Of a stretch of 64,000 nt of DNA, positions 1 through 64,000 are shown in pieces; the first letter of the stretch is position 1; the number at the start of each line of letters is the position of its first letter. The notes beneath the pieces are model-generated. The model had not been told where the DNA came from. It searched no databases and saw nothing but the letters and a program-made list of their open reading frames with translations. Position numbers and translations under genes: made by a program. The stretch comes from Thermodesulfovibrionales bacterium (lineage in GTDB: Bacteria; Nitrospirota; Thermodesulfovibrionia; Thermodesulfovibrionales; SM23-35). The DNA is taken from NCBI GenBank assembly GCA_963715195.1, contig CAVQRT010000025.1, positions 1-64,000 on the forward strand, in the 5' to 3' direction.

Positions 1-170
1 CAAAAAGATCAGACTTATACTGATACCTTTTACTCTTTATCTGTGGTAAAAATTAGCATGGGTCAGACTCCTCATATTCGCTGGGAGATGGGGGCAGCGT
101 TAAGCTGCCGCCATAAATTCATGAAATGAATAAAATGATAAGAGGCGCCTAACAGGAGGAATCATAAACG

Positions 171-356
171 ATGAAAGGTACCAAATGTCTTGTATGTGGC
201 AATAATACCTTGCAGGGAACCTTGTGTGCGGTATGCAAGGCAGGCATACCACAGATTCAGGAAGAGCTCATTGCTTTATTAAAGGAAGATAAATATCTGA
301 ATGTGCTCAAGAAATTAAACCTATCGAAACGATATAAGAATATCTCGCTGAACTAA
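171..356 (+). CDS. Small putative Zn-ribbon protein (CxxC-x9-CxxC)
   Basis: 61 aa, AGGAGG RBS upstream, CLVC and CAVC pairs. Confidence 0.6.
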   Translation: MKGTKCLVCGNNTLQGTLCAVCKAGIPQIQEELIALLKEDKYLNVLKKLNLSKRYKNISLN

Positions 357-743
357 GTATCTGAGGCGCTGCCTCAGAAGAGGTAGTATGATCGTTCCAA
401 AGAATCGGACTGTACCTTACAGTTCCCGTCCAAAGACAAACTGTCCAGGAATTCACACGGTATCGGCGATATGGATGTATACCCAAGAGGCAGGCGGCGG
501 ATCAACTGCATGCCGTTACACTCTGTTTAATACTAAAGATATACAGGTATAGGTGCCGCTGAGAAAATGATATGCATATTATGGGGCGAATATCACACTG
601 CCTCCCTGAGAGTCTTGAGAGGCAAACATCCTTCCTGTATTCCACAGGCTTATCTGCAAATTCAACCTATGACGCTACATCAGCTTCACAAAAGTGCCAG
701 TTTGAGGTAAGTTCCATTAATAAGATATAGCAGGAGGAAGAAA

Positions 744-1313
744 ATGAATGCAGTAATTGACGCAATCAGGAAGAGACGGTCAGTTCGATCTTATGAGTCT
801 AAGCCCATCCCAAAGGATATCATCAATATGATAATAGATGCTGGAAATGAAGCACCATCTTCTATGAACAGTCAGCCCTGGAGGTTTGTTGTGGTAGAAG
901 ATAGGAAGATTCATCAGAAGCTACTGCAAATAGCATTACCGAAAGCGAAGAAGATATTCGATACCGTAAAGGAGAAAGACCCGATACGGTATGAATCAAT
1001 TATGAAGCGCTTTGACGAATCAGACGACCCTGTTTATTATTCGGCTCCTGTAATAGTATTTGTGATCGGACAAGGAATATATGCAGATCATTCATGTCCC
1101 CTTGCTTGTGAGAATTTGATGCTTGCAGCCTATTCATTGGGGTTAGGTAGTTGTTGGGTAGGTCTTGGATCAATGATTTCTGATAATGCGGAAGCAAGAA
1201 GGCTTCTTGATTTACAGAATGATGAGAGAATTTTCGGCCCAATTATTATTGGCTATCCCAAAATGAATCCTGAACGACCGCAGAAGAAGCAACCAGCGGT
1301 GAAGTGGCTTTAA
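744..1313 (+). CDS. Nitroreductase family protein
   Basis: RRSVRSY, APSSMNSQPWRF and LAAYSLGLGSCW motifs; AGGAGG RBS. Confidence 0.92.
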   Translation: MNAVIDAIRKRRSVRSYESKPIPKDIINMIIDAGNEAPSSMNSQPWRFVVVEDRKIHQKLLQIALPKAKKIFDTVKEKDPIRYESIMKRFDESDDPVYYSAPVIVFVIGQGIYADHSCPLACENLMLAAYSLGLGSCWVGLGSMISDNAEARRLLDLQNDERIFGPIIIGYPKMNPERPQKKQPAVKWL

Positions 1314-1424
1314 GTATTCTTCAACGAGGTCTATGATTTCACTAATGTCTAATGAATTGTATACAAAAACTTATTGTGATATATTGGATGTATTAAGAAA
1401 TGCAGTAAATACTAAGAAGGGGGA

Positions 1425-1631
1425 ATGAGTATGGCAAAATTGAAGAAGGGACAAACGATGGTCTGTGTTCCTTGTGCACGAGAGGTTGTCATTAGTAGTA
1501 CAGGGGCATCAAGTACTACACTCTGGTGTTGTGGAAGACCCATGAAAGAGAAATCAAAGACGGCGGTGAAAAAGAAACCCGCATCTAAGACTTCCGCAAA
1601 AAGGACAACGAAAAAAACTGCAAAAAAATAG
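1425..1631 (+). CDS. Desulforedoxin-like metal-binding microprotein with Lys-rich tail
   Basis: CVPC...LWCCGRPM resembles the desulforedoxin CxxC...CCGxxM pattern. Confidence 0.6.
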   Translation: MSMAKLKKGQTMVCVPCAREVVISSTGASSTTLWCCGRPMKEKSKTAVKKKPASKTSAKRTTKKTAKK

Positions 1632-1649
1632 GGTGGCGTTCATAAATGC

Positions 1650-1682
1650 AAAAGGCAGGACAATAATGGCCTGCCTTTTTTT
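1650..1682 (+). terminator. Intrinsic terminator, possibly bidirectional
   Basis: aaaaggcagg...cctgcctttttt hairpin plus U tract between convergent genes. Confidence 0.75.
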
Positions 1683-1794
1683 GCGAATTTCTCAGATAAA
1701 GCTGCACCATGCATTCTTGACCTTTCCCTGCCTCGTTCATCCTGCACATTCCCAGTAAGTATTCCCACGATTGTTAAAGCCTGAGCACACTTGC

Positions 1795-2403
1795 TTAATG
1801 ACCAGCCGCACTGCCCCAAAGCTCCTTGAGTCGCTGATCACGACCGCACCTGTAACGGTAAAATTTGTATCGGATCGGGTTCTTCTTGTAATAATGCTGG
1901 TGATAATCCTCGGCAGGGTAGAACTCGGTGGCCTTTACGATCTCGGTTACGACAGGTTCTTTGAAAGTTTTGTTCTTTTCCAATAGTGACTTTGACTGCA
2001 ATGCAAGACGACGCTGCTCCTCGTTATGGTAGAAGATGGCACCTCGATATTGATGTCCCGCATCACAGAACTGCCGGTCCTTACTGGTCGGATCGATGTT
2101 GTGCCAAAATATGTTCAGGAGCTTTTCGTAGGAAACCCGCGTCGGGTCGTAGACAATCTGGACTGATTCGGCGTGTCCGGTTCCTCCTGCCGAAACCTCT
2201 GCGTATGTTGGATTCTTTTTCTGACCGCCAGTGTAACCCGACGTAACCGAAACTACGCCGGGAACCTCATCGAAGGGGTGCTCCATGCACCAGAAGCAGC
2301 CGCCTGCAAATGTCGCTTTCTCGAGATTAGTTGCAGCCATGACTGTGGTGATTGCGATGAGTATGACTGACATCCCCATTATTGCGGTAATACGCATTTT
2401 CAT
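1795..2403 (-). CDS. msrA: Peptide-methionine (S)-S-oxide reductase with signal peptide
   Basis: GGCFWC, GHAE and AEDYHQ motifs; hydrophobic N-terminus. Confidence 0.95.
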   Translation of the reverse strand: MKMRITAIMGMSVILIAITTVMAATNLEKATFAGGCFWCMEHPFDEVPGVVSVTSGYTGGQKKNPTYAEVSAGGTGHAESVQIVYDPTRVSYEKLLNIFWHNIDPTSKDRQFCDAGHQYRGAIFYHNEEQRRLALQSKSLLEKNKTFKEPVVTEIVKATEFYPAEDYHQHYYKKNPIRYKFYRYRCGRDQRLKELWGSAAGH

Positions 2404-2427
2404 TGTATCTCCTCCCGGATAACTCCA

Positions 2428-2985
2428 TCATTTCTTATTTGCCACAAATTGCAAGGCAGCCGAATTCATGCAGTAGCGAAGCCCTTTAGGTTTAGGGCCA
2501 TCGTTAAAAATGTGGCCGATATGGCTGTCGCACCGACGACAGAGTACCTCAGTGCGCTGAATAAAGAGGCTATTGTCTGGCCTTGTGATAATATTCTCCG
2601 CAGCGATTGGCGCCGTGAAACTTGGCCAGCCCGTGCCGGAATCGTATTTGTCTTCGGACCTGAACAGGTCTAGACCGCAGGCCGCGCAACGGTAAATGCC
2701 ATGCTCGTGGTGGTTGTCGTATATACCGGTAAAAGCCTTTTCAGTCCCCTTTTCTCTCAGGATGTGGTACTGTTCGGGTGTCAACTGTTTTCTCCACTCT
2801 TCTTCAGTTTTGGTTACCGTTTCGCTCATGATAAAATCCCCTTTTTCAGCGGAATATACCTTGATCTGTGCGGGCCCTGATGCGCTGCGGGTCCCATCCA
2901 ATTTTCCCGAGCAGCCGGAAAATACAGTACTGCTGACAACAATTATGATTAGCAAGAGCCACGAGTATAGGGTTGAGTGTTTCAT
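2428..2985 (-). CDS. msrB: Peptide-methionine (R)-S-oxide reductase, predicted lipoprotein
   Basis: GTGWPSF and RYCMNS motifs, two CxxC Zn sites; FSGC lipobox-like. Confidence 0.95.
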   Translation of the reverse strand: MKHSTLYSWLLLIIIVVSSTVFSGCSGKLDGTRSASGPAQIKVYSAEKGDFIMSETVTKTEEEWRKQLTPEQYHILREKGTEKAFTGIYDNHHEHGIYRCAACGLDLFRSEDKYDSGTGWPSFTAPIAAENIITRPDNSLFIQRTEVLCRRCDSHIGHIFNDGPKPKGLRYCMNSAALQFVANKK

Positions 2986-3125
2986 TTTATGCCTCCTTTC
3001 TGCAATAGTGGAATTAATAAAACAGCTAAGTTAATAAAATATATTCAGATACACTATATGCCCAAATTGCGGACAGTTGTATCGGAATATATCTGATTTT
3101 TCTGTAAGATTTTAGAGGGGTATAC

Positions 3126-3144
3126 TGTAGGAATTGTTCTTACA
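3126..3144. promoter_or_regulatory. Palindromic operator TGTAGG-N7-CTTACA
   Basis: Reverse complement matches 9471-9489 at 17/19 positions. Confidence 0.55.
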
Positions 3145-3397
3145 GAACATTGTCATAATTGCTTCAAATTGTACTCTCGCCTATTAAAAAAAGAATTTGG
3201 TTGTGAATGCTTGAATAGGAAATATGCCGGTATTAGAAGCTCCATTAGAGCGTGTTCCTATGTGAACTCTTATGGTCTATCGTAACCTTGATAGGTGTTA
3301 GAAGAGGAAGGATGTTTGCCCCCGCAGGATTCGCAAAAATGCTCTGTGACATTCGGCCCAAACTGCGCATACCATTTTTCTCAACGGCTCCAGAGGA

Positions 3398-3411
3398 TCC
3401 GCCGAGGCGGA
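3398..3411. repeat. Short REP-like palindrome TCCGCCGAGGCGGA
   Basis: 6-bp perfect GC-rich stem in intergenic DNA. Confidence 0.35.
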
Positions 3412-3512
3412 AAGAATCTTATACTTAGGACAGCCTCCGTGAAGAGTCCCTGATTGCAGGAAACCGGGTAAAGTTTTTATAATTCAAATAGTCGGTGCTA
3501 CCTGATTGTAAA

Positions 3513-6500
3513 ATGGTCACTAAGAAAACAGATATTAAGAAACCCTCTAAAATAAGTTCTTTACGAGCTTCGAAGAAAAAAACTGCTCAAGCCAAAGAGA
3601 GAAGTTCTTCTTCAAAATCAGAACTCCCTGCTATAGAATATGGGTCAGAAAAAAATAAACCTGTTTCAGGCTTCCCCATTGTCGGTATAGGCGCTTCTGC
3701 AGGAGGACTTGAGCCACTGGAACTTTTTTTCACCCACATGCCCCCTAAAGCAGGCATGGCCTTTGTCATCATCCAGCATTTAGATCCGAAGTACAAAAGC
3801 ATCATGGATGAACTTTTGAAGAGGCATACCACGATGAGCGTTTTGAAAGCAGAGGACGGGATGTCCCCTGAACCAAACACGGTGTACCTAAACCAGCCGG
3901 ACAAAGATATCGGTATTTTCAACGGGTTGCTCCAGTTGACAGACCCAGGAGAGATTCACAGGATTAGGCTCCCGATTGATTACTTTTTCCGCTCTTTAGC
4001 TAAGGAACAGGGAGAAAATGCGATCTGTATTATTCTTTCCGGAAGCGGTTCAGACGGCACCTTAGGGATGAAGGAAATAAAGGGTGCAGGCGGCATGTCA
4101 ATGGTTCAGGAACCAGGACAGGCAGAGTATGACAGTATGCCAAGGAGTGCCATAGACACAGGTCTTGTGGACTATGTCCTGCCGGTGGAAAAAATGCCGA
4201 AGGAACTTATCGGGTATTTAAAGCAACCCTATTTAGTGGAGTATAAAACTGGTATCAGCCACGAACACCTTGACTCTATGCAGAAGATATTGATGCTGGT
4301 TAGATCGAAAACCGGCCATGATTTTACCCACTACAAGCAGAATACCATCCATCGCAGGGTTGAGCGCCGCATGGCTCTTCATCAGATTGATGATATTCGA
4401 AGTTATGTCCGGTATCTTCGGGAAACCCCGGCTGAAGTGCAGGGACTTTTTAAAGACCTTATCATTGAGGTGACCAATTTTTTCAGGGACCCCGAGGCCT
4501 TTGAAGTCCTTGAAAAAAGAGTAATCCCTGCCATATTGGAACGCAAGAAGCCTGATTCTGTTGTGCGCATGTGGGTTCCGGGCTGTGCCACGGGGGAAGA
4601 AGCTTTTTCCTTAGCCATGCTCTTTCAGGAGGCAATGGACAGGTTAGACAAACATATCAATGTCCAAATATTTGCCACTGATATAAACAGTGATGCTATC
4701 GAAAAAGCCCGCACGGCACTATTCCCTGAAAGTATTTCAGCGGACGTGCCCTCAGAGCGATTAAAACGATTTTTCATAAAGGAAGGTGAGGGATACAAAG
4801 TCAAAAAAAATATTCGGGATATGGTAGTCTTTGCCGTCCAAAGCCTTATCTCAGACCCGCCGTTCTCAAAACTTGACCTGGTCAGTTGCCGGAATATGCT
4901 GATCTACCTGGACTCCGTCCTGCAAAAGAAGATAATACCCTTGTTCCATTACACTTTAAACCATGACGGGTATCTCTTCTTAGGCTCCTCAGAAACCATA
5001 GGGGAGTTCAGCGGATTCTTTTCACCGGTTGACACGAAGTGGAAGATATTTCGGCGTAAAGGCGTTGTTACCGAAAGGGTTCCGGATCATCTCTTTGATT
5101 CATCTTATCAGGCTTACCCAGCATACTTGAACGCGAAGGAACAAACCCTGCTTCGAGAGATAAATGTCCGTGACATAGCAGAAAAAATTCTCCTTGACGA
5201 ATATGCTCCTCCCTGTGTTTTCATCGATGAAAAGCTTGATGTCCTCTATTTTCAAGGACCTACTGATTTGTATCTGACACAGCCATCGGGGGAGCCAAGC
5301 TTTAACCTGATCAAAATGGCCCGCGAGGAACTCCGCTATCAACTCAGTGCAGTTGTTTCAAAAGCCGTGAAACAAAAAAAGTCTGTTGTCCGCGAAACGC
5401 TCCACATAAAGCAGAATAAAGGGTATCGAACTATTGATATAGTCGTACGGCACTTACAGCAGTCTACTCCCAAACAGAAAGTGATGATGGTTATATTTGA
5501 GGAGAAAGTACCTCCCGCCGAACGTATCGTAAAGAGCAAAAAAACTGCTAAAATTGCAAGAACTGACCTCAGAGTATCGAGCCTGGAGAAGGAGCTTCAG
5601 TCTACCAAAGAGTATCTCAATGCAACCATTGAACAATTGCAGACGGTGAACGAAGAATTGAGATCGGCAAATGAAGAAATGCAGTCAACAAACGAGGAAC
5701 TGCAGAGCACCAATGAAGAACTGGAGACATCCAAGGAGGAACTGCAATCGACCAACGAGGAACTGGTGACTGTAAACTCGGAGCTGCAGGACAAGATAGA
5801 TGAATTGATGCAGTCCAACAGCGATATTAATAATCTTCTTGCAAGCACTGAGATAGGGACCATCTTTCTGGATAACACGCTTAAAATCAGGCGATTTACC
5901 CCGACTGCCACGAACATCTTCAACCTTATCCCGGCAGATATAGGTCGGCCTGTCAGCGACATTACTTCAAAAATACCTCTTGTCAGTATTGCTGAAGATG
6001 CCAGGACAGTGCTGAAGACTTTGCAAATGAAAGAAGCCGAGGTGCAAACCGAAAACAGCAACTGGTATTCCATGCGCATTTTGCCCTACAGAACAATTGA
6101 AAATATTATTGACGGAGTTGTTGTTACGTTTATAGATATAACCGCACGTAAAATGGCAGAGCAGTTGGGAGAATCCGCCAGGATCTACGCAGAGAACATT
6201 GTTGATACCGTGCGGGAACCCCTTATGATCCTCGATGAGAATCTGAAAGTAGTATCGGCGAACCGGTCTTTCTATCAGACATTTAAAACATCTCCTGAAG
6301 AGACTGAACATATGCTTATCTACGATCTTGGGGACGGTGTATGGAATATTTCCAGGCTGCGTGAGTTGTTGGAAGAGATCATTCCCAAACGCAATTCATT
6401 TGACGACTTCAAATTTACCCACGATTTCCCGGTCATCGGCCGGAAGACGATGCTTCTCAATGCACGCATGATCGAGCAGCGGTCGGAACGGCGGAAGCTT

Positions 6501-6557
6501 ATTCTTCTTGCCATTGAGGATATTCCCGGGAGAGAGCAAAAGAAAGCCTCTGGATAG
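3513..6557 (+). CDS. CheB methylesterase-CheR methyltransferase fusion with coiled coil and PAS domains
   Basis: GASAGG/QH/GSDG CheB triad; GCATGEE and DLVSCRN CheR motifs; NEELQSTNEEL heptads; start uncertain (3495 GTG or 3513 ATG). Confidence 0.92.
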   Translation: MVTKKTDIKKPSKISSLRASKKKTAQAKERSSSSKSELPAIEYGSEKNKPVSGFPIVGIGASAGGLEPLELFFTHMPPKAGMAFVIIQHLDPKYKSIMDELLKRHTTMSVLKAEDGMSPEPNTVYLNQPDKDIGIFNGLLQLTDPGEIHRIRLPIDYFFRSLAKEQGENAICIILSGSGSDGTLGMKEIKGAGGMSMVQEPGQAEYDSMPRSAIDTGLVDYVLPVEKMPKELIGYLKQPYLVEYKTGISHEHLDSMQKILMLVRSKTGHDFTHYKQNTIHRRVERRMALHQIDDIRSYVRYLRETPAEVQGLFKDLIIEVTNFFRDPEAFEVLEKRVIPAILERKKPDSVVRMWVPGCATGEEAFSLAMLFQEAMDRLDKHINVQIFATDINSDAIEKARTALFPESISADVPSERLKRFFIKEGEGYKVKKNIRDMVVFAVQSLISDPPFSKLDLVSCRNMLIYLDSVLQKKIIPLFHYTLNHDGYLFLGSSETIGEFSGFFSPVDTKWKIFRRKGVVTERVPDHLFDSSYQAYPAYLNAKEQTLLREINVRDIAEKILLDEYAPPCVFIDEKLDVLYFQGPTDLYLTQPSGEPSFNLIKMAREELRYQLSAVVSKAVKQKKSVVRETLHIKQNKGYRTIDIVVRHLQQSTPKQKVMMVIFEEKVPPAERIVKSKKTAKIARTDLRVSSLEKELQSTKEYLNATIEQLQTVNEELRSANEEMQSTNEELQSTNEELETSKEELQSTNEELVTVNSELQDKIDELMQSNSDINNLLASTEIGTIFLDNTLKIRRFTPTATNIFNLIPADIGRPVSDITSKIPLVSIAEDARTVLKTLQMKEAEVQTENSNWYSMRILPYRTIENIIDGVVVTFIDITARKMAEQLGESARIYAENIVDTVREPLMILDENLKVVSANRSFYQTFKTSPEETEHMLIYDLGDGVWNISRLRELLEEIIPKRNSFDDFKFTHDFPVIGRKTMLLNARMIEQRSERRKLILLAIEDIPGREQKKASG

Positions 6558-6584
6558 CGAAAAAAAAGAGAGTACCTGATAACA

Positions 6585-8807
6585 ATGAAGAAAACAGAAC
6601 AGAAAAAGCCTTCTGAGTTTCGCAGACGAGCAGAGAAGAAATTAAAGTCTAAAATAACCGCACATAACATAATGTCTGATAATGAAATTCAGCAGTTAAT
6701 CCATGAACTGCAGGTTCATCAGATTGAACTGGAAATGCAAAATGAGGAACTCCGCAAAGCCCAGATAGAACTTGAAACATCCCGCGCCAAGTATTCAGAT
6801 CTTTACGACTTTGCACCTGTCGGTTACTTTACATTTGACAAAAAAGGGGTGATATTGGAAACAAACCTCACCGCAGCTAATTATTTAGGTGTGAAAAGGA
6901 GGTTTCTCATTGACAAACCCTTTCGAACTTATATTCTTGCCGAGCACAGGAAAATATTTGATGGTCACCTTAATAATGTTGTTGTAAATGAAAGCCGGCA
7001 GACATGTGAAATAAGACTAAAGAAAAAAAGCGGGAGCGAGTTTTACGCACAATTGGAAAGTATTTCAATGGATGATTCGGATGGTAATAAGATATGCGGG
7101 ACTTCATTAATTGATATTACCGAGCGTAAAAAAGCAGAAGACGCATTGAGACTCGCGTTCAATGAATCACGGCAGCGGCACGCAGAAATCGAGGCGTTGC
7201 TTCAGGGTTCCAGTGCTGTCTTACGATACAATACTTTTAAGGATGCAGCAGAAGCGATTTTCACATCCTGTAAGGATATCATAGGAGCTGTGTCTGGATA
7301 TATAGCTATGGTTAGCGATGACGGAACGAAGAATGAGGTCATCTATTTAGATTCTGGCGGTCTGACATGTTCAGTTGATCCGGATTTGCCGATGCCTATT
7401 CGTGGCATGCGCGGTGAAGTCTTCAGCAGCGGCAAAGCCATATATCACAATGATTTTTCTCAGAGTGGATGGGTTCATTTTTTGCCTGAAGGACATGTGG
7501 GGCTCGAAAATGTATTGATGGCTCCCATGATTGTTGAGAATAACGTCATTGGTATATTCGGCCTCGGGAATAAACCAGGAGGGTTTACTGATAACGATGT
7601 GCGAATAACATATGCCTTCAGCGAGTTTGCTGCAATTGCACTTGTTAACAAGCGTGCTGATGAGGAAATCAGAAAGGCAAAAAATGCTCTCCAAAAAAGT
7701 AACGAAGAATTGGAGAAAAAAGTGCAGGAACGAACAAAAGAAATTAGGGAAAAAGCTGATCTCATCGACGCACTCTTCAGATATACTGCTACACCCCTGG
7801 TACTCCTTGACAGGGATTTCAATTTCCTACGGGTCAATAAAGAATACGCCAAAGTGTGCTCGAAAGAAATCGAAGAATTCTACGGGCATAACCATTTTAA
7901 ATTATATCCCCATGAAGAAAACGAGGCGATTTTCAGGCGGGTGGTGCAGACGAAAACCCCGTTTCAGGCATTCGTAAAACCCTTTACTTTCCCGGACCAC
8001 CCCGAATGGGGAGTGACATACTGGGACTGGACGCTGACACCATTATTAGATTCAAAGGGTGAGGTGGCCTCTCTTGTCTTTTCACTGAATGATATCACCG
8101 AGCGCAAAAAAGCTGAGGACGACCTGAAAGAATCGCAGGAGAAATTGCGAAATCTTTTCGCACATCTTCAGTTAGCAGTGGAGGCAGAGAGAACAACAAT
8201 CGCCCGGGAGATTCATGATGAATTCGGCACGATATTGACTGCGTTAAATATTGACCTCTCCTGGCTGGAAAAGAAATTACCAGAAGACCAGCACACCCTG
8301 ATAGAGAGAATAAATAAAGATATAGAACTTGTCAATTCTGCGGTCAGAACAGTGCAAAGAATTGCTTCAGAACTCAGACCCGGTGTGCTTGATTATCTTG
8401 GCTTATCCTCAGCAGTGGAATGGCAGGTTAAAGAATTTGCAGACAGGACGGGAATTGACTGGGATATCGCTGTCGACATGGAAACTTCTGACCTTGACAA
8501 GGTTATATCAATAGCGCTCTTCCGCATTCTTCAGGAATCGCTGACCAATGTTTCACGCCATGCGGGAGCATCCAAAATCAGCGTCAAATTAAGAGAGACC
8601 GATAGTATTGTAACCCTCGAAGTGGCTGATGATGGCAAGGGCATTACTGAAGAACAGCTCTCTGACCCCTGGTCCCTTGGTATTTTGGGTCTAAGGGAGC
8701 GCATCCAGTATCTCGGCGGCGATATCGAAATAAAAGGTGCACCCAATAAAGGAACAAGAGTAACAGTCAGGGTACCGCTCAAAATCATGGAGTTGAGAGA
8801 TGATTAA
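6585..8807 (+). CDS. PAS/GAF sensor histidine kinase (HisKA_3, NarX/UhpB type)
   Basis: IAREIHDE H-box, QESLTNVSRHA N-box, DDGKG G1 box. Confidence 0.93.
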   Translation: MKKTEQKKPSEFRRRAEKKLKSKITAHNIMSDNEIQQLIHELQVHQIELEMQNEELRKAQIELETSRAKYSDLYDFAPVGYFTFDKKGVILETNLTAANYLGVKRRFLIDKPFRTYILAEHRKIFDGHLNNVVVNESRQTCEIRLKKKSGSEFYAQLESISMDDSDGNKICGTSLIDITERKKAEDALRLAFNESRQRHAEIEALLQGSSAVLRYNTFKDAAEAIFTSCKDIIGAVSGYIAMVSDDGTKNEVIYLDSGGLTCSVDPDLPMPIRGMRGEVFSSGKAIYHNDFSQSGWVHFLPEGHVGLENVLMAPMIVENNVIGIFGLGNKPGGFTDNDVRITYAFSEFAAIALVNKRADEEIRKAKNALQKSNEELEKKVQERTKEIREKADLIDALFRYTATPLVLLDRDFNFLRVNKEYAKVCSKEIEEFYGHNHFKLYPHEENEAIFRRVVQTKTPFQAFVKPFTFPDHPEWGVTYWDWTLTPLLDSKGEVASLVFSLNDITERKKAEDDLKESQEKLRNLFAHLQLAVEAERTTIAREIHDEFGTILTALNIDLSWLEKKLPEDQHTLIERINKDIELVNSAVRTVQRIASELRPGVLDYLGLSSAVEWQVKEFADRTGIDWDIAVDMETSDLDKVISIALFRILQESLTNVSRHAGASKISVKLRETDSIVTLEVADDGKGITEEQLSDPWSLGILGLRERIQYLGGDIEIKGAPNKGTRVTVRVPLKIMELRDD

Positions 8808-9432
8808 GATACTCGTAGCAGATGACCATGCGGTTGTGAGGGAGGGCATAAAGCATATTTTTTCCGAGCTACCCGATTTACATATTGCCGGTGAGGCAAG
8901 CAATGGACAGGAGGTCCTCGATAACATCCGAAAACAGGACTACGACCTGCTGCTCCTTGATATCGCAATGCCGGGAAGAGATGGTCTTGAGATATTGAAA
9001 GAGATAAAAGCACGGAAACCAAAGCTGCCTGTTCTGATACTGAGTATGTTCCCGGAAGAACAGTATGCGCTCAGGGCTATAAAATCGGGTGCTTCCGGTT
9101 ATCTGACTAAGGTTAGCATCCCCAATGAACTCGTGAAAGCTGTACGGAAGATACTGCGAGGCGGGAATTACGTGAGTTCTTCTTTTTCTGAAAACCTGCT
9201 TACCGAATTAGCGAGCGATAGAAAGAAGCCTCTCCATGAGACGCTGTCTGACCGTGAATATCAGATCATGAGAATGATCGCTTCAGGAAAGACCATAAAC
9301 AAGATATCAGATGAACTGTCGCTGAGCGTCAAAACAGTTTATACTTACAGAGCCCGCATCCTCGAGAAGATGGGAATGAAAAACAATATGGAGTTGACTC
9401 ATTACGCAACGAAGCATGGTCTCATAGACTGA
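8800..9432 (+). CDS. NarL/LuxR-family DNA-binding response regulator
   Basis: ADDH...LLDIAMP receiver; LSDRE...LSVKTVYTYRARI HTH; overlaps kinase stop. Confidence 0.95.
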   Translation: MIKILVADDHAVVREGIKHIFSELPDLHIAGEASNGQEVLDNIRKQDYDLLLLDIAMPGRDGLEILKEIKARKPKLPVLILSMFPEEQYALRAIKSGASGYLTKVSIPNELVKAVRKILRGGNYVSSSFSENLLTELASDRKKPLHETLSDREYQIMRMIASGKTINKISDELSLSVKTVYTYRARILEKMGMKNNMELTHYATKHGLID

Positions 9433-9470
9433 ACGTTCCCGTTTGATCTCCTCAATTAGTAGCTTTCCTT

Positions 9471-9489
9471 TGTAAGAAAAATACCTACA
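9471..9489. promoter_or_regulatory. Palindromic operator TGTAAG-N7-CCTACA
   Basis: Second copy of the 3126-3144 site, upstream of the receiver-only gene. Confidence 0.55.
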
Positions 9490-9620
9490 AAAAATAAATC
9501 CTATTTCTTACTAAAGAATGAGAATTCTTTTGATAGTACTGTCTCTTCCATCATGGTAAAAATAATACATAATGCTTCGGATGCGGCCAAGGTGAACTAT
9601 TGATTGCATGTCAAGGTGGT

Positions 9621-10103
9621 ATGAAAAATAAAGATATACCAATGAGAATCCTGATTGCTGACAGCAACAGTCTTTTCCGGGAAAAGATGAAACAGGTTAT
9701 AAATGACAATTTTAGCTTGATTATGACATCAGAAGTATCGGGTGAGGATGACGCGCTGAATGAACTGAGTCAGCATGCTTTTGATGTCCTTATTCTCGAC
9801 ACGGAATTGTCAGACGGCAACGGGCTGAATGTGTTAAAAAAAATCAAGACCATAAACCCGGGTATTCCGGTTTTAGCTATCAGCATGTTCCCGGTTGAAC
9901 AATATAAAGAAAGTCTCTTCCGGGCCGGTGCTCATGGATATGTGTCAAAGGTAAACCTCTCGAATGAGCTCATTACCGCACTCCATCAGATATTCCAGGG
10001 GAAGAAATACTTTCGTTTAGAAGGCACTGATGATTCAGGAAAGAAATCAGAGTTGCCTGCAACTGGGTACAAAAAGATGCCAAAAGGAAGATCTATGAAG
10101 TAA
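9621..10103 (+). CDS. Stand-alone NarL-type receiver domain protein
   Basis: RILIAD...ILDTEL...GAHGYVSK; no HTH; start uncertain. Confidence 0.85.
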   Translation: MKNKDIPMRILIADSNSLFREKMKQVINDNFSLIMTSEVSGEDDALNELSQHAFDVLILDTELSDGNGLNVLKKIKTINPGIPVLAISMFPVEQYKESLFRAGAHGYVSKVNLSNELITALHQIFQGKKYFRLEGTDDSGKKSELPATGYKKMPKGRSMK

Positions 10104-10172
10104 ATATTATGAAATTAGCATCATATGGTCAGTATGATTGCAGTAATTCAATAATAAAGAAAGGAGGAAATC

Positions 10173-10451
10173 ATGGAGGAAGGACAGGATGCAACGGAGA
10201 CTCCCTTGGAACACATTGGGTCACAGGACCAATTTCCCGCTGATGCCACTACAGTGAATAGCATGAAGCCGCATAGAGATGTACAAACTGTTACCGAAAT
10301 CGCCAAAGGGTTTCGTGAAAGCCTGAAAAACGTTCAAAATTATCGCCTGTCCATGCATGAAGAAATAAAGGATATCCTGAAAAAGCAGGTGGTTACTTTT
10401 GACAGAAAGGCTCTGCCGAACAGTTGGTCTCCACCTCGAGAGGAGGAATAA
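10173..10451 (+). CDS. Hypothetical protein
   Basis: 92 aa ORF with strong AAGGAGG RBS; no recognised motif. Confidence 0.5.
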   Translation: MEEGQDATETPLEHIGSQDQFPADATTVNSMKPHRDVQTVTEIAKGFRESLKNVQNYRLSMHEEIKDILKKQVVTFDRKALPNSWSPPREEE

Positions 10452-10452
10452 T

Positions 10453-10552
10453 TTGCCGATATTGGAATACGACTGGAAACAAGTGACTGTTGAAGAGGAC
10501 GACTTTCTTGTCAACTTCGAAGAATGGAACAAAAAGATTGCTCAGACATACC
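10453..10552 (+). pseudogene. N-terminal fragment of a DsrC/TusE-family sulfur carrier
   Basis: AGGAGG plus TTG start; translates MPILEYDWKQVTVEEDDFLVNFEEWNKKIAQ (cf. vDEdGFL..fddW); similarity ends at a REP-like hairpin. Confidence 0.55.
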
Positions 10553-10598
10553 CTCCCTCCTTACCCTGACCCTCTCCCTTCTGGGGAGCGGGTTAGGG
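10551..10598. repeat. REP-like CCCTCTCCC...GGGAG.GGG hairpin element
   Basis: ccctgaccctctcccttctggggagcgggttaggg; related copy near 26990-27020. Confidence 0.5.
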
Positions 10599-10665
10599 TT
10601 TTTTCAAAATGTTCATGTCCATGGGCACATTATAAACCAAAAGTATTTATGAAGGAGGCTTAAGG

Positions 10666-11117
10666 ATGAGAAAATTATCAATTTATATGATGGTCTTAGC
10701 GATTGTCGCGGTAACCAGCTTTGCATATGCAGACGAACCTGGTTCCCCGGGCGGATACAATTACTGCCCTTATTGTGGTAGTTATATGGGACCGCAGGGT
10801 GGTCAGGGTATGGGTCCCGGCATGATGGGTGGTCAGGGTATGGGTCCCGGCATGATGGGTGGTCAGGGTAGGGTCCGGCATGATGGGGGTGGCCTGGCAT
10901 GATGGGGCGTGGCTACCAGGGACAGAGCGCGGAATGCCAGAAGTTCTATGACGAGACTGCCGGGCTCAGAAAGGAATTAAACAACAAAAGATTCGAATAT
11001 TTTGAGGCTGTCCGCAATCCGAAGACGACCGGAGAGTCTTTAACGAAGATCGGAAAAGAGGTCAGGGAATTACAGGAAAAGATCTATGCAAAAGGCCCTA
11101 TCGGTTGTTGGCAGTAA
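10666..11117 (+). CDS. Periplasmic ZraP/Spy/CpxP-like protein, split by a frameshift (probable sequencing error)
   Basis: Signal peptide, GMGPGMMGG repeats, then QKFYDETAGLRKEL in another frame. Confidence 0.75.
10798..10910 (+). repeat. 30-bp coding tandem repeat (GGQGMGPGMM)n
   Basis: ggtcagggtatgggtcccggcatgatgggt twice exactly, plus about two indel-damaged copies. Confidence 0.9.
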
Positions 11118-11308
11118 GACAATATGATGGAGGAAAAGCCGTGGCTGTGAAAGAATTCGCTGAGACCGTCATACTCCAGTCAATCGAGGACTTGTCTCCA
11201 TAGCATGCCCTTATTTTGATGATGATTTTGCTATATTTTTTGAAGAGGGTGGAGTACATTGATTTGTAGTACATTTCATAAGGCGTGTGTGCCCGGAGGT
11301 GATATCTG

Positions 11309-11530
11309 ATGGCGGAGATAAAAGTAGATTGTACCAATGAAACCTGTCCGGTTCCTTTGGTCGAAACCCGAAAAGCACTGCGAAAAGCAAAAGAGGGCGA
11401 TATCGTTATCGTCATCGGTACACATCCAGCATCGAAGAAAGAAATACCGATGGCAATTAAGGCGTTGGGACTGGAAATGCTTGATATGAAAGAAGATGGC
11501 ACTGTTTGGACAATCAGAATTCGCCGATAG
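11309..11530 (+). CDS. TusA-family sulfur carrier
   Basis: 73 aa with CPVP motif. Confidence 0.9.
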   Translation: MAEIKVDCTNETCPVPLVETRKALRKAKEGDIVIVIGTHPASKKEIPMAIKALGLEMLDMKEDGTVWTIRIRR

Positions 11531-11538
11531 GGGGAAAC

Positions 11539-11958
11539 ATGGCAAATAAAGCAACCATAATAGCACACAGTGGTGATATGGACAAAATATACAGTGCTTT
11601 AATTATTGGGAATGGGGCACTTGCTATGGGAATGGAGGCATCGATCTTTTTCACATTTTGGGGTCTTCAGCGTCTAAAAAAGGGTGGCCTGGAAAAAGGC
11701 CCTCTATCAAAAATGAATATGCTGGGGCTGGGTAAGCTGATGGTGAAGCTCAAGATGAAGAAAGTTGGGGTAGCTTCTCTGGAAAGACTTCTGCAGGACT
11801 TCAAGGAATTGGGAGGCAAAATACTTGCCTGCGACATGACGATGGAGATCATGGGCATCAAAAAAGAGGAACTGCGTGATGATCTTATTTCTGATTACTG
11901 TGCTGTCGGCACTTATGTGAATGAGGCAAAAGATTCATCTATTACTCTTTTCATCTAA
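11539..11958 (+). CDS. DsrE2/DrsH-like sulfur transfer protein
   Basis: FFTFWGL, ACDMTM conserved Cys, C-terminal TLFI. Confidence 0.9.
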   Translation: MANKATIIAHSGDMDKIYSALIIGNGALAMGMEASIFFTFWGLQRLKKGGLEKGPLSKMNMLGLGKLMVKLKMKKVGVASLERLLQDFKELGGKILACDMTMEIMGIKKEELRDDLISDYCAVGTYVNEAKDSSITLFI

Positions 11959-13140
11959 TGGGAAAAGAAGATTTGATCAGAAAACGTATATATTTCGATA
12001 ATTCTGCTGCAACTCGCATGGATGAGCGGGTGTTAGAGGCGATGAAACCATACTTCTTTGAGAATTATGCAGTTGCTACCTCAGAGTTTGCTTATTCTGA
12101 GGGCATCGATGCCAGAGAGGCTTTGGATGACGTACGTAGTGTCCTTGCTGCATCTCTTGGTGCGAATGCCGAAGAATTCATTTTTACTTCAGGAAACACC
12201 GAGTCTTCAAACCTTGCTCTTAAAGGTGTATCTCTCGCTCTCAGAAAGAAGAAAGGTACCCATATCATTACGTCCAAGATTGAGGATTTCCCGGTACTGC
12301 ATAGTGCACGAGCATTGGAAAAGCAAGGCTTCCAAGTAACGTATCTAGCAGTGGACGGCGATGGTTTTGTTGACCTTGATCAGCTGAGAGGCTCTATTAC
12401 CGACAAAACTATTTTGGTTTCGGTTCAGCATGCAAACCAGGAAATTGGTACTATCCAAGACATTGAAAATATTGGACATATCTGTAAGGAGAAAGACGTA
12501 TTATTTCATACGGATGCCACACATACCTTTACCAGACTTCCTCTTGATGTTGGACACATACCTGTTGATTTGATTACCGTATCTGCCCATACCATCCACG
12601 GACCAAAAGGTATAGGAGGTCTTTACATAAGAAAAGGAACACCAATAACCAAGTGGATGGACGGTGGCTTTCAGGAATTTGATATTCGTCCTGGCCTGGA
12701 AAATATACCCGGTGCGGCAGGTTTTGCTAGAGCAGTGGAACTGGTTACCTCAGACGAAACCCAGAGACTGCAGGCTATGCGGGATAGAATTATTGAACGA
12801 GTACTCGCCGAAATACCGAATACTACGCTCAATGGTCATCGCTGGAACCGACTTCCACAAAACGCCAATATTACGTTTCACTTTGTTGAAGGGGAATCTA
12901 TTACCTTGCATCTTGATATGCATGGGTATGCAGTAAGCACGGGTTCTGCTTGCTTTAGCCGTTCTCTTGAAAGCAGCCATGTCATTATGGGTATCGGCGG
13001 CGACCACGAAAGGGCACATGGTTCAATACGCTTTACCTTTGGACGCTATAACACCATGAGTGAGGTTGACGATATCGTTGGAACACTAGGCTGAGATAGT
13101 AAAGGAACTCAGAATAATCAGCCCACTTGGGAAAGAAAAA
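11958..13140 (+). CDS. Cysteine desulfurase (IscS/NifS) homologue lacking the PLP Schiff-base lysine; last ~16 codons frameshifted
   Basis: YFDNSAAT, FTSGNTES, STGSAC (Cys332); SAHTIHGPKG replaces SxHKxxGPKG; EIVKELRIISPL lies in +1 frame after the TGA at 13092. Confidence 0.9.
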
Positions 13141-13155
13141 ATGGAGGACAACAAA

Positions 13156-13794
13156 ATGAAATTTCCATATAGTGAAATAGTGTTAGAACACTTTCGCCAC
13201 CCGCGAAATGTGGGACAAATTGAGGATGCCGATGGGAAAGCCACTGAAGGCAGCCCTTCTTGTGGAGATATGGTTTCCGTATATATAAAAGTTGATCCTG
13301 AGAAAAAAACTATTAGTGATATCAAATTTGAATCTTATGGCTGTGCTTCAAACATTGCAACAGGTTCTATCATCACTGAACTTGCAAAGGGCAAGACGCT
13401 TGATGAAGCCAAGAAAATTAATTGGAAAACAGCTTCGGAAGCGCTTGGAGGTCTACCGAAAATAAAGGCTCATTGTTCAGTGCTGGCGGTAGAAGGTTTA
13501 CGTTCAGCGATACAGAACTACGAAGAGCGCCACGGTCTGGTCAAAGAAAAAAAACCGACAACGGAAGATGAGATACACAGGCGGCTCAGGAAAGTTATGA
13601 ATCCATTATCAGGACTGGATTTAGAGCGAACCAATTTAGTTAAAAGATGTTGCAACTTAAAGGATGGTATTGTGCGTGTTGTGATAGACCTGCCCCCCGA
13701 CCATCAGTTTTCTAATTCCATAAGGGAGGAAATAAAAGAAAAGATTGAACCGCTTTGGGATATTAAGGAAGTCAATGTCGATTTCATGGGCTGA
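13156..13794 (+). CDS. IscU/NifU-N Fe-S scaffold fused to a DUF59 (SufT/MIP18-like) domain
   Basis: YSEIVLEHF..PRNVG, CGD, GC and KAHCS motifs; C-terminal LRKVMNPLSGLDL; GGAGG RBS before ATG 13156. Confidence 0.88.
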   Translation: MKFPYSEIVLEHFRHPRNVGQIEDADGKATEGSPSCGDMVSVYIKVDPEKKTISDIKFESYGCASNIATGSIITELAKGKTLDEAKKINWKTASEALGGLPKIKAHCSVLAVEGLRSAIQNYEERHGLVKEKKPTTEDEIHRRLRKVMNPLSGLDLERTNLVKRCCNLKDGIVRVVIDLPPDHQFSNSIREEIKEKIEPLWDIKEVNVDFMG

Positions 13795-13879
13795 TTTTCT
13801 TTTCATCAGTCCTTGCTGTAACACAATGACACAGCGCATAAATTTTACGCAGGGGATACACGATTGATGGAGAAGACGT

Positions 13880-14068
13880 GTGGAAACATGTCCTGTATGT
13901 GAACAGTCTATTGATCAATGTATTTGCTGTCCGGAATGAGGGCATGTCTGCCTCCTGGATCAGGGGGCCTTATATTGTCCGGTTTGCAAACCTGAACCTG
14001 TGAAAGCTGAAAAGCGGAGCAGAGAACAAAATTTATCAAAGGAGGATGTATGGGATACACAAACGTAG
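13880..14068 (+). CDS. Candidate selenoprotein: 62-aa Cys-rich microprotein with in-frame UGA
   Basis: GGAG RBS plus GTG; METCPVCEQSIDQCICCPE*GHVCLLDQGALYCPVCKPEP...; TGA 13937-13939 sits at the second Cys of a CxxC. Confidence 0.65.
13940..13980 (+). promoter_or_regulatory. Putative bacterial SECIS element
   Basis: Lower stem gggcatgt/atattgtcc; 8-bp upper stem gcctcctg/cagggggc; G-led loop 18 nt after the UGA. Confidence 0.55.
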
Positions 14069-14301
14069 CATTAAAGGACAAGATTATGGAGATGCACCCG
14101 GAGGTTGCAAAGCATGGAATTGCAATCAGCCTTGATTTTGATACGACAAAAAATGCCTTCATTGTTAAGTTTAGGAAAGACAAGCATGAACTAACAACTC
14201 ACCTTGAGAAGAAGGATGCCGATGAATGCATGAACGGGGTAAAATGTGTCTACCTTGGCGTTCAGATAGGTCAGTTTATCAAGAATTTTGAAATAACTTA
14301 A
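14050..14301 (+). CDS. Hypothetical protein with C-x4-C motif
   Basis: 83 aa, AGGAGG RBS, ECMNGVKCVYLG. Confidence 0.75.
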   Translation: MGYTNVALKDKIMEMHPEVAKHGIAISLDFDTTKNAFIVKFRKDKHELTTHLEKKDADECMNGVKCVYLGVQIGQFIKNFEIT

Positions 14302-14377
14302 ACAATGTGAATATTCTCAATCGCTTGTTCATTATGAAAATTCCATTCTCTCAATAAGCCGATACAGAAAGGATGCA

Positions 14378-14485
14378 GTGAGCATGGTCTGCCCTTCCTG
14401 GTTTGCGTTCATCTTCTATAATCCGGTCAGGAAAGCACTCACTGAGAGGACAATAATTCTTGACAAATCCGGTATTACGAAAGAT
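14378..14485 (+). pseudogene. Possible N-terminal fragment of a SAM-dependent methyltransferase
   Basis: MVCPSWFAFIFYNPVRK resembles the vCPwwl...NPlR start of class I methyltransferases; no SAM motif follows. Confidence 0.35.
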
Positions 14486-14582
14486 CAACACAGGGTTGCT
14501 CCGCTTACAAAACGACCACCCTCAGGGATGTTCGAGACAACAGATCCCGAAATGCTGGATGTGTATCTGATTTGATCTGATC

Positions 14583-15281
14583 GTGCAGATTCCTCCCTAT
14601 CTTATAAACGAACATTATGATGACCGCTATTTCGATGTGGTCAATGCAATTGAAGAAGCGAAGCACGTCTTTTTTCGGGGTACCGACATCATGGATATCC
14701 TTTCTGCTGCAAGGTCGGGGAGGAAAGAATTCAGAATAGGTGAAACAGGCTTCGGTGCAGGCCGACTACTCATTGCCTTCATAGATTTTCTGGACAATTG
14801 CGGCATCAGGGATATAGCGATTATCTACAATTCAGTTGAACTGCATCCGGTCACTTTTGAGCGAATGGCGACCCTTCTCAGTGGATTAAGAACAGAGGTC
14901 GGTCCGCTTATTGACCTGCTTGTCCGGAAATACAGCCGCGTCGAAATTTCCAGACCGGGGTGGCACCAGATACATCTCACCCGGCCTTTTGGCATCCTGA
15001 GCTTGAATCTCTGGATTGGTGAGGCCCTCGAAATGGTCCATGCACTCACAATTCCCTGTGACGCATGGTTTCTGGATGGTCATGGACCAAAGAAGAACCC
15101 TGCCATGTGGCGGCATGAACTTCTTATGGCAATTGGAGAAAAAACAGTGACCGGAGGAATCTGTGCCACCTATACTGTTGCAGGAACCGTAAGACGGGGA
15201 CTTATCGCTGCGGGGTTTTCTGTCGAGCAACGTCCTGGTTTTGGTGGGAAAAAATCAGTGCTCAAGGGATTAAAAATGTAG
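14583..15281 (+). CDS. Stand-alone MnmC-type (MnmD) tRNA methyltransferase domain
   Basis: EEAKHVF, IGETGFGAG, DAWFLDGH.P.KNP.MW, ATYTVAG and GFGGKK motifs; start uncertain. Confidence 0.85.
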   Translation: MQIPPYLINEHYDDRYFDVVNAIEEAKHVFFRGTDIMDILSAARSGRKEFRIGETGFGAGRLLIAFIDFLDNCGIRDIAIIYNSVELHPVTFERMATLLSGLRTEVGPLIDLLVRKYSRVEISRPGWHQIHLTRPFGILSLNLWIGEALEMVHALTIPCDAWFLDGHGPKKNPAMWRHELLMAIGEKTVTGGICATYTVAGTVRRGLIAAGFSVEQRPGFGGKKSVLKGLKM

Positions 15282-15599
15282 TGCAGGCATTGCCGTGACA
15301 TTGATGATTTCAGGTCTATCTGTAAAGAGTGTAGACTTGACACTGAATACTGCTATACATACAAGAAAGAATCTGAAAAAGAGGCTTCCGGCGCCGCCTA
15401 CTTCTTCGTAAACAAGAGAGACCTTCGCTACCATCAAGTTCTCGCAGTACTCTTCAAAATTATTGAACCTGACAATTATGAGTATTTCTTTTGCAAATCA
15501 GAATAATGAAGATTTGACCCCATGTCTTTGACTCTCCTTTTTGGAAGGATTCGCTCCACAATAACCTTCCCTGTTGCATTTCTTTGAGTCAGAGCTCTG

Positions 15600-17471
15600 T
15601 TACTCGCCTGCTGTTTTCAGCGCCTCAAGCCTTTCGTCGAACTCCCTTGATTTCACAACAAGCTCATCGGTAAGAGTTTCAAGCTCATCAAAGAGGATGT
15701 CAATTTTCCGCCTTAACTCAGGAATCGAGACAGAAAGCTGCCTGATCGATTCTCCGTCCCCTTTTACAGAAGCCTTAATAAGCGCCTGTGTATTCTGCTC
15801 GATGCTCTGCTCAAGCTGGGTGATGGTCTCTTCTACTTCAGCTATCCTCGACTGAATCGGGACGAGAGTTCTGGAGCGGCTGTTGACTAATTCGGCCTTA
15901 ATCCTCCTAAAGTCTTTCCTCTTTGTGCCGTTTCCCTTTTGTCCAGAATTATGCCTACTGCGGACTGTAGCCTCAGCCTCGTCTTTCCAGCCTCTTCTGT
16001 CGAGAAAGTCTTGGTATGTGCCCTCAAAAACCTTCACGCTGTCGTCATCGAAAACAATAAGCCGTGTGGCAAATGCATTCAGAATCATTTCGTTGTGCGT
16101 TACGATTACAACAGCACCTGAAAATGTATCCATTGCCGCAAGCAAAGAGTCCACTGATTCCATATCAAGGTGGTTGGTGGGCTCGTCTAGTAATAACAGA
16201 TTGGCAGGGCTGACAATAAGTTTGCCTAAAAGCACCCTGCTTTTCTCCCCTCCGGAAAGCACTTTCACTTTCTTAAGCGCAGTATCACCTTCGAACATCA
16301 TGATGCCGCAGATGTTTCGGGCAGCGTTTCTGTTGTAATCCGGGAGTGAATCTAATATCTCCTTTTCGACTGTATTTTCAGCAGTGAGCCGCTGGATATT
16401 TGTCTGGCCGAAATATCCAAGTTTTAAGTGTACATGGTGGGTCACTGCACCATTGAGTGGTTGCAGCCCAGTTGCAAGCAGGTTCAGCAAAGTTGTCTTG
16501 CCTTTCCCATTTTTCCCGATAACAGCAATCCTGTCCTTTTTGCCGATAGTCAGATTTAGTCCGTCTATAAGCAGGGGACCCTCCGTCTCAAAGGAGAAAG
16601 AGATGTCTTTCGCCTCGATTAGCCATTTCCCTGTAAAGGGTGACGGGATAAATTCGAATTCAAGGTCTTCTATCTCGGACATCTTTTCGAACCTCTCCCT
16701 TTTCTGGAGGGCCTTTATCTTTGACTGAACCGCCCGCGCTCTGGTCGCCTGAGCCCTGAACCTGTTTATGAACTGCTCTGTTTCCTTTCGTTTCTTGTCT
16801 TCATTGATCCTCGTCTGTTCATAGACTTCCTCTTCCATGAGTATCTGCTGGTATAGCTTATGGGTGGGTCCCTCTATCTTCCTTATCTTATTGCGGTGTA
16901 TACCCATGGTATGGGTTGTTACGCTGTCCATAAAATCCCTGTCATGGGTGATCAGGATGAGTTCTCCCCTCCAGCCCTTCAGGAACCTTGTGAGCCATCG
17001 TATCGAGACGATGTCAAGGTAGTTGGTAGGTTCATCAAGGAGAAGCAGGTCTGGTTCAGAGACGAGCAACTTTGCAAGATTCAAACGGACCTGGAAGCCT
17101 CCAGAGAGGTCAAGGGGATGACGTAACAGATCCTCCATCGAAAACCCGAGGCCCATCAAGATCGTCTCTGCCTTATAAGCTTCATCCCTGCCGTCATCAG
17201 AGGGTTTAAGACCCAGACAGGCTTCTCCCAGAACCAAATCTTCGCTGAACACAAGGTGCTGTGAAAGATAGCCGATCATGTAATTATTGGGGATACTGAT
17301 AACGCCTTCGTCAGGTCTTTCCTCACCGGTTATCATCCTGAGGAGAGTCGTCTTCCCATGGCCGTTCCTTGCCACAAGCCCGATACGTTCTCCTGCGTTG
17401 ACCGTAAACCCGATGTCATCGAATATCACCTGAGTGCCGTATGCCTTGGAGAGGTTACTGACCTGTATCAT
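15600..17471 (-). CDS. ABC-F family ATPase
   Basis: Two nucleotide-binding domains (GKTTL, LSGG, LLLDEPTN), linker, C-terminal coiled coil, no TM segments. Confidence 0.95.
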   Translation of the reverse strand: MIQVSNLSKAYGTQVIFDDIGFTVNAGERIGLVARNGHGKTTLLRMITGEERPDEGVISIPNNYMIGYLSQHLVFSEDLVLGEACLGLKPSDDGRDEAYKAETILMGLGFSMEDLLRHPLDLSGGFQVRLNLAKLLVSEPDLLLLDEPTNYLDIVSIRWLTRFLKGWRGELILITHDRDFMDSVTTHTMGIHRNKIRKIEGPTHKLYQQILMEEEVYEQTRINEDKKRKETEQFINRFRAQATRARAVQSKIKALQKRERFEKMSEIEDLEFEFIPSPFTGKWLIEAKDISFSFETEGPLLIDGLNLTIGKKDRIAVIGKNGKGKTTLLNLLATGLQPLNGAVTHHVHLKLGYFGQTNIQRLTAENTVEKEILDSLPDYNRNAARNICGIMMFEGDTALKKVKVLSGGEKSRVLLGKLIVSPANLLLLDEPTNHLDMESVDSLLAAMDTFSGAVVIVTHNEMILNAFATRLIVFDDDSVKVFEGTYQDFLDRRGWKDEAEATVRSRHNSGQKGNGTKRKDFRRIKAELVNSRSRTLVPIQSRIAEVEETITQLEQSIEQNTQALIKASVKGDGESIRQLSVSIPELRRKIDILFDELETLTDELVVKSREFDERLEALKTAGE

Positions 17472-18337
17472 GCAGACATTTTAACTGATGGACACAATTA
17501 AACCCAAAAGCAATACTTGCATTTTGAAGTCAATTGGAGCTATCTATCCATATATCTGTGGAAATTTAATACGGTGTATTACTCCGATTAACCTTTTCTC
17601 TTTTCTCCAGCACTGTTATTTCATATGCACTGACCTTTTTAAAAAAATTCAATCCAAGCCCCTGAGCAAGGGGCGCCAGATAAATAGCAATAAACTGGGC
17701 TGAACGGTTTATTTAACCCAATCCCAAGAGAAAATCAGCCAGGCAGGGGATTCCTTATTCAGACTCTTGCATAACTACAAAATCGACGAAACCATTGTTA
17801 TCGATCAGATGAAGATGTTTGTACTTACCCGTCACTCTCCTATCAAGTCCTAAGTATGAGCGGATAACTACATTTAGACCATTCTTGGTGTTGCTCGTTT
17901 GGAAAGCCTTTGGCATAGTGCTTGCGGCAATACAACTCTTTATGCAAAAGAGGTAGCATCTTATAAGAGCGTCACTAGAAATATCCTGATTACGAAATAG
18001 GTCGTCTTTAACACCGGATGTGTTAACCGTCTCTATCTTCCCATAATCTTAAATAGTTCACAGAGCAAAAGGTTGCGCAGTTATAAGTAAATGCACGCCA
18101 CATGCAATTTGTTTGTGGCGTGCATTAGATGAAGATCTCCACATGGAAGTAGTCAATATTTCGAAATTTTCTGCTTCCAATGGACTACTTTTAATAAACA
18201 GCTCATAAGATTATGCAAGGAGTGGATAGTTCAAAAGAATTGTTAACGCCAGAGTTAAGCGGCGGTGCAAAAACGATCATCTTGGATAAAATGAAGTATG
18301 GAAGTTTGCTGAGATATTTTTACCTCATGGTTAAATT

Positions 18338-21044
18338 CTATGCAGAAACATTATTGATAACTCTCTGAAGGTCGCTATTTATTTTACTGGCAAGAGAACG
18401 GACATAAGGCTTGAGGATAATATTATTATGGTGCCCTGGAATAGTATGGATTTCTAGATTTTCTGCAACACCTTTCCATCCCTTGTCAAATTGTAAGCGG
18501 AGAAGACCCTGAGCCTTTGCCCTGTAAAGAATGAGTCGACCATCGTAGGCATGCGGATTATAAGTGCGCATCCATTCAATAACTTGCAGTATGTAATCCT
18601 TATGTTTATGCTCATGAACTTGGGTATCGATTCTCTTAGGATATTTCTCTTGTATAATTCGGACTACTTTATTCTTCATAATTTTCCAATAATGTGAGTA
18701 CCAAAAAGGAAGGAAATAATACAGCCAGAATGGAAGATTTCTGAAAAAGTCATAGGTAAATATAGCTTTCCACCAGGAGAATGTTGTTACGCCGAAGGGG
18801 CTGACCGTGTCAATCAGGGCGACAAAGGGAACTGGTAGACGTAAGGAGTACCATCTGTTTTGCAATCTCAAAAGCAATAACTCCACCCGAGGAATACCCA
18901 ATAAGAAAATAAGGCCCATCTGGCACAATTTTTCTTATCTCATCCACATAGTATGAAGCCATTTTTTCTACAGATGAACCGAATACAGATTCGGCACTGT
19001 CAATACCATAGACAGGTTGATCGGTAGCAAGATAGTGCACGAGCTGATTGAATATCACGGCGCTTCCTGCGACATGAGGAATACAAAAAAGCGGTGGACG
19101 TGATCCATCACGCCTTATGGGGAAAACAGGAGAGCCATATTCCGCTTGATATCCCTTTTCAATAATTGCTGCGAGCTGTCTTACAGTCGGAGCCTGGAAG
19201 AGAGATGAGGGAGAGAGTCTTTTTCCGAATTCCTTCTCGATCCAGCAGAAGAGATCTATTGCTGAAATGAATCACCCCCAAATCGAAAAAATTCTTATCT
19301 ATATCACACTGATTTGTCCTGAGCACTTTAACCCAAATTTTTGCTAGCCGCTTTTCGACGTTAGTTAGCGGCTTTTTTTGAACACATATATTGCGTTGAG
19401 GTTCGACTTTTACCAAGCGCCAACAGTGCAGTGCGATCAACTTTACCGTTGGGGGTTAGGGGCATCGGTCTAAGAAAAAAGAATGCCGAGGGGATCATGT
19501 AATCAGGAAGCCATCGTTCCAGATGATCTAATAACTGGCTGTTAGAGAGTTCTCTTGCCACTGTTGGTACTAACATAAGCAACAAGGTGCATTTCTCCGT
19601 TATGGTCAATTCTTGGTCCAAGAACAACGGCATCTTGAACAGGGGGGAATTCACACAATGCAATCTCAATTTCTGCTGGTTCTACTCTGAACCCCCGGAT
19701 CTTAATTTGCGAGTCATTTCTTCCCAGATGTTCAAGAACGCCATCATCACGTATTCGACCGAGATCCCCGGTGCGGTAAATACGTTGCTCTTTTTCCGCG
19801 GGATCCTAAGGAAAACTCGTTCTGTCAGAGTTGTGGATTGGACCAGTATCCGGGACTAAGGTATCTGCTTTTCACCGCAATCTCACCAATCTGGTTAACA
19901 CCTACTTTATTGCCTTCATCATCGAGAAGAAGGATTTCTATCTCAGCGGATGCATATCCAACAGGGACTTTGCTTGCGGTATTTCCGAATCGTGATCGAA
20001 AAAATACTGAGCAAATACCCCTGCCTCAGTACAAGCTAGACTATTCATTAGGATACATTGTCAGGGAACTTTTTTTAAATAGTTCAATATCCTTTAACCT
20101 GATAGCCTCGCCGGCTAAATTAATAAGGCGAAGTTCAGGAAATTCTTTGCCTCCGGCAGATTCCTTGCAAAGTGTCGAAAAAGGGTCGGTATCGAATGGT
20201 AGACCGAAATACGGTGTGCGCCATCCAGTCGGGAAGCGACAACAATCCATCTTGTCTAACATCATAGAGGTGTAGAGAAGCCCCGTTTAGCAAAGCACCG
20301 TAAATATCCATAAGGGCTGCGGCAAATCCAAGAGAAGGCAGGAGTGAAAAACGGTCGGAATGAGTAATGCCAATACTGTTTGTATAATTGCAAATTAACT
20401 GAAGGAGATTACGATGGGTCTGCATAACTCCTTTTGGTTTTCCGGTTGAACCTGAAGTGTAAAGAATGTATGCGAGAGTCTCAGGAGATATACCCGCAGA
20501 TCCGGGTTTTCTTCGGAATATCCTTACATTCTCGTCAATGTTTAGAATAGTGACATTTTCTCTTGATATCCAATCTCTGAGTGAAAAGTTACTGTTATTT
20601 GTTACAATGAATGCGGCCCTCGAATCCTCAAGGATATAGCGAATCCTATCAGGAGGAAGAGTTGATGTGATCGGGACATATGCCTTTGCCTGCCTTTAGG
20701 ACTCCTATCATGGCAGCAAGCGCTGCAGCATCATGACCGAAGATCAACGCAACGTGCTCGTTTTCCGCTTTACATGTCGCAGAAATGGCGTGAGCGATCC
20801 GGTTTGCTTTTTTGTTCAAATCATCATAGGTGATTTGGCAGCCTTTACTATAGATCGCTCCCTTTGAGGAAAATTTTTCTACTTGTCTTTCAAAAAGTTC
20901 AGGGATAGACTTTTCTGTTTCTTCTTTCAAAAAAACCACGGAGCGAACATCGAGATGACATCACTGCGAGCAGGGATTCAGTCATGCAACAGCGGAAGAT
21001 TTCCTCTTCGTTGTAGAAGACCTTCTTCCCCAATGCACTGACAT
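18338..21044 (-). pseudogene. Stand-alone NRPS-like A-T-TE gene with many frameshifts
   Basis: [40 protein letters not shown], carrier NFFDLG and TE GYSSGG motifs spread over different frames. Confidence 0.85.
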
Positions 21045-21045
21045 G

Positions 21046-21906
21046 TTATTTCTTCAGGGCAAGTGAATTGTCAAGGAATGTAAGATCAATATAGTTTTCA
21101 GGATGCTTTTTAAGATATCCCAATTCTTTCATAAGAGAGAGGATAGCATCCATAGCGTTCTGATTCCGTATCGCATCAATTTGTGGTTGATTCACCTGTA
21201 ATGACTCCTCAATAATGGTTTCATTGATTCCGATATATCGCGCAGCAATATGCGCAGAATTTTTTTGATTATCTTTAACATAGGCCGCACCACGCACAAA
21301 TGCAGTAACAACTCCCTGGACAATTCCAGGACTTGATTCCTTTAGGGATACAGTTGTGGTTAAGGAACATCCGGGTGCACCAGCCCAAATATCGCCAGTT
21401 CTTCTTACCACTTTCCCGATTCCCAGAGATTCCATCATGGTGGCGTACGGTTCAACCATAGAGGCTGCATCGGCTCCCCTACCAAAGAGTGATATAATAG
21501 CCCCATCTCCGGAAGGTTGCCTCATGAGTTCGACATTCTCCCAGCCAAGACTCCCGATCAGTCCCATAGCAGTTAAATCCTTGATACCGCCCCGTTGAGG
21601 AATTACAATCCTTCTGACATCCTCAAGGCTTAAATCTTTTCTCACAACAATAGCAGCCTCTTCGTATCCCGAACCACATATGACAACTAATGGAATGTCG
21701 TTTGCCTCAGCAGCTGCAACTCGTGTCCAGGGCATCACGGCAAACTGGCTTTCACCGACAATCATTTTATGAGGAACCATCCATGCAGTTGGTTCAATCG
21801 TCAATGTTGCTTGAATTCCTTCGTCTTTGAAGAATCCCTTTTCAAATGCGACATATGCAGGCATCTGGCAGATGCCTCTCAATAATGAAAAATTTACCTT
21901 ATGCAC
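21046..21906 (-). CDS. NMT1/SsuA/THI5-like substrate-binding protein
   Basis: AYVAFEKGFFKDEG, ADAASMVEPY; no obvious signal peptide. Confidence 0.8.
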   Translation of the reverse strand: MHKVNFSLLRGICQMPAYVAFEKGFFKDEGIQATLTIEPTAWMVPHKMIVGESQFAVMPWTRVAAAEANDIPLVVICGSGYEEAAIVVRKDLSLEDVRRIVIPQRGGIKDLTAMGLIGSLGWENVELMRQPSGDGAIISLFGRGADAASMVEPYATMMESLGIGKVVRRTGDIWAGAPGCSLTTTVSLKESSPGIVQGVVTAFVRGAAYVKDNQKNSAHIAARYIGINETIIEESLQVNQPQIDAIRNQNAMDAILSLMKELGYLKKHPENYIDLTFLDNSLALKK

Positions 21907-22206
21907 TGTTCACGATTCCTTTTTTAATGGGAGTATTTCGAACATTATATTACATTTTTGAATGTTTTTTACGCTGTAGTTTTTTTTTATGATGACTCCA
22001 ATAGTAATCGTCATTTTATCGGTTAATCTTGCATTGATGTTTTTGCGATGTAATAAGCAATCTGAGATAACTTCACGATGTCTAGGATGAAGAAATTAGC
22101 AACATACCTTTTAAGTCTCTGATGCAAGCAAAGTCCTATTTTTAGAATAACTCCATTCCAGCACTTATTTCTTAAAAGTCTTTTTGAATCGGATAGTGAG
22201 CGCATT

Positions 22207-22290
22207 CCTCGCAGCTTGCTGCGGGGTTAGCGAGCGAATATGGAAATAATAACTCCTTGCGATAAGATACCTCGCAGCTCTGCTGCGGGG
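22207..22290. repeat. Twin REP-like palindromes CCTCGCAGC(T/TC)TGCTGCGGGG
   Basis: Copies at 22207-22226 and 22270-22290. Confidence 0.7.
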
Positions 22291-22412
22291 TTCTTCATTA
22301 TAGGGATATCATTCATGGAAATCTTTCATCTTGTGGTAAGATTATTGAGATTACTGGATTATTACGGAATAAGCGTTTCTGAATCATATGAAGAAAAAGG
22401 AGGGTAAATAAT

Positions 22413-22973
22413 ATGGTCACTATCCTTATCATCCTCGGGATTTCTCTGGCTGTTATCATCTTCGGCATAGCGATATACAACAAATTGATCCGGCTCAGGA
22501 ACACGGTGAAGTCATCATGGTCGGACATTGACGTCCATTTGAAGAAGAGATATGATCTTGTACCGAATCTTGTTGAAACCGTAAAAGGGTATGCTTCGCA
22601 TGAAAAGAATGTGTTTGAAAATGTGACAAAGGCAAGATCTATGGCTATGAGCGCAGCCACTCCTGCCGATAAGGCGAAGGCCGAGAATATGCTGACCGGT
22701 ACCCTGAAAAGCCTCTTTGCGCTTGCAGAGGCATATCCCGAGCTGAAGGCAAATGCCAATTTCATGCAGCTCCAGACTCAGATGCAGGCACTTGAAGATA
22801 ACATCGAGAATGCACGGCGCTATTACAATGCGGTTGTCCGTGATTTCAATATTGTGATCGAATCATTCCCGTCAAATATTATTGCATCATCATTTGGATT
22901 CAGGCAGGAGGAATTCTTTGAACTCGAAGCCCCTGAGGTCGAAAGGAAGCCGGTAAAGGTCACTTTCTCCTGA
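22413..22973 (+). CDS. lemA: LemA family protein
   Basis: N-terminal TM; KKRYDLVPNLV and AEAYPELKAN motifs. Confidence 0.95.
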   Translation: MVTILIILGISLAVIIFGIAIYNKLIRLRNTVKSSWSDIDVHLKKRYDLVPNLVETVKGYASHEKNVFENVTKARSMAMSAATPADKAKAENMLTGTLKSLFALAEAYPELKANANFMQLQTQMQALEDNIENARRYYNAVVRDFNIVIESFPSNIIASSFGFRQEEFFELEAPEVERKPVKVTFS

Positions 22974-22993
22974 ACACTATACAAAGATGCATC

Positions 22994-24775
22994 ATGCCGG
23001 ATCAGAATAGGATAAAAATTTCCTTTGACACCCCTTCTCCAAAGAAGGGATTTATAGGTCTTCTATTGAGTATCTGTCTTTTTATTTCTCTCTCCATGAC
23101 GCAAACTTCCTTAGCCCAGGATTTTACGATCACAAAATTCCATACTGATATAACAATCTACAAAGATTCTTCACTGCTTGTTCAGGAGACGCTGCTGGTG
23201 AATTTCCATGATTCGAGGCATGGCATTTTCCGGGAGATCCCGTTCAAATATACCGACGAACGGGGCAATCCCATAAAAACACCATTGCATGTTCAGTCAG
23301 TAACTGATCAAGCAGGAACGCAGAGGAAATTCAGGGTCTCAAAAAGGGGAAACGTCGTCAACATAAGGATCGGGGATCCCAAAAACTATGTCAGTGGATT
23401 TCAGACGTATGTAATTACCTATGAGGTCCAGAATGCCATTCTTTTTTTTGACGATCATGATGAGCTCTACTGGAATGTCACAGGTAATTACTGGTGGGCT
23501 CCCATTCAGATGGCCTCAGCACAGATAACGCTTGCAGGGGAAGAACTGAGTGAGAACCTCTGGGCAGCCTGTTACACAGGAGCTTTCGGTTCCAGAGCAT
23601 CCGAATGCAGCTATGAAGCTTCCCATAATAGTGCCGATTTTTCGACGACAAAAAACCTTTCACCCCGCGAAGGTCTCACGATAGCCTTTGGTTGGGATAA
23701 GGGGCTTGTTTCCCCGCCAACAACCACAAGAAAATTATTATGGATGCTTGAAATGAGAGAAAACTGGATCTTTCTGCTTTTCCTCTTCCCATTGACCCTG
23801 ATGATATACCTTTGGAGGACCAGGGGGAGGGATCCGGGAGTGCGGGAAGCAGTGACTGTTCGGTACGAGCCTCCACAACACAATAACGTCCCCCTGACAG
23901 CCGGTGAAGTTGGAGCCCTGGTTGATGAGAAGCTTGATCCAAGGGATATCACATCTACGATTATCGGCCTTGCCGTGAAAGGCTACATAAGGATTGAGGA
24001 ACAAAAAACAGAAGGCCTGATCTTCGATTCAATGGATTATTACCTTTGGAAGGTGAAAGGGCCTGATGATAATCTGAGCCCTTTTGAGAAACTCCTGATG
24101 GGCAAAATCTTTACCGGTGAATTCCCCGGAAGGATGGTCTCTGACATGAAGAACAAATTTTATGCTGACCTTGAATCCATAAAAAGCACCCTGTACGGAG
24201 AATTGACCACGAAACGGTATTTCCTCGTCAGCCCTGAGAAAGTAAGAAACGTTTACCGTACCGCCGGAATAATCATCGCTGTGGCAAGCGGCATTATTTT
24301 TTCAGCCCTGACATCCTTTCCAAAAGGTATATTTGCCGGCATATTGATGGGTCTTCCTGTACTTGCATTCGGCCGGGTGATGCCCGCTAAAACGAAATCA
24401 GGTGCTGCAGTATATATGGACATTCTTGGATTCCAGGAGTTCATGAACCGCGCAGAAAAAGACCGGATTGAACGGATGAAGGATAAAGACCTTTTTTCCA
24501 AATTCCTGCCCTATGCCATTGCGCTAAACGTAGTGGATAGCTGGGCCGGGGCATTTGAAGGGATTTATCAGGAATCACCCACATGGTATGTTTCACATAC
24601 AGGATTGAGGACATTCAGTCCGTCTAATTTTTCCCGCTCCGTCAATTCGGCAACTTCGGGTCTTGCCTCAGCAATGTTCTCCGCACCGAGGGGCAGCGGT
24701 GTCGGCGGTGGCGGAGGCTTCAGCGGCGGATCTTCAGGGGGTGGTTTCGGTGGCGGAGGTGGTGGGAGCTGGTAG
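22994..24775 (+). CDS. DUF2207 membrane protein
   Basis: DELYWNVTG, LPYAIAL, C-terminal GGGGGGSW; usual lemA neighbour. Confidence 0.9.
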   Translation: MPDQNRIKISFDTPSPKKGFIGLLLSICLFISLSMTQTSLAQDFTITKFHTDITIYKDSSLLVQETLLVNFHDSRHGIFREIPFKYTDERGNPIKTPLHVQSVTDQAGTQRKFRVSKRGNVVNIRIGDPKNYVSGFQTYVITYEVQNAILFFDDHDELYWNVTGNYWWAPIQMASAQITLAGEELSENLWAACYTGAFGSRASECSYEASHNSADFSTTKNLSPREGLTIAFGWDKGLVSPPTTTRKLLWMLEMRENWIFLLFLFPLTLMIYLWRTRGRDPGVREAVTVRYEPPQHNNVPLTAGEVGALVDEKLDPRDITSTIIGLAVKGYIRIEEQKTEGLIFDSMDYYLWKVKGPDDNLSPFEKLLMGKIFTGEFPGRMVSDMKNKFYADLESIKSTLYGELTTKRYFLVSPEKVRNVYRTAGIIIAVASGIIFSALTSFPKGIFAGILMGLPVLAFGRVMPAKTKSGAAVYMDILGFQEFMNRAEKDRIERMKDKDLFSKFLPYAIALNVVDSWAGAFEGIYQESPTWYVSHTGLRTFSPSNFSRSVNSATSGLASAMFSAPRGSGVGGGGGFSGGSSGGGFGGGGGGSW

Positions 24776-24777
24776 GA

Positions 24778-24993
24778 TTACTTGCTTTTGTAAATCTTCT
24801 GCATGATCTCGGGGAACCACGTTTTGAATTCAGGATATACCCTTCCCAGAAACAGTTTGAGCCCTTTTATTTCATTTTGCAGGTCTCTGACTTCTTCAAG
24901 GTGTTTGTTCATTGACTCAATCTGTTCGGTGAGGGTTGCCAGCTCTTTGTCTAACAGTTTTATTTTATCCTGAGGTTTAGTCTCTTTTTTCAA
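24778..24993 (-). CDS. Small coiled-coil hypothetical protein
   Basis: GGAGG RBS before TTG at 24993; 71 aa. Confidence 0.6.
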   Translation of the reverse strand: MKKETKPQDKIKLLDKELATLTEQIESMNKHLEEVRDLQNEIKGLKLFLGRVYPEFKTWFPEIMQKIYKSK

Positions 24994-25109
24994 TTTCGTT
25001 CCTCCAATATCGGTTTTTGAAATCATGAATGCATGTTGGATTATTATATCAGATATATAGTTCTCCAAGATGTCGCTCAAAGAAGGCAGTTCATCTAAAA
25101 ATGCGTGTA

Positions 25110-25263
25110 AAAAGTGCAGATGTTGTGATAAAACGTATTTTACGATACCTTGGTGTGCCTTGAACTAATGGGTTCTTGAATATTCTTGTCCAGAGAGCGA
25201 TGATAGATTTTTCAATCAGATCATCGAGTTACATAAGTATTCGAACAATGTCTGTTCTTTGTT
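25110..25263. mobile_element. MITE-like element, copy 1 (~150 bp)
   Basis: Starts aaaagtgcaga; aligns end to end with the reverse complement of 26804-26955. Confidence 0.65.
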
Positions 25264-25266
25264 ACT

Positions 25267-25620
25267 TCAGGCATATTTTGATGCTGCTCTCTTCTTCCTC
25301 TTCGCTTTCTGTTTCCTTATTTTTTCTCTTTTAATATCTTCGGATGTCATCTGATCTGACAGGCTACCCAATCTCTTCATGAGCTCCCGGCGGGCGAGAA
25401 AGCGGTTGATAGACTGGCTCCTGGTCTCCATGCACTTCACCTCTATGCCTGTAGGGATGTGCCTGAGATAGACACAGGTTGAGGTTTTATTGACATTCTG
25501 CCCTCCGTGGCCGGAGGATCGAATGAACTTTTCCTCGATATCCTGTTCCCGGATACCGAGCGCTTGCATCATCTCACGGAGCCATCTGTTCTTCTCTTCA
25601 CTCACAGCAAAAGCTGGCAT
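25267..25620 (-). CDS. RF-1 domain peptidyl-tRNA hydrolase (ArfB-like)
   Basis: SSGHGGQNVNK, RSQSINR, basic C-terminal tail. Confidence 0.88.
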   Translation of the reverse strand: MPAFAVSEEKNRWLREMMQALGIREQDIEEKFIRSSGHGGQNVNKTSTCVYLRHIPTGIEVKCMETRSQSINRFLARRELMKRLGSLSDQMTSEDIKREKIRKQKAKRKKRAASKYA

Positions 25621-25694
25621 ATGGGCACCTGCTTCTCTGTTGCATCATTACGCTGACCAATATAAATATACTTAAGTCCCGATTGAGTATTATA

Positions 25695-26306
25695 ATGAAA
25701 TCCATGGAGGATATCCTGAAATCTTTGCCGAATACGTTCATCCCGATTTTTGTCGCGATCAATGTATTCATGCTCCTGCCGCTCTTCGTCTCTATCACCA
25801 GGGATTTGACCAGGCCGAAGAGATCAGAGGTTGTGAAGGAATCGATCCTGACGGCGTTTTTAGTGAGCCTTTCTTTTATAGCACTGGGGGAAGTGATTTT
25901 CAGGATTTTGGGAATTACCGGAGACGACTTCAAAACTGCCGGCGGCCTTCTCCTCCTGGTCTTTGCAGTGAGGGATCTTATACATAGCGGAGAGGAGCGG
26001 ATAAAATCCGACTATAAAGTTGGGGTGGTTCCTATCGGGGTGCCTTTGATCGTGGGGCCCGCAGTACTTACAAATATTCTGATCCTTGTAGACCACTATG
26101 GTATCATTCCCACGGTCATCTCACTGCTGCTGAACCTGCTTATTGTCTGGGTTGCCTTAAGCAACGCAGAGAGGATGCTGAATTTCTTCGGCAAGGGCTT
26201 TGTAATTGCCATCGGGAAGGTTATGTTGCTCTTTCTCGCAGCCATAGCGATCATGATGATACGGATCGGGGTCATCAACATCATAAAGAGTAATTTTAAC
26301 GTGTAA
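25695..26306 (+). CDS. MarC family membrane protein
   Basis: GVVPIGVPLIVGPA; about six TM segments. Confidence 0.9.
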   Translation: MKSMEDILKSLPNTFIPIFVAINVFMLLPLFVSITRDLTRPKRSEVVKESILTAFLVSLSFIALGEVIFRILGITGDDFKTAGGLLLLVFAVRDLIHSGEERIKSDYKVGVVPIGVPLIVGPAVLTNILILVDHYGIIPTVISLLLNLLIVWVALSNAERMLNFFGKGFVIAIGKVMLLFLAAIAIMMIRIGVINIIKSNFNV

Positions 26307-26318
26307 AGGAGTTGGGAA

Positions 26319-26801
26319 ATGCTTATCGGAATTCTGTCTGATACTCACGACAACATCCCGCTTGTCAAAAAAGCGATCGGGGTTTTTAACGAAAAAGAAG
26401 TCGGATATGTAATCCATGCAGGTGATTATACCTCCCCCTTTACCCTGAAACTATTCCAGAACTTACAGTGTGAATATACCGGAATATTCGGAAACAACGA
26501 TGGGGATAAGCTCCTCCTTCAGGAGAGAGCCGGGGGAAGGATCCGCAATCAGCCCTATATTTTCACCCTTGAAGACAGAAAGATTGTAGTGATGCACGAG
26601 CATCATGTCGTTGAAGCGCTTGCCGAAAGCGGACACTTCGACCTCGTTATCTACGGGCACACGCATGAGGCTGATGTCCGCAAGGTGAAGAATACGCTTC
26701 TTGTAAATCCCGGTGAGGTGAGTACATATCTCTACGGTAAATCGACTATTGCACTTGTTGATCTCAGAACCCTGGAAGCAGAAATTGTAGAGCTGAATTA
26801 A
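26319..26801 (+). CDS. YfcE-family metallophosphoesterase
   Basis: SDTH, HAGD, GNND, GHTH and NPGE motifs. Confidence 0.92.
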   Translation: MLIGILSDTHDNIPLVKKAIGVFNEKEVGYVIHAGDYTSPFTLKLFQNLQCEYTGIFGNNDGDKLLLQERAGGRIRNQPYIFTLEDRKIVVMHEHHVVEALAESGHFDLVIYGHTHEADVRKVKNTLLVNPGEVSTYLYGKSTIALVDLRTLEAEIVELN

Positions 26802-26803
26802 AC

Positions 26804-26955
26804 AAAAGTGCAGACATTGATCGAATGATTATGTAACTCGATGATCTGATTGAAATATCTATCATCGCTCTCTGGATAAAGACGTTCACTTAACCATCAG
26901 TTCAAGGTACGCTAAGGTATCGAAAAATAATTTTTTTCACGACATCTGCACTTTT
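26804..26955. mobile_element. MITE-like element, copy 2 (inverted)
   Basis: 11-bp terminal inverted repeats aaaagtgcaga / tctgcactttt. Confidence 0.7.
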
Positions 26956-27027
26956 TAAATACTTATTCTGGATTAAGAGAATCGTTACCTGCTCTCTAAA
27001 CCCCTTCCCAGAAGGGGAGGATGAACG

Positions 27028-27951
27028 TTAAACAGTTATCCCGTCGATCCTCTTTAGGCCCGCATCAATAGCCATTTGAACGGCATCTGCATACTCCTGC
27101 TGCTCGATCCGTCTGTTCAGCGGGGGATTTTCGAATGCCTGAAAGCAGGGATGGTACTGGTCCATGATATTCAGGTAGGTATTTTTCGATATTTCCTCTG
27201 CGAGAAATTTTACGACTCCGGCGGTTCCCGCAATCCCCTCCGGCAACACAAGGTGCCGGACGAGCAATCCTCTCATTGCAATGCCTCTCCGATCGGTTAT
27301 CAGATCGCCGACCTGCCTGTGCATTTCTTTGAGAGCAACCTGAGCAGATTCAGGATAATCTTCCGCCTCCGAATATTTCAGAGCCATTGCAGGATCCATA
27401 TATTTGAAGTCCGGCATATAAATATCAACAACACCATCCAGTATTTTGATTGCGTGCAGTGATTCATACCCCCCACAATTGTAGACGATAGGGAGTATGA
27501 GACCCTTTTCTGATGCGATGAGCAGCGACCTCAGGATCAACGGCATCTGATGGGTTGGAGTGACAAAATTTATGTTGTGGCAGCCCTGCTTCTGCAAAGA
27601 GAGCATAATTTCGGACAGTTTCTCGAATGAAATCTCTGTGCCTTCCCCGAGATGGCTGATTGAATAATTCTGGCAGAAGAGGCAGCCTAGGTTACAGCTG
27701 CCCATAAAAATGGTGCCGGAACCAAACCTGCCAACCAGGGGCTTCTCTTCACCAAAATGAGGACCGAAGCTTGAGATAAAAGGCTTGTCGCCCGTCCGGC
27801 AAAAACCCCTCTGATCCGTCGTCCTGTCAACCCTGCATTGCCTCGGACATAGGGTGCATTCTTTCAAAATCTCCCCAGCTTCCCTGACTTTGTCAGAGAG
27901 CACGTTCGGAGGAAGCTGAAGATATGCCGGTGTGAAGCTGCGATTGGTCAT
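27028..27951 (-). CDS. PflX-like radical SAM protein
   Basis: CTLCPRQC plus CNLGCLFCQN; DIYMPDFKY. Confidence 0.9.
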   Translation of the reverse strand: MTNRSFTPAYLQLPPNVLSDKVREAGEILKECTLCPRQCRVDRTTDQRGFCRTGDKPFISSFGPHFGEEKPLVGRFGSGTIFMGSCNLGCLFCQNYSISHLGEGTEISFEKLSEIMLSLQKQGCHNINFVTPTHQMPLILRSLLIASEKGLILPIVYNCGGYESLHAIKILDGVVDIYMPDFKYMDPAMALKYSEAEDYPESAQVALKEMHRQVGDLITDRRGIAMRGLLVRHLVLPEGIAGTAGVVKFLAEEISKNTYLNIMDQYHPCFQAFENPPLNRRIEQQEYADAVQMAIDAGLKRIDGITV

Positions 27952-27987
27952 ATTCTCAGTTTACCGTGATGACCAATATGCCGAAGG

Positions 27988-29652
27988 TCAGACCGTCTCT
28001 GATTTCATCACTGCACCGCTTCCAGCAGAACTGACCATCTTCGCGTATCGTGACAGGTAGCCTTTGGTTATTTTCGGTTTAATCGGCTTCCATCCCCTGA
28101 ATCTCTCCCGAATTTCTCTATCAGACAAGAGGACATCTATCTTTCTCTTTGGGATGTTGATCCGGATCCTGTCGCCGTTCCGGATGATGGCTATGGCACC
28201 GCCTTCCATTGCCTCGGGCGATATGTGTCCGATGCATGGACCCCTCGTACCACCTGAAAAACGGCCGTCTGTAATGAGTGCGACTGATTCGCTCAATCCC
28301 ATGCCCGCAATGGCAGCTGTCGGGGAGAGCATTTCCCGCATGCCGGGGCCTCCCTTCGGCCCCTCATACCTGATAACAACCACATCACCCGGCTTGATCT
28401 TTCCATCCAGGATAGCCTTCATGCCATCCTCCTCTGAATTGTATACCTTTGCAGTGCCTTCAAAGTCCATCACACCCTGACTGACGGCAGACTGTTTCAC
28501 GACAGCGCCATCAGGTGCGAGATTGCCCCTGAGTATGGCGATGCCACCCTCCTTATGATATGGCCTGTTTATTGGTCTGATGACTTTTTCGTCTGCTACC
28601 AGTGCTGCATCAACAATATCGAATATCTTTTTGCCGCTCACCGTGACCGTATTATTCAGGTTTTTCCTCAGCCGTTTCATAACAGCCGGTATCCCACCAG
28701 CCCAGTCGAGGTCTTCAAGAAAGTGCTCCCCGCCCGGCAGCATATTGGCAAGGTGCGGTGTTTTCCTGCCCAGGATGTCGAAGGTTTCAAGTGGTAATTC
28801 GACCCCGGCCTCATAAGCGATTGCAGGGATGTGAAGAGCAGTATTTGTCGATCCACCCAGTGCCAGGTCGACCATGATTGCATTTTCGAATGCACTTTTC
28901 GTCAGAAACTTTCTCGCCGTCATATTTTTATTCACCAGATCAATGATACGCCTGCCGCTTTCAAATGCCATTCTTCTCTTGTCGGCTGAAATGGCCAGTG
29001 CTGTTGCACTTCCCGGTAGGCTCATGCCGAGTGCTTCAGTAACACATGCCATGGTATTGGCAGTATACATGCCCTGACAGGAACCGGGTCCGGGGCAGGC
29101 ACACATCTCGAGTGTGTCAAGTTCTTCCTTCCGTATTAATCCTTTTTTGAATTTCCCGACAGCTTCAAAGGTGTCATTCACGAGAGACAGTCTTCTGCCT
29201 TTCAGCCGGCCGGAGATCATGGGGCCCGCAGTGACAACAATAGTTGGTACGTCAATCCGTGCGGCAGCCATGAGCATCCCCGGGGTAATCTTGTCACAAT
29301 TGGTCAGGAGCACAAGCCCGTCAAGGCGATGCGCCTCGGTGATTGTCTCGACCATATCTGCTATCAATTCCCTGGAAGGAAGAGAATAGTGCATCCCTGA
29401 ATGCCCCATAGCGATACCGTCGCAAATCCCGGGGATCCCAAAAATAAACGGATATCCTCCTGCGCTGTGAATGCCCTTTTCGATGAATCTTTCCAGATCT
29501 CTCATGCCAACATGGCCCGGAATGATGTCGGTGAAACTTGATGCGAGCCCGATGAACGGTTTTTTCATTTCACTTCTTGAAATACCGGTTGCATAGAGAA
29601 GAGCCCTGTGCGGAACCCGCTCAAGACCTTCTTTGATTGTACTGCTTCTCAT
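27988..29652 (-). CDS. ilvD: Dihydroxy-acid dehydratase
   Basis: [24 protein letters not shown] and TDGRFSG motifs; GGAGG RBS before ATG 29652. Confidence 0.97.
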
Positions 29653-29734
29653 AAGTACCTCCGTCCAAGAAAAATGTAGAAGTTGTCTGAAAATTCTCTT
29701 TCTGCGCTTCTTCAAGAAAGCAACGGCAAAGGTC

Positions 29735-29798
29735 TAAAAGAAAACCTGGGAAATATGAAAAGAGAAAAGCCATTTCATATTTCCCAGGTTTTCTTTTA
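29735..29798. terminator. 26-bp perfect inverted repeat, terminator-like
   Basis: taaaagaaaacctgggaaatatgaaa / tttcatatttcccaggttttctttta with 12-nt loop. Confidence 0.6.
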
Positions 29799-29815
29799 AT
29801 TTTTTGTATCTGGTT

Positions 29816-30046
29816 CTAATTCAGGGAATGGCTTTTTTTATATTTTCTTACCAGTGCCGCCATCTGATCCTTCTTCATGAGTTTCTGTTTTTGAATCTTC
29901 TTCCTTTCAATCTCTTCCTCCTGGGTCAGATACCTTTTGTTGTCAATCTCCGCAAGAACCATATCAAGGCTTCTGTGCTCTTCGCTCAATTTCCTGAATT
30001 CATCATTTTCTTTTTTTAAGAGTTCGACAATTTCCTGTTCTTTCAC
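29816..30046 (-). CDS. DUF465 (YdcH) family protein
   Basis: EFRKLSEEHRSLD...KKIQKQKLMKKDQM; AGGAGG RBS. Confidence 0.85.
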   Translation of the reverse strand: MKEQEIVELLKKENDEFRKLSEEHRSLDMVLAEIDNKRYLTQEEEIERKKIQKQKLMKKDQMAALVRKYKKSHSLN

Positions 30047-30116
30047 TGTACCCCTCCTCTATTGAAAGATAAATAGATTTGCCAGAAAAACATGCCCCGT
30101 GAAGACTTTTACGGAA

Positions 30117-31475
30117 TTATATCTCCTGAAGAATCCTTTCTGCAAGCTTCGAAGAGTTTTCAATACAATCATTGACTCCGATGCCGCCATAGGCATTCCC
30201 TGTAACGTAAAACCCCTCGTAATTTCTACATATTCCGGCAATCTGCTCCGTTTGTTGTTCGTGTCCCAGAAAGTATTGGGGTATCCCTTTTCTGTGGGTG
30301 TAAACTTTTGCAAAATCGGGCTGAGCGGTAACCCCCATAATATCCCGGAGTTCATCCATGACGAGCGTTATGAGTTTCTCTTCTTGCTCAAGTGCCAGGT
30401 CTGATCTCCGGGCGCCTCCAAGCATAGTCCTGAGCAGGACATACCCCTCAGGTGCCCTATTGGGGAAGATGCTTGAGTCCCATAAGGTGCCAAGTATTTT
30501 TCTGCCTTCTTTGAAAGGAATGAGAAATCCGAATCCCATTAGGGTATGACGGATTTTTTCCCGCCTATAGCCGAGGCATACAACAGAAATCGATGGATAA
30601 AAGATTTCATGTAACAGGGCAGAGAGATTTCTGTCCATATCTTTTACCATAGCCGATGTTGCAAAAGCCGGTGTTGCACAGACGACAGCTTCTGTTTCGA
30701 TGGTTGTTCCGTCCGACAGGAAAAGCATATAGTTTTTATCTCTCCGTTCGATCGAAACGACCTCAGATCCGGTTCTCAGTCTCTTTCCAAGAAAACTGGT
30801 GAGGGCACCGATGAACGATTCCATCCCGTCGTAGAATGAAGTGAGGGTTCCTCCTGGTCCGGCCCCCACTTTATTGCCGGTTTTTTTCGCCTCCTTCTGG
30901 AGCTTTATCATGCCCCGTATAAGACTGCCATATTTCTGCTCAAGGTTATAGACTTTTGCGAAACAGCTCTTCAGGCTCATTTTCTCGGGATCGCCGGCAA
31001 ATATGCCTGAAGCCATGGGGTCTATCAGCTTCTCGTACGCTTCTCTTCCGAGTCTCCTTGTTGCAAAGTGGGCAAGGGTCTCATCGCCTCCCTTCCATTT
31101 GGGCACAAACATCTCATAGATAACTCTGAGCCTGCCGGAGATGCTCAGAAGATTTGATGTGAGAAATGCAGGTGGTGATTCAGGCAAAAGATTGAGTTTT
31201 CCGCTTGAAAAGATGTATCGCCTTCGCGCATTGTCATTGCTTCTTAGGGGGGAGAGGGAGAGTTTTGAGACAAGCTCGAGGGTTTTGGGACGGTTATCAA
31301 GGAACCCGTTGACACCCCATTCACACAGGAAACCGTCCACCTTGTCGGTCCAGATTTTACCGCCTGCTTTTTTTTCTGATTCAAGGATAAGGATATCTAA
31401 TGAAGGTTTGTGCTCGAGTAAAAGATATGCAAGTGAAAGTCCGCTGATCCCACCGCCAATAATAACCAATCTCAT
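30117..31475 (-). CDS. hemG: Protoporphyrinogen/coproporphyrinogen oxidase (HemY type)
   Basis: IIGGGISGL FAD motif, GIFAGDP, IPQY, GIGVNDCI. Confidence 0.93.
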   Translation of the reverse strand: MRLVIIGGGISGLSLAYLLLEHKPSLDILILESEKKAGGKIWTDKVDGFLCEWGVNGFLDNRPKTLELVSKLSLSPLRSNDNARRRYIFSSGKLNLLPESPPAFLTSNLLSISGRLRVIYEMFVPKWKGGDETLAHFATRRLGREAYEKLIDPMASGIFAGDPEKMSLKSCFAKVYNLEQKYGSLIRGMIKLQKEAKKTGNKVGAGPGGTLTSFYDGMESFIGALTSFLGKRLRTGSEVVSIERRDKNYMLFLSDGTTIETEAVVCATPAFATSAMVKDMDRNLSALLHEIFYPSISVVCLGYRREKIRHTLMGFGFLIPFKEGRKILGTLWDSSIFPNRAPEGYVLLRTMLGGARRSDLALEQEEKLITLVMDELRDIMGVTAQPDFAKVYTHRKGIPQYFLGHEQQTEQIAGICRNYEGFYVTGNAYGGIGVNDCIENSSKLAERILQEI

Positions 31476-31513
31476 ATTACATTTGTAATCTTAGCATATT
31501 TTATTATCCGAAT

Positions 31514-33358
31514 CTATATTCTTTCTGTGCCGGATTTCTCTGTGGCAAGTGACAGAAAGGACGTTCGGTCGGCAGAAAAAAGAATGATGCCTTTCTGCTC
31601 AAAATCCTTCAGAATATCGAACACGTCTTCAGCTGGTGTCCCGAACTCTGAAGATAGCATGCTGATCTCGCGGATTTTTTCAACCGCTGAGAGATAAATC
31701 TTCTGTTCAATTCCGCGGAGGCTGTGTTTCAATTGTCTGCCGTTGTGTGAAATTTCGATCTCCAAACCATCAGAAGCAGCACTGTAGACCATATACGTAT
31801 CTTCAGCATTTTTGCCCTTGATTTCGTCAACCTTTGCCCGCAATTCCATGGAAAATCTGTACTGTTCTTCATCGTTCTCGAACTGATACGGATAAGGATA
31901 GTTTGAATAGGAGGGCATACTGAAGTCGTCGAAGATCGAAGAAAAAATTGACTCGTTGCTTTTTGTCAGCCGGAACTGATCGGTATTGAGAAAGATGGGG
32001 CTGTCTGCGGGCAAATAAAATTCTCCGGGAAATATCTGGATTGTGTCCCTGACCAGGATATGCATGATACGATCCATAACCCGCAAATTTTCTTTCACAT
32101 CGACTTCTGTCATGCCGGGGAAACAGGTGAAAAGGTTGAATTGTACCGGAACTCCTAATTCAGCGGCTGATTTCAGTACCTCAACGTTTTTTAAGACGGT
32201 GACGCCCTTGTTCATCATCTGGAGCATCCTGTCACTGAATGTTTCGATCCCGATCTGAAAATGCGAAACCCAATTGCCGAAATGCAATACTGCACGCAGG
32301 ACATCGCGATCCATCTTTTCCGCTCGAAATTCCGCATAAATGAAATTGAGATTCCTGCTTTCGAGACACCGCGATATCTGTATAATTGATTCCCGATCTT
32401 TCAGAGCATCTGAATCGAGGATAAAATAGTTTCTGAGATCATCCGAAATGCTCTGATAATATGCTATTTCTGAAGAAACCCTTTCAGGGGATTTTGCCTG
32501 GCACAGGATATTGTACGATTCATCGGGGCAGAAGGAACATCGCTTCCAGGGACATCCCCTCCCGAATTCGATGGGGAGGATGATCTCCGACTTCCGGATC
32601 GGGAACGCCTCGAAATCATATTCCGGAAACGGAAGAGAGTTGATTGCAACATTCGGCCGCGTTGGGGATCTTTTTATTTTACGGTTTTTGTCCCGGTAAA
32701 TAACATTATAGAATTGATTCCCCGGATTGCTTATATGATCAAGCAGGCTCTCAACTGTGATTTCACACTCACTTGTTCCCGTGAAATCGACGAATTCTGC
32801 TTCCCTCATGAAATCATCCGCAAATGCACCGGTACAGTCCTTGCCGCCGAAAACCGTCAGAATATCCGGATTGGTGTCTTTAATTCTCGAGCAGAGCACG
32901 AGAGAACCGCTTAACTGATAATGGGAGCAACTGAAGCCGATAAGCCTCGTATCTTGCAGATACGGCATCAGCCTTGAAAAACATGAATCAACAAATGAGC
33001 GCGCCACTTCTCGCAATTCTTCAAAATCGCTTAATGATAATCCAAGCGAATCGAGGCGCTCTTTGAACCGCTCTTTTGATTTCATATACTTTTCTTCGAA
33101 AAAGAGCGAAGCAAAGATATAATCGAGTCCCATGTATTCGACCCCAAATTGTTCGGTCAGCGTGAAGAGATTGTCTTTAACATGCGGCGGCATTTCGTCG
33201 AGGTAAGAAAGGAATTCAAGATGAAAGTGGAATGTTTTGACACGCTTCCCTTTCTCCCCGAGATATGACTGCATGATGCCGAGGTTTATATTCGGGACGT
33301 TGGCAAACCAGCGCGAGATAAACCTCGCATAGGGCATCGAAATAAATATGAAGTCCAT
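31514..33358 (-). CDS. Radical SAM protein with B12-binding-like N-terminus, resembling RiPP-maturation rSAM family
   Basis: MPY...PNINLG N-terminus, RGCPWKRCSFC, QIGIETFS. Confidence 0.75.
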   Translation of the reverse strand: MDFIFISMPYARFISRWFANVPNINLGIMQSYLGEKGKRVKTFHFHLEFLSYLDEMPPHVKDNLFTLTEQFGVEYMGLDYIFASLFFEEKYMKSKERFKERLDSLGLSLSDFEELREVARSFVDSCFSRLMPYLQDTRLIGFSCSHYQLSGSLVLCSRIKDTNPDILTVFGGKDCTGAFADDFMREAEFVDFTGTSECEITVESLLDHISNPGNQFYNVIYRDKNRKIKRSPTRPNVAINSLPFPEYDFEAFPIRKSEIILPIEFGRGCPWKRCSFCPDESYNILCQAKSPERVSSEIAYYQSISDDLRNYFILDSDALKDRESIIQISRCLESRNLNFIYAEFRAEKMDRDVLRAVLHFGNWVSHFQIGIETFSDRMLQMMNKGVTVLKNVEVLKSAAELGVPVQFNLFTCFPGMTEVDVKENLRVMDRIMHILVRDTIQIFPGEFYLPADSPIFLNTDQFRLTKSNESIFSSIFDDFSMPSYSNYPYPYQFENDEEQYRFSMELRAKVDEIKGKNAEDTYMVYSAASDGLEIEISHNGRQLKHSLRGIEQKIYLSAVEKIREISMLSSEFGTPAEDVFDILKDFEQKGIILFSADRTSFLSLATEKSGTERI

Positions 33359-33399
33359 AAAATGTTTTACAATATTATTCTATATAATCTCCCGGCAAC

Positions 33400-34068
33400 A
33401 TGAAAGACAAAAAACAAAAAAAATCAGGGTCTTCCCGGCAGAGGAGACTTTCTTTCCACGCTGATGAGAAAAAACATCCCTGGCTTCCCTTACTGCTTGA
33501 TGCATATTTCATAGTCGATAAGGGAGTTGATGAGGCGATCAGGGAAGCGTTTCACAAAGGCAGAAAATTGGCATGCGGGAAGGGTTGCTCAAACTGCTGC
33601 ACAACCCATCAGACCATTCCTGTCTACCCGCTTGAACTGGTCGGTCTGTCCTGGTACGTTACCGAAAAGATCAGCGGGCCTGTACGTGATATCGTCAAGA
33701 TGAATCTCAGCCGTCACCGGGAGGGTGACCCGTGCCCTTTTCTTGTTAACGGTTCCTGTAATGTCCACCCGATGAGGCCTGTCTCATGCAGGCAGTTTAA
33801 CGTGTTTGATACTCCCTGCGCCGCAGGCGAAGATCCCTATTACACGAGAAGGCAGGACGTGCTCTCACCGATCAAAAAATATACTGACCGTGCTTTTTTT
33901 TCCATGCTTCCGTTCTACGGGGTGGAAGATGAAAAGAAGCGGTGGAAGATTATTGAGTCCGGTGCCGTTCACCAGGTAGTGAAACTCATGCAGACCTGTA
34001 ACTGGAAAAGTCTGGCTGAGAAGATGGAGGAGTTTGAAAGGATAGATTCAATGAAGAATCCGAATTAG
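33400..34068 (+). CDS. YkgJ-family cysteine-cluster protein
   Basis: CGKGCSNCC, CPFL...C.VH..RP.SCRQF. Confidence 0.88.
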   Translation: MKDKKQKKSGSSRQRRLSFHADEKKHPWLPLLLDAYFIVDKGVDEAIREAFHKGRKLACGKGCSNCCTTHQTIPVYPLELVGLSWYVTEKISGPVRDIVKMNLSRHREGDPCPFLVNGSCNVHPMRPVSCRQFNVFDTPCAAGEDPYYTRRQDVLSPIKKYTDRAFFSMLPFYGVEDEKKRWKIIESGAVHQVVKLMQTCNWKSLAEKMEEFERIDSMKNPN

Positions 34069-34081
34069 TTTCGCCATGCTT

Positions 34082-36034
34082 TTATATATCGATTGGGTCT
34101 ACATCTACCCTGACCCTTACGTCCCTTGAATTCCTGAACATCCCGATAACAGATCTTGCTGCGGCGTGAAGCTGCATGCGATTGGATGATTTGAGCAGCA
34201 GTCTATATTCGTATTCTCTTTTCTTATTTTTCGATATGGACGGGCCGAGTATCTCAACATCGTTGCCGGGAATTTTGATGCCCTGTGCTATTTCTTTTTT
34301 CAGCTCTCTTTTGCTTGTGCATTTGATGAGTATGAGCCTCGAAAAAGGTGGATAGAGAAGCGCCTTGCGCCTGTGCAATTCCTCCTGAAAGAACAAATTA
34401 TAGTTATTGTTTTTTATTCCTTTGAACAAATAATGATTCGGCATTCTTGTTTGGATAAGGACCTCGCCACCCGGCTCAATTTTATCCATGACAGACGAGA
34501 TTTCCTGGTGAGCCTTCTCTGCGGACCTGAAATCAGGGAGATTCAGCAAAATGTCTGTGTTCAGAACCGCAGCCATGGAAAATCTTACAGTAGAGTTCAG
34601 TCTCCTGGTCATCAGTTTTGTGCCGATAATTATTTTATTTTCAGCCAGGCATGCCGCACCCGTTACCCCTTCCATGAGAGATTTTTTCTTTGTTTTATCA
34701 CTGTCGAGCCTTATGGTACTAACACCAAGGATATTCTCAATGTCTTCCTGAGCCCTTTGCGTGCCTGCACCGAGCAATTGAAGGTTATGGCCTTTACATC
34801 TGCTGCAGAATTCCGGCACCTTTGATCGCGCATACCCGCAGTAATGACATTTCATTGACATGTCCTGTTTGTGGTAGATGAGGGGTATTTTGCAGTCAGG
34901 GCATTCCTCAATGTAATGACAATCAATGCATTCAAGGAGCGTCGAGTATCCTCTCCTATTGACGACAAACATCATCTTTCCGGAACTCTTTATGTATTTC
35001 TTGGCAGTATCGATGACTGTTTTCGAAAGGTATGGTTTTATATGTTTTTCGTATCTCATGTCGATCACTCTAACCTTATGAGTTTTCGTGCCGGAGGCAG
35101 GTTTCAATAAGGTGTATTTCCCGGACTTGCAGTTATAGAGAGACTCTATCGAAGGGCTGACAGATGAAAGGAGTACCGTGGCATTCTCGTAAAACCCCCG
35201 CATGACTGCAACATCCCTTCCGCTGTAACAGGGGCTGCTTTCCTGTTTGTACGAAGTATTATGTTCCTGCAGTACGGCAATAAAAGAGACTTTATTAAAC
35301 GGGGCAAAGACAGCCGATCTTGTCCCAAGCACGATGTCTGATTGAGATGAAATGATCCTTTCGAAAGCCTCGCGTCTTTGCCCCTTGCTGAGTTCGCTGT
35401 GGAAAAGGCATATTCTCTGTCCGAGGTGCAGTTTCAGGAGAGCGTAGAGCAGTTTCAGTGCAGATATTTCCGGGACAAGAATAATGCCATTGCGGGCATC
35501 GGCAACTGTCTTCAGGAGAAACGATTGCACATAGGCAGAAGAGGGTGCGTGAAGGAGAAAGGTTCTGTATGCGGAATTGTGTATCGAGGCCTTAACAGTG
35601 TCTAACATATCGTTATCAACCGGCACGGAATCGAAATGATCTCCGGAAGCAGGGTAGTCCTGAATCCGCTGGGCTTGCACACGGCGCGGTTTTTTCATTG
35701 TTCCCTTCATCAAGACTTCTTTAGGTAGGATATTCTTCAGAACGAGTCCCTGCTCGCTTATATAATAGTCTGACATCCAGTGCAGAAGATGAATCAGACT
35801 GCTGCTCAGGACCGGGACAGTATTGTGCACTTCCGTGATGTCTTTTACGGAGCCCGGATGCTGCCCTGATGTTTTTCTCAGTACAATACCTTTCGTGACT
35901 GAGTTTTTCAGTTGTGCACTGACAATCATGCCCGGTTTAATATGGCGGGAGAGTTCTTCAGGACACCGGTAGGTCAACGCCCCGATATTGACCGGAAAAA
36001 CAACATCATAAAAATCCATTTCAGATTCTATCAC
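34082..36034 (-). CDS. priA: Primosomal protein N' with degenerate helicase motifs
   Basis: GTRSAVFAP, NRRGYS, four CxxC, PDFRSAE, YPPF, VDVDP; Walker A, DExH and motif VI altered. Confidence 0.9.
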   Translation of the reverse strand: MIESEMDFYDVVFPVNIGALTYRCPEELSRHIKPGMIVSAQLKNSVTKGIVLRKTSGQHPGSVKDITEVHNTVPVLSSSLIHLLHWMSDYYISEQGLVLKNILPKEVLMKGTMKKPRRVQAQRIQDYPASGDHFDSVPVDNDMLDTVKASIHNSAYRTFLLHAPSSAYVQSFLLKTVADARNGIILVPEISALKLLYALLKLHLGQRICLFHSELSKGQRREAFERIISSQSDIVLGTRSAVFAPFNKVSFIAVLQEHNTSYKQESSPCYSGRDVAVMRGFYENATVLLSSVSPSIESLYNCKSGKYTLLKPASGTKTHKVRVIDMRYEKHIKPYLSKTVIDTAKKYIKSSGKMMFVVNRRGYSTLLECIDCHYIEECPDCKIPLIYHKQDMSMKCHYCGYARSKVPEFCSRCKGHNLQLLGAGTQRAQEDIENILGVSTIRLDSDKTKKKSLMEGVTGAACLAENKIIIGTKLMTRRLNSTVRFSMAAVLNTDILLNLPDFRSAEKAHQEISSVMDKIEPGGEVLIQTRMPNHYLFKGIKNNNYNLFFQEELHRRKALLYPPFSRLILIKCTSKRELKKEIAQGIKIPGNDVEILGPSISKNKKREYEYRLLLKSSNRMQLHAAARSVIGMFRNSRDVRVRVDVDPIDI

Positions 36035-36071
36035 ATTGTGAACCTTCTCATCTTTGTGTCATAATTTGACT

Positions 36072-37799
36072 ATGTTTTTGAAATATTTTCCTTCGGTGCT
36101 TCTGGCTCTCCTGCTCCTTGTGACCTCATGTGCAACGCAACAGATACAGGAAATCAGGGAAAAGCCATTTCCCCCCGAGGAATCCTATTATCTGTTTCTG
36201 CTCGGCAATATCGCAGAAAAAGAGGGGAAATGGGAGGAAGCCCTCGAGTATTATAAGCAAGCACTCGAAAAAGACCCCCTTTCTTCTTCACTGCAACTGC
36301 AGATCAGCTACTTATTACTGAGAACCGGGAAAATCAGCGAGGCCATTTCTCGTGCCGAGGGGATTATCGGCCGGGAACCTGAGAATGTCCCGGCACTCTT
36401 GCTTCTCGGACAGCTCTATAACAGTCAGAAAAGGTCGGACGAAGCGATCACAATATTCCGGAAAATTCTCGCAATACAGCCGGATCACCGTGAGGCAGCG
36501 ATTTTTCTGAGCCTTCTCTACGCGTCGATGAAAGAAAACGGAAAAGCTATCGGAATACTTGAGACTCTCACAGAACAGGACCCAAACAATACGATGGCGA
36601 TATTCTATCTCGGTTCCCTGCACCTCAATGGGGGAGATATCGATAAGGCTTCTGAATATTTTCATAAGGCGATAGCTCAAAAACCCAACTTTGATGCAGC
36701 ATATTACAATCTCGGACTGATCTCCGAGATGAAGAGCCAGTGGCAAGACGCGAAAGAATATTATGACACGGCCATTTCCGTAAACCCTCATAACCTGCAG
36801 GCGCGGGAAAGACTTGCCCAGATCTATTTCAGGCAGAAGGAAACCGATAGGGCGATAGAGCAATACAGGGAAATCAGTTCCCAGGTCCCGGTGGATATCG
36901 ATGCGCACGTTAATCTCGGCATCCTCTACCTGGATGACAAACAATATGACAAGGCGATAGAGGAATTCAGGATCATACTGGAAGCGAGGCCCCAAAATAC
37001 GGCAATACGCTACTATCTTGCAATAGGTCTTGGAGAGCTGGAGAGAACTGATGAGGCTGTTAAGGAGCTGAAAAAAATTATTTCACAGGACCCCAGGAAT
37101 GAGAGCGCCTTTCTCTATCTGGGGCTTTTGTATTCAAGGCAGGACAGGGATGATGAAGCAATAGCGGTCTACAGGGAATTGCTGAGTTTTGAGCAGGAGA
37201 AACCCGAGATCTATCTGTATCTTGCTTCAACGCTTATCCATAAAAAAGATTACGGGGAAGCAGCGGGAATCTTAAAGGATGCAACAGAACGGTTTCCCGA
37301 TAACGGCGATCTGCTCTTCAATCTCGCGGTCGTGAGCGAGAAAACGGGCAGATTTGATCAAATGGAGCAGTACCTGAAAAAAGTGATCGAGATTAATCCG
37401 GAGCATGCAGAGGCACTCAATTATCTCGGATACAGCTATGCCGATCAAGGAATACATCTTGATGATGCATTGCTGCTCGTTCAGAAGGCGTCAGAACTGA
37501 AGCCCGAAAGCGGCTATATTCTGGACAGTCTTGGATGGGTATATTATAAATCGGGTAAATATCCTGAAGCATTGGATTTGCTGTTGAAAGCAGCCGGAAT
37601 CGTACAGGACGATCCTACGATTCTGGAGCATATCGGTGACGTCTATCGTGCCATAGGAGAAGCGGGAAAAGCACGGGCATACTGGGAAAAATCACTCGAT
37701 TTTTATGAAAAGGGCGAAGACGAAACCCTGAAAGAACGGGTCATGAAAAAGCTCAAAGAGATCGAATACGGTGATGGTCAGACCGGCGAAAGAAAGTGA
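36072..37799 (+). CDS. TPR-repeat lipoprotein
   Basis: VTSC lipobox; many TPRs; ALNYLGY and ILDSLGWVYY. Confidence 0.9.
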   Translation: MFLKYFPSVLLALLLLVTSCATQQIQEIREKPFPPEESYYLFLLGNIAEKEGKWEEALEYYKQALEKDPLSSSLQLQISYLLLRTGKISEAISRAEGIIGREPENVPALLLLGQLYNSQKRSDEAITIFRKILAIQPDHREAAIFLSLLYASMKENGKAIGILETLTEQDPNNTMAIFYLGSLHLNGGDIDKASEYFHKAIAQKPNFDAAYYNLGLISEMKSQWQDAKEYYDTAISVNPHNLQARERLAQIYFRQKETDRAIEQYREISSQVPVDIDAHVNLGILYLDDKQYDKAIEEFRIILEARPQNTAIRYYLAIGLGELERTDEAVKELKKIISQDPRNESAFLYLGLLYSRQDRDDEAIAVYRELLSFEQEKPEIYLYLASTLIHKKDYGEAAGILKDATERFPDNGDLLFNLAVVSEKTGRFDQMEQYLKKVIEINPEHAEALNYLGYSYADQGIHLDDALLLVQKASELKPESGYILDSLGWVYYKSGKYPEALDLLLKAAGIVQDDPTILEHIGDVYRAIGEAGKARAYWEKSLDFYEKGEDETLKERVMKKLKEIEYGDGQTGERK

Positions 37800-37854
37800 T
37801 TCGATCCCCCGTCGTCCGGTTCTTCCTTCCCCTTGTGCGCGAAATAACAATGTT

Positions 37855-38712
37855 TTGTCGGTAAGAGCACCAGCAAAGATCAACTGGTTTCTTCATGTCC
37901 TCAAGAAGAGACACGACGGTTATCATGACATCGTCAGCCTGATGCAGTGTGTCAGCCTCCACGATGAACTCATTTTTGAGCACGCTGATTCTATCGTTGT
38001 CGAAAGTGATCTGGACATCCCGGTTTCGGAGAATCTTGTTTACAAAGCCGCTTCGTTCCTGCAGCAATACGCTTCCTGCCGGAAAGGCGCGCGGATAATA
38101 CTCAGGAAACAGATACCGCTAAGTGCCGGACTCGGGGGAGGAAGCAGCGATGCCGCATATACACTCTCCGGGCTTAATACATTATGGGAGCTTGGTTTGC
38201 CGCGGGAGGAGCTCTGTTTTATCGGTGCCCGCATCGGATCTGACATCCCCTTTTTCTTCCATGCTCCCGCGGCTCTGGTTGAAGGAAAAGGTGACAGCGT
38301 GAAGCCGCTCAAAATGGATCTTTTTTTCTGGCTTCTCCTTGTGAAACCGGATATCACCGTATCAACAGCATGGGCGTACGCTGCTTTCGACCTGATGCCT
38401 GGACCTGCATTGACAAAAAAACCTCTTGATATTAAACTGTTCTGTCAAGGTCTTCATAAGCAGGATTTTCTCTCTCTTGCTCATCTGCTTTCCAATGATT
38501 TGGAGGAAGTCGTCATGAGGGAATATCCTGCCGTCGGGGATATAAAGCACAAGCTCATTGAAATGGGCGCAGAGATATCCTTAATGAGCGGAAGCGGCCC
38601 GACGGTTTTTGGTGTTTTCAGAACCAGGGAAAAGGCAGAAAATGCTCTCACGGTGATGAAGCCCCATTGGTGCTGTATCGTACAGACTTTGATTAAAAAA
38701 AGTGAAAAGTGA
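37855..38712 (+). CDS. ispE: 4-diphosphocytidyl-2-C-methyl-D-erythritol kinase
   Basis: APAKIN, AGLGGGSSDAA, MSGSGPTVF; start uncertain (37771-37855). Confidence 0.95.
   Translation: MSVRAPAKINWFLHVLKKRHDGYHDIVSLMQCVSLHDELIFEHADSIVVESDLDIPVSENLVYKAASFLQQYASCRKGARIILRKQIPLSAGLGGGSSDAAYTLSGLNTLWELGLPREELCFIGARIGSDIPFFFHAPAALVEGKGDSVKPLKMDLFFWLLLVKPDITVSTAWAYAAFDLMPGPALTKKPLDIKLFCQGLHKQDFLSLAHLLSNDLEEVVMREYPAVGDIKHKLIEMGAEISLMSGSGPTVFGVFRTREKAENALTVMKPHWCCIVQTLIKKSEK
38410..38438 (+). promoter_or_regulatory. sigma70 promoter inside ispE for tRNA-Gln-prs-rplY-pth
   Basis: TTGACA-N17-TAAACT. Confidence 0.6.
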
Positions 38713-38790
38713 AAAGTTCATAGAGGAATATATCTTGCGGATAACACGCATTCTGTAACGTTTGCCATGTAATGTCCAACGTGCTGATGG

Positions 38791-38865
38791 TGGGGCGTCG
38801 ACAAACGGCAAGTCAGGAGACTTTGGATCTCCCATCTGGAGGTTCGAATCCTCCCGCCCCAGCCA
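38791..38865 (+). tRNA. tRNA-Gln(UUG)
   Basis: Cloverleaf; ggaga-CTTTGGA-tctcc anticodon arm; GGTTCGAATCC; CCA end. Confidence 0.95.
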
Positions 38866-38952
38866 AAAATCAGATATGCGCTGTTCGTCGTCAGTTGTTA
38901 GTTTAGGTTGACAACAGCAGTCTGAGAACTGACAACTGATAGAGGAGGGAGA

Positions 38953-39897
38953 ATGCCAGAAGGGGTTAAATTTTTTACGGGAAACGCGCACAAATCTCTC
39001 GCACAGGAAATTGCAGAATGCCTTCATATCCCAGTCGGGGATGCAACAGTGACGGAGTTTAGTGATGGCGAGATTATGGTGCAGATCAATGAAAATGTCA
39101 GGGGAACTGATGTATTTGTTCTGCAACCGACCTGCATGCCGGTAAACCGGAATATCATGGAACTTCTTCTCATGGCTGACGCACTGAAAAGAGCATCAGC
39201 ATACAGAATAACCGTTGTTATCCCTTATTACGGATACGCGCGTCAGGACAGAAAAGTTCAGCCCCGTGTCCCGATATCTGCAAAGCTTGTTGCTGACCTC
39301 ATTACCGCTGCAGGAATTAACAGAATTCTGACCATGGATCTCCATGCTGCACAGATTCAGGGATTTTTTAATATACCGGTTGATAATCTCTACGCATCAC
39401 CTGTCCTTCTGGATTACGTTCGTTCAACGTATTCATTTGAGAACCTGGTGATTGTTTCGCCGGATGCAGGTGGTGTTGAGAGGGCGCGAGCCTTTGCAAA
39501 AAAACTCGAGTGTTCCATTGCAATTATTGACAAACGGCGTGAGGCAGCAAATATATCTCAGATTATGAATGTCATTGGGAATGTAGAAAACAAAGATACG
39601 ATTATCCTTGATGACATGATAGATACCGGAGGCACAACTATTCAGGCGGCAGCTGCATTGAAAGAGAAGGGTGCAAAGCGGGTCGTTGCCGCATGCACCC
39701 ATGCTGTGCTCTCGGATAATGCGATTGAGAAGGTAGATAATTCGGTGATCGAGGAACTGATCGTTACGAATACGATACCGCATGACAGTAAAAAAGAACG
39801 CTGCAGAAAACTGACCGTTCTCAGTATAGCGCCTCTCATCGGAGAGGCCATCAAAAGGATCCATGAGGAATCTTCAATTAGTTCGCTGTTTGTGTGA
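38953..39897 (+). CDS. prs: Ribose-phosphate pyrophosphokinase
   Basis: FSDGE, YARQDRK, DDMIDTGGT. Confidence 0.98.
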   Translation: MPEGVKFFTGNAHKSLAQEIAECLHIPVGDATVTEFSDGEIMVQINENVRGTDVFVLQPTCMPVNRNIMELLLMADALKRASAYRITVVIPYYGYARQDRKVQPRVPISAKLVADLITAAGINRILTMDLHAAQIQGFFNIPVDNLYASPVLLDYVRSTYSFENLVIVSPDAGGVERARAFAKKLECSIAIIDKRREAANISQIMNVIGNVENKDTIILDDMIDTGGTTIQAAAALKEKGAKRVVAACTHAVLSDNAIEKVDNSVIEELIVTNTIPHDSKKERCRKLTVLSIAPLIGEAIKRIHEESSISSLFV

Positions 39898-39915
39898 AGG
39901 AGGAAATGAAAAAAG

Positions 39916-40578
39916 ATGGAAAAAATAACCCTGACTGTTCAGAAGAGAGATGAGAAAGGCAAAGGGGCGGCACGCTCTCTGAGAAGAGCCGAGATGATTC
40001 CAGCTATTCTTTACCGGGGCGGCGGATCTCTCCCGATAAAAATCCCCAAAAAAGACATGGCGCAGTTTATCAATTCAACAGCGGGTGAACAGGTCATGGT
40101 CAATCTTCAGTTTGCAGAAGGCGAAAATAAACTTGCTCTTGTCAAGGATTATCAGGTCGATCCCCTGAAAAGGGAATTGCTGCACGTTGATTTCTTTGAA
40201 GTCTCTCTGACGGAAAAAGTCAGGGTGAATGTCCACGTAACAACGACAGGCGAGTCTATCGGAGTGAAGAGGGATAAAGGAATATTGCAGAATCTTCTCA
40301 GGGAGATAGAGGTAGAATGCCTTCCTGATAAGATCCCGGCTCATATCAAGATAGATATTTCAGGGCTCGAAATCGGCCAGTCTTTCAATGTTGGTAATCT
40401 GAATCTCGGAGAAGATGTGAAAATTCTGACGGATCCATCCGAAGTGTTGGCAAACATTATCGCCCCTGCTGTTGAAGAGGTTGCCCCCGCTGAGGAGGTT
40501 GAAGCACCTGCTGAGACAGCAGAACCCGAAGTGATGAAGAAAGGCAAGAAAGAAGAGGAAACTGAAGAAAGTAAATAA
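39916..40578 (+). CDS. rplY: 50S ribosomal protein L25/Ctc
   Basis: GKGAARSLRR, HVDF, C-terminal Ctc domain. Confidence 0.96.
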   Translation: MEKITLTVQKRDEKGKGAARSLRRAEMIPAILYRGGGSLPIKIPKKDMAQFINSTAGEQVMVNLQFAEGENKLALVKDYQVDPLKRELLHVDFFEVSLTEKVRVNVHVTTTGESIGVKRDKGILQNLLREIEVECLPDKIPAHIKIDISGLEIGQSFNVGNLNLGEDVKILTDPSEVLANIIAPAVEEVAPAEEVEAPAETAEPEVMKKGKKEEETEESK

Positions 40579-40630
40579 CGATTATTTCTCATCAACGCGG
40601 ATTGGTTATTGAACATTCTCTGTGTAACCG

Positions 40631-41188
40631 ATGTGGCTTATAGTTGGGCTTGGAAATCCTGGCAGAAAATACGTCAGAACCAGACATAATGTCGGGTTTA
40701 TGGTTGTGGAGGAAATTGCTGAACGGTATACCATAGTTTTGACGGAAAGCAAATACGGATTCAGAATCGGGAGGGGTTCTATCGAGGGATGCAAAACGTT
40801 CCTCGCAGAACCCCTTCTTTATATGAATAGGAGCGGACTGGTTGTTCAGCATTTATGCAATAAGTTCAATACACCGGCAAAGAACCTTATTGTTGTTCAT
40901 GATGATCTCGATATGGAAACCGGCAGGTTGCGGATTCGGAAAACGGGATCATCGGGTGGACACAAAGGAATCGAGTCAATCATTCACAGCATAGGGTCAC
41001 GGGATTTTATCCGGGTAAAGATTGGGATCGGGAGAGAGAACGGGATACCTGCTGAAGATTATGTTCTGAGTAAATTCAGGAGACCGGAACTAAGTCAGAT
41101 GAAGGAGTCAATACAGCGCGCTGCCGATGCAGTGCGGTTTCTTGTTACTGAAGGAGTCGATAAAGCGATGAACACCTTCAATGCCTGA
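40631..41188 (+). CDS. pth: Peptidyl-tRNA hydrolase
   Basis: GLGNPG, TRHNVGF, HDDLD, GGHKG. Confidence 0.97.
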   Translation: MWLIVGLGNPGRKYVRTRHNVGFMVVEEIAERYTIVLTESKYGFRIGRGSIEGCKTFLAEPLLYMNRSGLVVQHLCNKFNTPAKNLIVVHDDLDMETGRLRIRKTGSSGGHKGIESIIHSIGSRDFIRVKIGIGRENGIPAEDYVLSKFRRPELSQMKESIQRAADAVRFLVTEGVDKAMNTFNA

Positions 41189-41196
41189 GGATACTC

Positions 41197-42450
41197 ATGC
41201 GTGACATGCTTGGCAGAGAAGAACTGATCCCGGTTGAAAAAGCCCTCGAGGTCCTCTTTCGGTATGCACCGTTTCAAAGACCTGCAGAGATTCTCATCCC
41301 GCTCGAAAACGCTTACGGAATGGTGATTTCGAGGGATATTCTTTCCCCTGAAGACCTTCCCGGATTCAGCAGGTCAACCGTTGACGGGTTCGCCGTGCGT
41401 TCCGCGGATACTTTCGGGGCAACAGAAGGACTCCCCGCCTATCTCACGATTGTCGCCGAAATACCAATGGGGCAACAACCCCGGGTAGTTCTTCTGAAAG
41501 GAGAAGGGGCAGGGATTGCTACCGGGGGGATGCTCCCGGAAGGAGCCGATGCCGCTGTAATGCTTGAACATACCCAGGAGCTTGACGGAAAGATGATAGA
41601 AATTGTCCGGCCTGTTTCTCCTGGTGAGAATGTCATACAGTCCGGGGAAGACGCCAAAAAGGACGAACTGATATTGAAGAGCGGTCACCGGCTGCGTCCC
41701 CAGGATGTTGGTGCTCTCGCCGGCCTCGGGATAACAGATATTCGTGCGTATCGAAAACCAAAGGTTTCGATTATTTCTACCGGTGACGAAATCGTTGCGC
41801 CGTCTGAGCCCGTCCAGCCCGGTGAGGTACGCGATATCAATTCCTATACACTCTCAGGTCTGATTTCTGATGCGGGCTGCATTGCAGTAAAGCGAGGTAT
41901 CTTCAGCGACAAGTATGAAGTTATAAGGGATGTCGTCGAGCAGGCATTGAGGGATTCAGAAATGATTTTAATCACCGGCGGAAGTTCCGTTGGAACCAAG
42001 GACATGACTGCGAAGGTAATCAACGATTTAGGGATCCCCGGGGTATTATTCCACGGGGTGTCATTAAAACCCGGTAAGCCGATGATAGGCGGTGTTGTGG
42101 GAACTGTGCCGATTTTTGGTCTCCCCGGGCATCCTGCAGCTGTTCATGTCTGTTTTGAAATATTTATCAGGCCCGTGCTTGCGGTCCAGTCAGGGGAGGC
42201 AGCGAGTCTGTTCCCCTGGAAAAGAAGAACTATTCGGGCAAGGATAGCCAGAAATATCTCTTCAAGCCCCGGCAGGGAAGAGCATATTGGAGTTTCGATT
42301 GAAGAGAGAGATGGAGAAGTGTGGGCGGTTCCTTTGCTTGGGAAATCAGGACTGATTACGACTTTGACCCGGGCGGACGGTACGGCCCTCATACCTCTGA
42401 GAAAATCGGGCGTGCAAGAAGGAGATTTTGTCGAAGTTACAATCTTCTAA
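41197..42450 (+). CDS. moeA: Molybdopterin molybdenumtransferase
   Basis: STVDGFAV, STGDE, KPGKP, GLPGHP. Confidence 0.95.
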   Translation: MRDMLGREELIPVEKALEVLFRYAPFQRPAEILIPLENAYGMVISRDILSPEDLPGFSRSTVDGFAVRSADTFGATEGLPAYLTIVAEIPMGQQPRVVLLKGEGAGIATGGMLPEGADAAVMLEHTQELDGKMIEIVRPVSPGENVIQSGEDAKKDELILKSGHRLRPQDVGALAGLGITDIRAYRKPKVSIISTGDEIVAPSEPVQPGEVRDINSYTLSGLISDAGCIAVKRGIFSDKYEVIRDVVEQALRDSEMILITGGSSVGTKDMTAKVINDLGIPGVLFHGVSLKPGKPMIGGVVGTVPIFGLPGHPAAVHVCFEIFIRPVLAVQSGEAASLFPWKRRTIRARIARNISSSPGREEHIGVSIEERDGEVWAVPLLGKSGLITTLTRADGTALIPLRKSGVQEGDFVEVTIF

Positions 42451-43469
42451 CCCTCTTTATCGGGAACCACTACAACCTTCAATGATTCTTTTGCATCCGA
42501 TACTAATTGAAACCCATGCATGATAGATGAGAAGGGAACCCTTTGAGTTATCATTTTCCTGATATTAATTGTTCTGCTCTCGATCAATTGCATTGCTTTC
42601 TGAAGATCACCAGGCGCTGCACCGTAGGAGAACAGTAACGTTATCTCGTCTCTCCAGAACGAAGTGGCTGGGATCTTCATGTCGGTTTCGGGAACTGCAA
42701 AAAAAAGAATCTTTCCTTTCCTGTCGACAGAAACAAGCGCAGTATCAATCGCCTGTTTTACTGCTGTACAGACTATCACTGCATCTGCCAGTCTGTTATC
42801 GTTCATGTTTTTCAGCACATTAGGAGAATATTTTCTGGCATCGATTACGCGGTCCGCGCCAAAATCCACTGCTTTGTTCATTCTGTATTCATTGATATCA
42901 GTTGCAATAACTTTTGTCCCTTTGATCTTTGACAGTTGTATATGCAAAATACCTGAAACACCGGAGCCTATTATGAGGACCGTCTGCCTTTCTTTCAAAC
43001 CTAGTAAATTTTGTCCTGCCACTGCACATGCCACAGGTTCAATCATTGTACCATCCTCGTAAGTCAACCCGGTGGAAAGGAGGAAGGTTCCATGTCTCAC
43101 ATTTGCTTCTGGAATACGTATGAATTCCGAAAACCCTCCCGGATCATAATTCCCGATATGGAGCGATTCGCAGGCGGTATAAGCACCTTGGCGACAATAA
43201 TGACAGGTATAACAGGGTACATGGTGAGAGACAAATACCCTGTCACCTTTCTGAAATCTTTCAACATGTTTCCCGGTATCGAGAATCTCGCCTGTCATTT
43301 CATGCCCGAGCACACGGGGAGCTTTTTTGACCCTGTACCACTCCATAACATCGGTTCCACAAATCCCGCACGCTTTCATCTTAACCAGAAGCTCATGATC
43401 AGAAATAGGAGGGATTTGACGTTCCTCTATTCTTATATCATCGTTACGGTAGTAAACGGCAACTTTCAT
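42447..43469 (-). CDS. Zn-dependent alcohol/sorbitol-type dehydrogenase
   Basis: CGICGTD, GHE, structural-Zn cysteines, GSGVSG. Confidence 0.9.
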   Translation of the reverse strand: MKVAVYYRNDDIRIEERQIPPISDHELLVKMKACGICGTDVMEWYRVKKAPRVLGHEMTGEILDTGKHVERFQKGDRVFVSHHVPCYTCHYCRQGAYTACESLHIGNYDPGGFSEFIRIPEANVRHGTFLLSTGLTYEDGTMIEPVACAVAGQNLLGLKERQTVLIIGSGVSGILHIQLSKIKGTKVIATDINEYRMNKAVDFGADRVIDARKYSPNVLKNMNDNRLADAVIVCTAVKQAIDTALVSVDRKGKILFFAVPETDMKIPATSFWRDEITLLFSYGAAPGDLQKAMQLIESRTINIRKMITQRVPFSSIMHGFQLVSDAKESLKVVVVPDKEG

Positions 43470-43482
43470 ATGTTTTTCTTCT

Positions 43483-43576
43483 GTCATTCTGGCTTGTCCA
43501 GAATCCTTCTTGATTTTGCGTAAGAAAAGGGTCAGATAATTGACATAAAGAAAGATTCCAGACAAGCTGGAATCAC
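43483..43576. repeat. REP-like inverted pair GTCATTCTGGCTTGTCCAGAATC...GATTCCAGACAAGCTGGAATCAC
   Basis: Imperfect 23-bp inverted repeats, each arm itself palindromic. Confidence 0.7.
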
Positions 43577-43611
43577 ACTTGTGCAATTCAGACTACAAAA
43601 TTGAGAAAGGG

Positions 43612-44385
43612 CTATTTTTTAGAGTAAATCGCAAACGCTTCATCAACTGTAGCGCCTTTATGGACAATCGATCTTATCGCTTTAATCATCCCCACAGGAT
43701 TATCACTTTGAAAAATATTTCTGCCCATGTCAACACCAGACGCACCTTCTTTAATTGCATTTTCAGTCATTTGCAAAGCATCCTTCTCAGGTATCTTTTT
43801 ACCACCTGCCATGACGATGGGTACAGGACAGCCCTCAACAACTTTATAAAAATCAGGGCAGTAATATGTCTTGACAAAATGGGCTCCTATCTCTGCTGCA
43901 ATCCTGCACGCAAGGCTTAGGTACCGCGCATCTCTTCCCATTTCTCTTCCAACAGCTGTTACGGCAAGCACGGGAATTCCGTACCGCTCTGCCTCATTTA
44001 CCAGTCTCCCAAGGTTAGCAATAGTTCTGTCCTCATTAGCTGCACCAACAAAGATGGACATCCCGACTCCAGCAGCATTGAGCCTTATCGCCTCTTCCAT
44101 AGAAGTGGTGGTGTCTTCTTTTGATAATTCCCCGAGGATACTTGGTCCTCCCGAAACCCTGAGGCATATTGAAACATCGCTTTTAGGGTCTATACAGTTT
44201 CGTACCATCCCCCTCGTAATAAACAAACAGTCTGCATGGGGAATGAGGGGACTGATCGTTTCCCGCAAATTTCGCAATCCTGTTGTTGGCCCCTGAAAAT
44301 AGCCATGATCTACTGCAAGCATGACTGTTTTCCCTGTCTTGGGTTTTATGATACGTGCCAGCCTATTGGTCATTCCGAAGCCCAT
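43612..44385 (-). CDS. lsrF: LsrF-like thiolase / class I aldolase
   Basis: MLAVDHGYFQGPT, VKTYY, AGGKK, DMGRNIFQS. Confidence 0.88.
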   Translation of the reverse strand: MGFGMTNRLARIIKPKTGKTVMLAVDHGYFQGPTTGLRNLRETISPLIPHADCLFITRGMVRNCIDPKSDVSICLRVSGGPSILGELSKEDTTTSMEEAIRLNAAGVGMSIFVGAANEDRTIANLGRLVNEAERYGIPVLAVTAVGREMGRDARYLSLACRIAAEIGAHFVKTYYCPDFYKVVEGCPVPIVMAGGKKIPEKDALQMTENAIKEGASGVDMGRNIFQSDNPVGMIKAIRSIVHKGATVDEAFAIYSKK

Positions 44386-44496
44386 AATACGATTCTCCTT
44401 CTTTGAGCAATTTTGGAAGTATAAAAAAAGCAACATGAAACTGTCAAAAATAGAGCTGCATAATTTGTCATGAAAAAAGGTTATCATGAAAAAAGA

Positions 44497-44555
44497 TTGA
44501 CAAATGTTTTTCCGGTTAGGTAACATACGTGCTCTTGCTTATTGTTCTTTGAAAA
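44497..44555 (+). promoter_or_regulatory. rRNA operon promoter and boxA-like site
   Basis: TTGACA at 44497, TAACAT at 44521; tgttctttgaaaa 44543-44555, repeated at 46561. Confidence 0.65.
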
Positions 44556-44598
44556 ATCTAAAAAAGTGCGTAGCAAACCCTTGTCAGTTTTAAACTTT

Positions 44599-46139
<1,541 letters not shown>

Positions 46140-46193
46140 AAAAAATTAAGGGTTATGCTACGCACTTTTTTAGTTTTTGGCAGAGTAAAGCAG

Positions 46194-46270
<77 letters not shown>

Positions 46271-46366
46271 GGCCACTAACCATGGAATTACCAAATTCCA
46301 GATTACAAATTCCAAGCCTGTTTTATTTTGGAATGTGCATATTGGTTTTTGGAGTTTTAAGAAAGT

Positions 46367-46442
46367 GGGGGTGTAGCTCAGTTGGGAGAGCGCCTGCTTT
46401 GCAAGCAGGAGGTCATCGGTTCGATCCCGTTCACCTCCACCA
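46367..46442 (+). tRNA. tRNA-Ala(UGC)
   Basis: Cloverleaf, TTTGCAA loop, CCA end; in the 16S-23S spacer. Confidence 0.97.
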
Positions 46443-46863
46443 AGCAAATTTGGTCCTACCAAATTTGCAGTTGTTAGTTTTCAGGTAACAGTTATCAGGA
46501 AAGAGCCTGAGAACGAATAACTGACAGCTAAAAACTGCAAACTTGTGATACAAGTTTGTTTGTTCTTTGACAACAGAAGGGAAGAGTAAGGGTCAAGTTA
46601 GGAAGGGCATATGGTGGATGCCAAGGCATCAGGAGGCGACGAAGGACGTGGCAGGCTACGAAAATCCACGGGGAGCTGCGAGCGAGCGTTGATCCGTGGG
46701 AGTCCGAATGGGGCAACCCATGCCGATTAAAATCGGCATATCGTATGCTGAACACATAGGCATACGAAGCGAACCCGGGGAAGTGAAACATCTCAGTACC
46801 TGGAGGAAGAGAAATCAAGCGAGATTCCCTCAGTAGCGGCGAGCGAAGGGGGAAGAGCCCAAA

Positions 46864-46989
46864 CCCAGCCTAACACAGACAGTTTAAGGGTTAAAGGGGT
46901 AGATAGGGTAAAGGTTGGAAGACATTGAGGTTTTTGAACCTTTAAACCGTTAGACCATCAAACGTTTAAACTCTGTGTGTTAGGTTGGG
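46864..46989 (+). other. 23S insertion 1 (domain I variable helix)
   Basis: cccagcctaacaca...tgtgttaggttggg stem, 126 nt where a short helix is usual. Confidence 0.75.
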
Positions 46990-47192
46990 GGTTGTAGGAC
47001 CGCACAAGTAGGAATACTGTATGGTAGCTGAATGTTCTGGAAAGGACATCCGGAGGGGGTGACAGGCCCGTAGGCGAAACGATACAGACACCGAAGCGGT
47101 ATCCTGAGTACCACGGGGCACGTGGAACCCTGTGGGAAGCTGGGGGGACCACCCTCCAAGGCTAAAGACTCCCTGATGACCGATAGTGGACG

Positions 47193-47223
<31 letters not shown>

Positions 47224-47274
47224 GGTGAAGGGAGTGAAATAGAACCTGAAACCGTATGCCTACAAGCAATCAGA

Positions 47275-47432
47275 GCCGTGCAGTAGTACGGAAGCTCCAA
47301 TGACCAATCACCAAGAAACAAATAAAGACCAATGATCGGAATTCAATGATCGAAGGGAGACTGTTTTCTTGATAAAGGGAATGTATTTGTACCTTGGAAT
47401 TTGGAAATTGGGATTTCCATGCTATGCATGGT
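47275..47432 (+). other. 23S intervening sequence at helix 25
   Basis: Long stem between tacaagca and gtgccttttg. Confidence 0.8.
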
Positions 47433-48047
47433 GATGGTGTGCCTTTTGATTAATGAGCCGGCGAGTTACTGGCTGTAGCGAGGTTAATCCCGTTGACGGG
47501 AGGAGCCGTAGGGAAACCGAGTCTTAACAGGGCGAATGAGTTACAGTTAGTAGACCCGAAGCCAGGTGATCTACCCATGGACAGGGTGAAGCGAAGGTAA
47601 GACTTCGTGGAGGCCCGAACCGATGTTTGTTGCAAAAAGCTCGGATGAGCTGTGGGTAGGGGTGAAAGGCCAATCAAACCTGGTGATAGCTGGTTCTCCC
47701 CGAAATGTATTTAGGTACAGCCTCAGTGCAGTCTTATGGGGGTAGGGCACTGGATGGGCTAGGGCCTCATAAGGGGTACCAAACCCAACCAAACCGCGAA
47801 TACCATGGAGATGGTCACTGGGAGTGAGACTGCGGGTGCTAAGATTCGTAGTCGAGAGGGAAACAGCCCAGACCGTCAGCTAAGGTCCCTAAGGGTATGC
47901 TCAGTGGTAAAGGATGTGGTGTTGCGCAGACAGCCAGGATGTTGGCTTAGAAGCAGCCATCATTGAAAGAAAGCGTAACAGCTCACTGGTCAAGCGACAC
48001 TGCGCCGAAAATGTAACGGGGCTCAAGCATATCACCGAAGCTACGGA

Positions 48048-48199
48048 CTTCAGTGCTTCGCACTGGAAATTCTAAATTCGAGTATCTAAATCCTAAACAA
48101 ATTCAAATGATCGAAATACAAAATATTTGAAACGATTGACGAGGAGTTTAGAATGTATTTGGATTTAGTGCTTAGAGCTTCCACTGCGGAGCATTGGAG
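48048..48199 (+). other. 23S intervening sequence at helix 45
   Basis: Long stem between accgaagct and ggtaggggagc. Confidence 0.8.
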
Positions 48200-48891
48200 T
48201 GGTAGGGGAGCATTCTGTAGGCCTGTGAAGGCGTGCCGTGAGGCATGCTGGAGGTGGCAGAAGAGATTATGCCGGCATAAGTAGCGCAAATTCTGATGAA
48301 AAGTCAGGACGCCGTAAACCTAAGGTTTCCTGGGGAAGGGACATCCGCCCAGGGTTAGTCGGACCTAAGGCGAGGCCGAGAGGCGTAGCTGATGGACAAC
48401 TGGTTAATATTCCAGTACCGTCTTGTGTGCGTTTGACTGAAGGGGTGACGCAGGAGGATAGTCCGGGCCTGGTGATGGTTCAGGTCCAAGCGTTGAGGCT
48501 GGTGGTCAGGCAAATCCGGCCACCGTAAAAGCCGGGGCGTGATGGGGAAGGCCGTAAGGCTGAACCCGGGTGATTTCACACTGACGAGAAAACCCTCGTA
48601 GGGAGCACATGGGATGACCGTACCGCAAACCGACACTGGTAGGTGGGTAGAAGATACCAAGGCGTTCGAGAGAACCCTCGCTAAGGAACTCGGCAAAGTG
48701 ACCCCGTAACTTCGGGAGAAGGGGTTCCACCGTAAGGTGGACGCAGTAAAGAGGCTCAGGCGACTGTTTAGCAAAAACACAGGTGTCTGCGAACTCGCAA
48801 GAGGAGGTATAGGCACTGACGCCTGCCCGGTGCCGGAAGGTTAATGGGAGAGGTCATCTTCGCAAGGGGAGAAGCCTTGAACTGAAGCCCT

Positions 48892-48962
<71 letters not shown>

Positions 48963-49045
48963 TGAATGGCGTAACGATCTGAGCGCTGTCTCGGCGAGGG
49001 GCTCGGCGAACTTGAGATACCGGTGAAGACGCCGGTTACCTGCAA

Positions 49046-49083
<38 letters not shown>

Positions 49084-49402
49084 GCAGTGAGCTTTGGTGA
49101 TGTATGTGTAGGATAGGTGGGAGGCGGTGAAGTGGGGACGTTAGTTTCCATGGAGCCAACGTTGAAATACCACCCTTACCTTACTGGGGCTCTAACCTGT
49201 CCCCCTGATCGGGGGAAGGAACACTGTCTGGTGGGTAGTTTGACTGGGGCGGTCGCCTCCCAAAGAGTAACGGAGGCGTCCAAAGGTCTCCTCAGGCTGG
49301 ACGGAAACCAGCTGTCGAGTGCAAAGGCATAAGGAGGCTTAACTGTGAGGCTGACGGGCCGAGCAGATACGAAAGTAGGGCTTAGTGATCCGGTGGCACT
49401 GA

Positions 49403-49453
<51 letters not shown>

Positions 49454-49534
49454 TATCGGGTCCAAGAGTTCACATCGACGACCCGGTTTGGCACCTCGAT
49501 GTCGACTCATCGCATCCTGGAGCTGAAGCAGGTT

Positions 49535-49566
<32 letters not shown>

Positions 49567-49575
49567 TACGAGAGT

Positions 49576-49612
<37 letters not shown>

Positions 49613-49641
49613 TGTTGCAGGCGCAGGAGACTTGAGGGGTT

Positions 49642-49672
<31 letters not shown>

Positions 49673-49979
49673 AGACCTCTGGTGTTCCGGTTGTCATGCC
49701 CGTGGCAATGCCGGGTAGCTATGTCTGGATGGGATAAACGCTGAAGGCATCTAAGCGTGAAGCCCGCCCCAAGATGAGGTCTCCCGTGGAGTAATCCACC
49801 TGAAGGTCTGTGGTAGACTACCACGTCGATAGGCTGGAGGTGTACGTGCAGTAATGCATTCAGCTGACCAGTACTAATAGACCGTGCGACTTGACCCTTA
49901 TTTTATCCCTCCTGTTGTCAAAGAGAACTTGAAATTCGCAGTATTTCGGTGGTAAAATTTTCAACACGAATACGCGGTT

Positions 49980-50096
<117 letters not shown>

Positions 50097-50100
50097 TTAG

Positions 50101-50140
50101 AAATACAAAAGGCTCAGTGAAAACTGAGCCTTTTGTATTT
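50101..50140. terminator. Bidirectional intrinsic terminator after the rRNA operon
   Basis: aaatacaaaaggctcag / ctgagccttttgtattt. Confidence 0.9.
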
Positions 50141-50307
50141 TCAGATCCTCAGGACATAATTTTAGTGCTACTACAGACAGAAAATATTTTGCTGTTGTGA
50201 AACCTGTGCATTGCGAATCATTTACGCTGGACCCTAAGGATAGGGATATTATAGACAAAAGCAGTATTGAAATTGACGGACCACCTACTAGTGTAGTGTT
50301 TCATTAA

Positions 50308-51006
50308 TTACTTGCTTTCGACCAGTTTATTGAAATATTCCGGAAATCCGGTTTCGAACGTAAGCCGCTTGCCGCTGAAAGGATGTATGAAGGAAATCGA
50401 TTTGGCATGAAGAGCTAAACGTTTGTATCTCTCTTTTCCCTTTCCGTATTTCTCATCCCCTACAACCGGGTGTCCAATTTCAGCGAGATGCACGCGTATC
50501 TGATGCTTCCTGCCTGTTAAAAGATTAACCTCCAGCAAAGAAAACTCTTTCGTAGCCTTCAACACCCTGTAAGCAGTATGCGCCAGTTTTCCTTTTGTGG
50601 CATCAGTTGTGGAATATACGAGGTGGGCCTTATTCTCAGCCAGGTAGGTCGTAATCGTCATCTCCTTTTTTTCACACCTGCCGTGAACAACCGCAATATA
50701 TCTCTTCACTGTTTCTTCCCATTGGCCCTGCAGCTGCAGTTTGGCCTCCATGCGCTTTGCAAAAATAAGTATCCCGGATGTATCACGATCCAGCCGATGA
50801 ACTATGAAGATGCGCTTTGCGGACTTGGTGTAACCCTTCCGCACATAATCGGTCAGTATTGCGTAAAGTGTTCGCGATTTGTCCCTGTCTGTTCCCATTG
50901 TCAGAAGGCCGAATGGCTTGACGACAATCAGGATGTCACTGTCTTCATAAAGTATGCTGATATTTTTTGGCAAGTGCTGATTGCACTGGCTTAATTTTTT
51001 AGGCAT
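50308..51006 (-). CDS. RluA-family pseudouridine synthase
   Basis: VHRLDRDTSG, TGRKHQIRVH, LHA motifs. Confidence 0.93.
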   Translation of the reverse strand: MPKKLSQCNQHLPKNISILYEDSDILIVVKPFGLLTMGTDRDKSRTLYAILTDYVRKGYTKSAKRIFIVHRLDRDTSGILIFAKRMEAKLQLQGQWEETVKRYIAVVHGRCEKKEMTITTYLAENKAHLVYSTTDATKGKLAHTAYRVLKATKEFSLLEVNLLTGRKHQIRVHLAEIGHPVVGDEKYGKGKERYKRLALHAKSISFIHPFSGKRLTFETGFPEYFNKLVESK

Positions 51007-51040
51007 TAAAAATACTCCGATAGGCTGGTCTTTTTTTGCT

Positions 51041-51637
51041 TCATTCCTGTCCAGATAATACGCTTCTGATATGATGCCACAATGCGTCCCTGCCTTCTCC
51101 GGTCTCACTGGAATAGATGAGCGATGCAATATGAGCGGGAAGCATTAATCCTTTGCGAATTGCGGCAATATGAGTGGGTCGCTTGCCGCGGCTGATTTTA
51201 TCTGCCTTTGTTCCGACAATGACATACGGGATATTGAGTCCCATCAGCCATTCTGAAGCATTCTTGTCATTTTTCATAGGCTCATGCCGCAAGTCAATCA
51301 GATGCACAATTAGAGCAAGCCTGTTCCGATTCCGAAGATAATTGGTGATGAACTCTCCCCACTCCCTGCGCTTTCCTTTTGATGTCTCCGCATAACCATA
51401 TCCGGGCAGGTCGACCAGATACATCTGCTCATTGATGGCAAAATAATTAATAGTCTGTGTTTTTCCGGGCTGCCTGCTGGTATGAGCCAGCCTGCGTCGT
51501 GCGCATAATGAATTGATCAGGGATGATTTGCCTACATTGGAACGTCCGATCATCACAATCTCCGGATACCCGGTGTCAGGGTATTGATTTGGTCCAACTG
51601 CACTGATAGTGCATTTAGCGGAAATTATTTTCATCAT
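51041..51637 (-). CDS. engB: Ribosome biogenesis GTPase YihA/YsxC
   Basis: GRSNVGKSS, PGKT, DLPGYG, TKAD. Confidence 0.95.
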   Translation of the reverse strand: MMKIISAKCTISAVGPNQYPDTGYPEIVMIGRSNVGKSSLINSLCARRRLAHTSRQPGKTQTINYFAINEQMYLVDLPGYGYAETSKGKRREWGEFITNYLRNRNRLALIVHLIDLRHEPMKNDKNASEWLMGLNIPYVIVGTKADKISRGKRPTHIAAIRKGLMLPAHIASLIYSSETGEGRDALWHHIRSVLSGQE

Positions 51638-51868
51638 TCTTCCTTGTCAGGTACCCAAAAACCGATATCAGGTATTGTACTACAACGTGCTGGCGACAAG
51701 GAGCTAACTGCCAAGTACCGTACTGCGGGATTCCTATGAGTACGTTTGACTAATACGATCTCTCATGGTGAATCTGTTCCGGGGATTAACCGGTATATTA
51801 TCGGAATACTGGACTTTCAGGTTCAGACTACTGTTATGGATTAGATTGATTAAGGTATAGTAAGAAGA

Positions 51869-53173
51869 GTGAGATTTGAAGAACTGCATATTCCTGCAAA
51901 GATTTTTCAAGGAATCAGAGCTGCGGGATTCACTGAGTGTACTCCGGTGCAGGCTCTTACTCTACCTGAAGCGTTACAGGGCAGAGATATCGCAGCTCAG
52001 GCTCAGACAGGGACGGGCAAGACTGCTGCGTTTCTGATCGCATTATTCTCACGCATGCTTACGGTGCGTTCGTTGGGACGGAGACCTTCACCGCGGGCCC
52101 TTATCATCGCGCCAACCCGGGAACTTGTAATCCAGATAGATGCAGAGGCAAAACTGCTTGGCGGTCCTGCCGGCTTCAGGATCGTTTCTGTATATGGGGG
52201 CATCGACTATCTGAAGCAGCGCGAGGAGATCTCAAAGAGTACTGACGTCCTCATCGGAACGCCTGGCCGGCTCATCGATTATATTAAGCAGAAATTATAC
52301 AACCTTAGGAATACTCAGTTCCTCGTGATTGACGAGGCTGATCGTCTTTTCGACATGGGCTTTATCAGCGACCTCCGGTACCTCCTCAGGAGAATGTCTC
52401 CTTACAACAGACGGCAGTCCATGCTCTTTTCCGCAACCCTGTCCAACCGCGTGCTTGAACTTTGTTACGAGCATATGAATAATCCCGAGAGGTTTGCGGT
52501 AACACCCGAAAAGATTACGGTAGAACAGATTGAACAGGAAATCTATCACGTTGGTGTCTCCGAAAAGTTTGGTGTTTTGCTCGGGATCCTCAGACGTGAG
52601 TCCGGCGGCCGTTATCTCGTTTTCTGCAATACCCGGGCTGCAGCCGAACAGCTTGAAAGGATCCTGAATGCTAATGGTTATGCTGCTGCTGCACTCACCG
52701 GGGACCTTGATCAGAGCAAACGGCTGAAAGTGCTCTCCCGTTTCAGGAGCGGTACATTACCAATTCTTGTGGCTACGGATGTGGCGAGCCGAGGGCTCCA
52801 TATCGAGGGGGTGACGCATGTGATCAACTACGACCTTCCCCAGGATTCGGAAGACTATGTGCACAGGATTGGAAGAACAGCCCGCGCCGGGGCAGGTGGC
52901 AGAGCGATAAGCCTTGCCTGCGAAGCATACGTCCACTCCCTTCCGGAAATCGAGGAATTAATCAGACAGAAGATACAGGTTATGCCACTGACAGAGGAAA
53001 TGATAGTAACCGGTTATCGCAAGAAGCCGAGGTATGATATAAAAAAATTTGTCCAGCCACGGAGAAAAGACTATCGGGAAATACACCGGAAAGATAAACC
53101 ATCGAGTACGGGCAGTATTCTGCATGATTCTAAAAAAACAGATCGCCGTCGCCATGAGCGAAAGAAACCCTAA
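51869..53173 (+). CDS. DEAD-box RNA helicase (RhlB-like)
   Basis: AQTGTGKT, PTREL, DEAD, SAT, HRIGRTAR. Confidence 0.95.
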   Translation: MRFEELHIPAKIFQGIRAAGFTECTPVQALTLPEALQGRDIAAQAQTGTGKTAAFLIALFSRMLTVRSLGRRPSPRALIIAPTRELVIQIDAEAKLLGGPAGFRIVSVYGGIDYLKQREEISKSTDVLIGTPGRLIDYIKQKLYNLRNTQFLVIDEADRLFDMGFISDLRYLLRRMSPYNRRQSMLFSATLSNRVLELCYEHMNNPERFAVTPEKITVEQIEQEIYHVGVSEKFGVLLGILRRESGGRYLVFCNTRAAAEQLERILNANGYAAAALTGDLDQSKRLKVLSRFRSGTLPILVATDVASRGLHIEGVTHVINYDLPQDSEDYVHRIGRTARAGAGGRAISLACEAYVHSLPEIEELIRQKIQVMPLTEEMIVTGYRKKPRYDIKKFVQPRRKDYREIHRKDKPSSTGSILHDSKKTDRRRHERKKP

Positions 53174-53701
53174 AAGGGCACCCTGGGGGGAGATTTCCGG
53201 GAAGTGATGCAGAATAAAGGGGGCAAAGAAGGCAGTCATCGCAGAAAGTCTGGTGATCTTTATCTTGAGGTAGAAGTCTACACCCCCTTTTTTGAAAAGC
53301 TAAAAGGTTTTTAAGAAATGAACGGGCATTGAATAAGGAAAGAAATATGCGTTTAACGGCATGGGCAAGTAAAAAGAAGCAACATAGTGATGTCGGGTAA
53401 GCCCTTTACCCACGAGTCAACAGTCTCGATGTTTCTCAGAAGAAGCGCATGCCTTCATCAAAGAAACACAGCGGTTACTCTCATTGGCGTGAGACTTACG
53501 AATAAGCGTCATTCCACAAATCTCGCAGAGGAATGACGCTTATTCGAAGGGTTGCCTCTCAGGAGTCTCTCGAATGCTGTACATCTTTCATCCCGTTCTT
53601 GTGATATCACACACAGACGTCGATGAATGAAAATCCTTATATTGATTTCAATTTGTTTATCCACGGGAGAGAGGCTTAGTGAACCGGGGTAGGGCATAAA
53701 C

Positions 53702-54202
53702 ATGCTTAGGGCAGAGAAAGCTCAAGAATATAAGATAGTTCCCGTGTATCTAAGAGAAGTTAAAAACCTCATGAGGTGTGATAACTTCGAAGGCGCACTG
53801 AGAACCCTTGACAAGGCTTTGACCGAACACCCACTTAATGCGCTCTTACTTTCTTATTACGGGTATCTTGATGCCACTGTGAACAAAAACTATGAGCGTG
53901 GTATAGGATTCTGCAAAACTGCCATAAATATTATTGAGGAAGAATCAAGGGAAGCAGAATCTTTGAGGCATAAGGGCTTCCATGCCGTTCTTTATCTACA
54001 TCTCGGCAGGACTTATCTTGCTGGAGGGATTAAGAAATCTGCTGTAAAGGCATTCAAGCGGGGGCTCGAAGCTGACCCCGAAGACCCTTACTTGCTCAGT
54101 GAAGTAAGGAGAGCAGGCATTAGGAGAAAGCGCATCTTCCACTTCTTGAAAAGGTCTAACCCGATAAATAAATATATCGGCATGCTACTTCATAACAAGT
54201 GA
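53702..54202 (+). CDS. TPR-like hypothetical protein
   Basis: YLHLGRTYL...LKRSNPINKYIG helical-repeat pattern. Confidence 0.7.
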   Translation: MLRAEKAQEYKIVPVYLREVKNLMRCDNFEGALRTLDKALTEHPLNALLLSYYGYLDATVNKNYERGIGFCKTAINIIEEESREAESLRHKGFHAVLYLHLGRTYLAGGIKKSAVKAFKRGLEADPEDPYLLSEVRRAGIRRKRIFHFLKRSNPINKYIGMLLHNK

Positions 54203-54374
54203 TTTAATAGTTTCAATTCATTTCCGAAATCCTATGACACGGAAGGTGATTAGCATGACAAGGTTCATCACAAATCCGGCACTTATACTTACCAATCAAT
54301 AAACTTCCAGTTGTACTATATATCTTTCAAGATTAGCTTTGATATGCGCTGTTCAGCAGTCAATGCAATAATGC

Positions 54375-54872
54375 TTAGCGCAGCACAACAATATACCAAA
54401 CGAGTAAAAAGAGACTACCCCACCACCCTATAACTGAAATAACAAAACTCACAGCTATCTTATTTTGTAGATTTGAAGGTAGTATTTCATGTGCTTTTCC
54501 TTCTTGCTCTCTCTTTAATAGCTGAGGACTTACCCAAAAGGAAAGAAAACATCCATTTAATATGAGCACAATCGCAATAAAGGTGTGAATGAGAGCGGTT
54601 CCTGAAAACCCTATATCTTTATATGTAATAGCACCTCCGACGATTGCCAAAAACATTCCTATCCAAATGAGTGGTTTTGTAACCTTATGTGTCCGTATTG
54701 TTGCTTCTGTCCAATAGGAGGATGTTCTTCCCAAAAAACCATGAAGATCAATAACTGTTACTGCTCCTAACCCAATAATGAATCCTGCAATAAAAAGAAA
54801 AATCCCGATTATATCATTCCAAGAAAAAACCTTATTGCTCCAGATACCTAAATAGGTGAATAACTGTTCCAT
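54375..54872 (-). CDS. Four-TM membrane protein
   Basis: Four hydrophobic segments, 165 aa. Confidence 0.7.
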   Translation of the reverse strand: MEQLFTYLGIWSNKVFSWNDIIGIFLFIAGFIIGLGAVTVIDLHGFLGRTSSYWTEATIRTHKVTKPLIWIGMFLAIVGGAITYKDIGFSGTALIHTFIAIVLILNGCFLSFWVSPQLLKREQEGKAHEILPSNLQNKIAVSFVISVIGWWGSLFLLVWYIVVLR

Positions 54873-55008
54873 TATCTTGTTGAGATTATATCATGCAGCA
54901 AGGAGATTGTAATTTGATATCTCGATCGATCAAGAAGTAGGGCTCAACGTGATTTTTAATAGAGCATATCGATAGCAGCAGGCAAATGTGTGAATTTTTA
55001 TTTGAATT

Positions 55009-56334
55009 CAGAAGTGTCCGACAGTTTTTTACATAGAAGCATATAACTTATTGAAAGCATAACATAAAAATGACATCAGCACCTGTTATCGACTTGAAAT
55101 ATTTTCAGCCAGTCCGTCATCGTTCCGGGGACACCCGGAAGGAGATGACACATGTACACTGGAAAGCTAATATTTTCCCAAGTCTTGGACTTCATGCCAA
55201 TGCACACATTTCGCCGTTGCGTCGCTCGCTATCACGGAGACCGCAATGTCCGAAGCTTCACATGTCTCGATCAATATCTCTGTATGGCCTTTGCTCAACT
55301 GACATATCGGGAGAGCCTTCGCGATATCGAAGCCTGTCTCCGTGCACAACAGCAGAAGTTGTACCACATGGGCATTCGCGGCACCGTCGCAAAGTCCAAT
55401 CTCGCCGATGCCAACGAACAGCGGTCTTGGCATATATATGCAGACCTTGCCCATTCATTAATCATCACAGCCCGAACACTTTACAGCAACGAGCCATTCG
55501 GAATCGATCTGGAGCAAACTGTATATGCACTGGATGCCACAACTATCGATCTGTGTCTCTCGATGTTTCCATGGGCTCCGTTCCGTCAGAGCAAAGCAGC
55601 AATCAAACTGCATACACTTCTGGACCTCCGGGGCAACATTCCAACATTTATCTACATTTCCGATGGCACCGTGCACGATGTAAATATCCTCGATGTACTT
55701 CCAATAGAGCCGGGCGCCTTCTATGTAATGGATCGTGGTTATCTGGATTACGCCAGACTCAACGCCATATCTCTGTCAGCAGGTTTCTTTGTGACTCGCT
55801 CAAAATCCAATCTCAGATGTCGAAGAATCTATTCTCATCAGATCGACCGCGCAACGGGTCTCCGGTACGATCAGACAATTATGCTGACCGGATTCTATTC
55901 GCTCAGGGACTATCCAACCAAACTGAGACGTATCAAGTATTACGATGCCGACACCAACAAAACTCTGATTTTTCTGACCAACAATTTCGCCCTGCCAGCA
56001 CTCACTATCGCACAGCTTTACCGTTGCCGATGGCAGGTAGAACTTTTCTTCAAGTGGATCAAGCAAAACCTGCGCATCAAGAATTTCTATGGCACTTCAG
56101 AGAATGCTGTCAAAACTCAAATCTGGATCGCTATCTCAGTATACGTCTTGGTCGCCATACTCAAAAAGCGGCTCAATATCCCGATAAGTCTCTACACAAT
56201 TCTACAAATATTGAGCGTCACGGTTTTCGAAAGAATTCCGTTGTTACAGTTACTTACGGAAACAGTCCTGGCAGAGGAAATCTTAGATTCCCAAAACCAG
56301 TTGAATTTATTCACTTAACTGTCGGACGTAGATG
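55009..56334 (+). mobile_element. IS4-family insertion sequence
   Basis: Terminal inverted repeats cagaagtgtccgacagtt / aactgtcggacgtagatg around a DDE transposase; no clear target duplication. Confidence 0.88.
55152..56318 (+). CDS. IS4-family DDE transposase (DUF4372 + DDE_Tnp_1)
   Basis: LDAT, MDRGY, YRCRWQVELFFKWIKQ (YREK motif). Confidence 0.95.
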   Translation: MYTGKLIFSQVLDFMPMHTFRRCVARYHGDRNVRSFTCLDQYLCMAFAQLTYRESLRDIEACLRAQQQKLYHMGIRGTVAKSNLADANEQRSWHIYADLAHSLIITARTLYSNEPFGIDLEQTVYALDATTIDLCLSMFPWAPFRQSKAAIKLHTLLDLRGNIPTFIYISDGTVHDVNILDVLPIEPGAFYVMDRGYLDYARLNAISLSAGFFVTRSKSNLRCRRIYSHQIDRATGLRYDQTIMLTGFYSLRDYPTKLRRIKYYDADTNKTLIFLTNNFALPALTIAQLYRCRWQVELFFKWIKQNLRIKNFYGTSENAVKTQIWIAISVYVLVAILKKRLNIPISLYTILQILSVTVFERIPLLQLLTETVLAEEILDSQNQLNLFT

Positions 56335-56349
56335 AATATGGATAACTTT

Positions 56350-57294
56350 TTAGCTATTGAACCAAATTGATAAATCTCTGTTTAGCAGACCGTGCAGCTT
56401 ATGGATATCGTCCTTATATATTGAGATAAGCTTTTTTTTGGTATCAGGATTAATTTCCCATTTCTGAGCATTTATTTCTAAAATCTTCTGACGTATTTTC
56501 ATTTCCAAATCATAAGGAATAAAAGGCTTGAGAAAATCTTTGATAAAGCTTTTCTTGTAGAAAACAAAATCATGCAGCCATTGCAACTTTACTCTACCCG
56601 CAACATTATGTCGCTGGCTTATTTTTGGAGTAAATACATCATCAACTTTAAGAAACCTGAATATCTCCCTTATTACTTTCATGTTATTGTTCCTAAAATC
56701 TTCGTAGATGAAAACTTTCACATTTGAAAAATGTTCTAAAAAGGCTTTTACTTGGTTATAATACATGCCATATCCTACATAATCGTACCCAATACGAATT
56801 TGTCTTCTTCTCTCCATTACGTCGGTTTTTATTGCCTCTTCAAAATCTAAAGATTCAACAGCATACTTTACGAAAAGTCTATATTGCGAAAATGCTCTCT
56901 CTGCCGGGTTCCTCAGTATGAGAATGATTTTAATATCTTTATATTTAATACCGTATATACTTTTCAGATTCGGTATTACAGTTTCAAATGAATAGAGGTA
57001 TGCTGGCGTTGCTTCTCCTATAGTTTCTTCAGAAGCTCCTGAAAATAACTGAACATATTCATTAATTGTGCTTATAGCAGATTCATGTACGTTATAATTC
57101 TTAAAATATGGACCGTTGAAGAAGTAAGGCTCTTTTATAGAGGGGAAAAATATCTTGGGATGTTGGATTAAAGCATGGTATAACGATGTTGTTCCACTCC
57201 TCGAAACACCTGCAATGATAAAATCCGGCAATTTCACTTTCTCGTTATTAATTTGTATAATCACAGCTTGATATAAAATAACATGAATTATCAT
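56350..57294 (-). CDS. Sulfotransferase
   Basis: PDFIIAGVSRSGTTSL, KEP.FF, GEATP.Y, LRNP.ERA.S; AT-rich. Confidence 0.9.
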   Translation of the reverse strand: MIIHVILYQAVIIQINNEKVKLPDFIIAGVSRSGTTSLYHALIQHPKIFFPSIKEPYFFNGPYFKNYNVHESAISTINEYVQLFSGASEETIGEATPAYLYSFETVIPNLKSIYGIKYKDIKIILILRNPAERAFSQYRLFVKYAVESLDFEEAIKTDVMERRRQIRIGYDYVGYGMYYNQVKAFLEHFSNVKVFIYEDFRNNNMKVIREIFRFLKVDDVFTPKISQRHNVAGRVKLQWLHDFVFYKKSFIKDFLKPFIPYDLEMKIRQKILEINAQKWEINPDTKKKLISIYKDDIHKLHGLLNRDLSIWFNS

Positions 57295-58517
57295 AGTCTC
57301 TCCATTAGCAGTTATTCTTTAGGCTACTTACAAAGTTAAGATTAATAAATGAAAGCAGTGACCTGCATTGACTATGTGGGAATGATGACCTTTATGGTGC
57401 TTGCAAGATTTATAGCCACTTGCTATATGACAAGACAGAGTAAGTCCGAATGATAAAACAGGTTATCTATGAATTTAAAAATGGCAAGGTAAACATCTCG
57501 CCTTTTTTAATGCGTATCTCCTCTGTTAATCATTAACTTTTTGCCATCACTTGATTCTAAGGACTTGTAGGAGGTGAACGAAAAACCCTGAAAAGCATCT
57601 GTCGGCTAACAGATGTTTTTTCGTTTTAAGAAGTTTATTTTTGTCGATTCTCTTTTGAAGTTGACATCCAATTAGAAACGGCCTCTCTATTTAGTTGATG
57701 AAGTCATCCTCAATATTTGAAAAATCTCAAGACTGTTGAGTATTAGGTGAAGGCTTGCCCTCTACCCAAGCCTGAAAAGGTGTTTATGTCAGGAAGGCAT
57801 CTTCCTGCATCTTTCGAAAGGAAGTCTTGCCGGCTCAGAAAAGCAATCGGACATGCACATTTTAACAGGGATTAAACGATGTCAATAAGGCTCAGGGGTG
57901 ATAATAACTATGTGTCAGAGAGCAGGTGGTTTTTCGTGCCCGTCTATTATGCAAAGAAAGAAACATATCCTTAAATTTAGAAATAACGTTTGCTTCTGTG
58001 GTATGCCGTGTAAAACGTATGACTTGTCGGTTAAAGTCCGACCGTGGGAGTTCGGTAGTTCACCCACGTAGCTTGAGGGAGGTGTAAAGGGTAACCTGAA
58101 GCACTAAGTTTCCTGACAAAGGCTCCGAAAGGGAGCTGAGCAAACCTGCGGGTTGCAGCGAGAAGCGAACCCAGATGTAGCCTCGAAATGCACAATGGAG
58201 TTGTCGACCCTCTCCTACAAAGGGGAAGACCGGAGCATCTATCCTAACAAAAACTACCATAACCGATAGATGGACTTCCGGGGTAACAGGGGTGACACGC
58301 AGGGGAAGCCATACGACAATGAACACGGGAGACCCTTGCCGATGCTCTTCAGGACAGCAACCGGTGGATATAAGGAAACGAAGTTTCACCGGGTCGGCAA
58401 GGGAGTCGGAGTTGCCCATAGTACCGTTGGTATCTCAAAGACAACATAACTTTGAGAGAGGGAAGGGGCAATACTTTTATCACGTTTCCGAAGAAGAGAA
58501 GGAAAGGAGATTGCGGA

Positions 58518-59844
58518 ATGCTGAAAACTCCAGAAAAGATCCGGGAACTTCAGAGGAAACTATACCAGAAGGCCAAGCAGGAAAAGGAGTACCGATTCTA
58601 TCTTCTCTATGACAAGGTGTACAGGCTGGATATCCTGAACCATGCCTATAATCTTGTCAAAGCGAACAAAGGAGCACCGGGAATAGATGGTGAAACCTTT
58701 GAAAGCATAGAGGAGAGGGAAGGAGGAGTAAAGGGATATCTTGAAGAGATTGCCGGAGAACTGAAGCGGAAGGAGTATAAGCCGAAGCCTGTACGAAGGG
58801 TATATATTCCGAAGCCAGATGGCGGCAAGCGACCGCTGGGAATCCCGACAATCAAAGACAGGGTAGTGCAGATGGCGGTAAAGATAGTGATTGAGCCCAT
58901 ATTTGAAGCCGACTTTCAGGATAACTCGTACGGATTCAGGCCGAAGCGGAGTGCCCATCAGGCGGTGGATGATGTAAAGGAGCATCTCTGACAAGGCAAG
59001 ACTGAAGGTAATCGATGCCGATATCTCCAAGTACTTTGACACCATTCCCCACGACAAACTTATGCAACTGGTAGCAAAGCGAATAGTGGACAAGAACATA
59101 CTTGAGACTGATTAAGATGTGGTTGAAAGCACCGATTGTGGAGGAACGTGAGGATGGCAAGAAAGAGTACAAGGGGAATGATAAGGGGACTCCACAGGGA
59201 GGGGTAATCTCACCGCTTCTGGCCAACATCTACCTGAATGTTCTGGATACCTTATGGAAAGTCAAGAAAGTGCAGGAGAGATTGGGTGCACGGCTCGTCC
59301 GTTATGCGGACGATGTTGTCGTATTGTGCAAAGGCAACACCGACCGGGTACTGAAAGGGTTAAAAACTGTTCTGAGAGACCTTGGGCTGACCCTGAATGA
59401 GGAAAAGACAAAAGTCGTGGATGCACGGCAGGAGAGCTTTCACCTTTCTGGGGTTCCGCATTGTTATGAGGAAAGGGCGGAAGAGTCGGACGTCTATTCC
59501 CTCTCATTGAGCCGTCCAAGAAGGCAATGAAGCATATCCGATCAGAAATCAAGCAATTGACCACTGAGCGGTATAGTGCGACCCCGACTGAGATCGTAAT
59601 CCGCAGAGTTAATGAAGTCGTCAGAGGATGGGTTGGCTATTTCTACTATGGCAACTGCACCTAAGCAATGTCTGCTCTGAGATATTATCTGGCTATAGGA
59701 TGCGTATATATCTGCGCCGGAAACATCATTTTCGTAGCCTATGGCTATAAGGCGTTTCCGGATAAATATTATTATGAGTCCTTAGGCCTGTACAAAGTCC
59801 CAACAACTGCTCCATGGACTCAATCTGCGAAAGCCCCTGGATGA
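58518..59844 (+). pseudogene. ltrA: Outer intron reverse transcriptase/maturase with several frameshifts
   Basis: [31 protein letters not shown] in different frames. Confidence 0.9.
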
Positions 59845-59887
59845 AGATAATCGGAAAGCCGTATTCGGGAAAACTGAACGTACGGTT

Positions 59888-61829
59888 GTGTGTCCAGCAA
59901 AGGCTGGTGTGTTCAGCAGGAGACAGTCCTGCCATGGCAACAGTCAGAAGCCATGTAGTTAGGATGGCAGGGTAAAGGGAAACCGATATCCTGAAGCCCA
60001 TCGACACTGTCATCTGAAGGATGATAACGAGTTGCCAGGCCGCAACGAAAGTGAACGCGGAGGTGGCCCCGAAAATACGGAGCCCTGAAGGCCGAGCTTT
60101 CAACCGTAGGGCGAAGGCAGCATGGATAACCGAAAACTGATTGAAACGGTTATTCCACTTCAGTGGGGTGATAACGGCGGCATGGCAGCAAGGACACACC
60201 GAGCAACTGGAGAAGCCCTAACTGCCCCGGCGAGAAATCGCCGGAGCAAGGTAAGTCCTATAACCGGAGACACTGGGAAGTGGACTGAAGGCGGAAGGGT
60301 GACGGATGGGCCAGTAGTAGCGATGAAGCAGGGTAATGCTTGTGGAGCGAAGAGGCCCTACTTTTGGCATTTCTCTAACAACAATGGAAGGCAGGGATGA
60401 GATGACAAAGACATCCGTTAGTCTGCAGGACCTGAGGAGGAGAATATACGTCAAGGCGAAAGCCGACAAGCAGCATCGGTTTTGGGGATTGTACGTTCAT
60501 GTATGCAAGATGGAGGTGCTCCAAGCTGCCTACGTCATGGCCAAAGAGAATAATGGGGCACCTGGAACTGATGGTGTCACCTTTGAAGCCATTGAGGGAA
60601 GCGGTCGCGAAGAGTTTCTTCTGAGTATACAGAGAGAACTACTTTCAGGGAGATACCTGCCTATGCGAAATCGACGGAAAGAAATACCCAAAGGAAATGG
60701 GAAATTACGTATTCTTGGGATACCGACTATCCGTGATCGAATAGTGCAGGGAGCGCTTAAACTTGTTCTTGAACCGATCTTTGAAGCTGACTTTCAGGAG
60801 GGTTCATACGGGTATCGCCCGAAACGAACGGCGCATCAGGCGGTGCACCGAATCGCAGATGCGATCGTTCACAATAAGACACAAGTCATCGATGTTGACC
60901 TCAAGGCGTATTTTGATACGGTGCGTCATGACCTATTGTTGAAAAAGATAGCCAGAAGGGTCGACGATTACAAAGTGATGTGGCTGCTGCGACTCATACT
61001 AAAAGCTAGCGGTAAGCGTGGAGTTCCACAGGGTGGGGTAGTCTCACCCCTCTTGTCAAATATCTACCTAAATGAGGTGGATAGGATGCTTGAGAAGGCG
61101 AAGGCGGTGACGGGTAAATCTGGCTTTACCTATATCGAGTACGCTCGCTTTGCAGATGACCTTGTGATACTGGTAGACGGGTATCGACGTTGGAACTGGT
61201 TACTACAGAGGGCATATCGACGACTTCTTGAAGAGTTGGCGAGACTGGATGTAAAAGTTAACGAAGAAAAGACCCAAGTCGTAGACCTGACGAAAGGGGA
61301 GAGCTTTAGCTTTGTGGGGTTCGACATACGGAGGATTATAACACTCAGTGGGAAATGGGGGCTACGCATCACCCCGAGGATGAAGGCGCGGACAAATCTC
61401 TTGAGAAATCTTAAAGAGATTTTCCAGCGATTCATGTCTCAACCTGTTGAACGCGTGATTGAGTTGATCAACCCGAAACTCCGAGGCTGGGTTAATTACT
61501 TTCGGATAGGGCATTCCAGTCGATGTTTTAGTTATGTAAAGGATTGGGTCGAGAAGAAAATAAGACGTCATCTCATGAGATCTCGAAAACGTAAGGGCTT
61601 TGGCTGGGACAGGTGGAGTAGAGACTGGTTTTACTGTCACCTCAGGCTTTATGCTGATTATAAGGTGAGGTACTACGGACTCAAAAGCACTGCCGGCAAA
61701 TAGGCACCATAACCCTTGTAGTGAAGCCGAAAGGAAAGCATAGTGCGGGAAATCTGCATGCTATGTTTGACGAGGCGGGGGCTGGAGACGTGCAGAATTC
61801 CTCTGATACGCGCCAGTCCTCGACCCTAC
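59888..61829 (+). mobile_element. Inner group II intron, apparently intact
   Basis: 5' GTGTG; domain V aagcatagtgcgggaaatctgcatgctatgttt; 3' end cctcgaccctac; EBS1 aaccgt 60102-60107 complements the flank acggtt. Confidence 0.92.
60402..61703 (+). CDS. ltrA: Group II intron reverse transcriptase/maturase, no endonuclease domain
   Basis: LGIPTIRDR, DVDLKAYFD, GVPQGG, RFADD, LRGWVNYF. Confidence 0.95.
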   Translation: MTKTSVSLQDLRRRIYVKAKADKQHRFWGLYVHVCKMEVLQAAYVMAKENNGAPGTDGVTFEAIEGSGREEFLLSIQRELLSGRYLPMRNRRKEIPKGNGKLRILGIPTIRDRIVQGALKLVLEPIFEADFQEGSYGYRPKRTAHQAVHRIADAIVHNKTQVIDVDLKAYFDTVRHDLLLKKIARRVDDYKVMWLLRLILKASGKRGVPQGGVVSPLLSNIYLNEVDRMLEKAKAVTGKSGFTYIEYARFADDLVILVDGYRRWNWLLQRAYRRLLEELARLDVKVNEEKTQVVDLTKGESFSFVGFDIRRIITLSGKWGLRITPRMKARTNLLRNLKEIFQRFMSQPVERVIELINPKLRGWVNYFRIGHSSRCFSYVKDWVEKKIRRHLMRSRKRKGFGWDRWSRDWFYCHLRLYADYKVRYYGLKSTAGK

Positions 61830-62122
61830 TGATGAGGGGGAGCTGGAGATAGGGCCAATCGACTACTACGCCAGTTCTCTACTCTACTGCAGCAGTTTTG
61901 CCCGATGAACCAATTTGGAGTCTTCCTTCATCTACTCAACACAATGGCTGATTCTATCGGAATGTGACTTTCCTCTCCATAATAAATAAATCAGTGGCAG
62001 ATGAGAGACGTGATTTTCCATTTCAAAGACAAAAGTGCTACAAAGTTACACGGTGTCGAATTCCAGGAGAACTGTTGAGATTCTTGCGGCCTGCTCTCTC
62101 TACATATGAAAGGGACAGAGTC

Positions 62123-62461
62123 TTATGGTTTTCCTCGAACAATCTCTATAACCTTGTCGATGACTTCAGTGATTTTCCCCTGCTTCAGGTTGCCAACCCG
62201 GTACAGAACAGTATGGCTATCAGCAGTAAAGAGGCGATTCGGTCTTATATTACTCGGCTGCTTGAGACTACCGGTCTCAAAATCGCTGTCGTCAATGGGA
62301 AGAGAGTACATATCCTGCACGAACTTGCTGGTTATCTGGCAAAGAATGACATCATCACCCTCAAGGTTTGCGATGACAAAAGCTGGACGGCGCTTGGATT
62401 CGGTAAGGTCGGAGAAGGGGAATGGAATAACAATGACATCCCCCCTTACAAACTTTGCCAA
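62123..62461 (-). CDS. PemK/MazF-family toxin
   Basis: RGDVIVIPFPFSD...KRRPA...CQITS. Confidence 0.92.
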   Translation of the reverse strand: MAKFVRGDVIVIPFPFSDLTESKRRPAFVIANLEGDDVILCQITSKFVQDMYSLPIDDSDFETGSLKQPSNIRPNRLFTADSHTVLYRVGNLKQGKITEVIDKVIEIVRGKP

Positions 62462-62640
62462 GCCGCGTCCTCTTCGGGCAAGAGCCAGTCTTTCCTGAGT
62501 GATGATTCGCTGGCAATGGCAGTGTCAAGTTTTTCTCTAATGATCTTGGACTTCAGGAAGTGGACAAAATCCAAAACCTCGTCAAGACATGACTCGGGAA
62601 CCTGCTCGATCTCCTGGATCAGTATTTCCTTCTTGCTCAT
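62446..62640 (-). CDS. DUF2281-like antitoxin
   Basis: EVLDFVHFLK...ASESSLRKDW..PEED.AW; overlaps the toxin start. Confidence 0.85.
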   Translation of the reverse strand: MSKKEILIQEIEQVPESCLDEVLDFVHFLKSKIIREKLDTAIASESSLRKDWLLPEEDAAWQSL

Positions 62641-62787
62641 GGCTACCTCACTAATGTCTTTATTTTATCAGATTTTTCTTACTTAATGTTCTTATTTTAG
62701 CATTTTCTGACATCTCACTGTGAACCATACTTCGTATGTCCTTGATGTGGGATAATGAATTTAAAGAAGGTTAATAAGGATAGTGAA

Positions 62788-64000
62788 ATGAGATTAGAAA
62801 ATGAGATTATTGAGAGTTTTGTTTACTGTAGATACAAGGCATACCAGAAGCTAAATGGCAAAGAGGGGGTAAAGACTGATTATGAATTAGTTCAGAATAA
62901 GCTATACGAACTATATAAACAAAGATATATTGAGAACCTCAGACTGTCCTGTAACAACACCCAGATAATAGAAAGAACCTTTCCAATCGGCATTAAACTT
63001 CAAGGCAATCCCACAATCATTATCAACCCTGAGGTAAATAGCGATGAATTTTCAATAACCTTGGATGCTATTGAAATTGCAAAAACAAAAAAAGGCAGTA
63101 AAAAGTTTAAGAATATTCCAATTATCATTACCTCAAAGGAAAGAATCTCAAAGGAAGATAAAATCTTATTGACTGTCAAAGCCCTGTTGCTCAATCGAAT
63201 ATTAAATCAATTAACAGAAACTGGGGGAATTATTCATGGCAAAGAATTAAAATCAATTTTTATCAAAACAAAGGATTACAAAAGGCATGCCCAGAAAGTG
63301 CTTGATGACTTGCTCCAGTTATCGAAGGAGAATAATAAGCCTGTAATTATTAGGAATGATAACTGTCAAATATGTGAATTTGAAGAGAGTTGCAAAAAAC
63401 ATCTGGTTGAAAAAGATGACCTTAGTCTATTGGGCAGCCTCAGCGCAAAAGAAATCGCTCATAGACATAAAAAAGGTTTATTCACTATCAATCAGTTGTC
63501 CTATAACTTCAGACCCAAACGGTTCATGAAAACAAGAGCCAAAGGAAGACCTTTTTCCTACGAACTGAAGGCATTAGCAATCAGGGATAACAGAACATAC
63601 ATCTTAGACTTTGTATCTGAGTCAGTGCATTATAGAACAAAAATCTATATAGACTTTGAAGGATTACCAGATGAGGATTTTGTTTATTTAATTGGTCTGA
63701 TTATTAAAGAGAATAATTCAGAAGAAAAAATATCTTTATGGGCTGATTCAAGAGAACAAGAAAAAGAGATTTTCGAGAAGTTGCTCAAAATCATTGCGAG
63801 GCTTGACGATTTTATTGTTTATCATTATGGGAGCTATGAAGCAAAAGAATTAAGAAGAGTCTCAAAAACTTATCCGGACTTGGAGAAATTAATAACAACG
63901 AAACTACTCCAGAAATCGGTTAATCTGTTGTCTCATTTCTACTCAAAAGTCTATACACCCACCTACACAAATGGATTAAAGGACATAGCAAGTTTTTTAG
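62788..64000 (+). CDS. TM0106-family RecB-like/RNase H-like protein, 3' truncated by the window
   Basis: Open frame missing from the ORF track: YCRYKAY, NDNCQICEF...C, DDLSLL, IDFEGLP, VYHYGSYE, NGLKDIA. Confidence 0.85.
   Translation, partial: MRLENEIIESFVYCRYKAYQKLNGKEGVKTDYELVQNKLYELYKQRYIENLRLSCNNTQIIERTFPIGIKLQGNPTIIINPEVNSDEFSITLDAIEIAKTKKGSKKFKNIPIIITSKERISKEDKILLTVKALLLNRILNQLTETGGIIHGKELKSIFIKTKDYKRHAQKVLDDLLQLSKENNKPVIIRNDNCQICEFEESCKKHLVEKDDLSLLGSLSAKEIAHRHKKGLFTINQLSYNFRPKRFMKTRAKGRPFSYELKALAIRDNRTYILDFVSESVHYRTKIYIDFEGLPDEDFVYLIGLIIKENNSEEKISLWADSREQEKEIFEKLLKIIARLDDFIVYHYGSYEAKELRRVSKTYPDLEKLITTKLLQKSVNLLSHFYSKVYTPTYTNGLKDIASFL

Follow-up and report, generated by a model that had tools for sequence, protein, structure and literature searches.

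Where does an Fe-S cluster assembly operon obtain its sulfur when its cysteine desulfurase homolog, here called IscS*, lacks the Schiff-base lysine? The window analyzed, 64,000 nucleotides of a contig of a Thermodesulfovibrionales bacterium, carries on the forward strand the gene order tusA, dsrE2, iscS* and iscU (matches to PF01206, PF13686, PF00266 and NifU_N plus FeS_assembly_P/DUF59), as the preliminary description had read it. The first gene (11309..11530; PF01206, E 5.6e-21) encodes a TusA-family sulfur carrier of 73 aa, in which Cys13 of the CPxP motif (11345-11347) is found in 76/77 homologs with one gap, and Arg21 and Arg25 occur without exception in 24 aligned sequences; among solved structures in a PDB search, it lay closest to TM0983 and the YeeD/TsuB domain, and not to E. 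coli TusA. The second gene (11539..11958; PF13686, E 4.9e-36; matches to PDB 2QS7 and 3PNX) encodes a soluble DsrE2-family sulfur carrier of 139 aa, with Cys98 (11830-11832) present in 78/78 homologs and a variable Cys121 (56/78). Its stop overlaps the start of iscS* (11958..13094; PF00266, 219.7 bits), which as assembled encodes a Lys-less group I desulfurase homolog of 378 aa, and the last gene (13156..13794; PF01592 and PF01883) encodes an IscU/MisU scaffold that continues into a DUF59 domain devoid of Cys.

As assembled, iscS* is cut short by a premature TGA at 13092-13094, probably the result of an assembly insertion. Near 13088, 13149 and 13646-13662 the window carries single extra bases that are absent from four related genomes and from contigs of relatives in public runs, indicating that the natural IscS* has about 390-399 aa and that iscU starts at the ATG at 13156 behind GGAGG, and not at 13141 as called by the ORF finder; by homology, iscS* naturally ends near 13159, and IscU of the relatives has 211 aa. 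A fusion of IscS* and IscU, hinted at by an alternative frame, was ruled out because the relatives carry two separate genes with an ATGA overlap or a short gap, and the Cys-Cys pair in the DUF59 tail (VKRCCNLKDG) is a product of three inserted bases. The neighboring mnmC2 (14583-15281) and an 83-aa ORF were set aside, since neither recurs beside the operon in other loci. Searching public runs by sequence words returned no run with half of the words; relatives that are about 90% alike are represented by metatranscriptome contigs spanning all four genes, although contigs cannot show expression. The genome also contains a canonical nifS-nifU and, on contig C19, a frameshifted and incomplete second copy of the operon.

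In IscS*, Thr212 (ACC, 12591..12593; SAHTIHGPKG) occupies the position of the Schiff-base Lys206 of E. coli, with Thr in 79/80 and Ser in 1/80 loci, and the lysine is found in none of 120 homologs including the query (115 Thr, 5 Ala). Asp110 (12285..12287; KIEDFPV) replaces the PLP-stacking His104 in 80/80 loci, with ED in 120/120 homologs, whereas this His is kept in 37/37 canonical proteins and in 65/65 proteins of the Archaeoglobus fulgidus sequence type (Af-type). His189 of DATH (12522-12524) stands at the Gln183 position in 80/80 loci, AVATSE is found where GNPSS is expected, Asn155 is replaced by Gln161, and Thr243, a phosphate contact in E. coli, by Leu247 (Leu in 68/80, Thr never among the five commonest residues), leaving Asp186 (equivalent to Asp180) as the only retained member of the PLP-ring set His104, Asp180, Gln183 and Thr243. 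With no Schiff-base Lys in SxHK and with PLP-ring and phosphate residues replaced, IscS* departs from active desulfurases, and it scored under the model cut-offs for NifS (423 vs. 531) and IscS (352 vs. 643). The class-V fold and the mobile persulfide loop STGSACFS are retained, with Cys332 (TGC, 12951..12953) in 80/80 loci and GSAC in 120/120 homologs, so that every motif of the preliminary description (Lys to Thr, EH to ED, DATH, AVATS and the kept Cys332) was found in its place. Asp110, Phe111, Gln161, His189, Phe238 and Phe333 are fixed, and Arg358 and Asp186 retained, in 80/80 loci. Lys232 is family-specific and equally invariant (80/80), but its E. coli counterpart in the alignment is Ala228, which lies on the partner-binding surface; from this we infer that Lys232 is an unlikely substitute for the Schiff-base Lys. 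An AlphaFold model (mean pLDDT 70, below 50 at 311-354 including the Cys loop) aligned to the group I desulfurase fold with TM 0.77-0.78, which confirms the fold only.

Neutral decay or a sequencing artefact would be a trivial explanation of these changes, and the single-base insertions and the damaged copy on C19 could be read in this way. However, the same replacements are shared by 120 homologs and by loci from 80 genomes of two domains, intact frames have 381-445 aa, and dN/dS was 0.08-0.10 over seven pairs, which makes this explanation exceedingly improbable. The earlier argument against sequencing error is thereby borne out, and neutral decay, which was looked for, is contradicted. The sequence data thus support a concerted and conserved loss of predicted PLP catalysis under purifying selection.

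Genes for TusA, DsrE2 and IscU-DUF59 flanked iscS* in 77/80, 79/80 and 79/80 loci, which come from both anaerobic bacteria and archaea (Nitrospirota, Chloroflexota, Syntrophales, Atribacterota, Methanobacteriaceae, Altiarchaeales and Methanofastidiosales). Among Af-type genes with Lys changed to Asp (120 scan matches, 80 with flanks examined, loci counted with at least 900 bp upstream), tusA or dsrE lay on the same strand at a distance of up to 1.5 kb in 40/46 loci, and iscU was not adjacent in 12/46. In contrast, tusA or dsrE was so placed beside Lys-bearing group I IscS/NifS genes in 0/39 loci, although 23 of these adjoin iscU or nifU. The co-occurrence with tusA/dsrE2 anticipated in the preliminary description is therefore supported as near-total and specific to Lys-less proteins. 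About 17 further Lys-less representatives, whose names were uninformative, were found among 150. Rhodanese, sHdr and YeeE genes were not recurring neighbors in the 80 loci, and no electron donor gene lies within the conserved core of the operon.

The operon is an ortholog of isc1 of Methanosarcina acetivorans (MA0807-0810), comprising the SirA-like MA0810, MA0809 of the DrsE superfamily, IscS1 (MA0808) and IscU1 (MA0807) (Deere et al., 2020, PMC7585200), and shows no essential difference from it, the order tusA-dsrE-iscS-iscU(+DUF59) being the same. A by-eye comparison with Figs S1-S3 of that paper showed that IscS1 shares YAVATSE, KIEDFPV, DATH, SAHTIHGP, GGFQE and STGSACFSRS with IscS*, which motif by motif carries AVATSEF, IEDF, DATH, HTIHGP, GGFQE and GSACFS of the MA0808 subfamily, and IscU1 (24.2 kDa) bears the same C-terminal extension as the operon IscU (PMC7585200). 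The accessible parts of the 2020 paper note the missing Lys of IscS1, suggest a role as in A. fulgidus and refer to the neighbors as genes of unknown function, with no proposal of a TusA/DsrE relay; they also report that recombinant IscS1 was insoluble and that, in the proteome, IscS2/IscU2 alone were found with consistency (PMC7585200). Thus, the A. fulgidus precedent named in the preliminary description holds as far as the missing Lys is concerned, but the closest system is the previously published M. acetivorans IscS1, whose cluster has an identical set of four genes.

A. fulgidus IscS2-IscU (PDB 4EB5, 4EB7, 4HVK and 4R5F) contains a Lys-less, desulfurase-inactive group I protein that, like IscS*, keeps the loop Cys and an IscU partner, and its sequence type adjoins tusA/dsrE too. 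In IscS2 the changes are Lys to Asp, His205 to Asn, Gln183 to Ala and loss of Arg354, with the stacking His and the phosphate Thr/Ser kept and PLP seen in 4EB5, whereas IscS* has lost the His and Thr and kept the Arg, is about 44% identical and forms a separate clade in the free tree. Accordingly, the Af-type signature (SSNDxYGPKG, stacking His kept, Arg354 lost) is not found in IscS*. The two types were separate clades in two quick trees, but an AU test did not reject a single clade (p 0.233), and the link to tusA may therefore be one event, not two. With MIS (MisS-MisU), IscS and NifS, the operon shares the fold, the Cys loop, a full-ligand IscU-type scaffold and a chaperone-free core; MisS is by definition a PLP cysteine desulfurase (PMC13066941), whereas IscS* has lost the catalytic residues and the operon includes two sulfur carriers and a DUF59 tail in addition. 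The CPxP TusA and the conserved DsrE Cys are also found among the DsrE/TusA relays of sulfur oxidizers (rhd-tusA-dsrE2 and DsrE3-TusA) and YeeD/TsuB, which draw their sulfur from polysulfide, with YeeD acting on thiosulfate by decomposing it, and pass it to oxidation or assimilation, while the partner in the operon is an Fe-S scaffold. The window TusA scored far below the YeeD/TsuB model (NF041048, 24.5 vs. 147.5), and a link to thiosulfate import was rejected, since YeeE-family matches occur in 24/58 genomes, are absent from the window's genome and from the vicinity of its operon, and are no recurring neighbor.

DUF59 or SufT-type carriers have a conserved DPE...T-x2/3-C motif. The DUF59 tail of the operon IscU has NP for DPE and no Cys (0/78 tails with Cys) despite its PF01883 match, and a PDB search with it gave nothing significant (best E 0.19). 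The scaffold itself retains Tyr, Cys-Gly-Asp, Cys and Lys-x-His-Cys, corresponding to Tyr3, Cys37, Asp39, Cys63, Lys103, His105 and Cys106 of de novo scaffolds, together with an LPPVK-like motif; the three Cys are kept in 79/79, 79/79 and 78/79 homologs, and scores were 116-149 with IscU/NifU models and 70 with SufU (cut-off 92.5). That every de novo assembly residue is kept, and that two Methanobacteriaceae have sufC-sufB immediately upstream of tusA, makes it very improbable that the module disposes of sulfur or repairs clusters, stripping sulfane sulfur from damaged clusters or buffering polysulfide stress, even though rubrerythrin and ferritin-like genes occur near the operon in 7 and 4 of 80 loci and its spread is patchy and accessory (IscS* in 3/40 relatives).

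We consider it likely that the operon makes Fe-S clusters with sulfur of non-cysteine origin. Chances seem about even that it is a minimal Fe-S assembly system in which DsrE2 and TusA load sulfane sulfur of inorganic or small-molecule donors and Cys332 of IscS* passes it on to IscU and acts as a transient ligand of the cluster. In such a relay, polysulfide, persulfides or perhaps thiosulfate would persulfidate DsrE2 Cys98 and TusA Cys13, and sulfur would pass from DsrE2 to TusA as in characterized DsrE3/TusA pairs; TusA and DsrE3 proteins accept polysulfide sulfur, with flow from DsrE3 to TusA in vitro (PMC11094781). TusA would then dock at helix 2 of IscS* in the way it binds the E. coli protein, and transfer S0 to Cys332, reversing the flow from IscS to TusA. 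The Cys332 loop would swing to IscU, deliver the sulfur and transiently ligate the nascent [2Fe-2S] cluster as in the A. fulgidus complex, in which a Cys of IscS is a ligand to the cluster on IscU (cited in PMC7585200 and PMC9769115), and the DUF59 tail might aid the hand-off without a Cys.

In E. coli, Trp45, Glu49, Asp52 and Arg55 of IscS contact Arg27 and Arg31 of TusA, and W45R abolishes TusA binding (PMC2854127). At these positions IscS* has a hydrophobic residue (80/80), Glu/Asp (80/80), Asp/Glu (71/80) and Arg (80/80), whereas canonical controls mostly have Gln or Arg at the Trp45 position and Glu in 7/37 at the Glu49 position, suggesting that IscS* retains a putative TusA docking patch, and on the TusA side Arg21 and Arg25 are invariant. 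The relay is also favored by the synteny of the four genes, by the restriction of tusA/dsrE neighbors to Lys-less genes, by sufC-sufB next to the operon in the two Methanobacteriaceae and by ten Methanofastidiosales MAGs with no second desulfurase-like gene. This patch, and the presence of tusA/dsrE beside Lys-less genes even without adjacent iscU, would be left unexplained if IscS* only held IscU and lent Cys332 as a ligand while sulfur reached IscU straight from TusA/DsrE2 or as free sulfide. Such a role has been proposed for A. fulgidus IscS from its structure and for M. acetivorans IscS1 (cited in PMC7585200 and PMC9769115), A. fulgidus IscS2 is the best PDB sequence match of IscS*, and the conservation of Cys332 is compatible with a ligand or a relay; we nevertheless regard a ligand-only role as unlikely.

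Several observations speak against the relay itself, namely the usual redundancy of the operon (the window's genome, too, has its canonical nifS-nifU), the insolubility of recombinant IscS1 and the consistent detection of IscS2/IscU2 alone in M. acetivorans, the Af-type proteins, which do not share the helix-2 patch, and their loci without adjacent iscU. Moreover, the fixed Asp110, Gln161, His189 and Phe111, together with Arg358, exceed the needs of a passive relay. Somewhat less likely still than a ligand-only role is that the former PLP pocket (Asp110, Asp186, His189, His211, Gln161 and Arg358) has been repurposed for cofactor-free or metal-assisted chemistry on thiosulfate, a small persulfide or a similar sulfur donor, with Cys332 passing sulfur forward to IscU, TusA and DsrE2. 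The fixed pocket replacements, the retention of Asp186 and of Arg358, which is lost in Af-type proteins, and a mean identity of 74% in the IscS* family against 53% for canonical IscS of the same genomes, the family set being chosen by similarity, would fit this idea. Yet the fixed residues may merely pack an empty pocket, the loop regions of the model are poor, and to our knowledge such chemistry has no precedent in the class-V fold.

Sulfur transfer from IscS to TusA is textbook knowledge, and a canonical NifS/IscS could load TusA in trans, in which case the TusA-fed IscS*-IscU would branch off the usual cysteine-dependent route. A higher-scoring class-V enzyme is present in 38/50 genomes, and all three IscS*-bearing relatives also have a canonical desulfurase. 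However, 12/50 genomes have no such enzyme, including ten Methanofastidiosales MAGs (wider order search) in which IscS* is the sole PF00266 match at E<=1e-40, their completeness not being given, and the canonical controls mostly carry Gln or Arg at the Trp45 position, where W45R abolishes TusA binding; this reading is thus quite improbable. Since SufB was also found in 45/58 genomes besides the second class-V enzyme in 38/50, the operon is usually redundant. The selenium supply considered in the preliminary description, through a relay like the SelD-YedF-YedE-EF2568 cluster, found some encouragement in SelD of the window's genome and in the occurrence, within the same genomes, of YedF-type TusA next to GLHC-type class-V enzymes (12/21 'other' control loci), an adjacency that parallels the operon architecture. 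It did not hold up: SelD was above cut-off in 31/58 genomes and 0/10 Methanofastidiosales MAGs and was never a recurring neighbor, the window TusA lies far under the YedF cut-offs in a different clade, and YedF-type TusA, GLHC enzyme and selD linkage are all missing from the operon, so that selenium delivery is highly improbable.

A Lys-less IscS1 with the same four genes was already known, but the reading of TusA/DsrE as its sulfur supply would appear to be new in the literature searched, which contained no proposal or test of such a supply and no biochemical test of a Lys-less isc1-type IscS, most subscription papers being outside the reach of the search. Also counting against the relay, an E. 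coli isc/suf mutant was not rescued by A. fulgidus iscS2U2 on its own, even when Na2S was supplied (bioRxiv 2024.03.20.586028). In M. acetivorans, SufBC is dispensable and loss of IscSU2 is harmful on cysteine only; the conclusion of that study is that there are further factors to be discovered (PMC10500019). The operon bears on the open question of how sulfide-derived sulfur enters Fe-S clusters in anaerobes, a question that is directly testable because the operon is present in the genetically tractable M. acetivorans. Hundreds of genes annotated as 'cysteine desulfurase' (436 relatives were found) are probably misnamed. More tentatively, and with less confidence than in the relay, we propose that Lys-less IscS with TusA/DsrE may constitute a sixth prokaryotic Fe-S route, a cysteine-independent ISC-type system reached twice, through a reversed IscS-TusA relay or a repurposed cofactor-free pocket, and may be the missing factor with which Methanosarcina and further anaerobes make clusters from sulfide-derived sulfur without SufBC. 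If true, this would explain the inactive IscS of A. fulgidus and supply the sulfur donors that were absent from earlier tests.

The preliminary description had claimed a tusA-dsrE2-iscS*-iscU operon with a desulfurase lacking PLP chemistry, and all four open reading frames were borne out in the window: tusA (11309-11530), dsrE2 (11539-11958), iscS* (11958-13094 as assembled), encoding the Lys-less group I desulfurase homologue, and iscU (13156-13794, its start mended against relatives). Compared to four related genomes and relatives' contigs (public runs), the window carries single extra bases near 13088, 13149, 13646, 13653, and 13662, which makes 13094 a premature stop, places the IscU start at 13156, and rules out an IscS-IscU fusion; homologues of IscS* extend approximately 20 residues beyond this stop. 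In line with an indel-prone assembly, fragments of an NRPS adenylation/thioesterase-like module (18338-20275, minus strand) contain many frameshifts. Two overlapping ORFs at 10666-11117, which encode a signal peptide and GMGPGMMGGQ repeats and had no match in a Pfam search, are probably one periplasmic Spy/ZraP-like gene split by an assembly indel. A stand-alone MnmC2 methyltransferase gene (14583-15281, above the model cut-off) lies 0.8 kb downstream of the operon, and was not linked to it in the other loci examined.

As proposed, the PLP lysine is replaced by Thr212 (ACC, 12591-12593) and the persulfide-loop cysteine is retained as Cys332 (TGC, 12951-12953). The PLP- and substrate-binding roles of the IscS residues compared here are established. 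Using E. coli numbering from the alignment in the PMC7585200 supplement, the replaced sites are Asn35 (Val39 in IscS*), His104 (Asp110), Asn155 (Gln161), Gln183 (His189), Lys206 (Thr212), and Thr243 (Leu247), and Thr76, Asp180, His205, Cys328, His350, and Arg354 are retained. That the pocket has been repurposed is a rather unlikely reading. None of the best 120 homologues (query included) has the lysine, and all 120 carry both Glu-Asp for Glu-His and GSAC; moreover, the active-site codons are untouched by the assembly errors, confirming that the substitutions are not sequencing errors. Neutral decay, named beforehand as an outcome that would speak against the claim, is contradicted by dN/dS values of 0.08-0.10 in seven pairwise comparisons, and its probability is negligible. 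The IscU scaffold also carries a C-terminal DUF59 domain, absent from the preliminary description, with no cysteine in any of 78 homologous tails. An AlphaFold model of IscS* confirms the fold only. As judged from sequence, canonical PLP catalysis is not encoded, each of the four proteins retains its sulfur-carrying cysteine, and the genes are bound together.

A genome scan yielded 436 relatives of IscS*, of which the best 80 loci belong to bacteria (Nitrospirota, Dehalococcoidia, Anaerolineae, Syntrophales, and Atribacterota) and archaea (Methanobacteriaceae, Altiarchaeales, and Methanofastidiosales), the closest being Thermodesulfovibrionales MAGs. The proposed check of co-occurrence was positive, with iscS* in these 80 loci flanked by tusA (77), dsrE2 (79), and iscU-DUF59 (79); contig ends explain one dsrE2, one tusA, and the single iscU miss, and the other two tusA misses look real. 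No further neighbour recurred in more than 16 of the 80 loci. In two Methanobacteriaceae, sufC-sufB lie immediately upstream of tusA in a single same-strand run, sufC-sufB-tusA-dsrE2-iscS*-iscU (L293:3680-8701 and L294:3879-8939), and TusA/DsrE2 might therefore serve SufBC as well. Twelve Dehalococcoidia-type loci (L036, L037, L039, L055, L057, L058, L069-L072, L082, and L087) have one or two Asp/Glu/hydantoin racemase-family genes between iscS* and iscU, with a radical SAM gene and DUF1847 next in order. In some Dehalococcoidales, PF01837 (homocysteine biosynthesis sulfur-incorporation) and fdhD sulfurtransferase genes recur near the operon, with canonical iscS-iscU on the opposite strand (L030, L031, L045, L059, and L085).

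Af-type proteins, Lys-less like the IscS of Archaeoglobus fulgidus, were collected by a motif scan for SSNDxYGPKG (120 metagenome matches, 80 examined with flanks). Among the 46 loci with at least 900 bp upstream, same-strand neighbours within 1.5 kb were tusA in 39, dsrE in 20, either in 40, and iscU in 34; three Methanofastidiosales Af-type genes likewise adjoin tusA. In contrast, group I IscS/NifS genes that keep the lysine, examined at 39 loci in genomes with the IscS* operon, never had tusA or dsrE alongside, while 23 had iscU/nifU, although these counts are not a statistical test since kin are not independent. Neighbour profiles were iterated in the same way for the test loci and the controls, and a Pfam search agrees. 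Other class-V loci carried a TusA/YedF gene in 12 of 21 cases, the known selenium-linked cluster. IscS* and Af-type proteins differ in their replacements at nearly every pocket position and form separate clades in two quick trees; a common origin was not rejected (AU test, p 0.233). Pocket degeneration in IscS-like proteins seems to have arisen several times. Further divergent IscS-like clusters, some from Promethearchaeota, retain the Cys but are changed at the Lys and/or His sites (P0125, P0137, P0138, P0141, P0144, P0182, P0189, P0193, P0227, P0242, P0249, and P0250). One Af-type subgroup (L122, L135, L141, L152, L161, L169, L172, and L187) has an SSSPC loop and a His-rich C-terminus, mostly retains tusA and dsrE, and lacks adjacent iscU, a carrier and pseudo-desulfurase module whose acceptor is other or distant. 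Beside another Af-type IscS, a 519-aa IscU (L186:1397-2953) has its CGD motif interrupted by a large insertion resembling a homing-endonuclease-bearing intein, and a fusion of CoA-disulfide reductase-like flavoprotein, rhodanese, and TusA domains just 3' of an Af-type iscS-iscU (L143:3993-5966) is a candidate sulfur or electron source.

E. coli IscS is reported to bind TusA via Trp45, Glu49, Asp52, Arg55, and Arg237, with Arg27 and Arg31 on the TusA side, and W45R and E49A abolish binding (PMC2854127). In IscS* the first four sites are occupied by Ile/Leu/Met, by Glu/Asp, in most cases by Asp/Glu, and by Arg, respectively, whereas in canonical controls the Trp45 site is mostly Gln or Arg and the Glu49 site is Glu in 7/37. 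The partner TusA retains both arginine equivalents, the register to E. coli TusA being set via CPxP. This helix-2 patch is not common to Af-type proteins, thus limiting the TusA-docking argument to IscS*. The CyaY/IscX basic patch region is replaced in IscS* by a fixed Lys232-Trp233...Phe238 segment, likely a new partner surface.

We regard as evenly poised a relay in which DsrE2 and TusA would collect sulfane sulfur, TusA would dock on IscS*, and Cys332 would carry the sulfur to IscU and briefly ligate the cluster. A ligand-only role for IscS* is a minor possibility, and sulfur disposal or cluster repair is quite improbable. Characterised TusA/DsrE3 proteins are described as reacting with polysulfide, with sulfur flowing from DsrE3 to TusA (PMC11094781). 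YeeD, reported to decompose thiosulfate (PMC11073785), is among the nearest solved relatives of TusA, but the window TusA fell short of the YeeD model and yeeE was not linked.

Sulfur could instead be supplied by a canonical enzyme, since 38 of 50 genomes encode another, higher-scoring class-V protein and the window's genome has canonical nifS-nifU; however, the IscS* operon is the sole match at E<=1e-40 in 10 of 34 Methanofastidiosales MAGs (completeness not given; weaker matches checked in three of the ten), and we consider such supply unlikely. SufB is present in all ten. Selenium, the other element suggested for delivery, is very improbable and not the common theme, as SelD was above cut-off in 31/58 genomes and in 0/10 of these MAGs. 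Elsewhere, a fusion protein combines a molybdopterin oxidoreductase with an intact IscS domain that retains the lysine (L092:1710-5336 and L093:2002-5412; 1136-1208 aa), next to a gene we take to be EgtD-type methyltransferase-like; open frames of 1129-1226 aa surround a desulfurase in seven Dehalococcoidia-type genomes and one further genome.

The IscS* family forms essentially one cluster in a 50%-identity library, and IscS* is present in only 3 of 40 relatives of the window's genome, each with a canonical enzyme elsewhere; the operon is an accessory, mobile cassette. A second, frameshifted copy in the window's genome (G000:C19:30464-32475; dsrE2-iscS*-iscU, 80% nucleotide identity) lacks tusA and ends ahead of the DUF59 part; given 6.6% contamination, it may be foreign or decaying.

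The window operon is orthologous to isc1 of M. acetivorans (MA0810 SirA-like, MA0809 DrsE, MA0808 IscS1, and MA0807 IscU1). The absent lysine of IscS1 was noted there and the A. fulgidus role suggested; IscS1 was insoluble, and IscS2/IscU2 alone were found consistently in the proteome (Deere et al., 2020, PMC7585200). SufBC was shown to be dispensable, and further factors were called for (Saini et al., 2023, PMC10500019). A. fulgidus iscS2U2 alone with sulfide reportedly did not complement E. coli (preprint 10.1101/2024.03.20.586028), which is against a stand-alone role; carriers were outside that experiment's scope. In its list of five systems, a 2026 review leaves DsrE unmentioned (PMC13066941), and our literature search, covering sources other than the primary A. 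fulgidus papers, found no link of TusA/DsrE to Lys-less IscS. The operon is thus real, conserved, and partly published, a variant of the minimal ISC-type system, with IscS* outside the active desulfurase family. Its interest lies in being a concrete candidate for cysteine-independent Fe-S assembly that can be tested in a tractable methanogen.

What the first reader, a model, noticed from the sequence alone, without database searches (positions are those of the whole stretch)
13880..14068. Hidden candidate selenoprotein: CxxC...CxCCxxU...C...CxxC microprotein with SECIS-like hairpin
Seen: an ORF absent from the supplied track, METCPVCEQSIDQCICCPE(UGA)GHVCLLDQGALYCPVCKPEP...; the UGA falls where CPECGH would have Cys, and the Cys pattern continues after it. 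Directly 3' is a two-tier hairpin with an 8-bp upper stem and a G-led loop 18 nt after the UGA. Known: bacterial SECIS elements lie right after the Sec UGA with a G in a small apical loop at about this distance. Inference: a Sec-containing metal-binding or redox microprotein of a family I do not recognise, directly downstream of the atypical sulfur-relay/Fe-S operon and possibly part of it.
Basis: partly seen in the sequence, partly recalled or inferred. Interest (0 to 1): 0.88.

Follow-up and report, generated by a model that had tools for sequence, protein, structure and literature searches.

The report
New tiny cysteine-rich selenoprotein family
An overlooked 62-codon gene almost certainly makes a tiny metal-binding protein with selenium in place of one sulfur ligand, from a family of anaerobic sediment bacteria that the databases and review checked here do not list.

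Summary
The ORF is real: window 13880-14068, GTG start, UGA at codon 20, 8 Cys + Sec + His in 33 residues. The genome has selA, selB, selD and tRNA-Sec. Among 148 distinct homologous cores, 107 have TGA and 41 have TGC/TGT at codon 20. The SECIS G (a silent third base) is kept in 105 of 107 TGA copies and 12 of 41 Cys copies, and purifying selection continues past the UGA. The family occurs in anaerobic Nitrospirota (Sec or Cys) and one deltaproteobacterial group (Cys only). It passes no Pfam or NCBIfam cut-off and is not recognisable in a 2026 catalogue of 119 families. Sec is the second ligand of a C-x2-U-x12-C-x2-C zinc-ribbon/rubredoxin-like motif. The link to the Fe-S operon is not supported: NifU is a neighbour in 5 of 136 loci, the TusA-DsrE2-NifS-NifU cassette sits inside another gene as a later insertion, and 67 of 145 copies have a -10 box just before the start. 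Best reading: a stand-alone Zn (or Fe) microprotein with a selenolate ligand acting as a reactive metal or redox switch. Metal binding is inferred, not shown. An earlier unchecked note of this scan reports what appears to be the same family.

The parts
13880..14068 (+). Selenoprotein ORF, 62 aa: conserved core residues 4-38 (C4 C7 C14 C16 C17 U20 H22 C24 C33 C36) plus a variable charged tail
13937..13939 (+). In-frame UGA (Sec20); TGC/TGT in Cys homologues
   Evidence: 107 TGA and 41 Cys among 148 distinct cores
13940..13980 (+). bSECIS hairpin; conserved upper stem 13951-13955/13963-13967, conserved GG at 13957-13958
13928..13987 (+). C17-x2-U20-x12-C33-x2-C36 zinc-ribbon/rubredoxin-like knuckle pair (inferred metal site A)
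   Evidence: weak matches, below curated cut-offs
13869..13872 (+). Shine-Dalgarno-like GGAG, 7 nt before the GTG
   Evidence: sequence
14050..14301 (+). Downstream 83-aa gene with no Pfam match, overlapping the selenoprotein tail; a neighbour in 10 of 136 loci only
11309..13794 (+). TusA-DsrE2-NifS-NifU cassette: context, not part of the family. It lies between the two halves (11141-11193 and about 13831-13869) of a small gene that is intact in related loci

Best explanation
A real, usually stand-alone gene for a ~40-residue metal-binding microprotein. SUPPORTED BY COMPARATIVE GENOMICS (about 0.95): UGA20 is read as Sec through a SelB-binding SECIS. INFERRED (about 0.6): C17, U20, C33 and C36 form a zinc-ribbon/rubredoxin-type tetrahedral site, M(Cys)3(Sec). 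C4, C7 and some of C14, C16, H22 and C24 form a second, interleaved site or a small Zn-thiolate cluster. The metal is most likely Zn. The selenolate makes site A more reactive than an all-Cys finger, so oxidants, polysulfide or soft metals would hit it first and release or exchange the metal. The protein would then act as a metal/redox buffer or switch in anaerobes. Cys substitutes with little loss, which is why Sec and Cys exchange repeatedly.
For: TGA/Cys alternation at one column: 85 TGA and 12 Cys in 97 mapped loci of 100 (redundant set that includes the window); 49 TGA and 31 Cys in 80 of 80 named-genome loci. Silent G at nt 21 in 105 of 107 TGA cores vs 12 of 41 Cys cores; all five upper-stem pairs in 80 of 107 vs 9 of 41; hairpin z against synonymous resampling -2.64 vs -0.52; pN/pS 0.23 before and 0.14 after the UGA. 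selA, selB, tRNA-Sec and a TGA-containing selD in this genome. Family in 69 of 154 selA-positive and 4 of 147 selA-negative genomes (kin are not independent). G130, 100% complete with no selA, selB or selD found, has TGC. Residues 16-37 match the zinc ribbon of archaeal RNA polymerase B (E 0.0025) and a chain named rubredoxin, 4tpu (21 residues to 21, E 0.034); Pfam Zn_Ribbon_1 is hit weakly by 17 of 82 members. C4, C7, C16, H22, C33 and C36 are invariant in 82 members. A -10-like box lies 4-9 nt before the start in 67 of 145 copies vs 111 of 1711 long ORFs of this genome. Neighbourhoods vary widely.
Against: No metal, protein or Sec incorporation was measured. The zinc-ribbon matches are weak and below curated cut-offs. 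AlphaFold2 models are of low confidence (pLDDT 67 and 72, pTM 0.33 and 0.35) and their coordinates could not be inspected. 16 of 17 genomes with a stop-free copy still have selA, so Sec is dispensable. Two TGA copies (L193, L194) lack the conserved G and fold weakly (-6.0 and -5.2 kcal/mol). Three TGA-bearing genomes (86-89% complete) show no selA or selB, although two of them have a TGA-containing selD. The gene was not found in the three other genomes of the same genus (94-100% complete). No conserved neighbour points to a physiological role.
Confidence: 0.6

Rival explanations
1. Iron 'seleno-rubredoxin': site A binds Fe(Cys)3(Sec) and the protein is a one-electron carrier, for example in O2/peroxide defence, with a potential tuned by selenium.
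For: The C-x2-U-x12-C-x2-C spacing matches 4tpu over 21 residues without a length difference (E 0.034) and rubrerythrins more weakly (E 0.49). Pfam RUBY_RBDX is hit weakly by 7 of 82 members. The family was not found in most selA-negative families of the phylum.
Against: Zinc-ribbon families give more and better weak hits. No rubrerythrin, flavodiiron or oxidoreductase neighbour recurs among the neighbour clusters printed. Six further conserved ligands are not needed for a rubredoxin site (general knowledge).
Confidence: 0.2
2. Thiol/selenol redox protein: C17-x-x-U20 is a catalytic CxxU pair on a Zn-stabilised scaffold built from the other cysteines.
For: The 2026 review says most uncharacterised prokaryotic selenoproteins probably serve redox functions and lists many CxxU families (PMC13188914, section 7 parts 1-2 read). 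Ten potential ligands leave two spare if there are two 4-ligand sites.
Against: No thioredoxin-fold match. The CxxU is followed by Gly and paired with a second CPxC 12 residues on, the layout of a metal knuckle pair.
Confidence: 0.1
3. Partner of TadA (tRNA adenosine deaminase): a zinc donor or regulatory module for it.
For: In-frame fusions to TadA (P0006, P0007, P0010, P0026, P0094, L134, L149, L151, L193, L196) and stop/start overlap with tadA (L172, L173, L187). 30 of the 36 longer proteins among 120 nearest TadA entries carry an N-terminal pattern expected from the shifted frame of this gene.
Against: The TadA-linked copies that were in the tree fall in one well-supported clade of 11 rows (99/98), so this is one historical adjacency. 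The free tail makes stop-loss fusion easy; single in-frame runs into unrelated genes also occur (L066, L166, L186). This genome's tadA matches are on other contigs.
Confidence: 0.05
4. Dedicated member of the TusA-DsrE2-NifS-NifU sulfur/selenium relay, or a selenium-sensing leader that couples UGA read-through to the next gene.
For: Same strand, 85 nt after nifU, and no terminator-like hit between them. The ORF tail overlaps the next gene's start here, and the stop overlaps the tadA start in the TadA clade.
Against: NifU is a neighbour in 5 of 136 loci and the cassette interrupts another gene. Downstream genes differ between lineages and are often convergent. Cys forms keep the whole protein conserved.
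Confidence: 0.04
5. UGA is a true stop, or an assembly error.
For: L193 and L194 have TGA without the SECIS G. Broken copies exist (L202, L143, L100/L190, L107). The window shows frameshifts in nearby genes.
Against: 107 distinct TGA cores, selection after the UGA and a SECIS-specific silent-site constraint.
Confidence: 0.01

Closest known systems
C(P)XCG zinc-finger micro-proteins of archaea (HVO_0758, HVO_2753; PMC10716476, abstract read) and zinc-binding small proteins of Methanosarcina mazei (PMC12704099, abstract read)
   Same: Under 70 aa, one domain, paired CPxC(G) knuckles. An HVO-2753-like chain is a weak hit at E 1.5.
   Different: Bacterial; Sec at a ligand position; ten conserved potential ligands with a CxCC and an HxC insert; no significant sequence homology.
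Rubredoxin-like domain of rubrerythrin (PF21349) and zinc ribbon of archaeal RNA polymerase subunit B / PF13240
   Same: CxxC-x12-CxxC-type knuckle pair, weak HMM matches over residues 16-37.
   Different: Stand-alone protein with an extra N-terminal Cys-rich half and Sec; the window's scores are below the Pfam cut-offs (15.8 vs 25 and 17 vs 26.5 bits).
Dual CXXC motif small (seleno)protein NF041197
   Same: Small Cys-rich selenoprotein of anaerobes; a true member is in this same genome (G000:C31:181551).
   Different: There Sec lies between the two CxxC motifs (RxU/GxU in the review's table; one search shows it outside the CxxC). Here it is inside a knuckle. The model does not hit this gene.
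FmdB-family zinc ribbon TIGR02605, listed with a UxxU motif in the review (PMC13188914, Table 1)
   Same: Precedent for Sec in a CxxC-type zinc-ribbon motif.
   Different: The model finds 8 genes over its cut-off in this genome, and not this one even at E <= 1.
Bacterial metallothioneins (SmtA type; recalled, not tested)
   Same: Very small, about 9 Cys plus His, possible Zn cluster.
   Different: No Pfam or NCBIfam metallothionein hit; no recurrent metal-regulator neighbour among the clusters printed.

Membership tests
Bacterial selenoproteins | In-frame UGA aligned with Cys in homologues | tested here: met
   107 TGA and 41 TGC/TGT among 148 distinct cores
Bacterial selenoproteins | bSECIS model: 3-9 nt loop, 4-16 bp upper stem, G in first two loop positions, 16-37 nt from UGA, MFE <= -7.5 (PMC13188914 section 5) | tested here: met
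   3-nt G-led loop, 8-bp stem, 18 nt, -19.6 kcal/mol; G kept in 105 of 107 TGA copies. bSECISearch itself was not available.
Bacterial selenoproteins | selA, selB, selC, selD in the genome | tested here: met
Bacterial selenoproteins | Sec in the protein product | not testable with these tools
   needs 75Se labelling or mass spectrometry
Dual CXXC selenoprotein NF041197 | Score over 40 bits; Sec between the two CxxC motifs | tested here: not met
   no hit at this locus at E <= 1; 0 of 82 members at E <= 0.1
CC/Se motif selenoprotein NF041239 | Score over 40 bits | tested here: not met
FmdB family TIGR02605 | Score over 31.3 bits | tested here: not met
Zinc ribbon PF13240 / rubredoxin-like PF21349 | Score over the Pfam gathering threshold | tested here: not met
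   window member 15.8 of 25 and 17 of 26.5 bits; best member E 4.8e-5 for PF13240, bit score not shown
Zinc ribbon PF13240 / rubredoxin-like PF21349 | Two CxxC knuckles that meet at one tetrahedral metal | tested here: inconclusive
   motif and spacing present; models low-confidence and no fold match
Zinc ribbon PF13240 / rubredoxin-like PF21349 | Bound Zn or Fe | not testable with these tools
   needs ICP-MS, UV-vis, EXAFS
NIF/ISC or TusA/DsrE sulfur-relay operon member | Conserved linkage with nifS/nifU/tusA | tested here: not met
   NifU within 1.5 kb in 5 of 136 loci, NifS in 4

The most novel reading that the evidence does not exclude
A natural seleno-rubredoxin or seleno-zinc-cluster microprotein: a 35-residue domain in which Sec is a direct ligand of a mononuclear Fe or Zn site, switched between Se and S at least nine times in evolution while the other ligands stay fixed. 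It would be a ready-made natural series for asking what selenium buys at a simple metal site rather than at a catalytic thiol.
Probability: 0.4. Interest if true: 0.75.

Novelty: new variant of a known kind. Interest (0 to 1): 0.55.

Why it matters
It adds a family to the prokaryotic selenoproteome that gene callers cannot see: both UGA-split halves are too short, and only Cys forms or shifted-frame TadA extensions reach the protein databases. Most catalogued selenoproteins are thought to be redox proteins; here Sec appears to sit in a simple metal knuckle. The core is 35-40 residues, short enough for peptide synthesis, and near-identical Sec and Cys pairs exist (up to 96% DNA identity outside codon 20). 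That makes the Se-versus-S question at a metal site directly testable. New selenoprotein families are reported regularly and the physiological role is unknown, which limits the surprise.

Tried and rejected
Structure: two AlphaFold2 models gave no Foldseek match at E <= 0.001 and none at Z >= 2 among 48,161 chains; this says nothing about fold novelty for so small a metal-free model. Complex prediction of a natural Cys form with its tandem TadA and Zn gave no verdict (score 0.01) and is not used either way. ESM Atlas for a Cys member returned unnamed clusters only (best 0.90). Reads: all 4 runs laid (of 24 listed) were contigs. One DNA contig covers 13454-14500 with 21 differences, and one RNA-library contig of a relative covers 13675-14057 with 55 differences. 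No difference at 13937-13939 is among the 40 rows shown, but 176 rows were not shown, and contigs cannot prove transcription. The promoter scan found no sigma-70 site directly before this copy. Look-ups of earlier scan notes by sequence and by place found nothing. Literature: 7 full-text searches showed no paper on this family in their listings. The groundwater MAG survey by Deng et al. 2026 (Cell Rep), which reports unvalidated new candidates according to the review, is not held and could contain it. Supplements of deep-Sep and BSepDB were not opened, so the three deep-Sep hypothetical families were excluded only through their NCBIfam models. Rejected: Fe-S operon membership, TadA partner as the general function, nonsense codon.

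Full report
OBSERVATION. The window has GTG at 13880, TGA at 13937-13939 and TAG at 14066-14068. The core holds C4, C7, C14, C16, C17, U20, H22, C24, C33 and C36; the last 22 residues are a charged tail that overlaps the next gene's start at 14050. The 49 nt from the UGA fold into a two-tier hairpin with an 8-bp upper stem and a GAU loop 18 nt downstream, -19.6 kcal/mol. Alone this is modest (z = -1.75; 10 of 200 shuffles as stable), but it meets all four criteria of the bacterial SECIS model given in PMC13188914 (section 5 read).

SEC MACHINERY. The genome has selA and selB over their curated cut-offs, a tRNA-Sec and a selD that itself holds a TGA.

THE FAMILY. In 101 related genomes, 41 matches at E < 1e-9 fell in 40 genomes (this one included); 38 matches had one TGA and 3 had no stop. 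Of 100 loci from that search and a metagenome scan, 97 could be mapped at codon 20: 85 TGA, 10 TGT, 2 TGC (the set is redundant). A scan of named genomes kept 80 of 113 confirmed loci: 49 TGA, 26 TGC, 5 TGT. Record titles are mostly Nitrospirota (Thermodesulfovibrionia and relatives), plus a group titled Deltaproteobacteria or Thermodesulfobacteriota whose copies all have Cys; I did not test their Sec machinery. A profile search of 1.84 billion representatives gave only 30 hits, of which the 28 aligned or printed in full are this small domain alone, a fragment of it or a TadA fusion; the weakest, a 1504-aa protein, was not examined.

UGA IS SEC, NOT STOP. I pooled distinct cores (codons 4-38). 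Five frameshifted or stopped rows were dropped (L100, L101, L107, L143, L190), rows without enough flank were skipped, and two degenerate copies were left out (L202 and the second copy in L203), leaving 148 cores: 107 TGA, 41 Cys. The third base of codon 26, silent for Leu, is G in 105 of 107 TGA cores and 12 of 41 Cys cores. All five shared upper-stem pairs (nt 15-19 with 27-31) are present in 80 of 107 against 9 of 41. Against synonymous resampling of the same proteins the hairpin scores z = -2.64 in TGA copies and -0.52 in Cys copies. pN/pS is 0.23 before and 0.14 after the UGA. These cores are related, so the counts are not independent trials. A tree without codon 20 needs 14 Sec/Cys changes, at least 9 forced by well-supported branches (102 columns, poorly resolved, SECIS columns included). 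Some Cys copies are 94-96% identical to a TGA copy. In 301 genomes of the phylum, 73 have the family and 154 have selA. By best match, 55 have a TGA, 17 no stop and 1 a TAA. 52 of the 55 have selA; the other three are 86-89% complete and lack selB too, and two of them have a TGA-containing selD. The one complete genome without selA, selB and selD that carries the family (G130) has TGC. Against a strict need for Sec, 16 of the 17 stop-free genomes also have selA. Two TGA copies (L193, L194) lack the G and fold weakly; they may be decaying or true stops. The gene was not found in three genomes of the same genus.

CONTEXT. Neighbours differ from lineage to lineage. Among 136 distinct loci with at least 500 nt upstream, NifU lies within 1.5 kb in 5 and the 83-aa downstream gene in 10. 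In related loci (L035, L038) the order is ZraP-like gene, a ~75-aa gene, selenoprotein gene, 83-aa gene. In the window the first 18 codons of the ~75-aa gene are at 11141-11193 and its last codons at about 13831-13869, with TusA, DsrE2, NifS and NifU between them. I infer that the cassette is a later insertion, so adjacency to nifU is accidental. 67 of 145 copies have a TATAAT-like box 4-9 nt before the start, against 111 of 1711 long ORFs of this genome as a rough control, and only 1 of the 67 has an SD-like word. Many copies are therefore probably leaderless, with their own promoter; the window's copy has an SD instead. One clade links the gene to tadA, fused or with overlapping stop and start. 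The TadA-linked copies in the tree fall in one branch (99/98), so I treat this as a single adjacency.

HOW IT MOST LIKELY WORKS. Supported by the comparisons above: Sec insertion at codon 20 through a SECIS, and selection on the Cys/His core on both sides of it. Inferred: residues 16-37 match zinc ribbons (archaeal RNA polymerase B, E 0.0025) and a rubredoxin-named chain (4tpu, E 0.034), and 17 of 82 members hit Pfam Zn_Ribbon_1 weakly. C17, U20, C33 and C36 therefore most likely bind one metal, with Sec as a ligand. The other six conserved Cys/His residues are enough for a second site or a small cluster. From general selenium chemistry (recalled), a selenolate ligand is softer and more easily oxidised than a thiolate, so the site would respond first to oxidants, polysulfide or soft metals. 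I put this Zn-based buffer or switch at 0.6, an Fe electron carrier at 0.2, a catalytic CxxU at 0.1, a TadA partner at 0.05, relay member or selenium-sensing leader at 0.04 and a true stop at 0.01. AlphaFold2 models (pLDDT 67 and 72) found no fold match and do not settle the geometry.

COMPARISON WITH WHAT IS KNOWN. No NCBIfam family (release June 2026) is matched by more than 1 of 82 members at E <= 0.1, and the window's protein passes no Pfam cut-off. Table 1 of the 2026 review (PMC13188914; abstract, sections 5 and 6, parts 1-2 of 3 of section 7 and search passages read) lists 119 families, none recognisable as this one. The nearest candidates were tested directly on this genome: NF041197 hits a different gene, and NF041239 and TIGR02605 do not hit this locus. 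deep-Sep (PMC12013277; abstract and section 7 read) lists nine new families, six with named domains and three hypothetical. BSepDB (PMC13326102; abstract and passages) curates 111 previously reported families, and its main text does not mention Nitrospir-. It works like the C(P)XCG zinc-finger micro-proteins of archaea (PMC10716476 and PMC12704099, abstracts only) but is not shown to be homologous. Sec in a zinc-ribbon motif has a precedent in the FmdB family entry of the review, so the principle is not categorically new. Deng et al. 2026 could not be read, and supplements were not opened. An earlier unchecked note of this scan (e1-7579630) describes what appears to be the same family from another genome; I saw it after forming my reading and do not count it as support.

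VERDICT. A real and well-supported new selenoprotein family, a new variant of a known kind. Interest 0.55.

Noticed in passing
window 11141-11193 and 13831-13869: Two halves of a ~75-aa gene that is intact in L035, L037 and L038 flank the TusA-DsrE2-NifS-NifU cassette, which therefore looks inserted into it.
   Followed up: yes
window 13090, 10785-10896, 10453-10548, 13148, 13646-13662: Apparent frameshifts in the NifS C-terminus and the ZraP-like gene, a truncated TusE/DsrC-like gene (label from recall), and single extra bases relative to laid contigs near and in nifU; possibly assembly errors.
   Followed up: partly
window 14050-14301 and 10185-10448: 83-aa protein with no Pfam match and a likely paralogue upstream; Atlas clusters are auto-named 'dissimilatory sulfite reductase gamma subunit-like'.
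   Followed up: partly
G000:C31:181551-181709 (L110): A TGA-containing member of the dual-CXXC selenoprotein family NF041197 with its own hairpin.
   Followed up: partly
L193:1841-1963 and L194 (minus strand): TGA at codon 20 without the conserved SECIS G, in the otherwise Cys, TadA-linked clade; in L193 the frame runs on into TadA.
   Followed up: partly
P0057-P0154 (TadA entries): 30 of 36 longer TadA entries carry an N-terminal pattern expected from the shifted reading frame of this small gene, probably a systematic start mis-call.
   Followed up: partly
L186/L198, L166, L066: Single in-frame runs of the domain with a methyltransferase-like ORF (TGA form), a radical-SAM-like ORF (Cys form) and the 83-aa downstream gene (TGA form); the first two labels are from motif recall.
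   Followed up: no
L203, L204/L205: Two genomes hold two copies; the second copy in L203 has lost two residues around the Sec position.
   Followed up: no
L202 (G089): Decayed copy with stops and lost cysteines in a genus where the other 11 of 12 genomes show no match.
   Followed up: no
window 18338-20939 (minus strand): Several short ORFs that look like pieces of an NRPS-type adenylation/carrier/thioesterase gene (motifs recalled).
   Followed up: no
G000 C6, C7, C16, C30, C31, C36; C33 and C35: Eight FmdB-family zinc-ribbon genes over cut-off and two tadA-like matches in this genome, which has 6.6% contamination.
   Followed up: no
window 14583-15281: Stand-alone MnmC2-type tRNA methyltransferase gene, 180 bits against a cut-off of 136.
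   Followed up: no

Follow-up and report, generated by a model that had tools for sequence, protein, structure and literature searches.

Endonuclease-less group II introns inserted in the catalytic domain V of other group II introns

The window that we analysed, a stretch of 64,000 nucleotides of contig CAVQRT010000025.1 from a Thermodesulfovibrionales bacterium (assembly GCA_963715195.1), contains one group II intron inside the catalytic domain V (DV) of another. Known targets of bacterial group II introns are terminators, start and stop codons, and motifs of reverse transcriptase (RT) genes. The locus raises the question of whether the invading intron is addressed to DV itself and, if so, how it deals with its own DV. 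The two introns are made up as follows.

58001..59887, +: 5′ portion of the outer (host) group II intron, starting GTATG and spanning DI-DIV plus the part of DV that precedes the insertion; Rfam group-II-D1D4-4 at 58024-58163, 89.6 bits
58214..58219, +: EBS1 presumed for the outer intron from its sequence and from the flanks of relatives
58518..59844, +: RT/maturase gene of the outer intron, broken (tblastn against the intact relative L208)
59856..59887, +: host DV, AGC triad at 59857-59859; its 3′ strand supplies IBS2 (-12 to -9) and IBS1 (59881-59887)
59888..61829, +: inner group II intron, complete; Rfam D1D4-4 (RF02003) at 59914-60050, 111.7 bits
60075..60078, +: EBS2 core of the inner intron (covariation with target positions -9 to -12)
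60102..60108, +: EBS1 of the inner intron, pairing with -1 to -7 (covariation z 5.6-10.2 on the diagonal; retargeted relatives)
60171..60171, +: EBS3 of the inner intron (A), pairing with +1 (T61830; covariation)
60402..61703, +: inner RT/maturase, intact, 433 aa, FADD motif; Pfam RVT_1 and GIIM only
61736..61768, +: own DV of the inner intron, which retains the AGC triad but has changes in both strands of the basal helix; its 3′ hexamer reads TATGTT
61769..61829, +: inner DVI (fold), with a presumed branch A at 61823, a position read off the sequence
61830..61887, +: 3′ portion of the outer intron (final DV base and DVI), judged from its fold, a 90% match to the host on contig C15 and empty alleles
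61881, +: presumed branch A of the outer intron (fold)

The inner intron is 1,942 nt long and runs from 5′ GTGTG to 3′ AC, in keeping with the 5′ GUGYG and 3′ AY of mobile group II introns. Its DI-DIV ribozyme fold, a DV with the AGC triad and a DVI with a bulged A are all present, as judged from folds and the RF02003 match, and the RT/maturase ORF sits in DIV. The Pfam matches leave no endonuclease (En) domain in this protein, and its translation has FADD in place of YADD in RT5, which characterises class F group g2. The RT is 49.9% identical to that of B.th.I3 of pBMB67 (g2) versus 37.4% to that of Ni.ha.I1 (g3), and an RT tree with only these two references gave a support of 0.76. On these sequence features, the inner intron is En-less and class F/g2-like. 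Class F and g2 intron-encoded proteins are described in similar terms, as RT-X proteins of about 430 aa that lack En and carry FADD, in introns of 1.9-2.0 kb (PMC3552965, PMC3753933).

The insertion falls between the last two nucleotides of the host DV, so excision of the inner intron joins 59887 to 61830. The sequence-only reading had claimed that removing 59888-61829 restores a DV-DVI junction, and this was borne out by the intact empty allele in L208, in which an identical DV runs across this junction into an identical start of DVI, and which reaches 47.2 bits with Rfam RF00029 (cut-off 40). That reading had also suggested matches of Rfam Intron_gpII at both DV copies as a check, which failed: the outer DV reached a sub-threshold 27.4 bits and the inner DV had no match at E<=1. 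Since the insertion lies at the foot of DV, the host hairpin (59857-59887) still folds with the invader in place (-12.4 kcal/mol, z -3.0). Relatives of the outer intron share its starting motif although their flanks differ, which supports the start at 58001; nested on the same strand with precise ends, the two introns form a twintron. The 59887-61830 joint also occurs in all four sequencing runs examined, but we rejected it as a sign of splicing, because DNA runs contain it too and it thus reflects empty relatives.

The complementarity between EBS1 (AACCGT, 60102-60107) and the flank ACGGTT, noted earlier from the sequence, is likewise upheld: it covaries beyond chance and extends to seven nucleotides, A60108 facing the T at -7. 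Across the lineage, all three binding sites covary with the target, EBS1 with -1 to -7, EBS2 with about -9 to -12 and EBS3 with +1, and EBS3 is complementary to +1 in 65 of 77 loci versus 39.8 expected. In the window copy the EBS2 pairing is weak, matching the target at only two of four pairs. The covariation scan lent no support to a pairing between EBS2 and the 5′ strand of that DV.

The same genome holds a second copy on contig C15. It is 99.95% identical (one base differs) and occupies the same DV position in a different, ORF-less host; the two hosts are 85-90% identical to each other. By their sequences these are two independent insertions, and two such similar copies suggest that the inner intron moved recently. 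Both lie in a DV, though 96 other sites in the genome match IBS1 and IBS3. Two related hosts on contig C16 are empty; these differ at -7, but the base found there, like their DVI type, also occurs among invaded hosts elsewhere.

To see where relatives sit, we considered the best 80 of 581 and the best 80 of 491 candidate stretches and counted a locus as related if its RT was at least 60% identical (126 loci among the matches listed). The tabulation of insertion sites, proposed with the idea of an intron specialised on other introns, agrees with that idea: 87 of the 126 related loci listed occupy the same DV position in other introns, versus none of seven more distant ones (<60% identity). The corresponding figures are 74 of 113 distinct flanks among the loci listed and 53 of 79 after dereplication. 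We report two DV calls, a strict hairpin test and a similarity test, the latter added because the former overlooked evident DVs; null trials gave 16 calls in 13,300 shuffles, and a 99th-percentile cut-off was set with IBS1 held fixed. About six of the 39 listed loci not called as DV look like DV by eye, and the others include ectopic sites with a DV-type EBS1 (L101, L102, L107, L124-127) and retargeted sub-lineages.

In the RT tree, each of the two main branches of a clade (support 0.98) contains DV sites, and the hosts belong to several classes. In one Burkholderia record, four identical copies each occupy a different host DV (L144/146/148/150). At 50% identity, twelve intact host RTs fall into seven clusters, and three Rfam D1-D4 models are represented among the hosts that lack an ORF; among 40 hosts, counted without a matched control, the RT is intact in 12, broken in 5 and missing in 23. 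Together with the two insertions in this genome and the binding sites that track DV, these hosts support specialisation well, and the invader might be said to parasitise other introns. Viral contigs yielded only four relatives of 38-39% identity, with 5′ ends that could not be located. Scanned for the junction pattern, 401 genomes gave matches in 38, but the control also matched often, and 8 of 10 loci examined were not introns, the only real loci being those of G301 and G064/G058.

It is very likely, in our judgement, that a widespread lineage of En-less, class F/g2-like retro-introns targets the 3′ strand of DV in other group II introns, at a site immediately 5′ of the last host DV base, by a mechanism that general group II intron biology would suggest. 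The inner intron would be transcribed together with its host, its RT would aid its splicing, and this splicing would restore the host DV-DVI junction. The RNP would then reverse-splice into DNA, with copying primed at a replication fork in place of an endonuclease. Because DV is the most conserved element of group II introns, most other such introns, including ORF-less and broken ones, would offer ready-made and mostly harmless landing sites. The invader would have to open the host DV in order to pair. While it remains unspliced the host DV hairpin can presumably form, but DVI is then 1.9 kb distant, which should prevent branching and exon ligation of the host; for these two steps it is structurally reasonable that the outer intron would splice only after the inner.

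In the window the order of splicing is possibly moot. The outer RT gene has an in-frame stop at 58989-58991, three frame changes and later stops, and no intact RT of its family was found in this assembly. The presumed outer EBS1 forms only three Watson-Crick pairs and one G-U pair of six with its 5′ flank, and the empty outer site lies within no reading frame. Taken together, these features suggest that the outer intron probably no longer splices.

Other explanations were considered. An assembly artefact might be suspected, since intron copies are repeats and no sequencing run screened contains half of the sequence words, but the exact junction recurs on two contigs with different hosts, in the relative L207, in metagenome contigs and in the complete plasmid records L184 and L185, the latter an intact copy from Bradyrhizobium, and we regard an artefact as extremely improbable. 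A single old insertion carried along as a composite element, by co-mobility or duplication, would fit multi-copy sets that have one host DV in common (L172-L181). It is contradicted by inner copies that are 99.95-100% identical in hosts that differ (85-90% identity in this genome, different RT clusters in L144-150), and is very improbable. We also consider it unlikely that specificity is loose, with a short EBS1 match, and that DV sites accumulate only because insertions elsewhere are purged. By a lenient count 18 of 79 loci are ectopic insertions with a DV-type EBS1, and the poor EBS2 match of the window copy points the same way; however, EBS2 and EBS3 vary with the DV sequence of the host throughout the lineage, insertion at many intergenic sites would do no more harm, and none of the seven more distant relatives is at a DV.

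A more even question is what the altered DV of the lineage itself means. The target bases are altered in 150 of 154 lineage copies, which suggests self-avoidance; only four have the canonical hexamer. Of 79 loci, 73 have an EBS1 that pairs with the real target at five or more of six positions, but only 7 have one that pairs this well with their own DV. For the window inner intron the EBS1 duplex is worth -0.6 kcal/mol on its own DV versus -7.2 on the real target; among 53 cases compared, the duplex is weaker on the own DV in 50. Lineage-type hexamers occur in none of 69 distinct host DVs. We would lean slightly towards the view that the altered DV probably limits self-insertion and was selected for that role. 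It is quite possible, on the other hand, that DV targeting is real and the altered DV a neutral or catalysis-related trait. On the tree the change maps largely to a single event; the basal member L096, itself at a non-DV site, already has it, and retargeted members mostly keep it; a within-lineage permutation test of self-avoidance, a weak test, gave P of about 0.056; L101 has an EBS1 that matches its own canonical DV at 6/6, and L027 is a lineage member invaded by another. Against neutrality, there are more than eight different altered hexamers and almost never the canonical one, three of the four canonical-DV members (L077, L078, L091) have a retargeted EBS1 and are nested inside the clade, and members with the near-canonical own hexamer TCGGTT carry a shifted EBS1 (TTCCGT).

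No lineage locus among 27 reached the RF00029 cut-off, versus all 12 canonical DV-DVI controls, so censuses that start from this model may undercount the lineage. A bolder reading, which we offer tentatively and hold to be not quite probable, joins these observations: a cross-phylum lineage would address the conserved catalytic domain, escape self-targeting by a recoded basal helix of its own DV, re-tune EBS1 to recoded DVs (L027) in a self/non-self arms race within an active-site helix of the ribozyme, and be missed by standard DV-based surveys.

Introns that target introns, and a single DV twintron, are already published. M.a.I5, UA.I3, P.l.I2 and B.th.I3 (sensu Tourasse & Kolsto) form an En-less lineage whose EBS1 and EBS2 also read a conserved retroelement motif and which also forms twintrons. 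Its target is the RYADD coding motif of RT genes, and it cannot use ORF-less hosts (PMC2504315), whereas the lineage described here targets a ribozyme domain and the window's inner intron lies in DV, outside the ORF. The g2 intron B.th.I3 of pBMB67, 50% identical and the only g2 member compared by sequence, is not in a DV. In Thermosynechococcus elongatus, identical TeI3 (F3) introns within diverged TeI4 (F1) introns were similarly read as recent independent insertions, but these inner introns are ORF-less, lie between the first two ATGs in DIV and involve close relatives within one genome (PMC2882425). According to the summary in PMC8393795, the psbF twintron of Euglena gracilis likewise has a group II intron inside DV of another, a likeness at the level of the domain, but it is one isolated organellar example, within a coding gene, with no mobile DV-targeting lineage described. 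Tr.e.I7/I8 of Trichodesmium is also a bacterial twintron, with sequential splicing shown in vivo, but its inner intron is in domain I and it interrupts a protein gene (PMC4649490). The accessible parts of PMC3552965 (including Table S2) and PMC3753933 mention no DV insertion sites of class F/g2 introns, nor did those of PMC3534033 and PMC5572947 yield any DV insertion, and PMC8637638 matched only through a reference; a literature search whose reach excluded Simon 2008 and Hafez & Hausner 2015 found no DV-targeting lineage.

The lineage would represent a further target strategy for bacterial group II introns, directed at the catalytic domain itself. A DV-directed element could gain a foothold in most other introns and might limit how far these spread. 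The natural DV variants of the lineage map which bases beside the catalytic triad can change, and, as splicing and homing would both need the target hairpin to be opened, the role of target structure becomes testable.

Two group II introns lie on the same strand of the window, the inner one (the invader) being inserted between the final two nucleotides of domain V (DV) of the outer one (the host).

58024-58163, outer intron: group-II-D1D4-4 match (Rfam)
59888-61829, inner intron: 1,942 nt
59914-60050, inner intron: group-II-D1D4-4 match (Rfam)

The inner intron encodes an intact RT/maturase of 433 aa without an endonuclease domain. The outer intron begins at 58001; its relatives start at the same motif, with differing flanks. 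The sequence-only reading held that removing the inner intron restores a junction between DV and domain VI (DVI), and this was borne out by L208, an empty relative of the outer intron, in which the junction is uninterrupted, DV and the start of DVI are identical to those of the outer intron, and the Rfam Intron_gpII model RF00029 scores 47.2 bits. Compared with L208, the outer RT gene has one in-frame stop and three frame changes, and no intact RT of the outer family turned up when the assembly (97.8% complete) was searched with tblastn. The window's host intron is probably inactive and intergenic. Just past it lies a PemK/MazF-like toxin gene (Pfam; 62123-62461, minus strand), and a small ORF upstream of that gene (about 62500-62640, minus strand) may be its antitoxin. 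Elsewhere in the window, a 388-aa ORF (55152-56318, plus strand) is presumably an IS4-family transposase, and the 23S rRNA gene (46591-49898) exceeds the Rfam model by ~380 nt, its alignment showing a 109-nt insertion and a longer one that are possible intervening sequences.

On contig C15 of this genome the inner intron recurs, with one base changed, at the same DV position in another host, which lacks an ORF and shares 85-90% identity with the window's host. Contig C16 holds two further host-family copies, both ORF-less and empty. Since 96 sites genome-wide match the 7-nt IBS1 plus IBS3 besides the two occupied ones, these two elements alone fail to explain why both copies are in a DV. Examination of 18 host-family loci placed the DV in 12, including both empty C16 copies, and one of the 12 (L207) carries an invader relative at the same point. 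The DVI of both empty hosts (L006) resembles that of some invader-family introns (L013, L024, L103), a likeness that suggests DVI exchange between the families.

For a wider view, 178 distinct loci with related RTs were sampled from four sources: 4 are viral, 14 (including both own copies, after removal of a duplicate) come from a set of 401 genomes in the phylum, and the remainder are the 80 top-ranked each of 581 metagenome and 491 genome stretches. The intron 5′ end could be placed in 145 (33 dropped), and 133 of these had a flank of at least 38 nt (12 more dropped); 126 loci have an RT at least 60% identical to the inner RT, and 7 are more distant. A strict DV hairpin test was passed by 72 of the 126 (shuffles, 16/13,300), and 74 passed a similarity test with 11 independent DVs as reference. 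The sequence-only reading proposed an intron specialised on other introns, and tabulating the homologues' insertion sites agrees: 87/126 loci pass either DV test, corresponding to 74/113 distinct flanks, versus 0/7 among the distant loci, fractions that describe only this sample of top-ranked (best 80 of 581, best 80 of 491) and mutually related loci. About six further loci look like DVs by eye, and dereplication at 95% leaves 53/79. Both main branches of the clade (FastTree support 0.98) contain DV sites, whose record labels include Acidobacteriota, alpha-, beta- and deltaproteobacteria, Chlorobiaceae, Rhodothermales, Spirochaetia, Victivallales and Terrimicrobiaceae, and the same junction is present in complete plasmids of Paraburkholderia and Bradyrhizobium. 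In the genome-stretch sample (best 80 of 491), the closest named relatives are labelled Nitrospirota. We consider it very likely that the nested feature is real and exemplifies a broad lineage that specialises in the DV of other group II introns.

Some loci show other arrangements. In L021, L040, L049 and L079, lineage introns are joined directly end-to-start to another intron copy, for which tandem insertion and a circle-derived origin are candidate readings. L091 and L161, with a non-DV 5′ flank and a 3′ flank resembling a host DV end plus DVI, are probable recombinants between nested introns.

The invaded hosts were surveyed at the 40 distinct DV sites preceded by 2.3 kb of sequence. The host RT is intact at 12, in pieces at 5 and absent at 23; the intact ones are 29-39% identical to the invader RT and form 7 clusters at 50%. 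In 10 of 18 scanned RT-less cases, Rfam D1-D4 matches (three models) start ~560-770 nt upstream, so these hosts are ORF-less introns, while several other RT-less hosts resemble intron remnants. In a single Burkholderia record, four invaders of identical sequence each occupy a different host DV, and of 11 junction matches in genome G301, all nine examined are at whole or partial DVs. Such sequence comparisons establish both the target position and independent insertions into it. In L155 (253-2986), at least four ORF-less group II introns of 675 nt form a head-to-tail array, with an invader in the DV of the next array unit.

Target recognition was assigned by scanning 88 dereplicated introns for covariation between each aligned intron column and each flank position. 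EBS1 (60102-60108, with -1 to -7), EBS2 (60075-60078, with -9 to -12) and EBS3 (60171, with +1) are among the top signals, which also include off-diagonal ones reflecting the relatedness of the introns. The window copy matches fully at EBS1 and EBS3 and at 2/4 positions of EBS2; in PMC3753933, the class E and F introns assayed spliced in vitro without needing EBS2. In retargeted members (e.g. L014, L077, L096, L109-L114, L130), EBS1 and flank change together. Two retargeted sub-lineages (L109-L114; L046, L080, L130, L133, L152) have sites in or beside repeated non-DV DNA hairpins, and hairpin preference may be a separate trait.

The invader's own DV retains the AGC triad, but its basal helix is altered on both strands: the canonical hexamer stands at the equivalent site in 4/154 lineage copies versus 5/6 more distant relatives. 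EBS1 pairs at 5/6 or better with the real target in 73/79 introns and with the own DV in 7/79; counting Watson-Crick pairs only, it matches the canonical hexamer in 57/79 and the own hexamer in 3/79. None of the 154 located own DVs is interrupted. Among 10 more whose DV was not located, L027 carries within its own DV a second lineage member, which has an EBS1 that fits this variant DV exactly and a clean junction at the 5′ side only; this invaded DV lies inside a rearranged nest (1690-2960). Self-avoidance by the altered own DV is plausible, although not established. Against selection for it count the placement of the change on about one tree branch, the result of shuffling own DVs among members (P ~0.056), the retention of the altered DV by most retargeted members, and L101, whose EBS1 matches its own DV 6/6. 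The RF00029 cut-off is reached by 0/27 lineage loci versus 12/12 canonical controls; as the four canonical-hexamer members are also missed, the altered hexamer is not the sole cause.

Bacterial twintrons and introns homing into other introns are already published (reviewed in PMC4424553), including the RYADD-homing relatives of M.a.I5 (PMC2504315), TeI3 nested in TeI4 (PMC2882425) and a Trichodesmium twintron (PMC4649490); one organellar DV twintron, in Euglena psbF, is summarised in PMC8393795. The inner RT fits class F group g2 (PMC3552965) by its FADD motif and 49.9% identity to B.th.I3. The pipelines of PMC4028801 and PMC8919778 dropped or missed twintrons, as stated there. Full-text searches, covering few subscription papers, turned up no description of a DV-targeting lineage, though one may already have been mentioned elsewhere. 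Simon et al. 2008 reportedly described specialised lineages.

As a mechanism, the invader's RNP would reverse-splice into DNA and then rely on priming at the replication fork, the route that PMC4424553 describes for En-less introns. The host DV hairpin 5′ of the insertion is predicted still to fold (-12.4 kcal/mol) and to exceed the EBS1-IBS1 duplex (-7.2 kcal/mol) in stability, so that the invader would have to open it. Splicing of the invader would restore the host junction; with its DVI displaced by 1.9 kb, the host is not expected to branch before the invader has gone.
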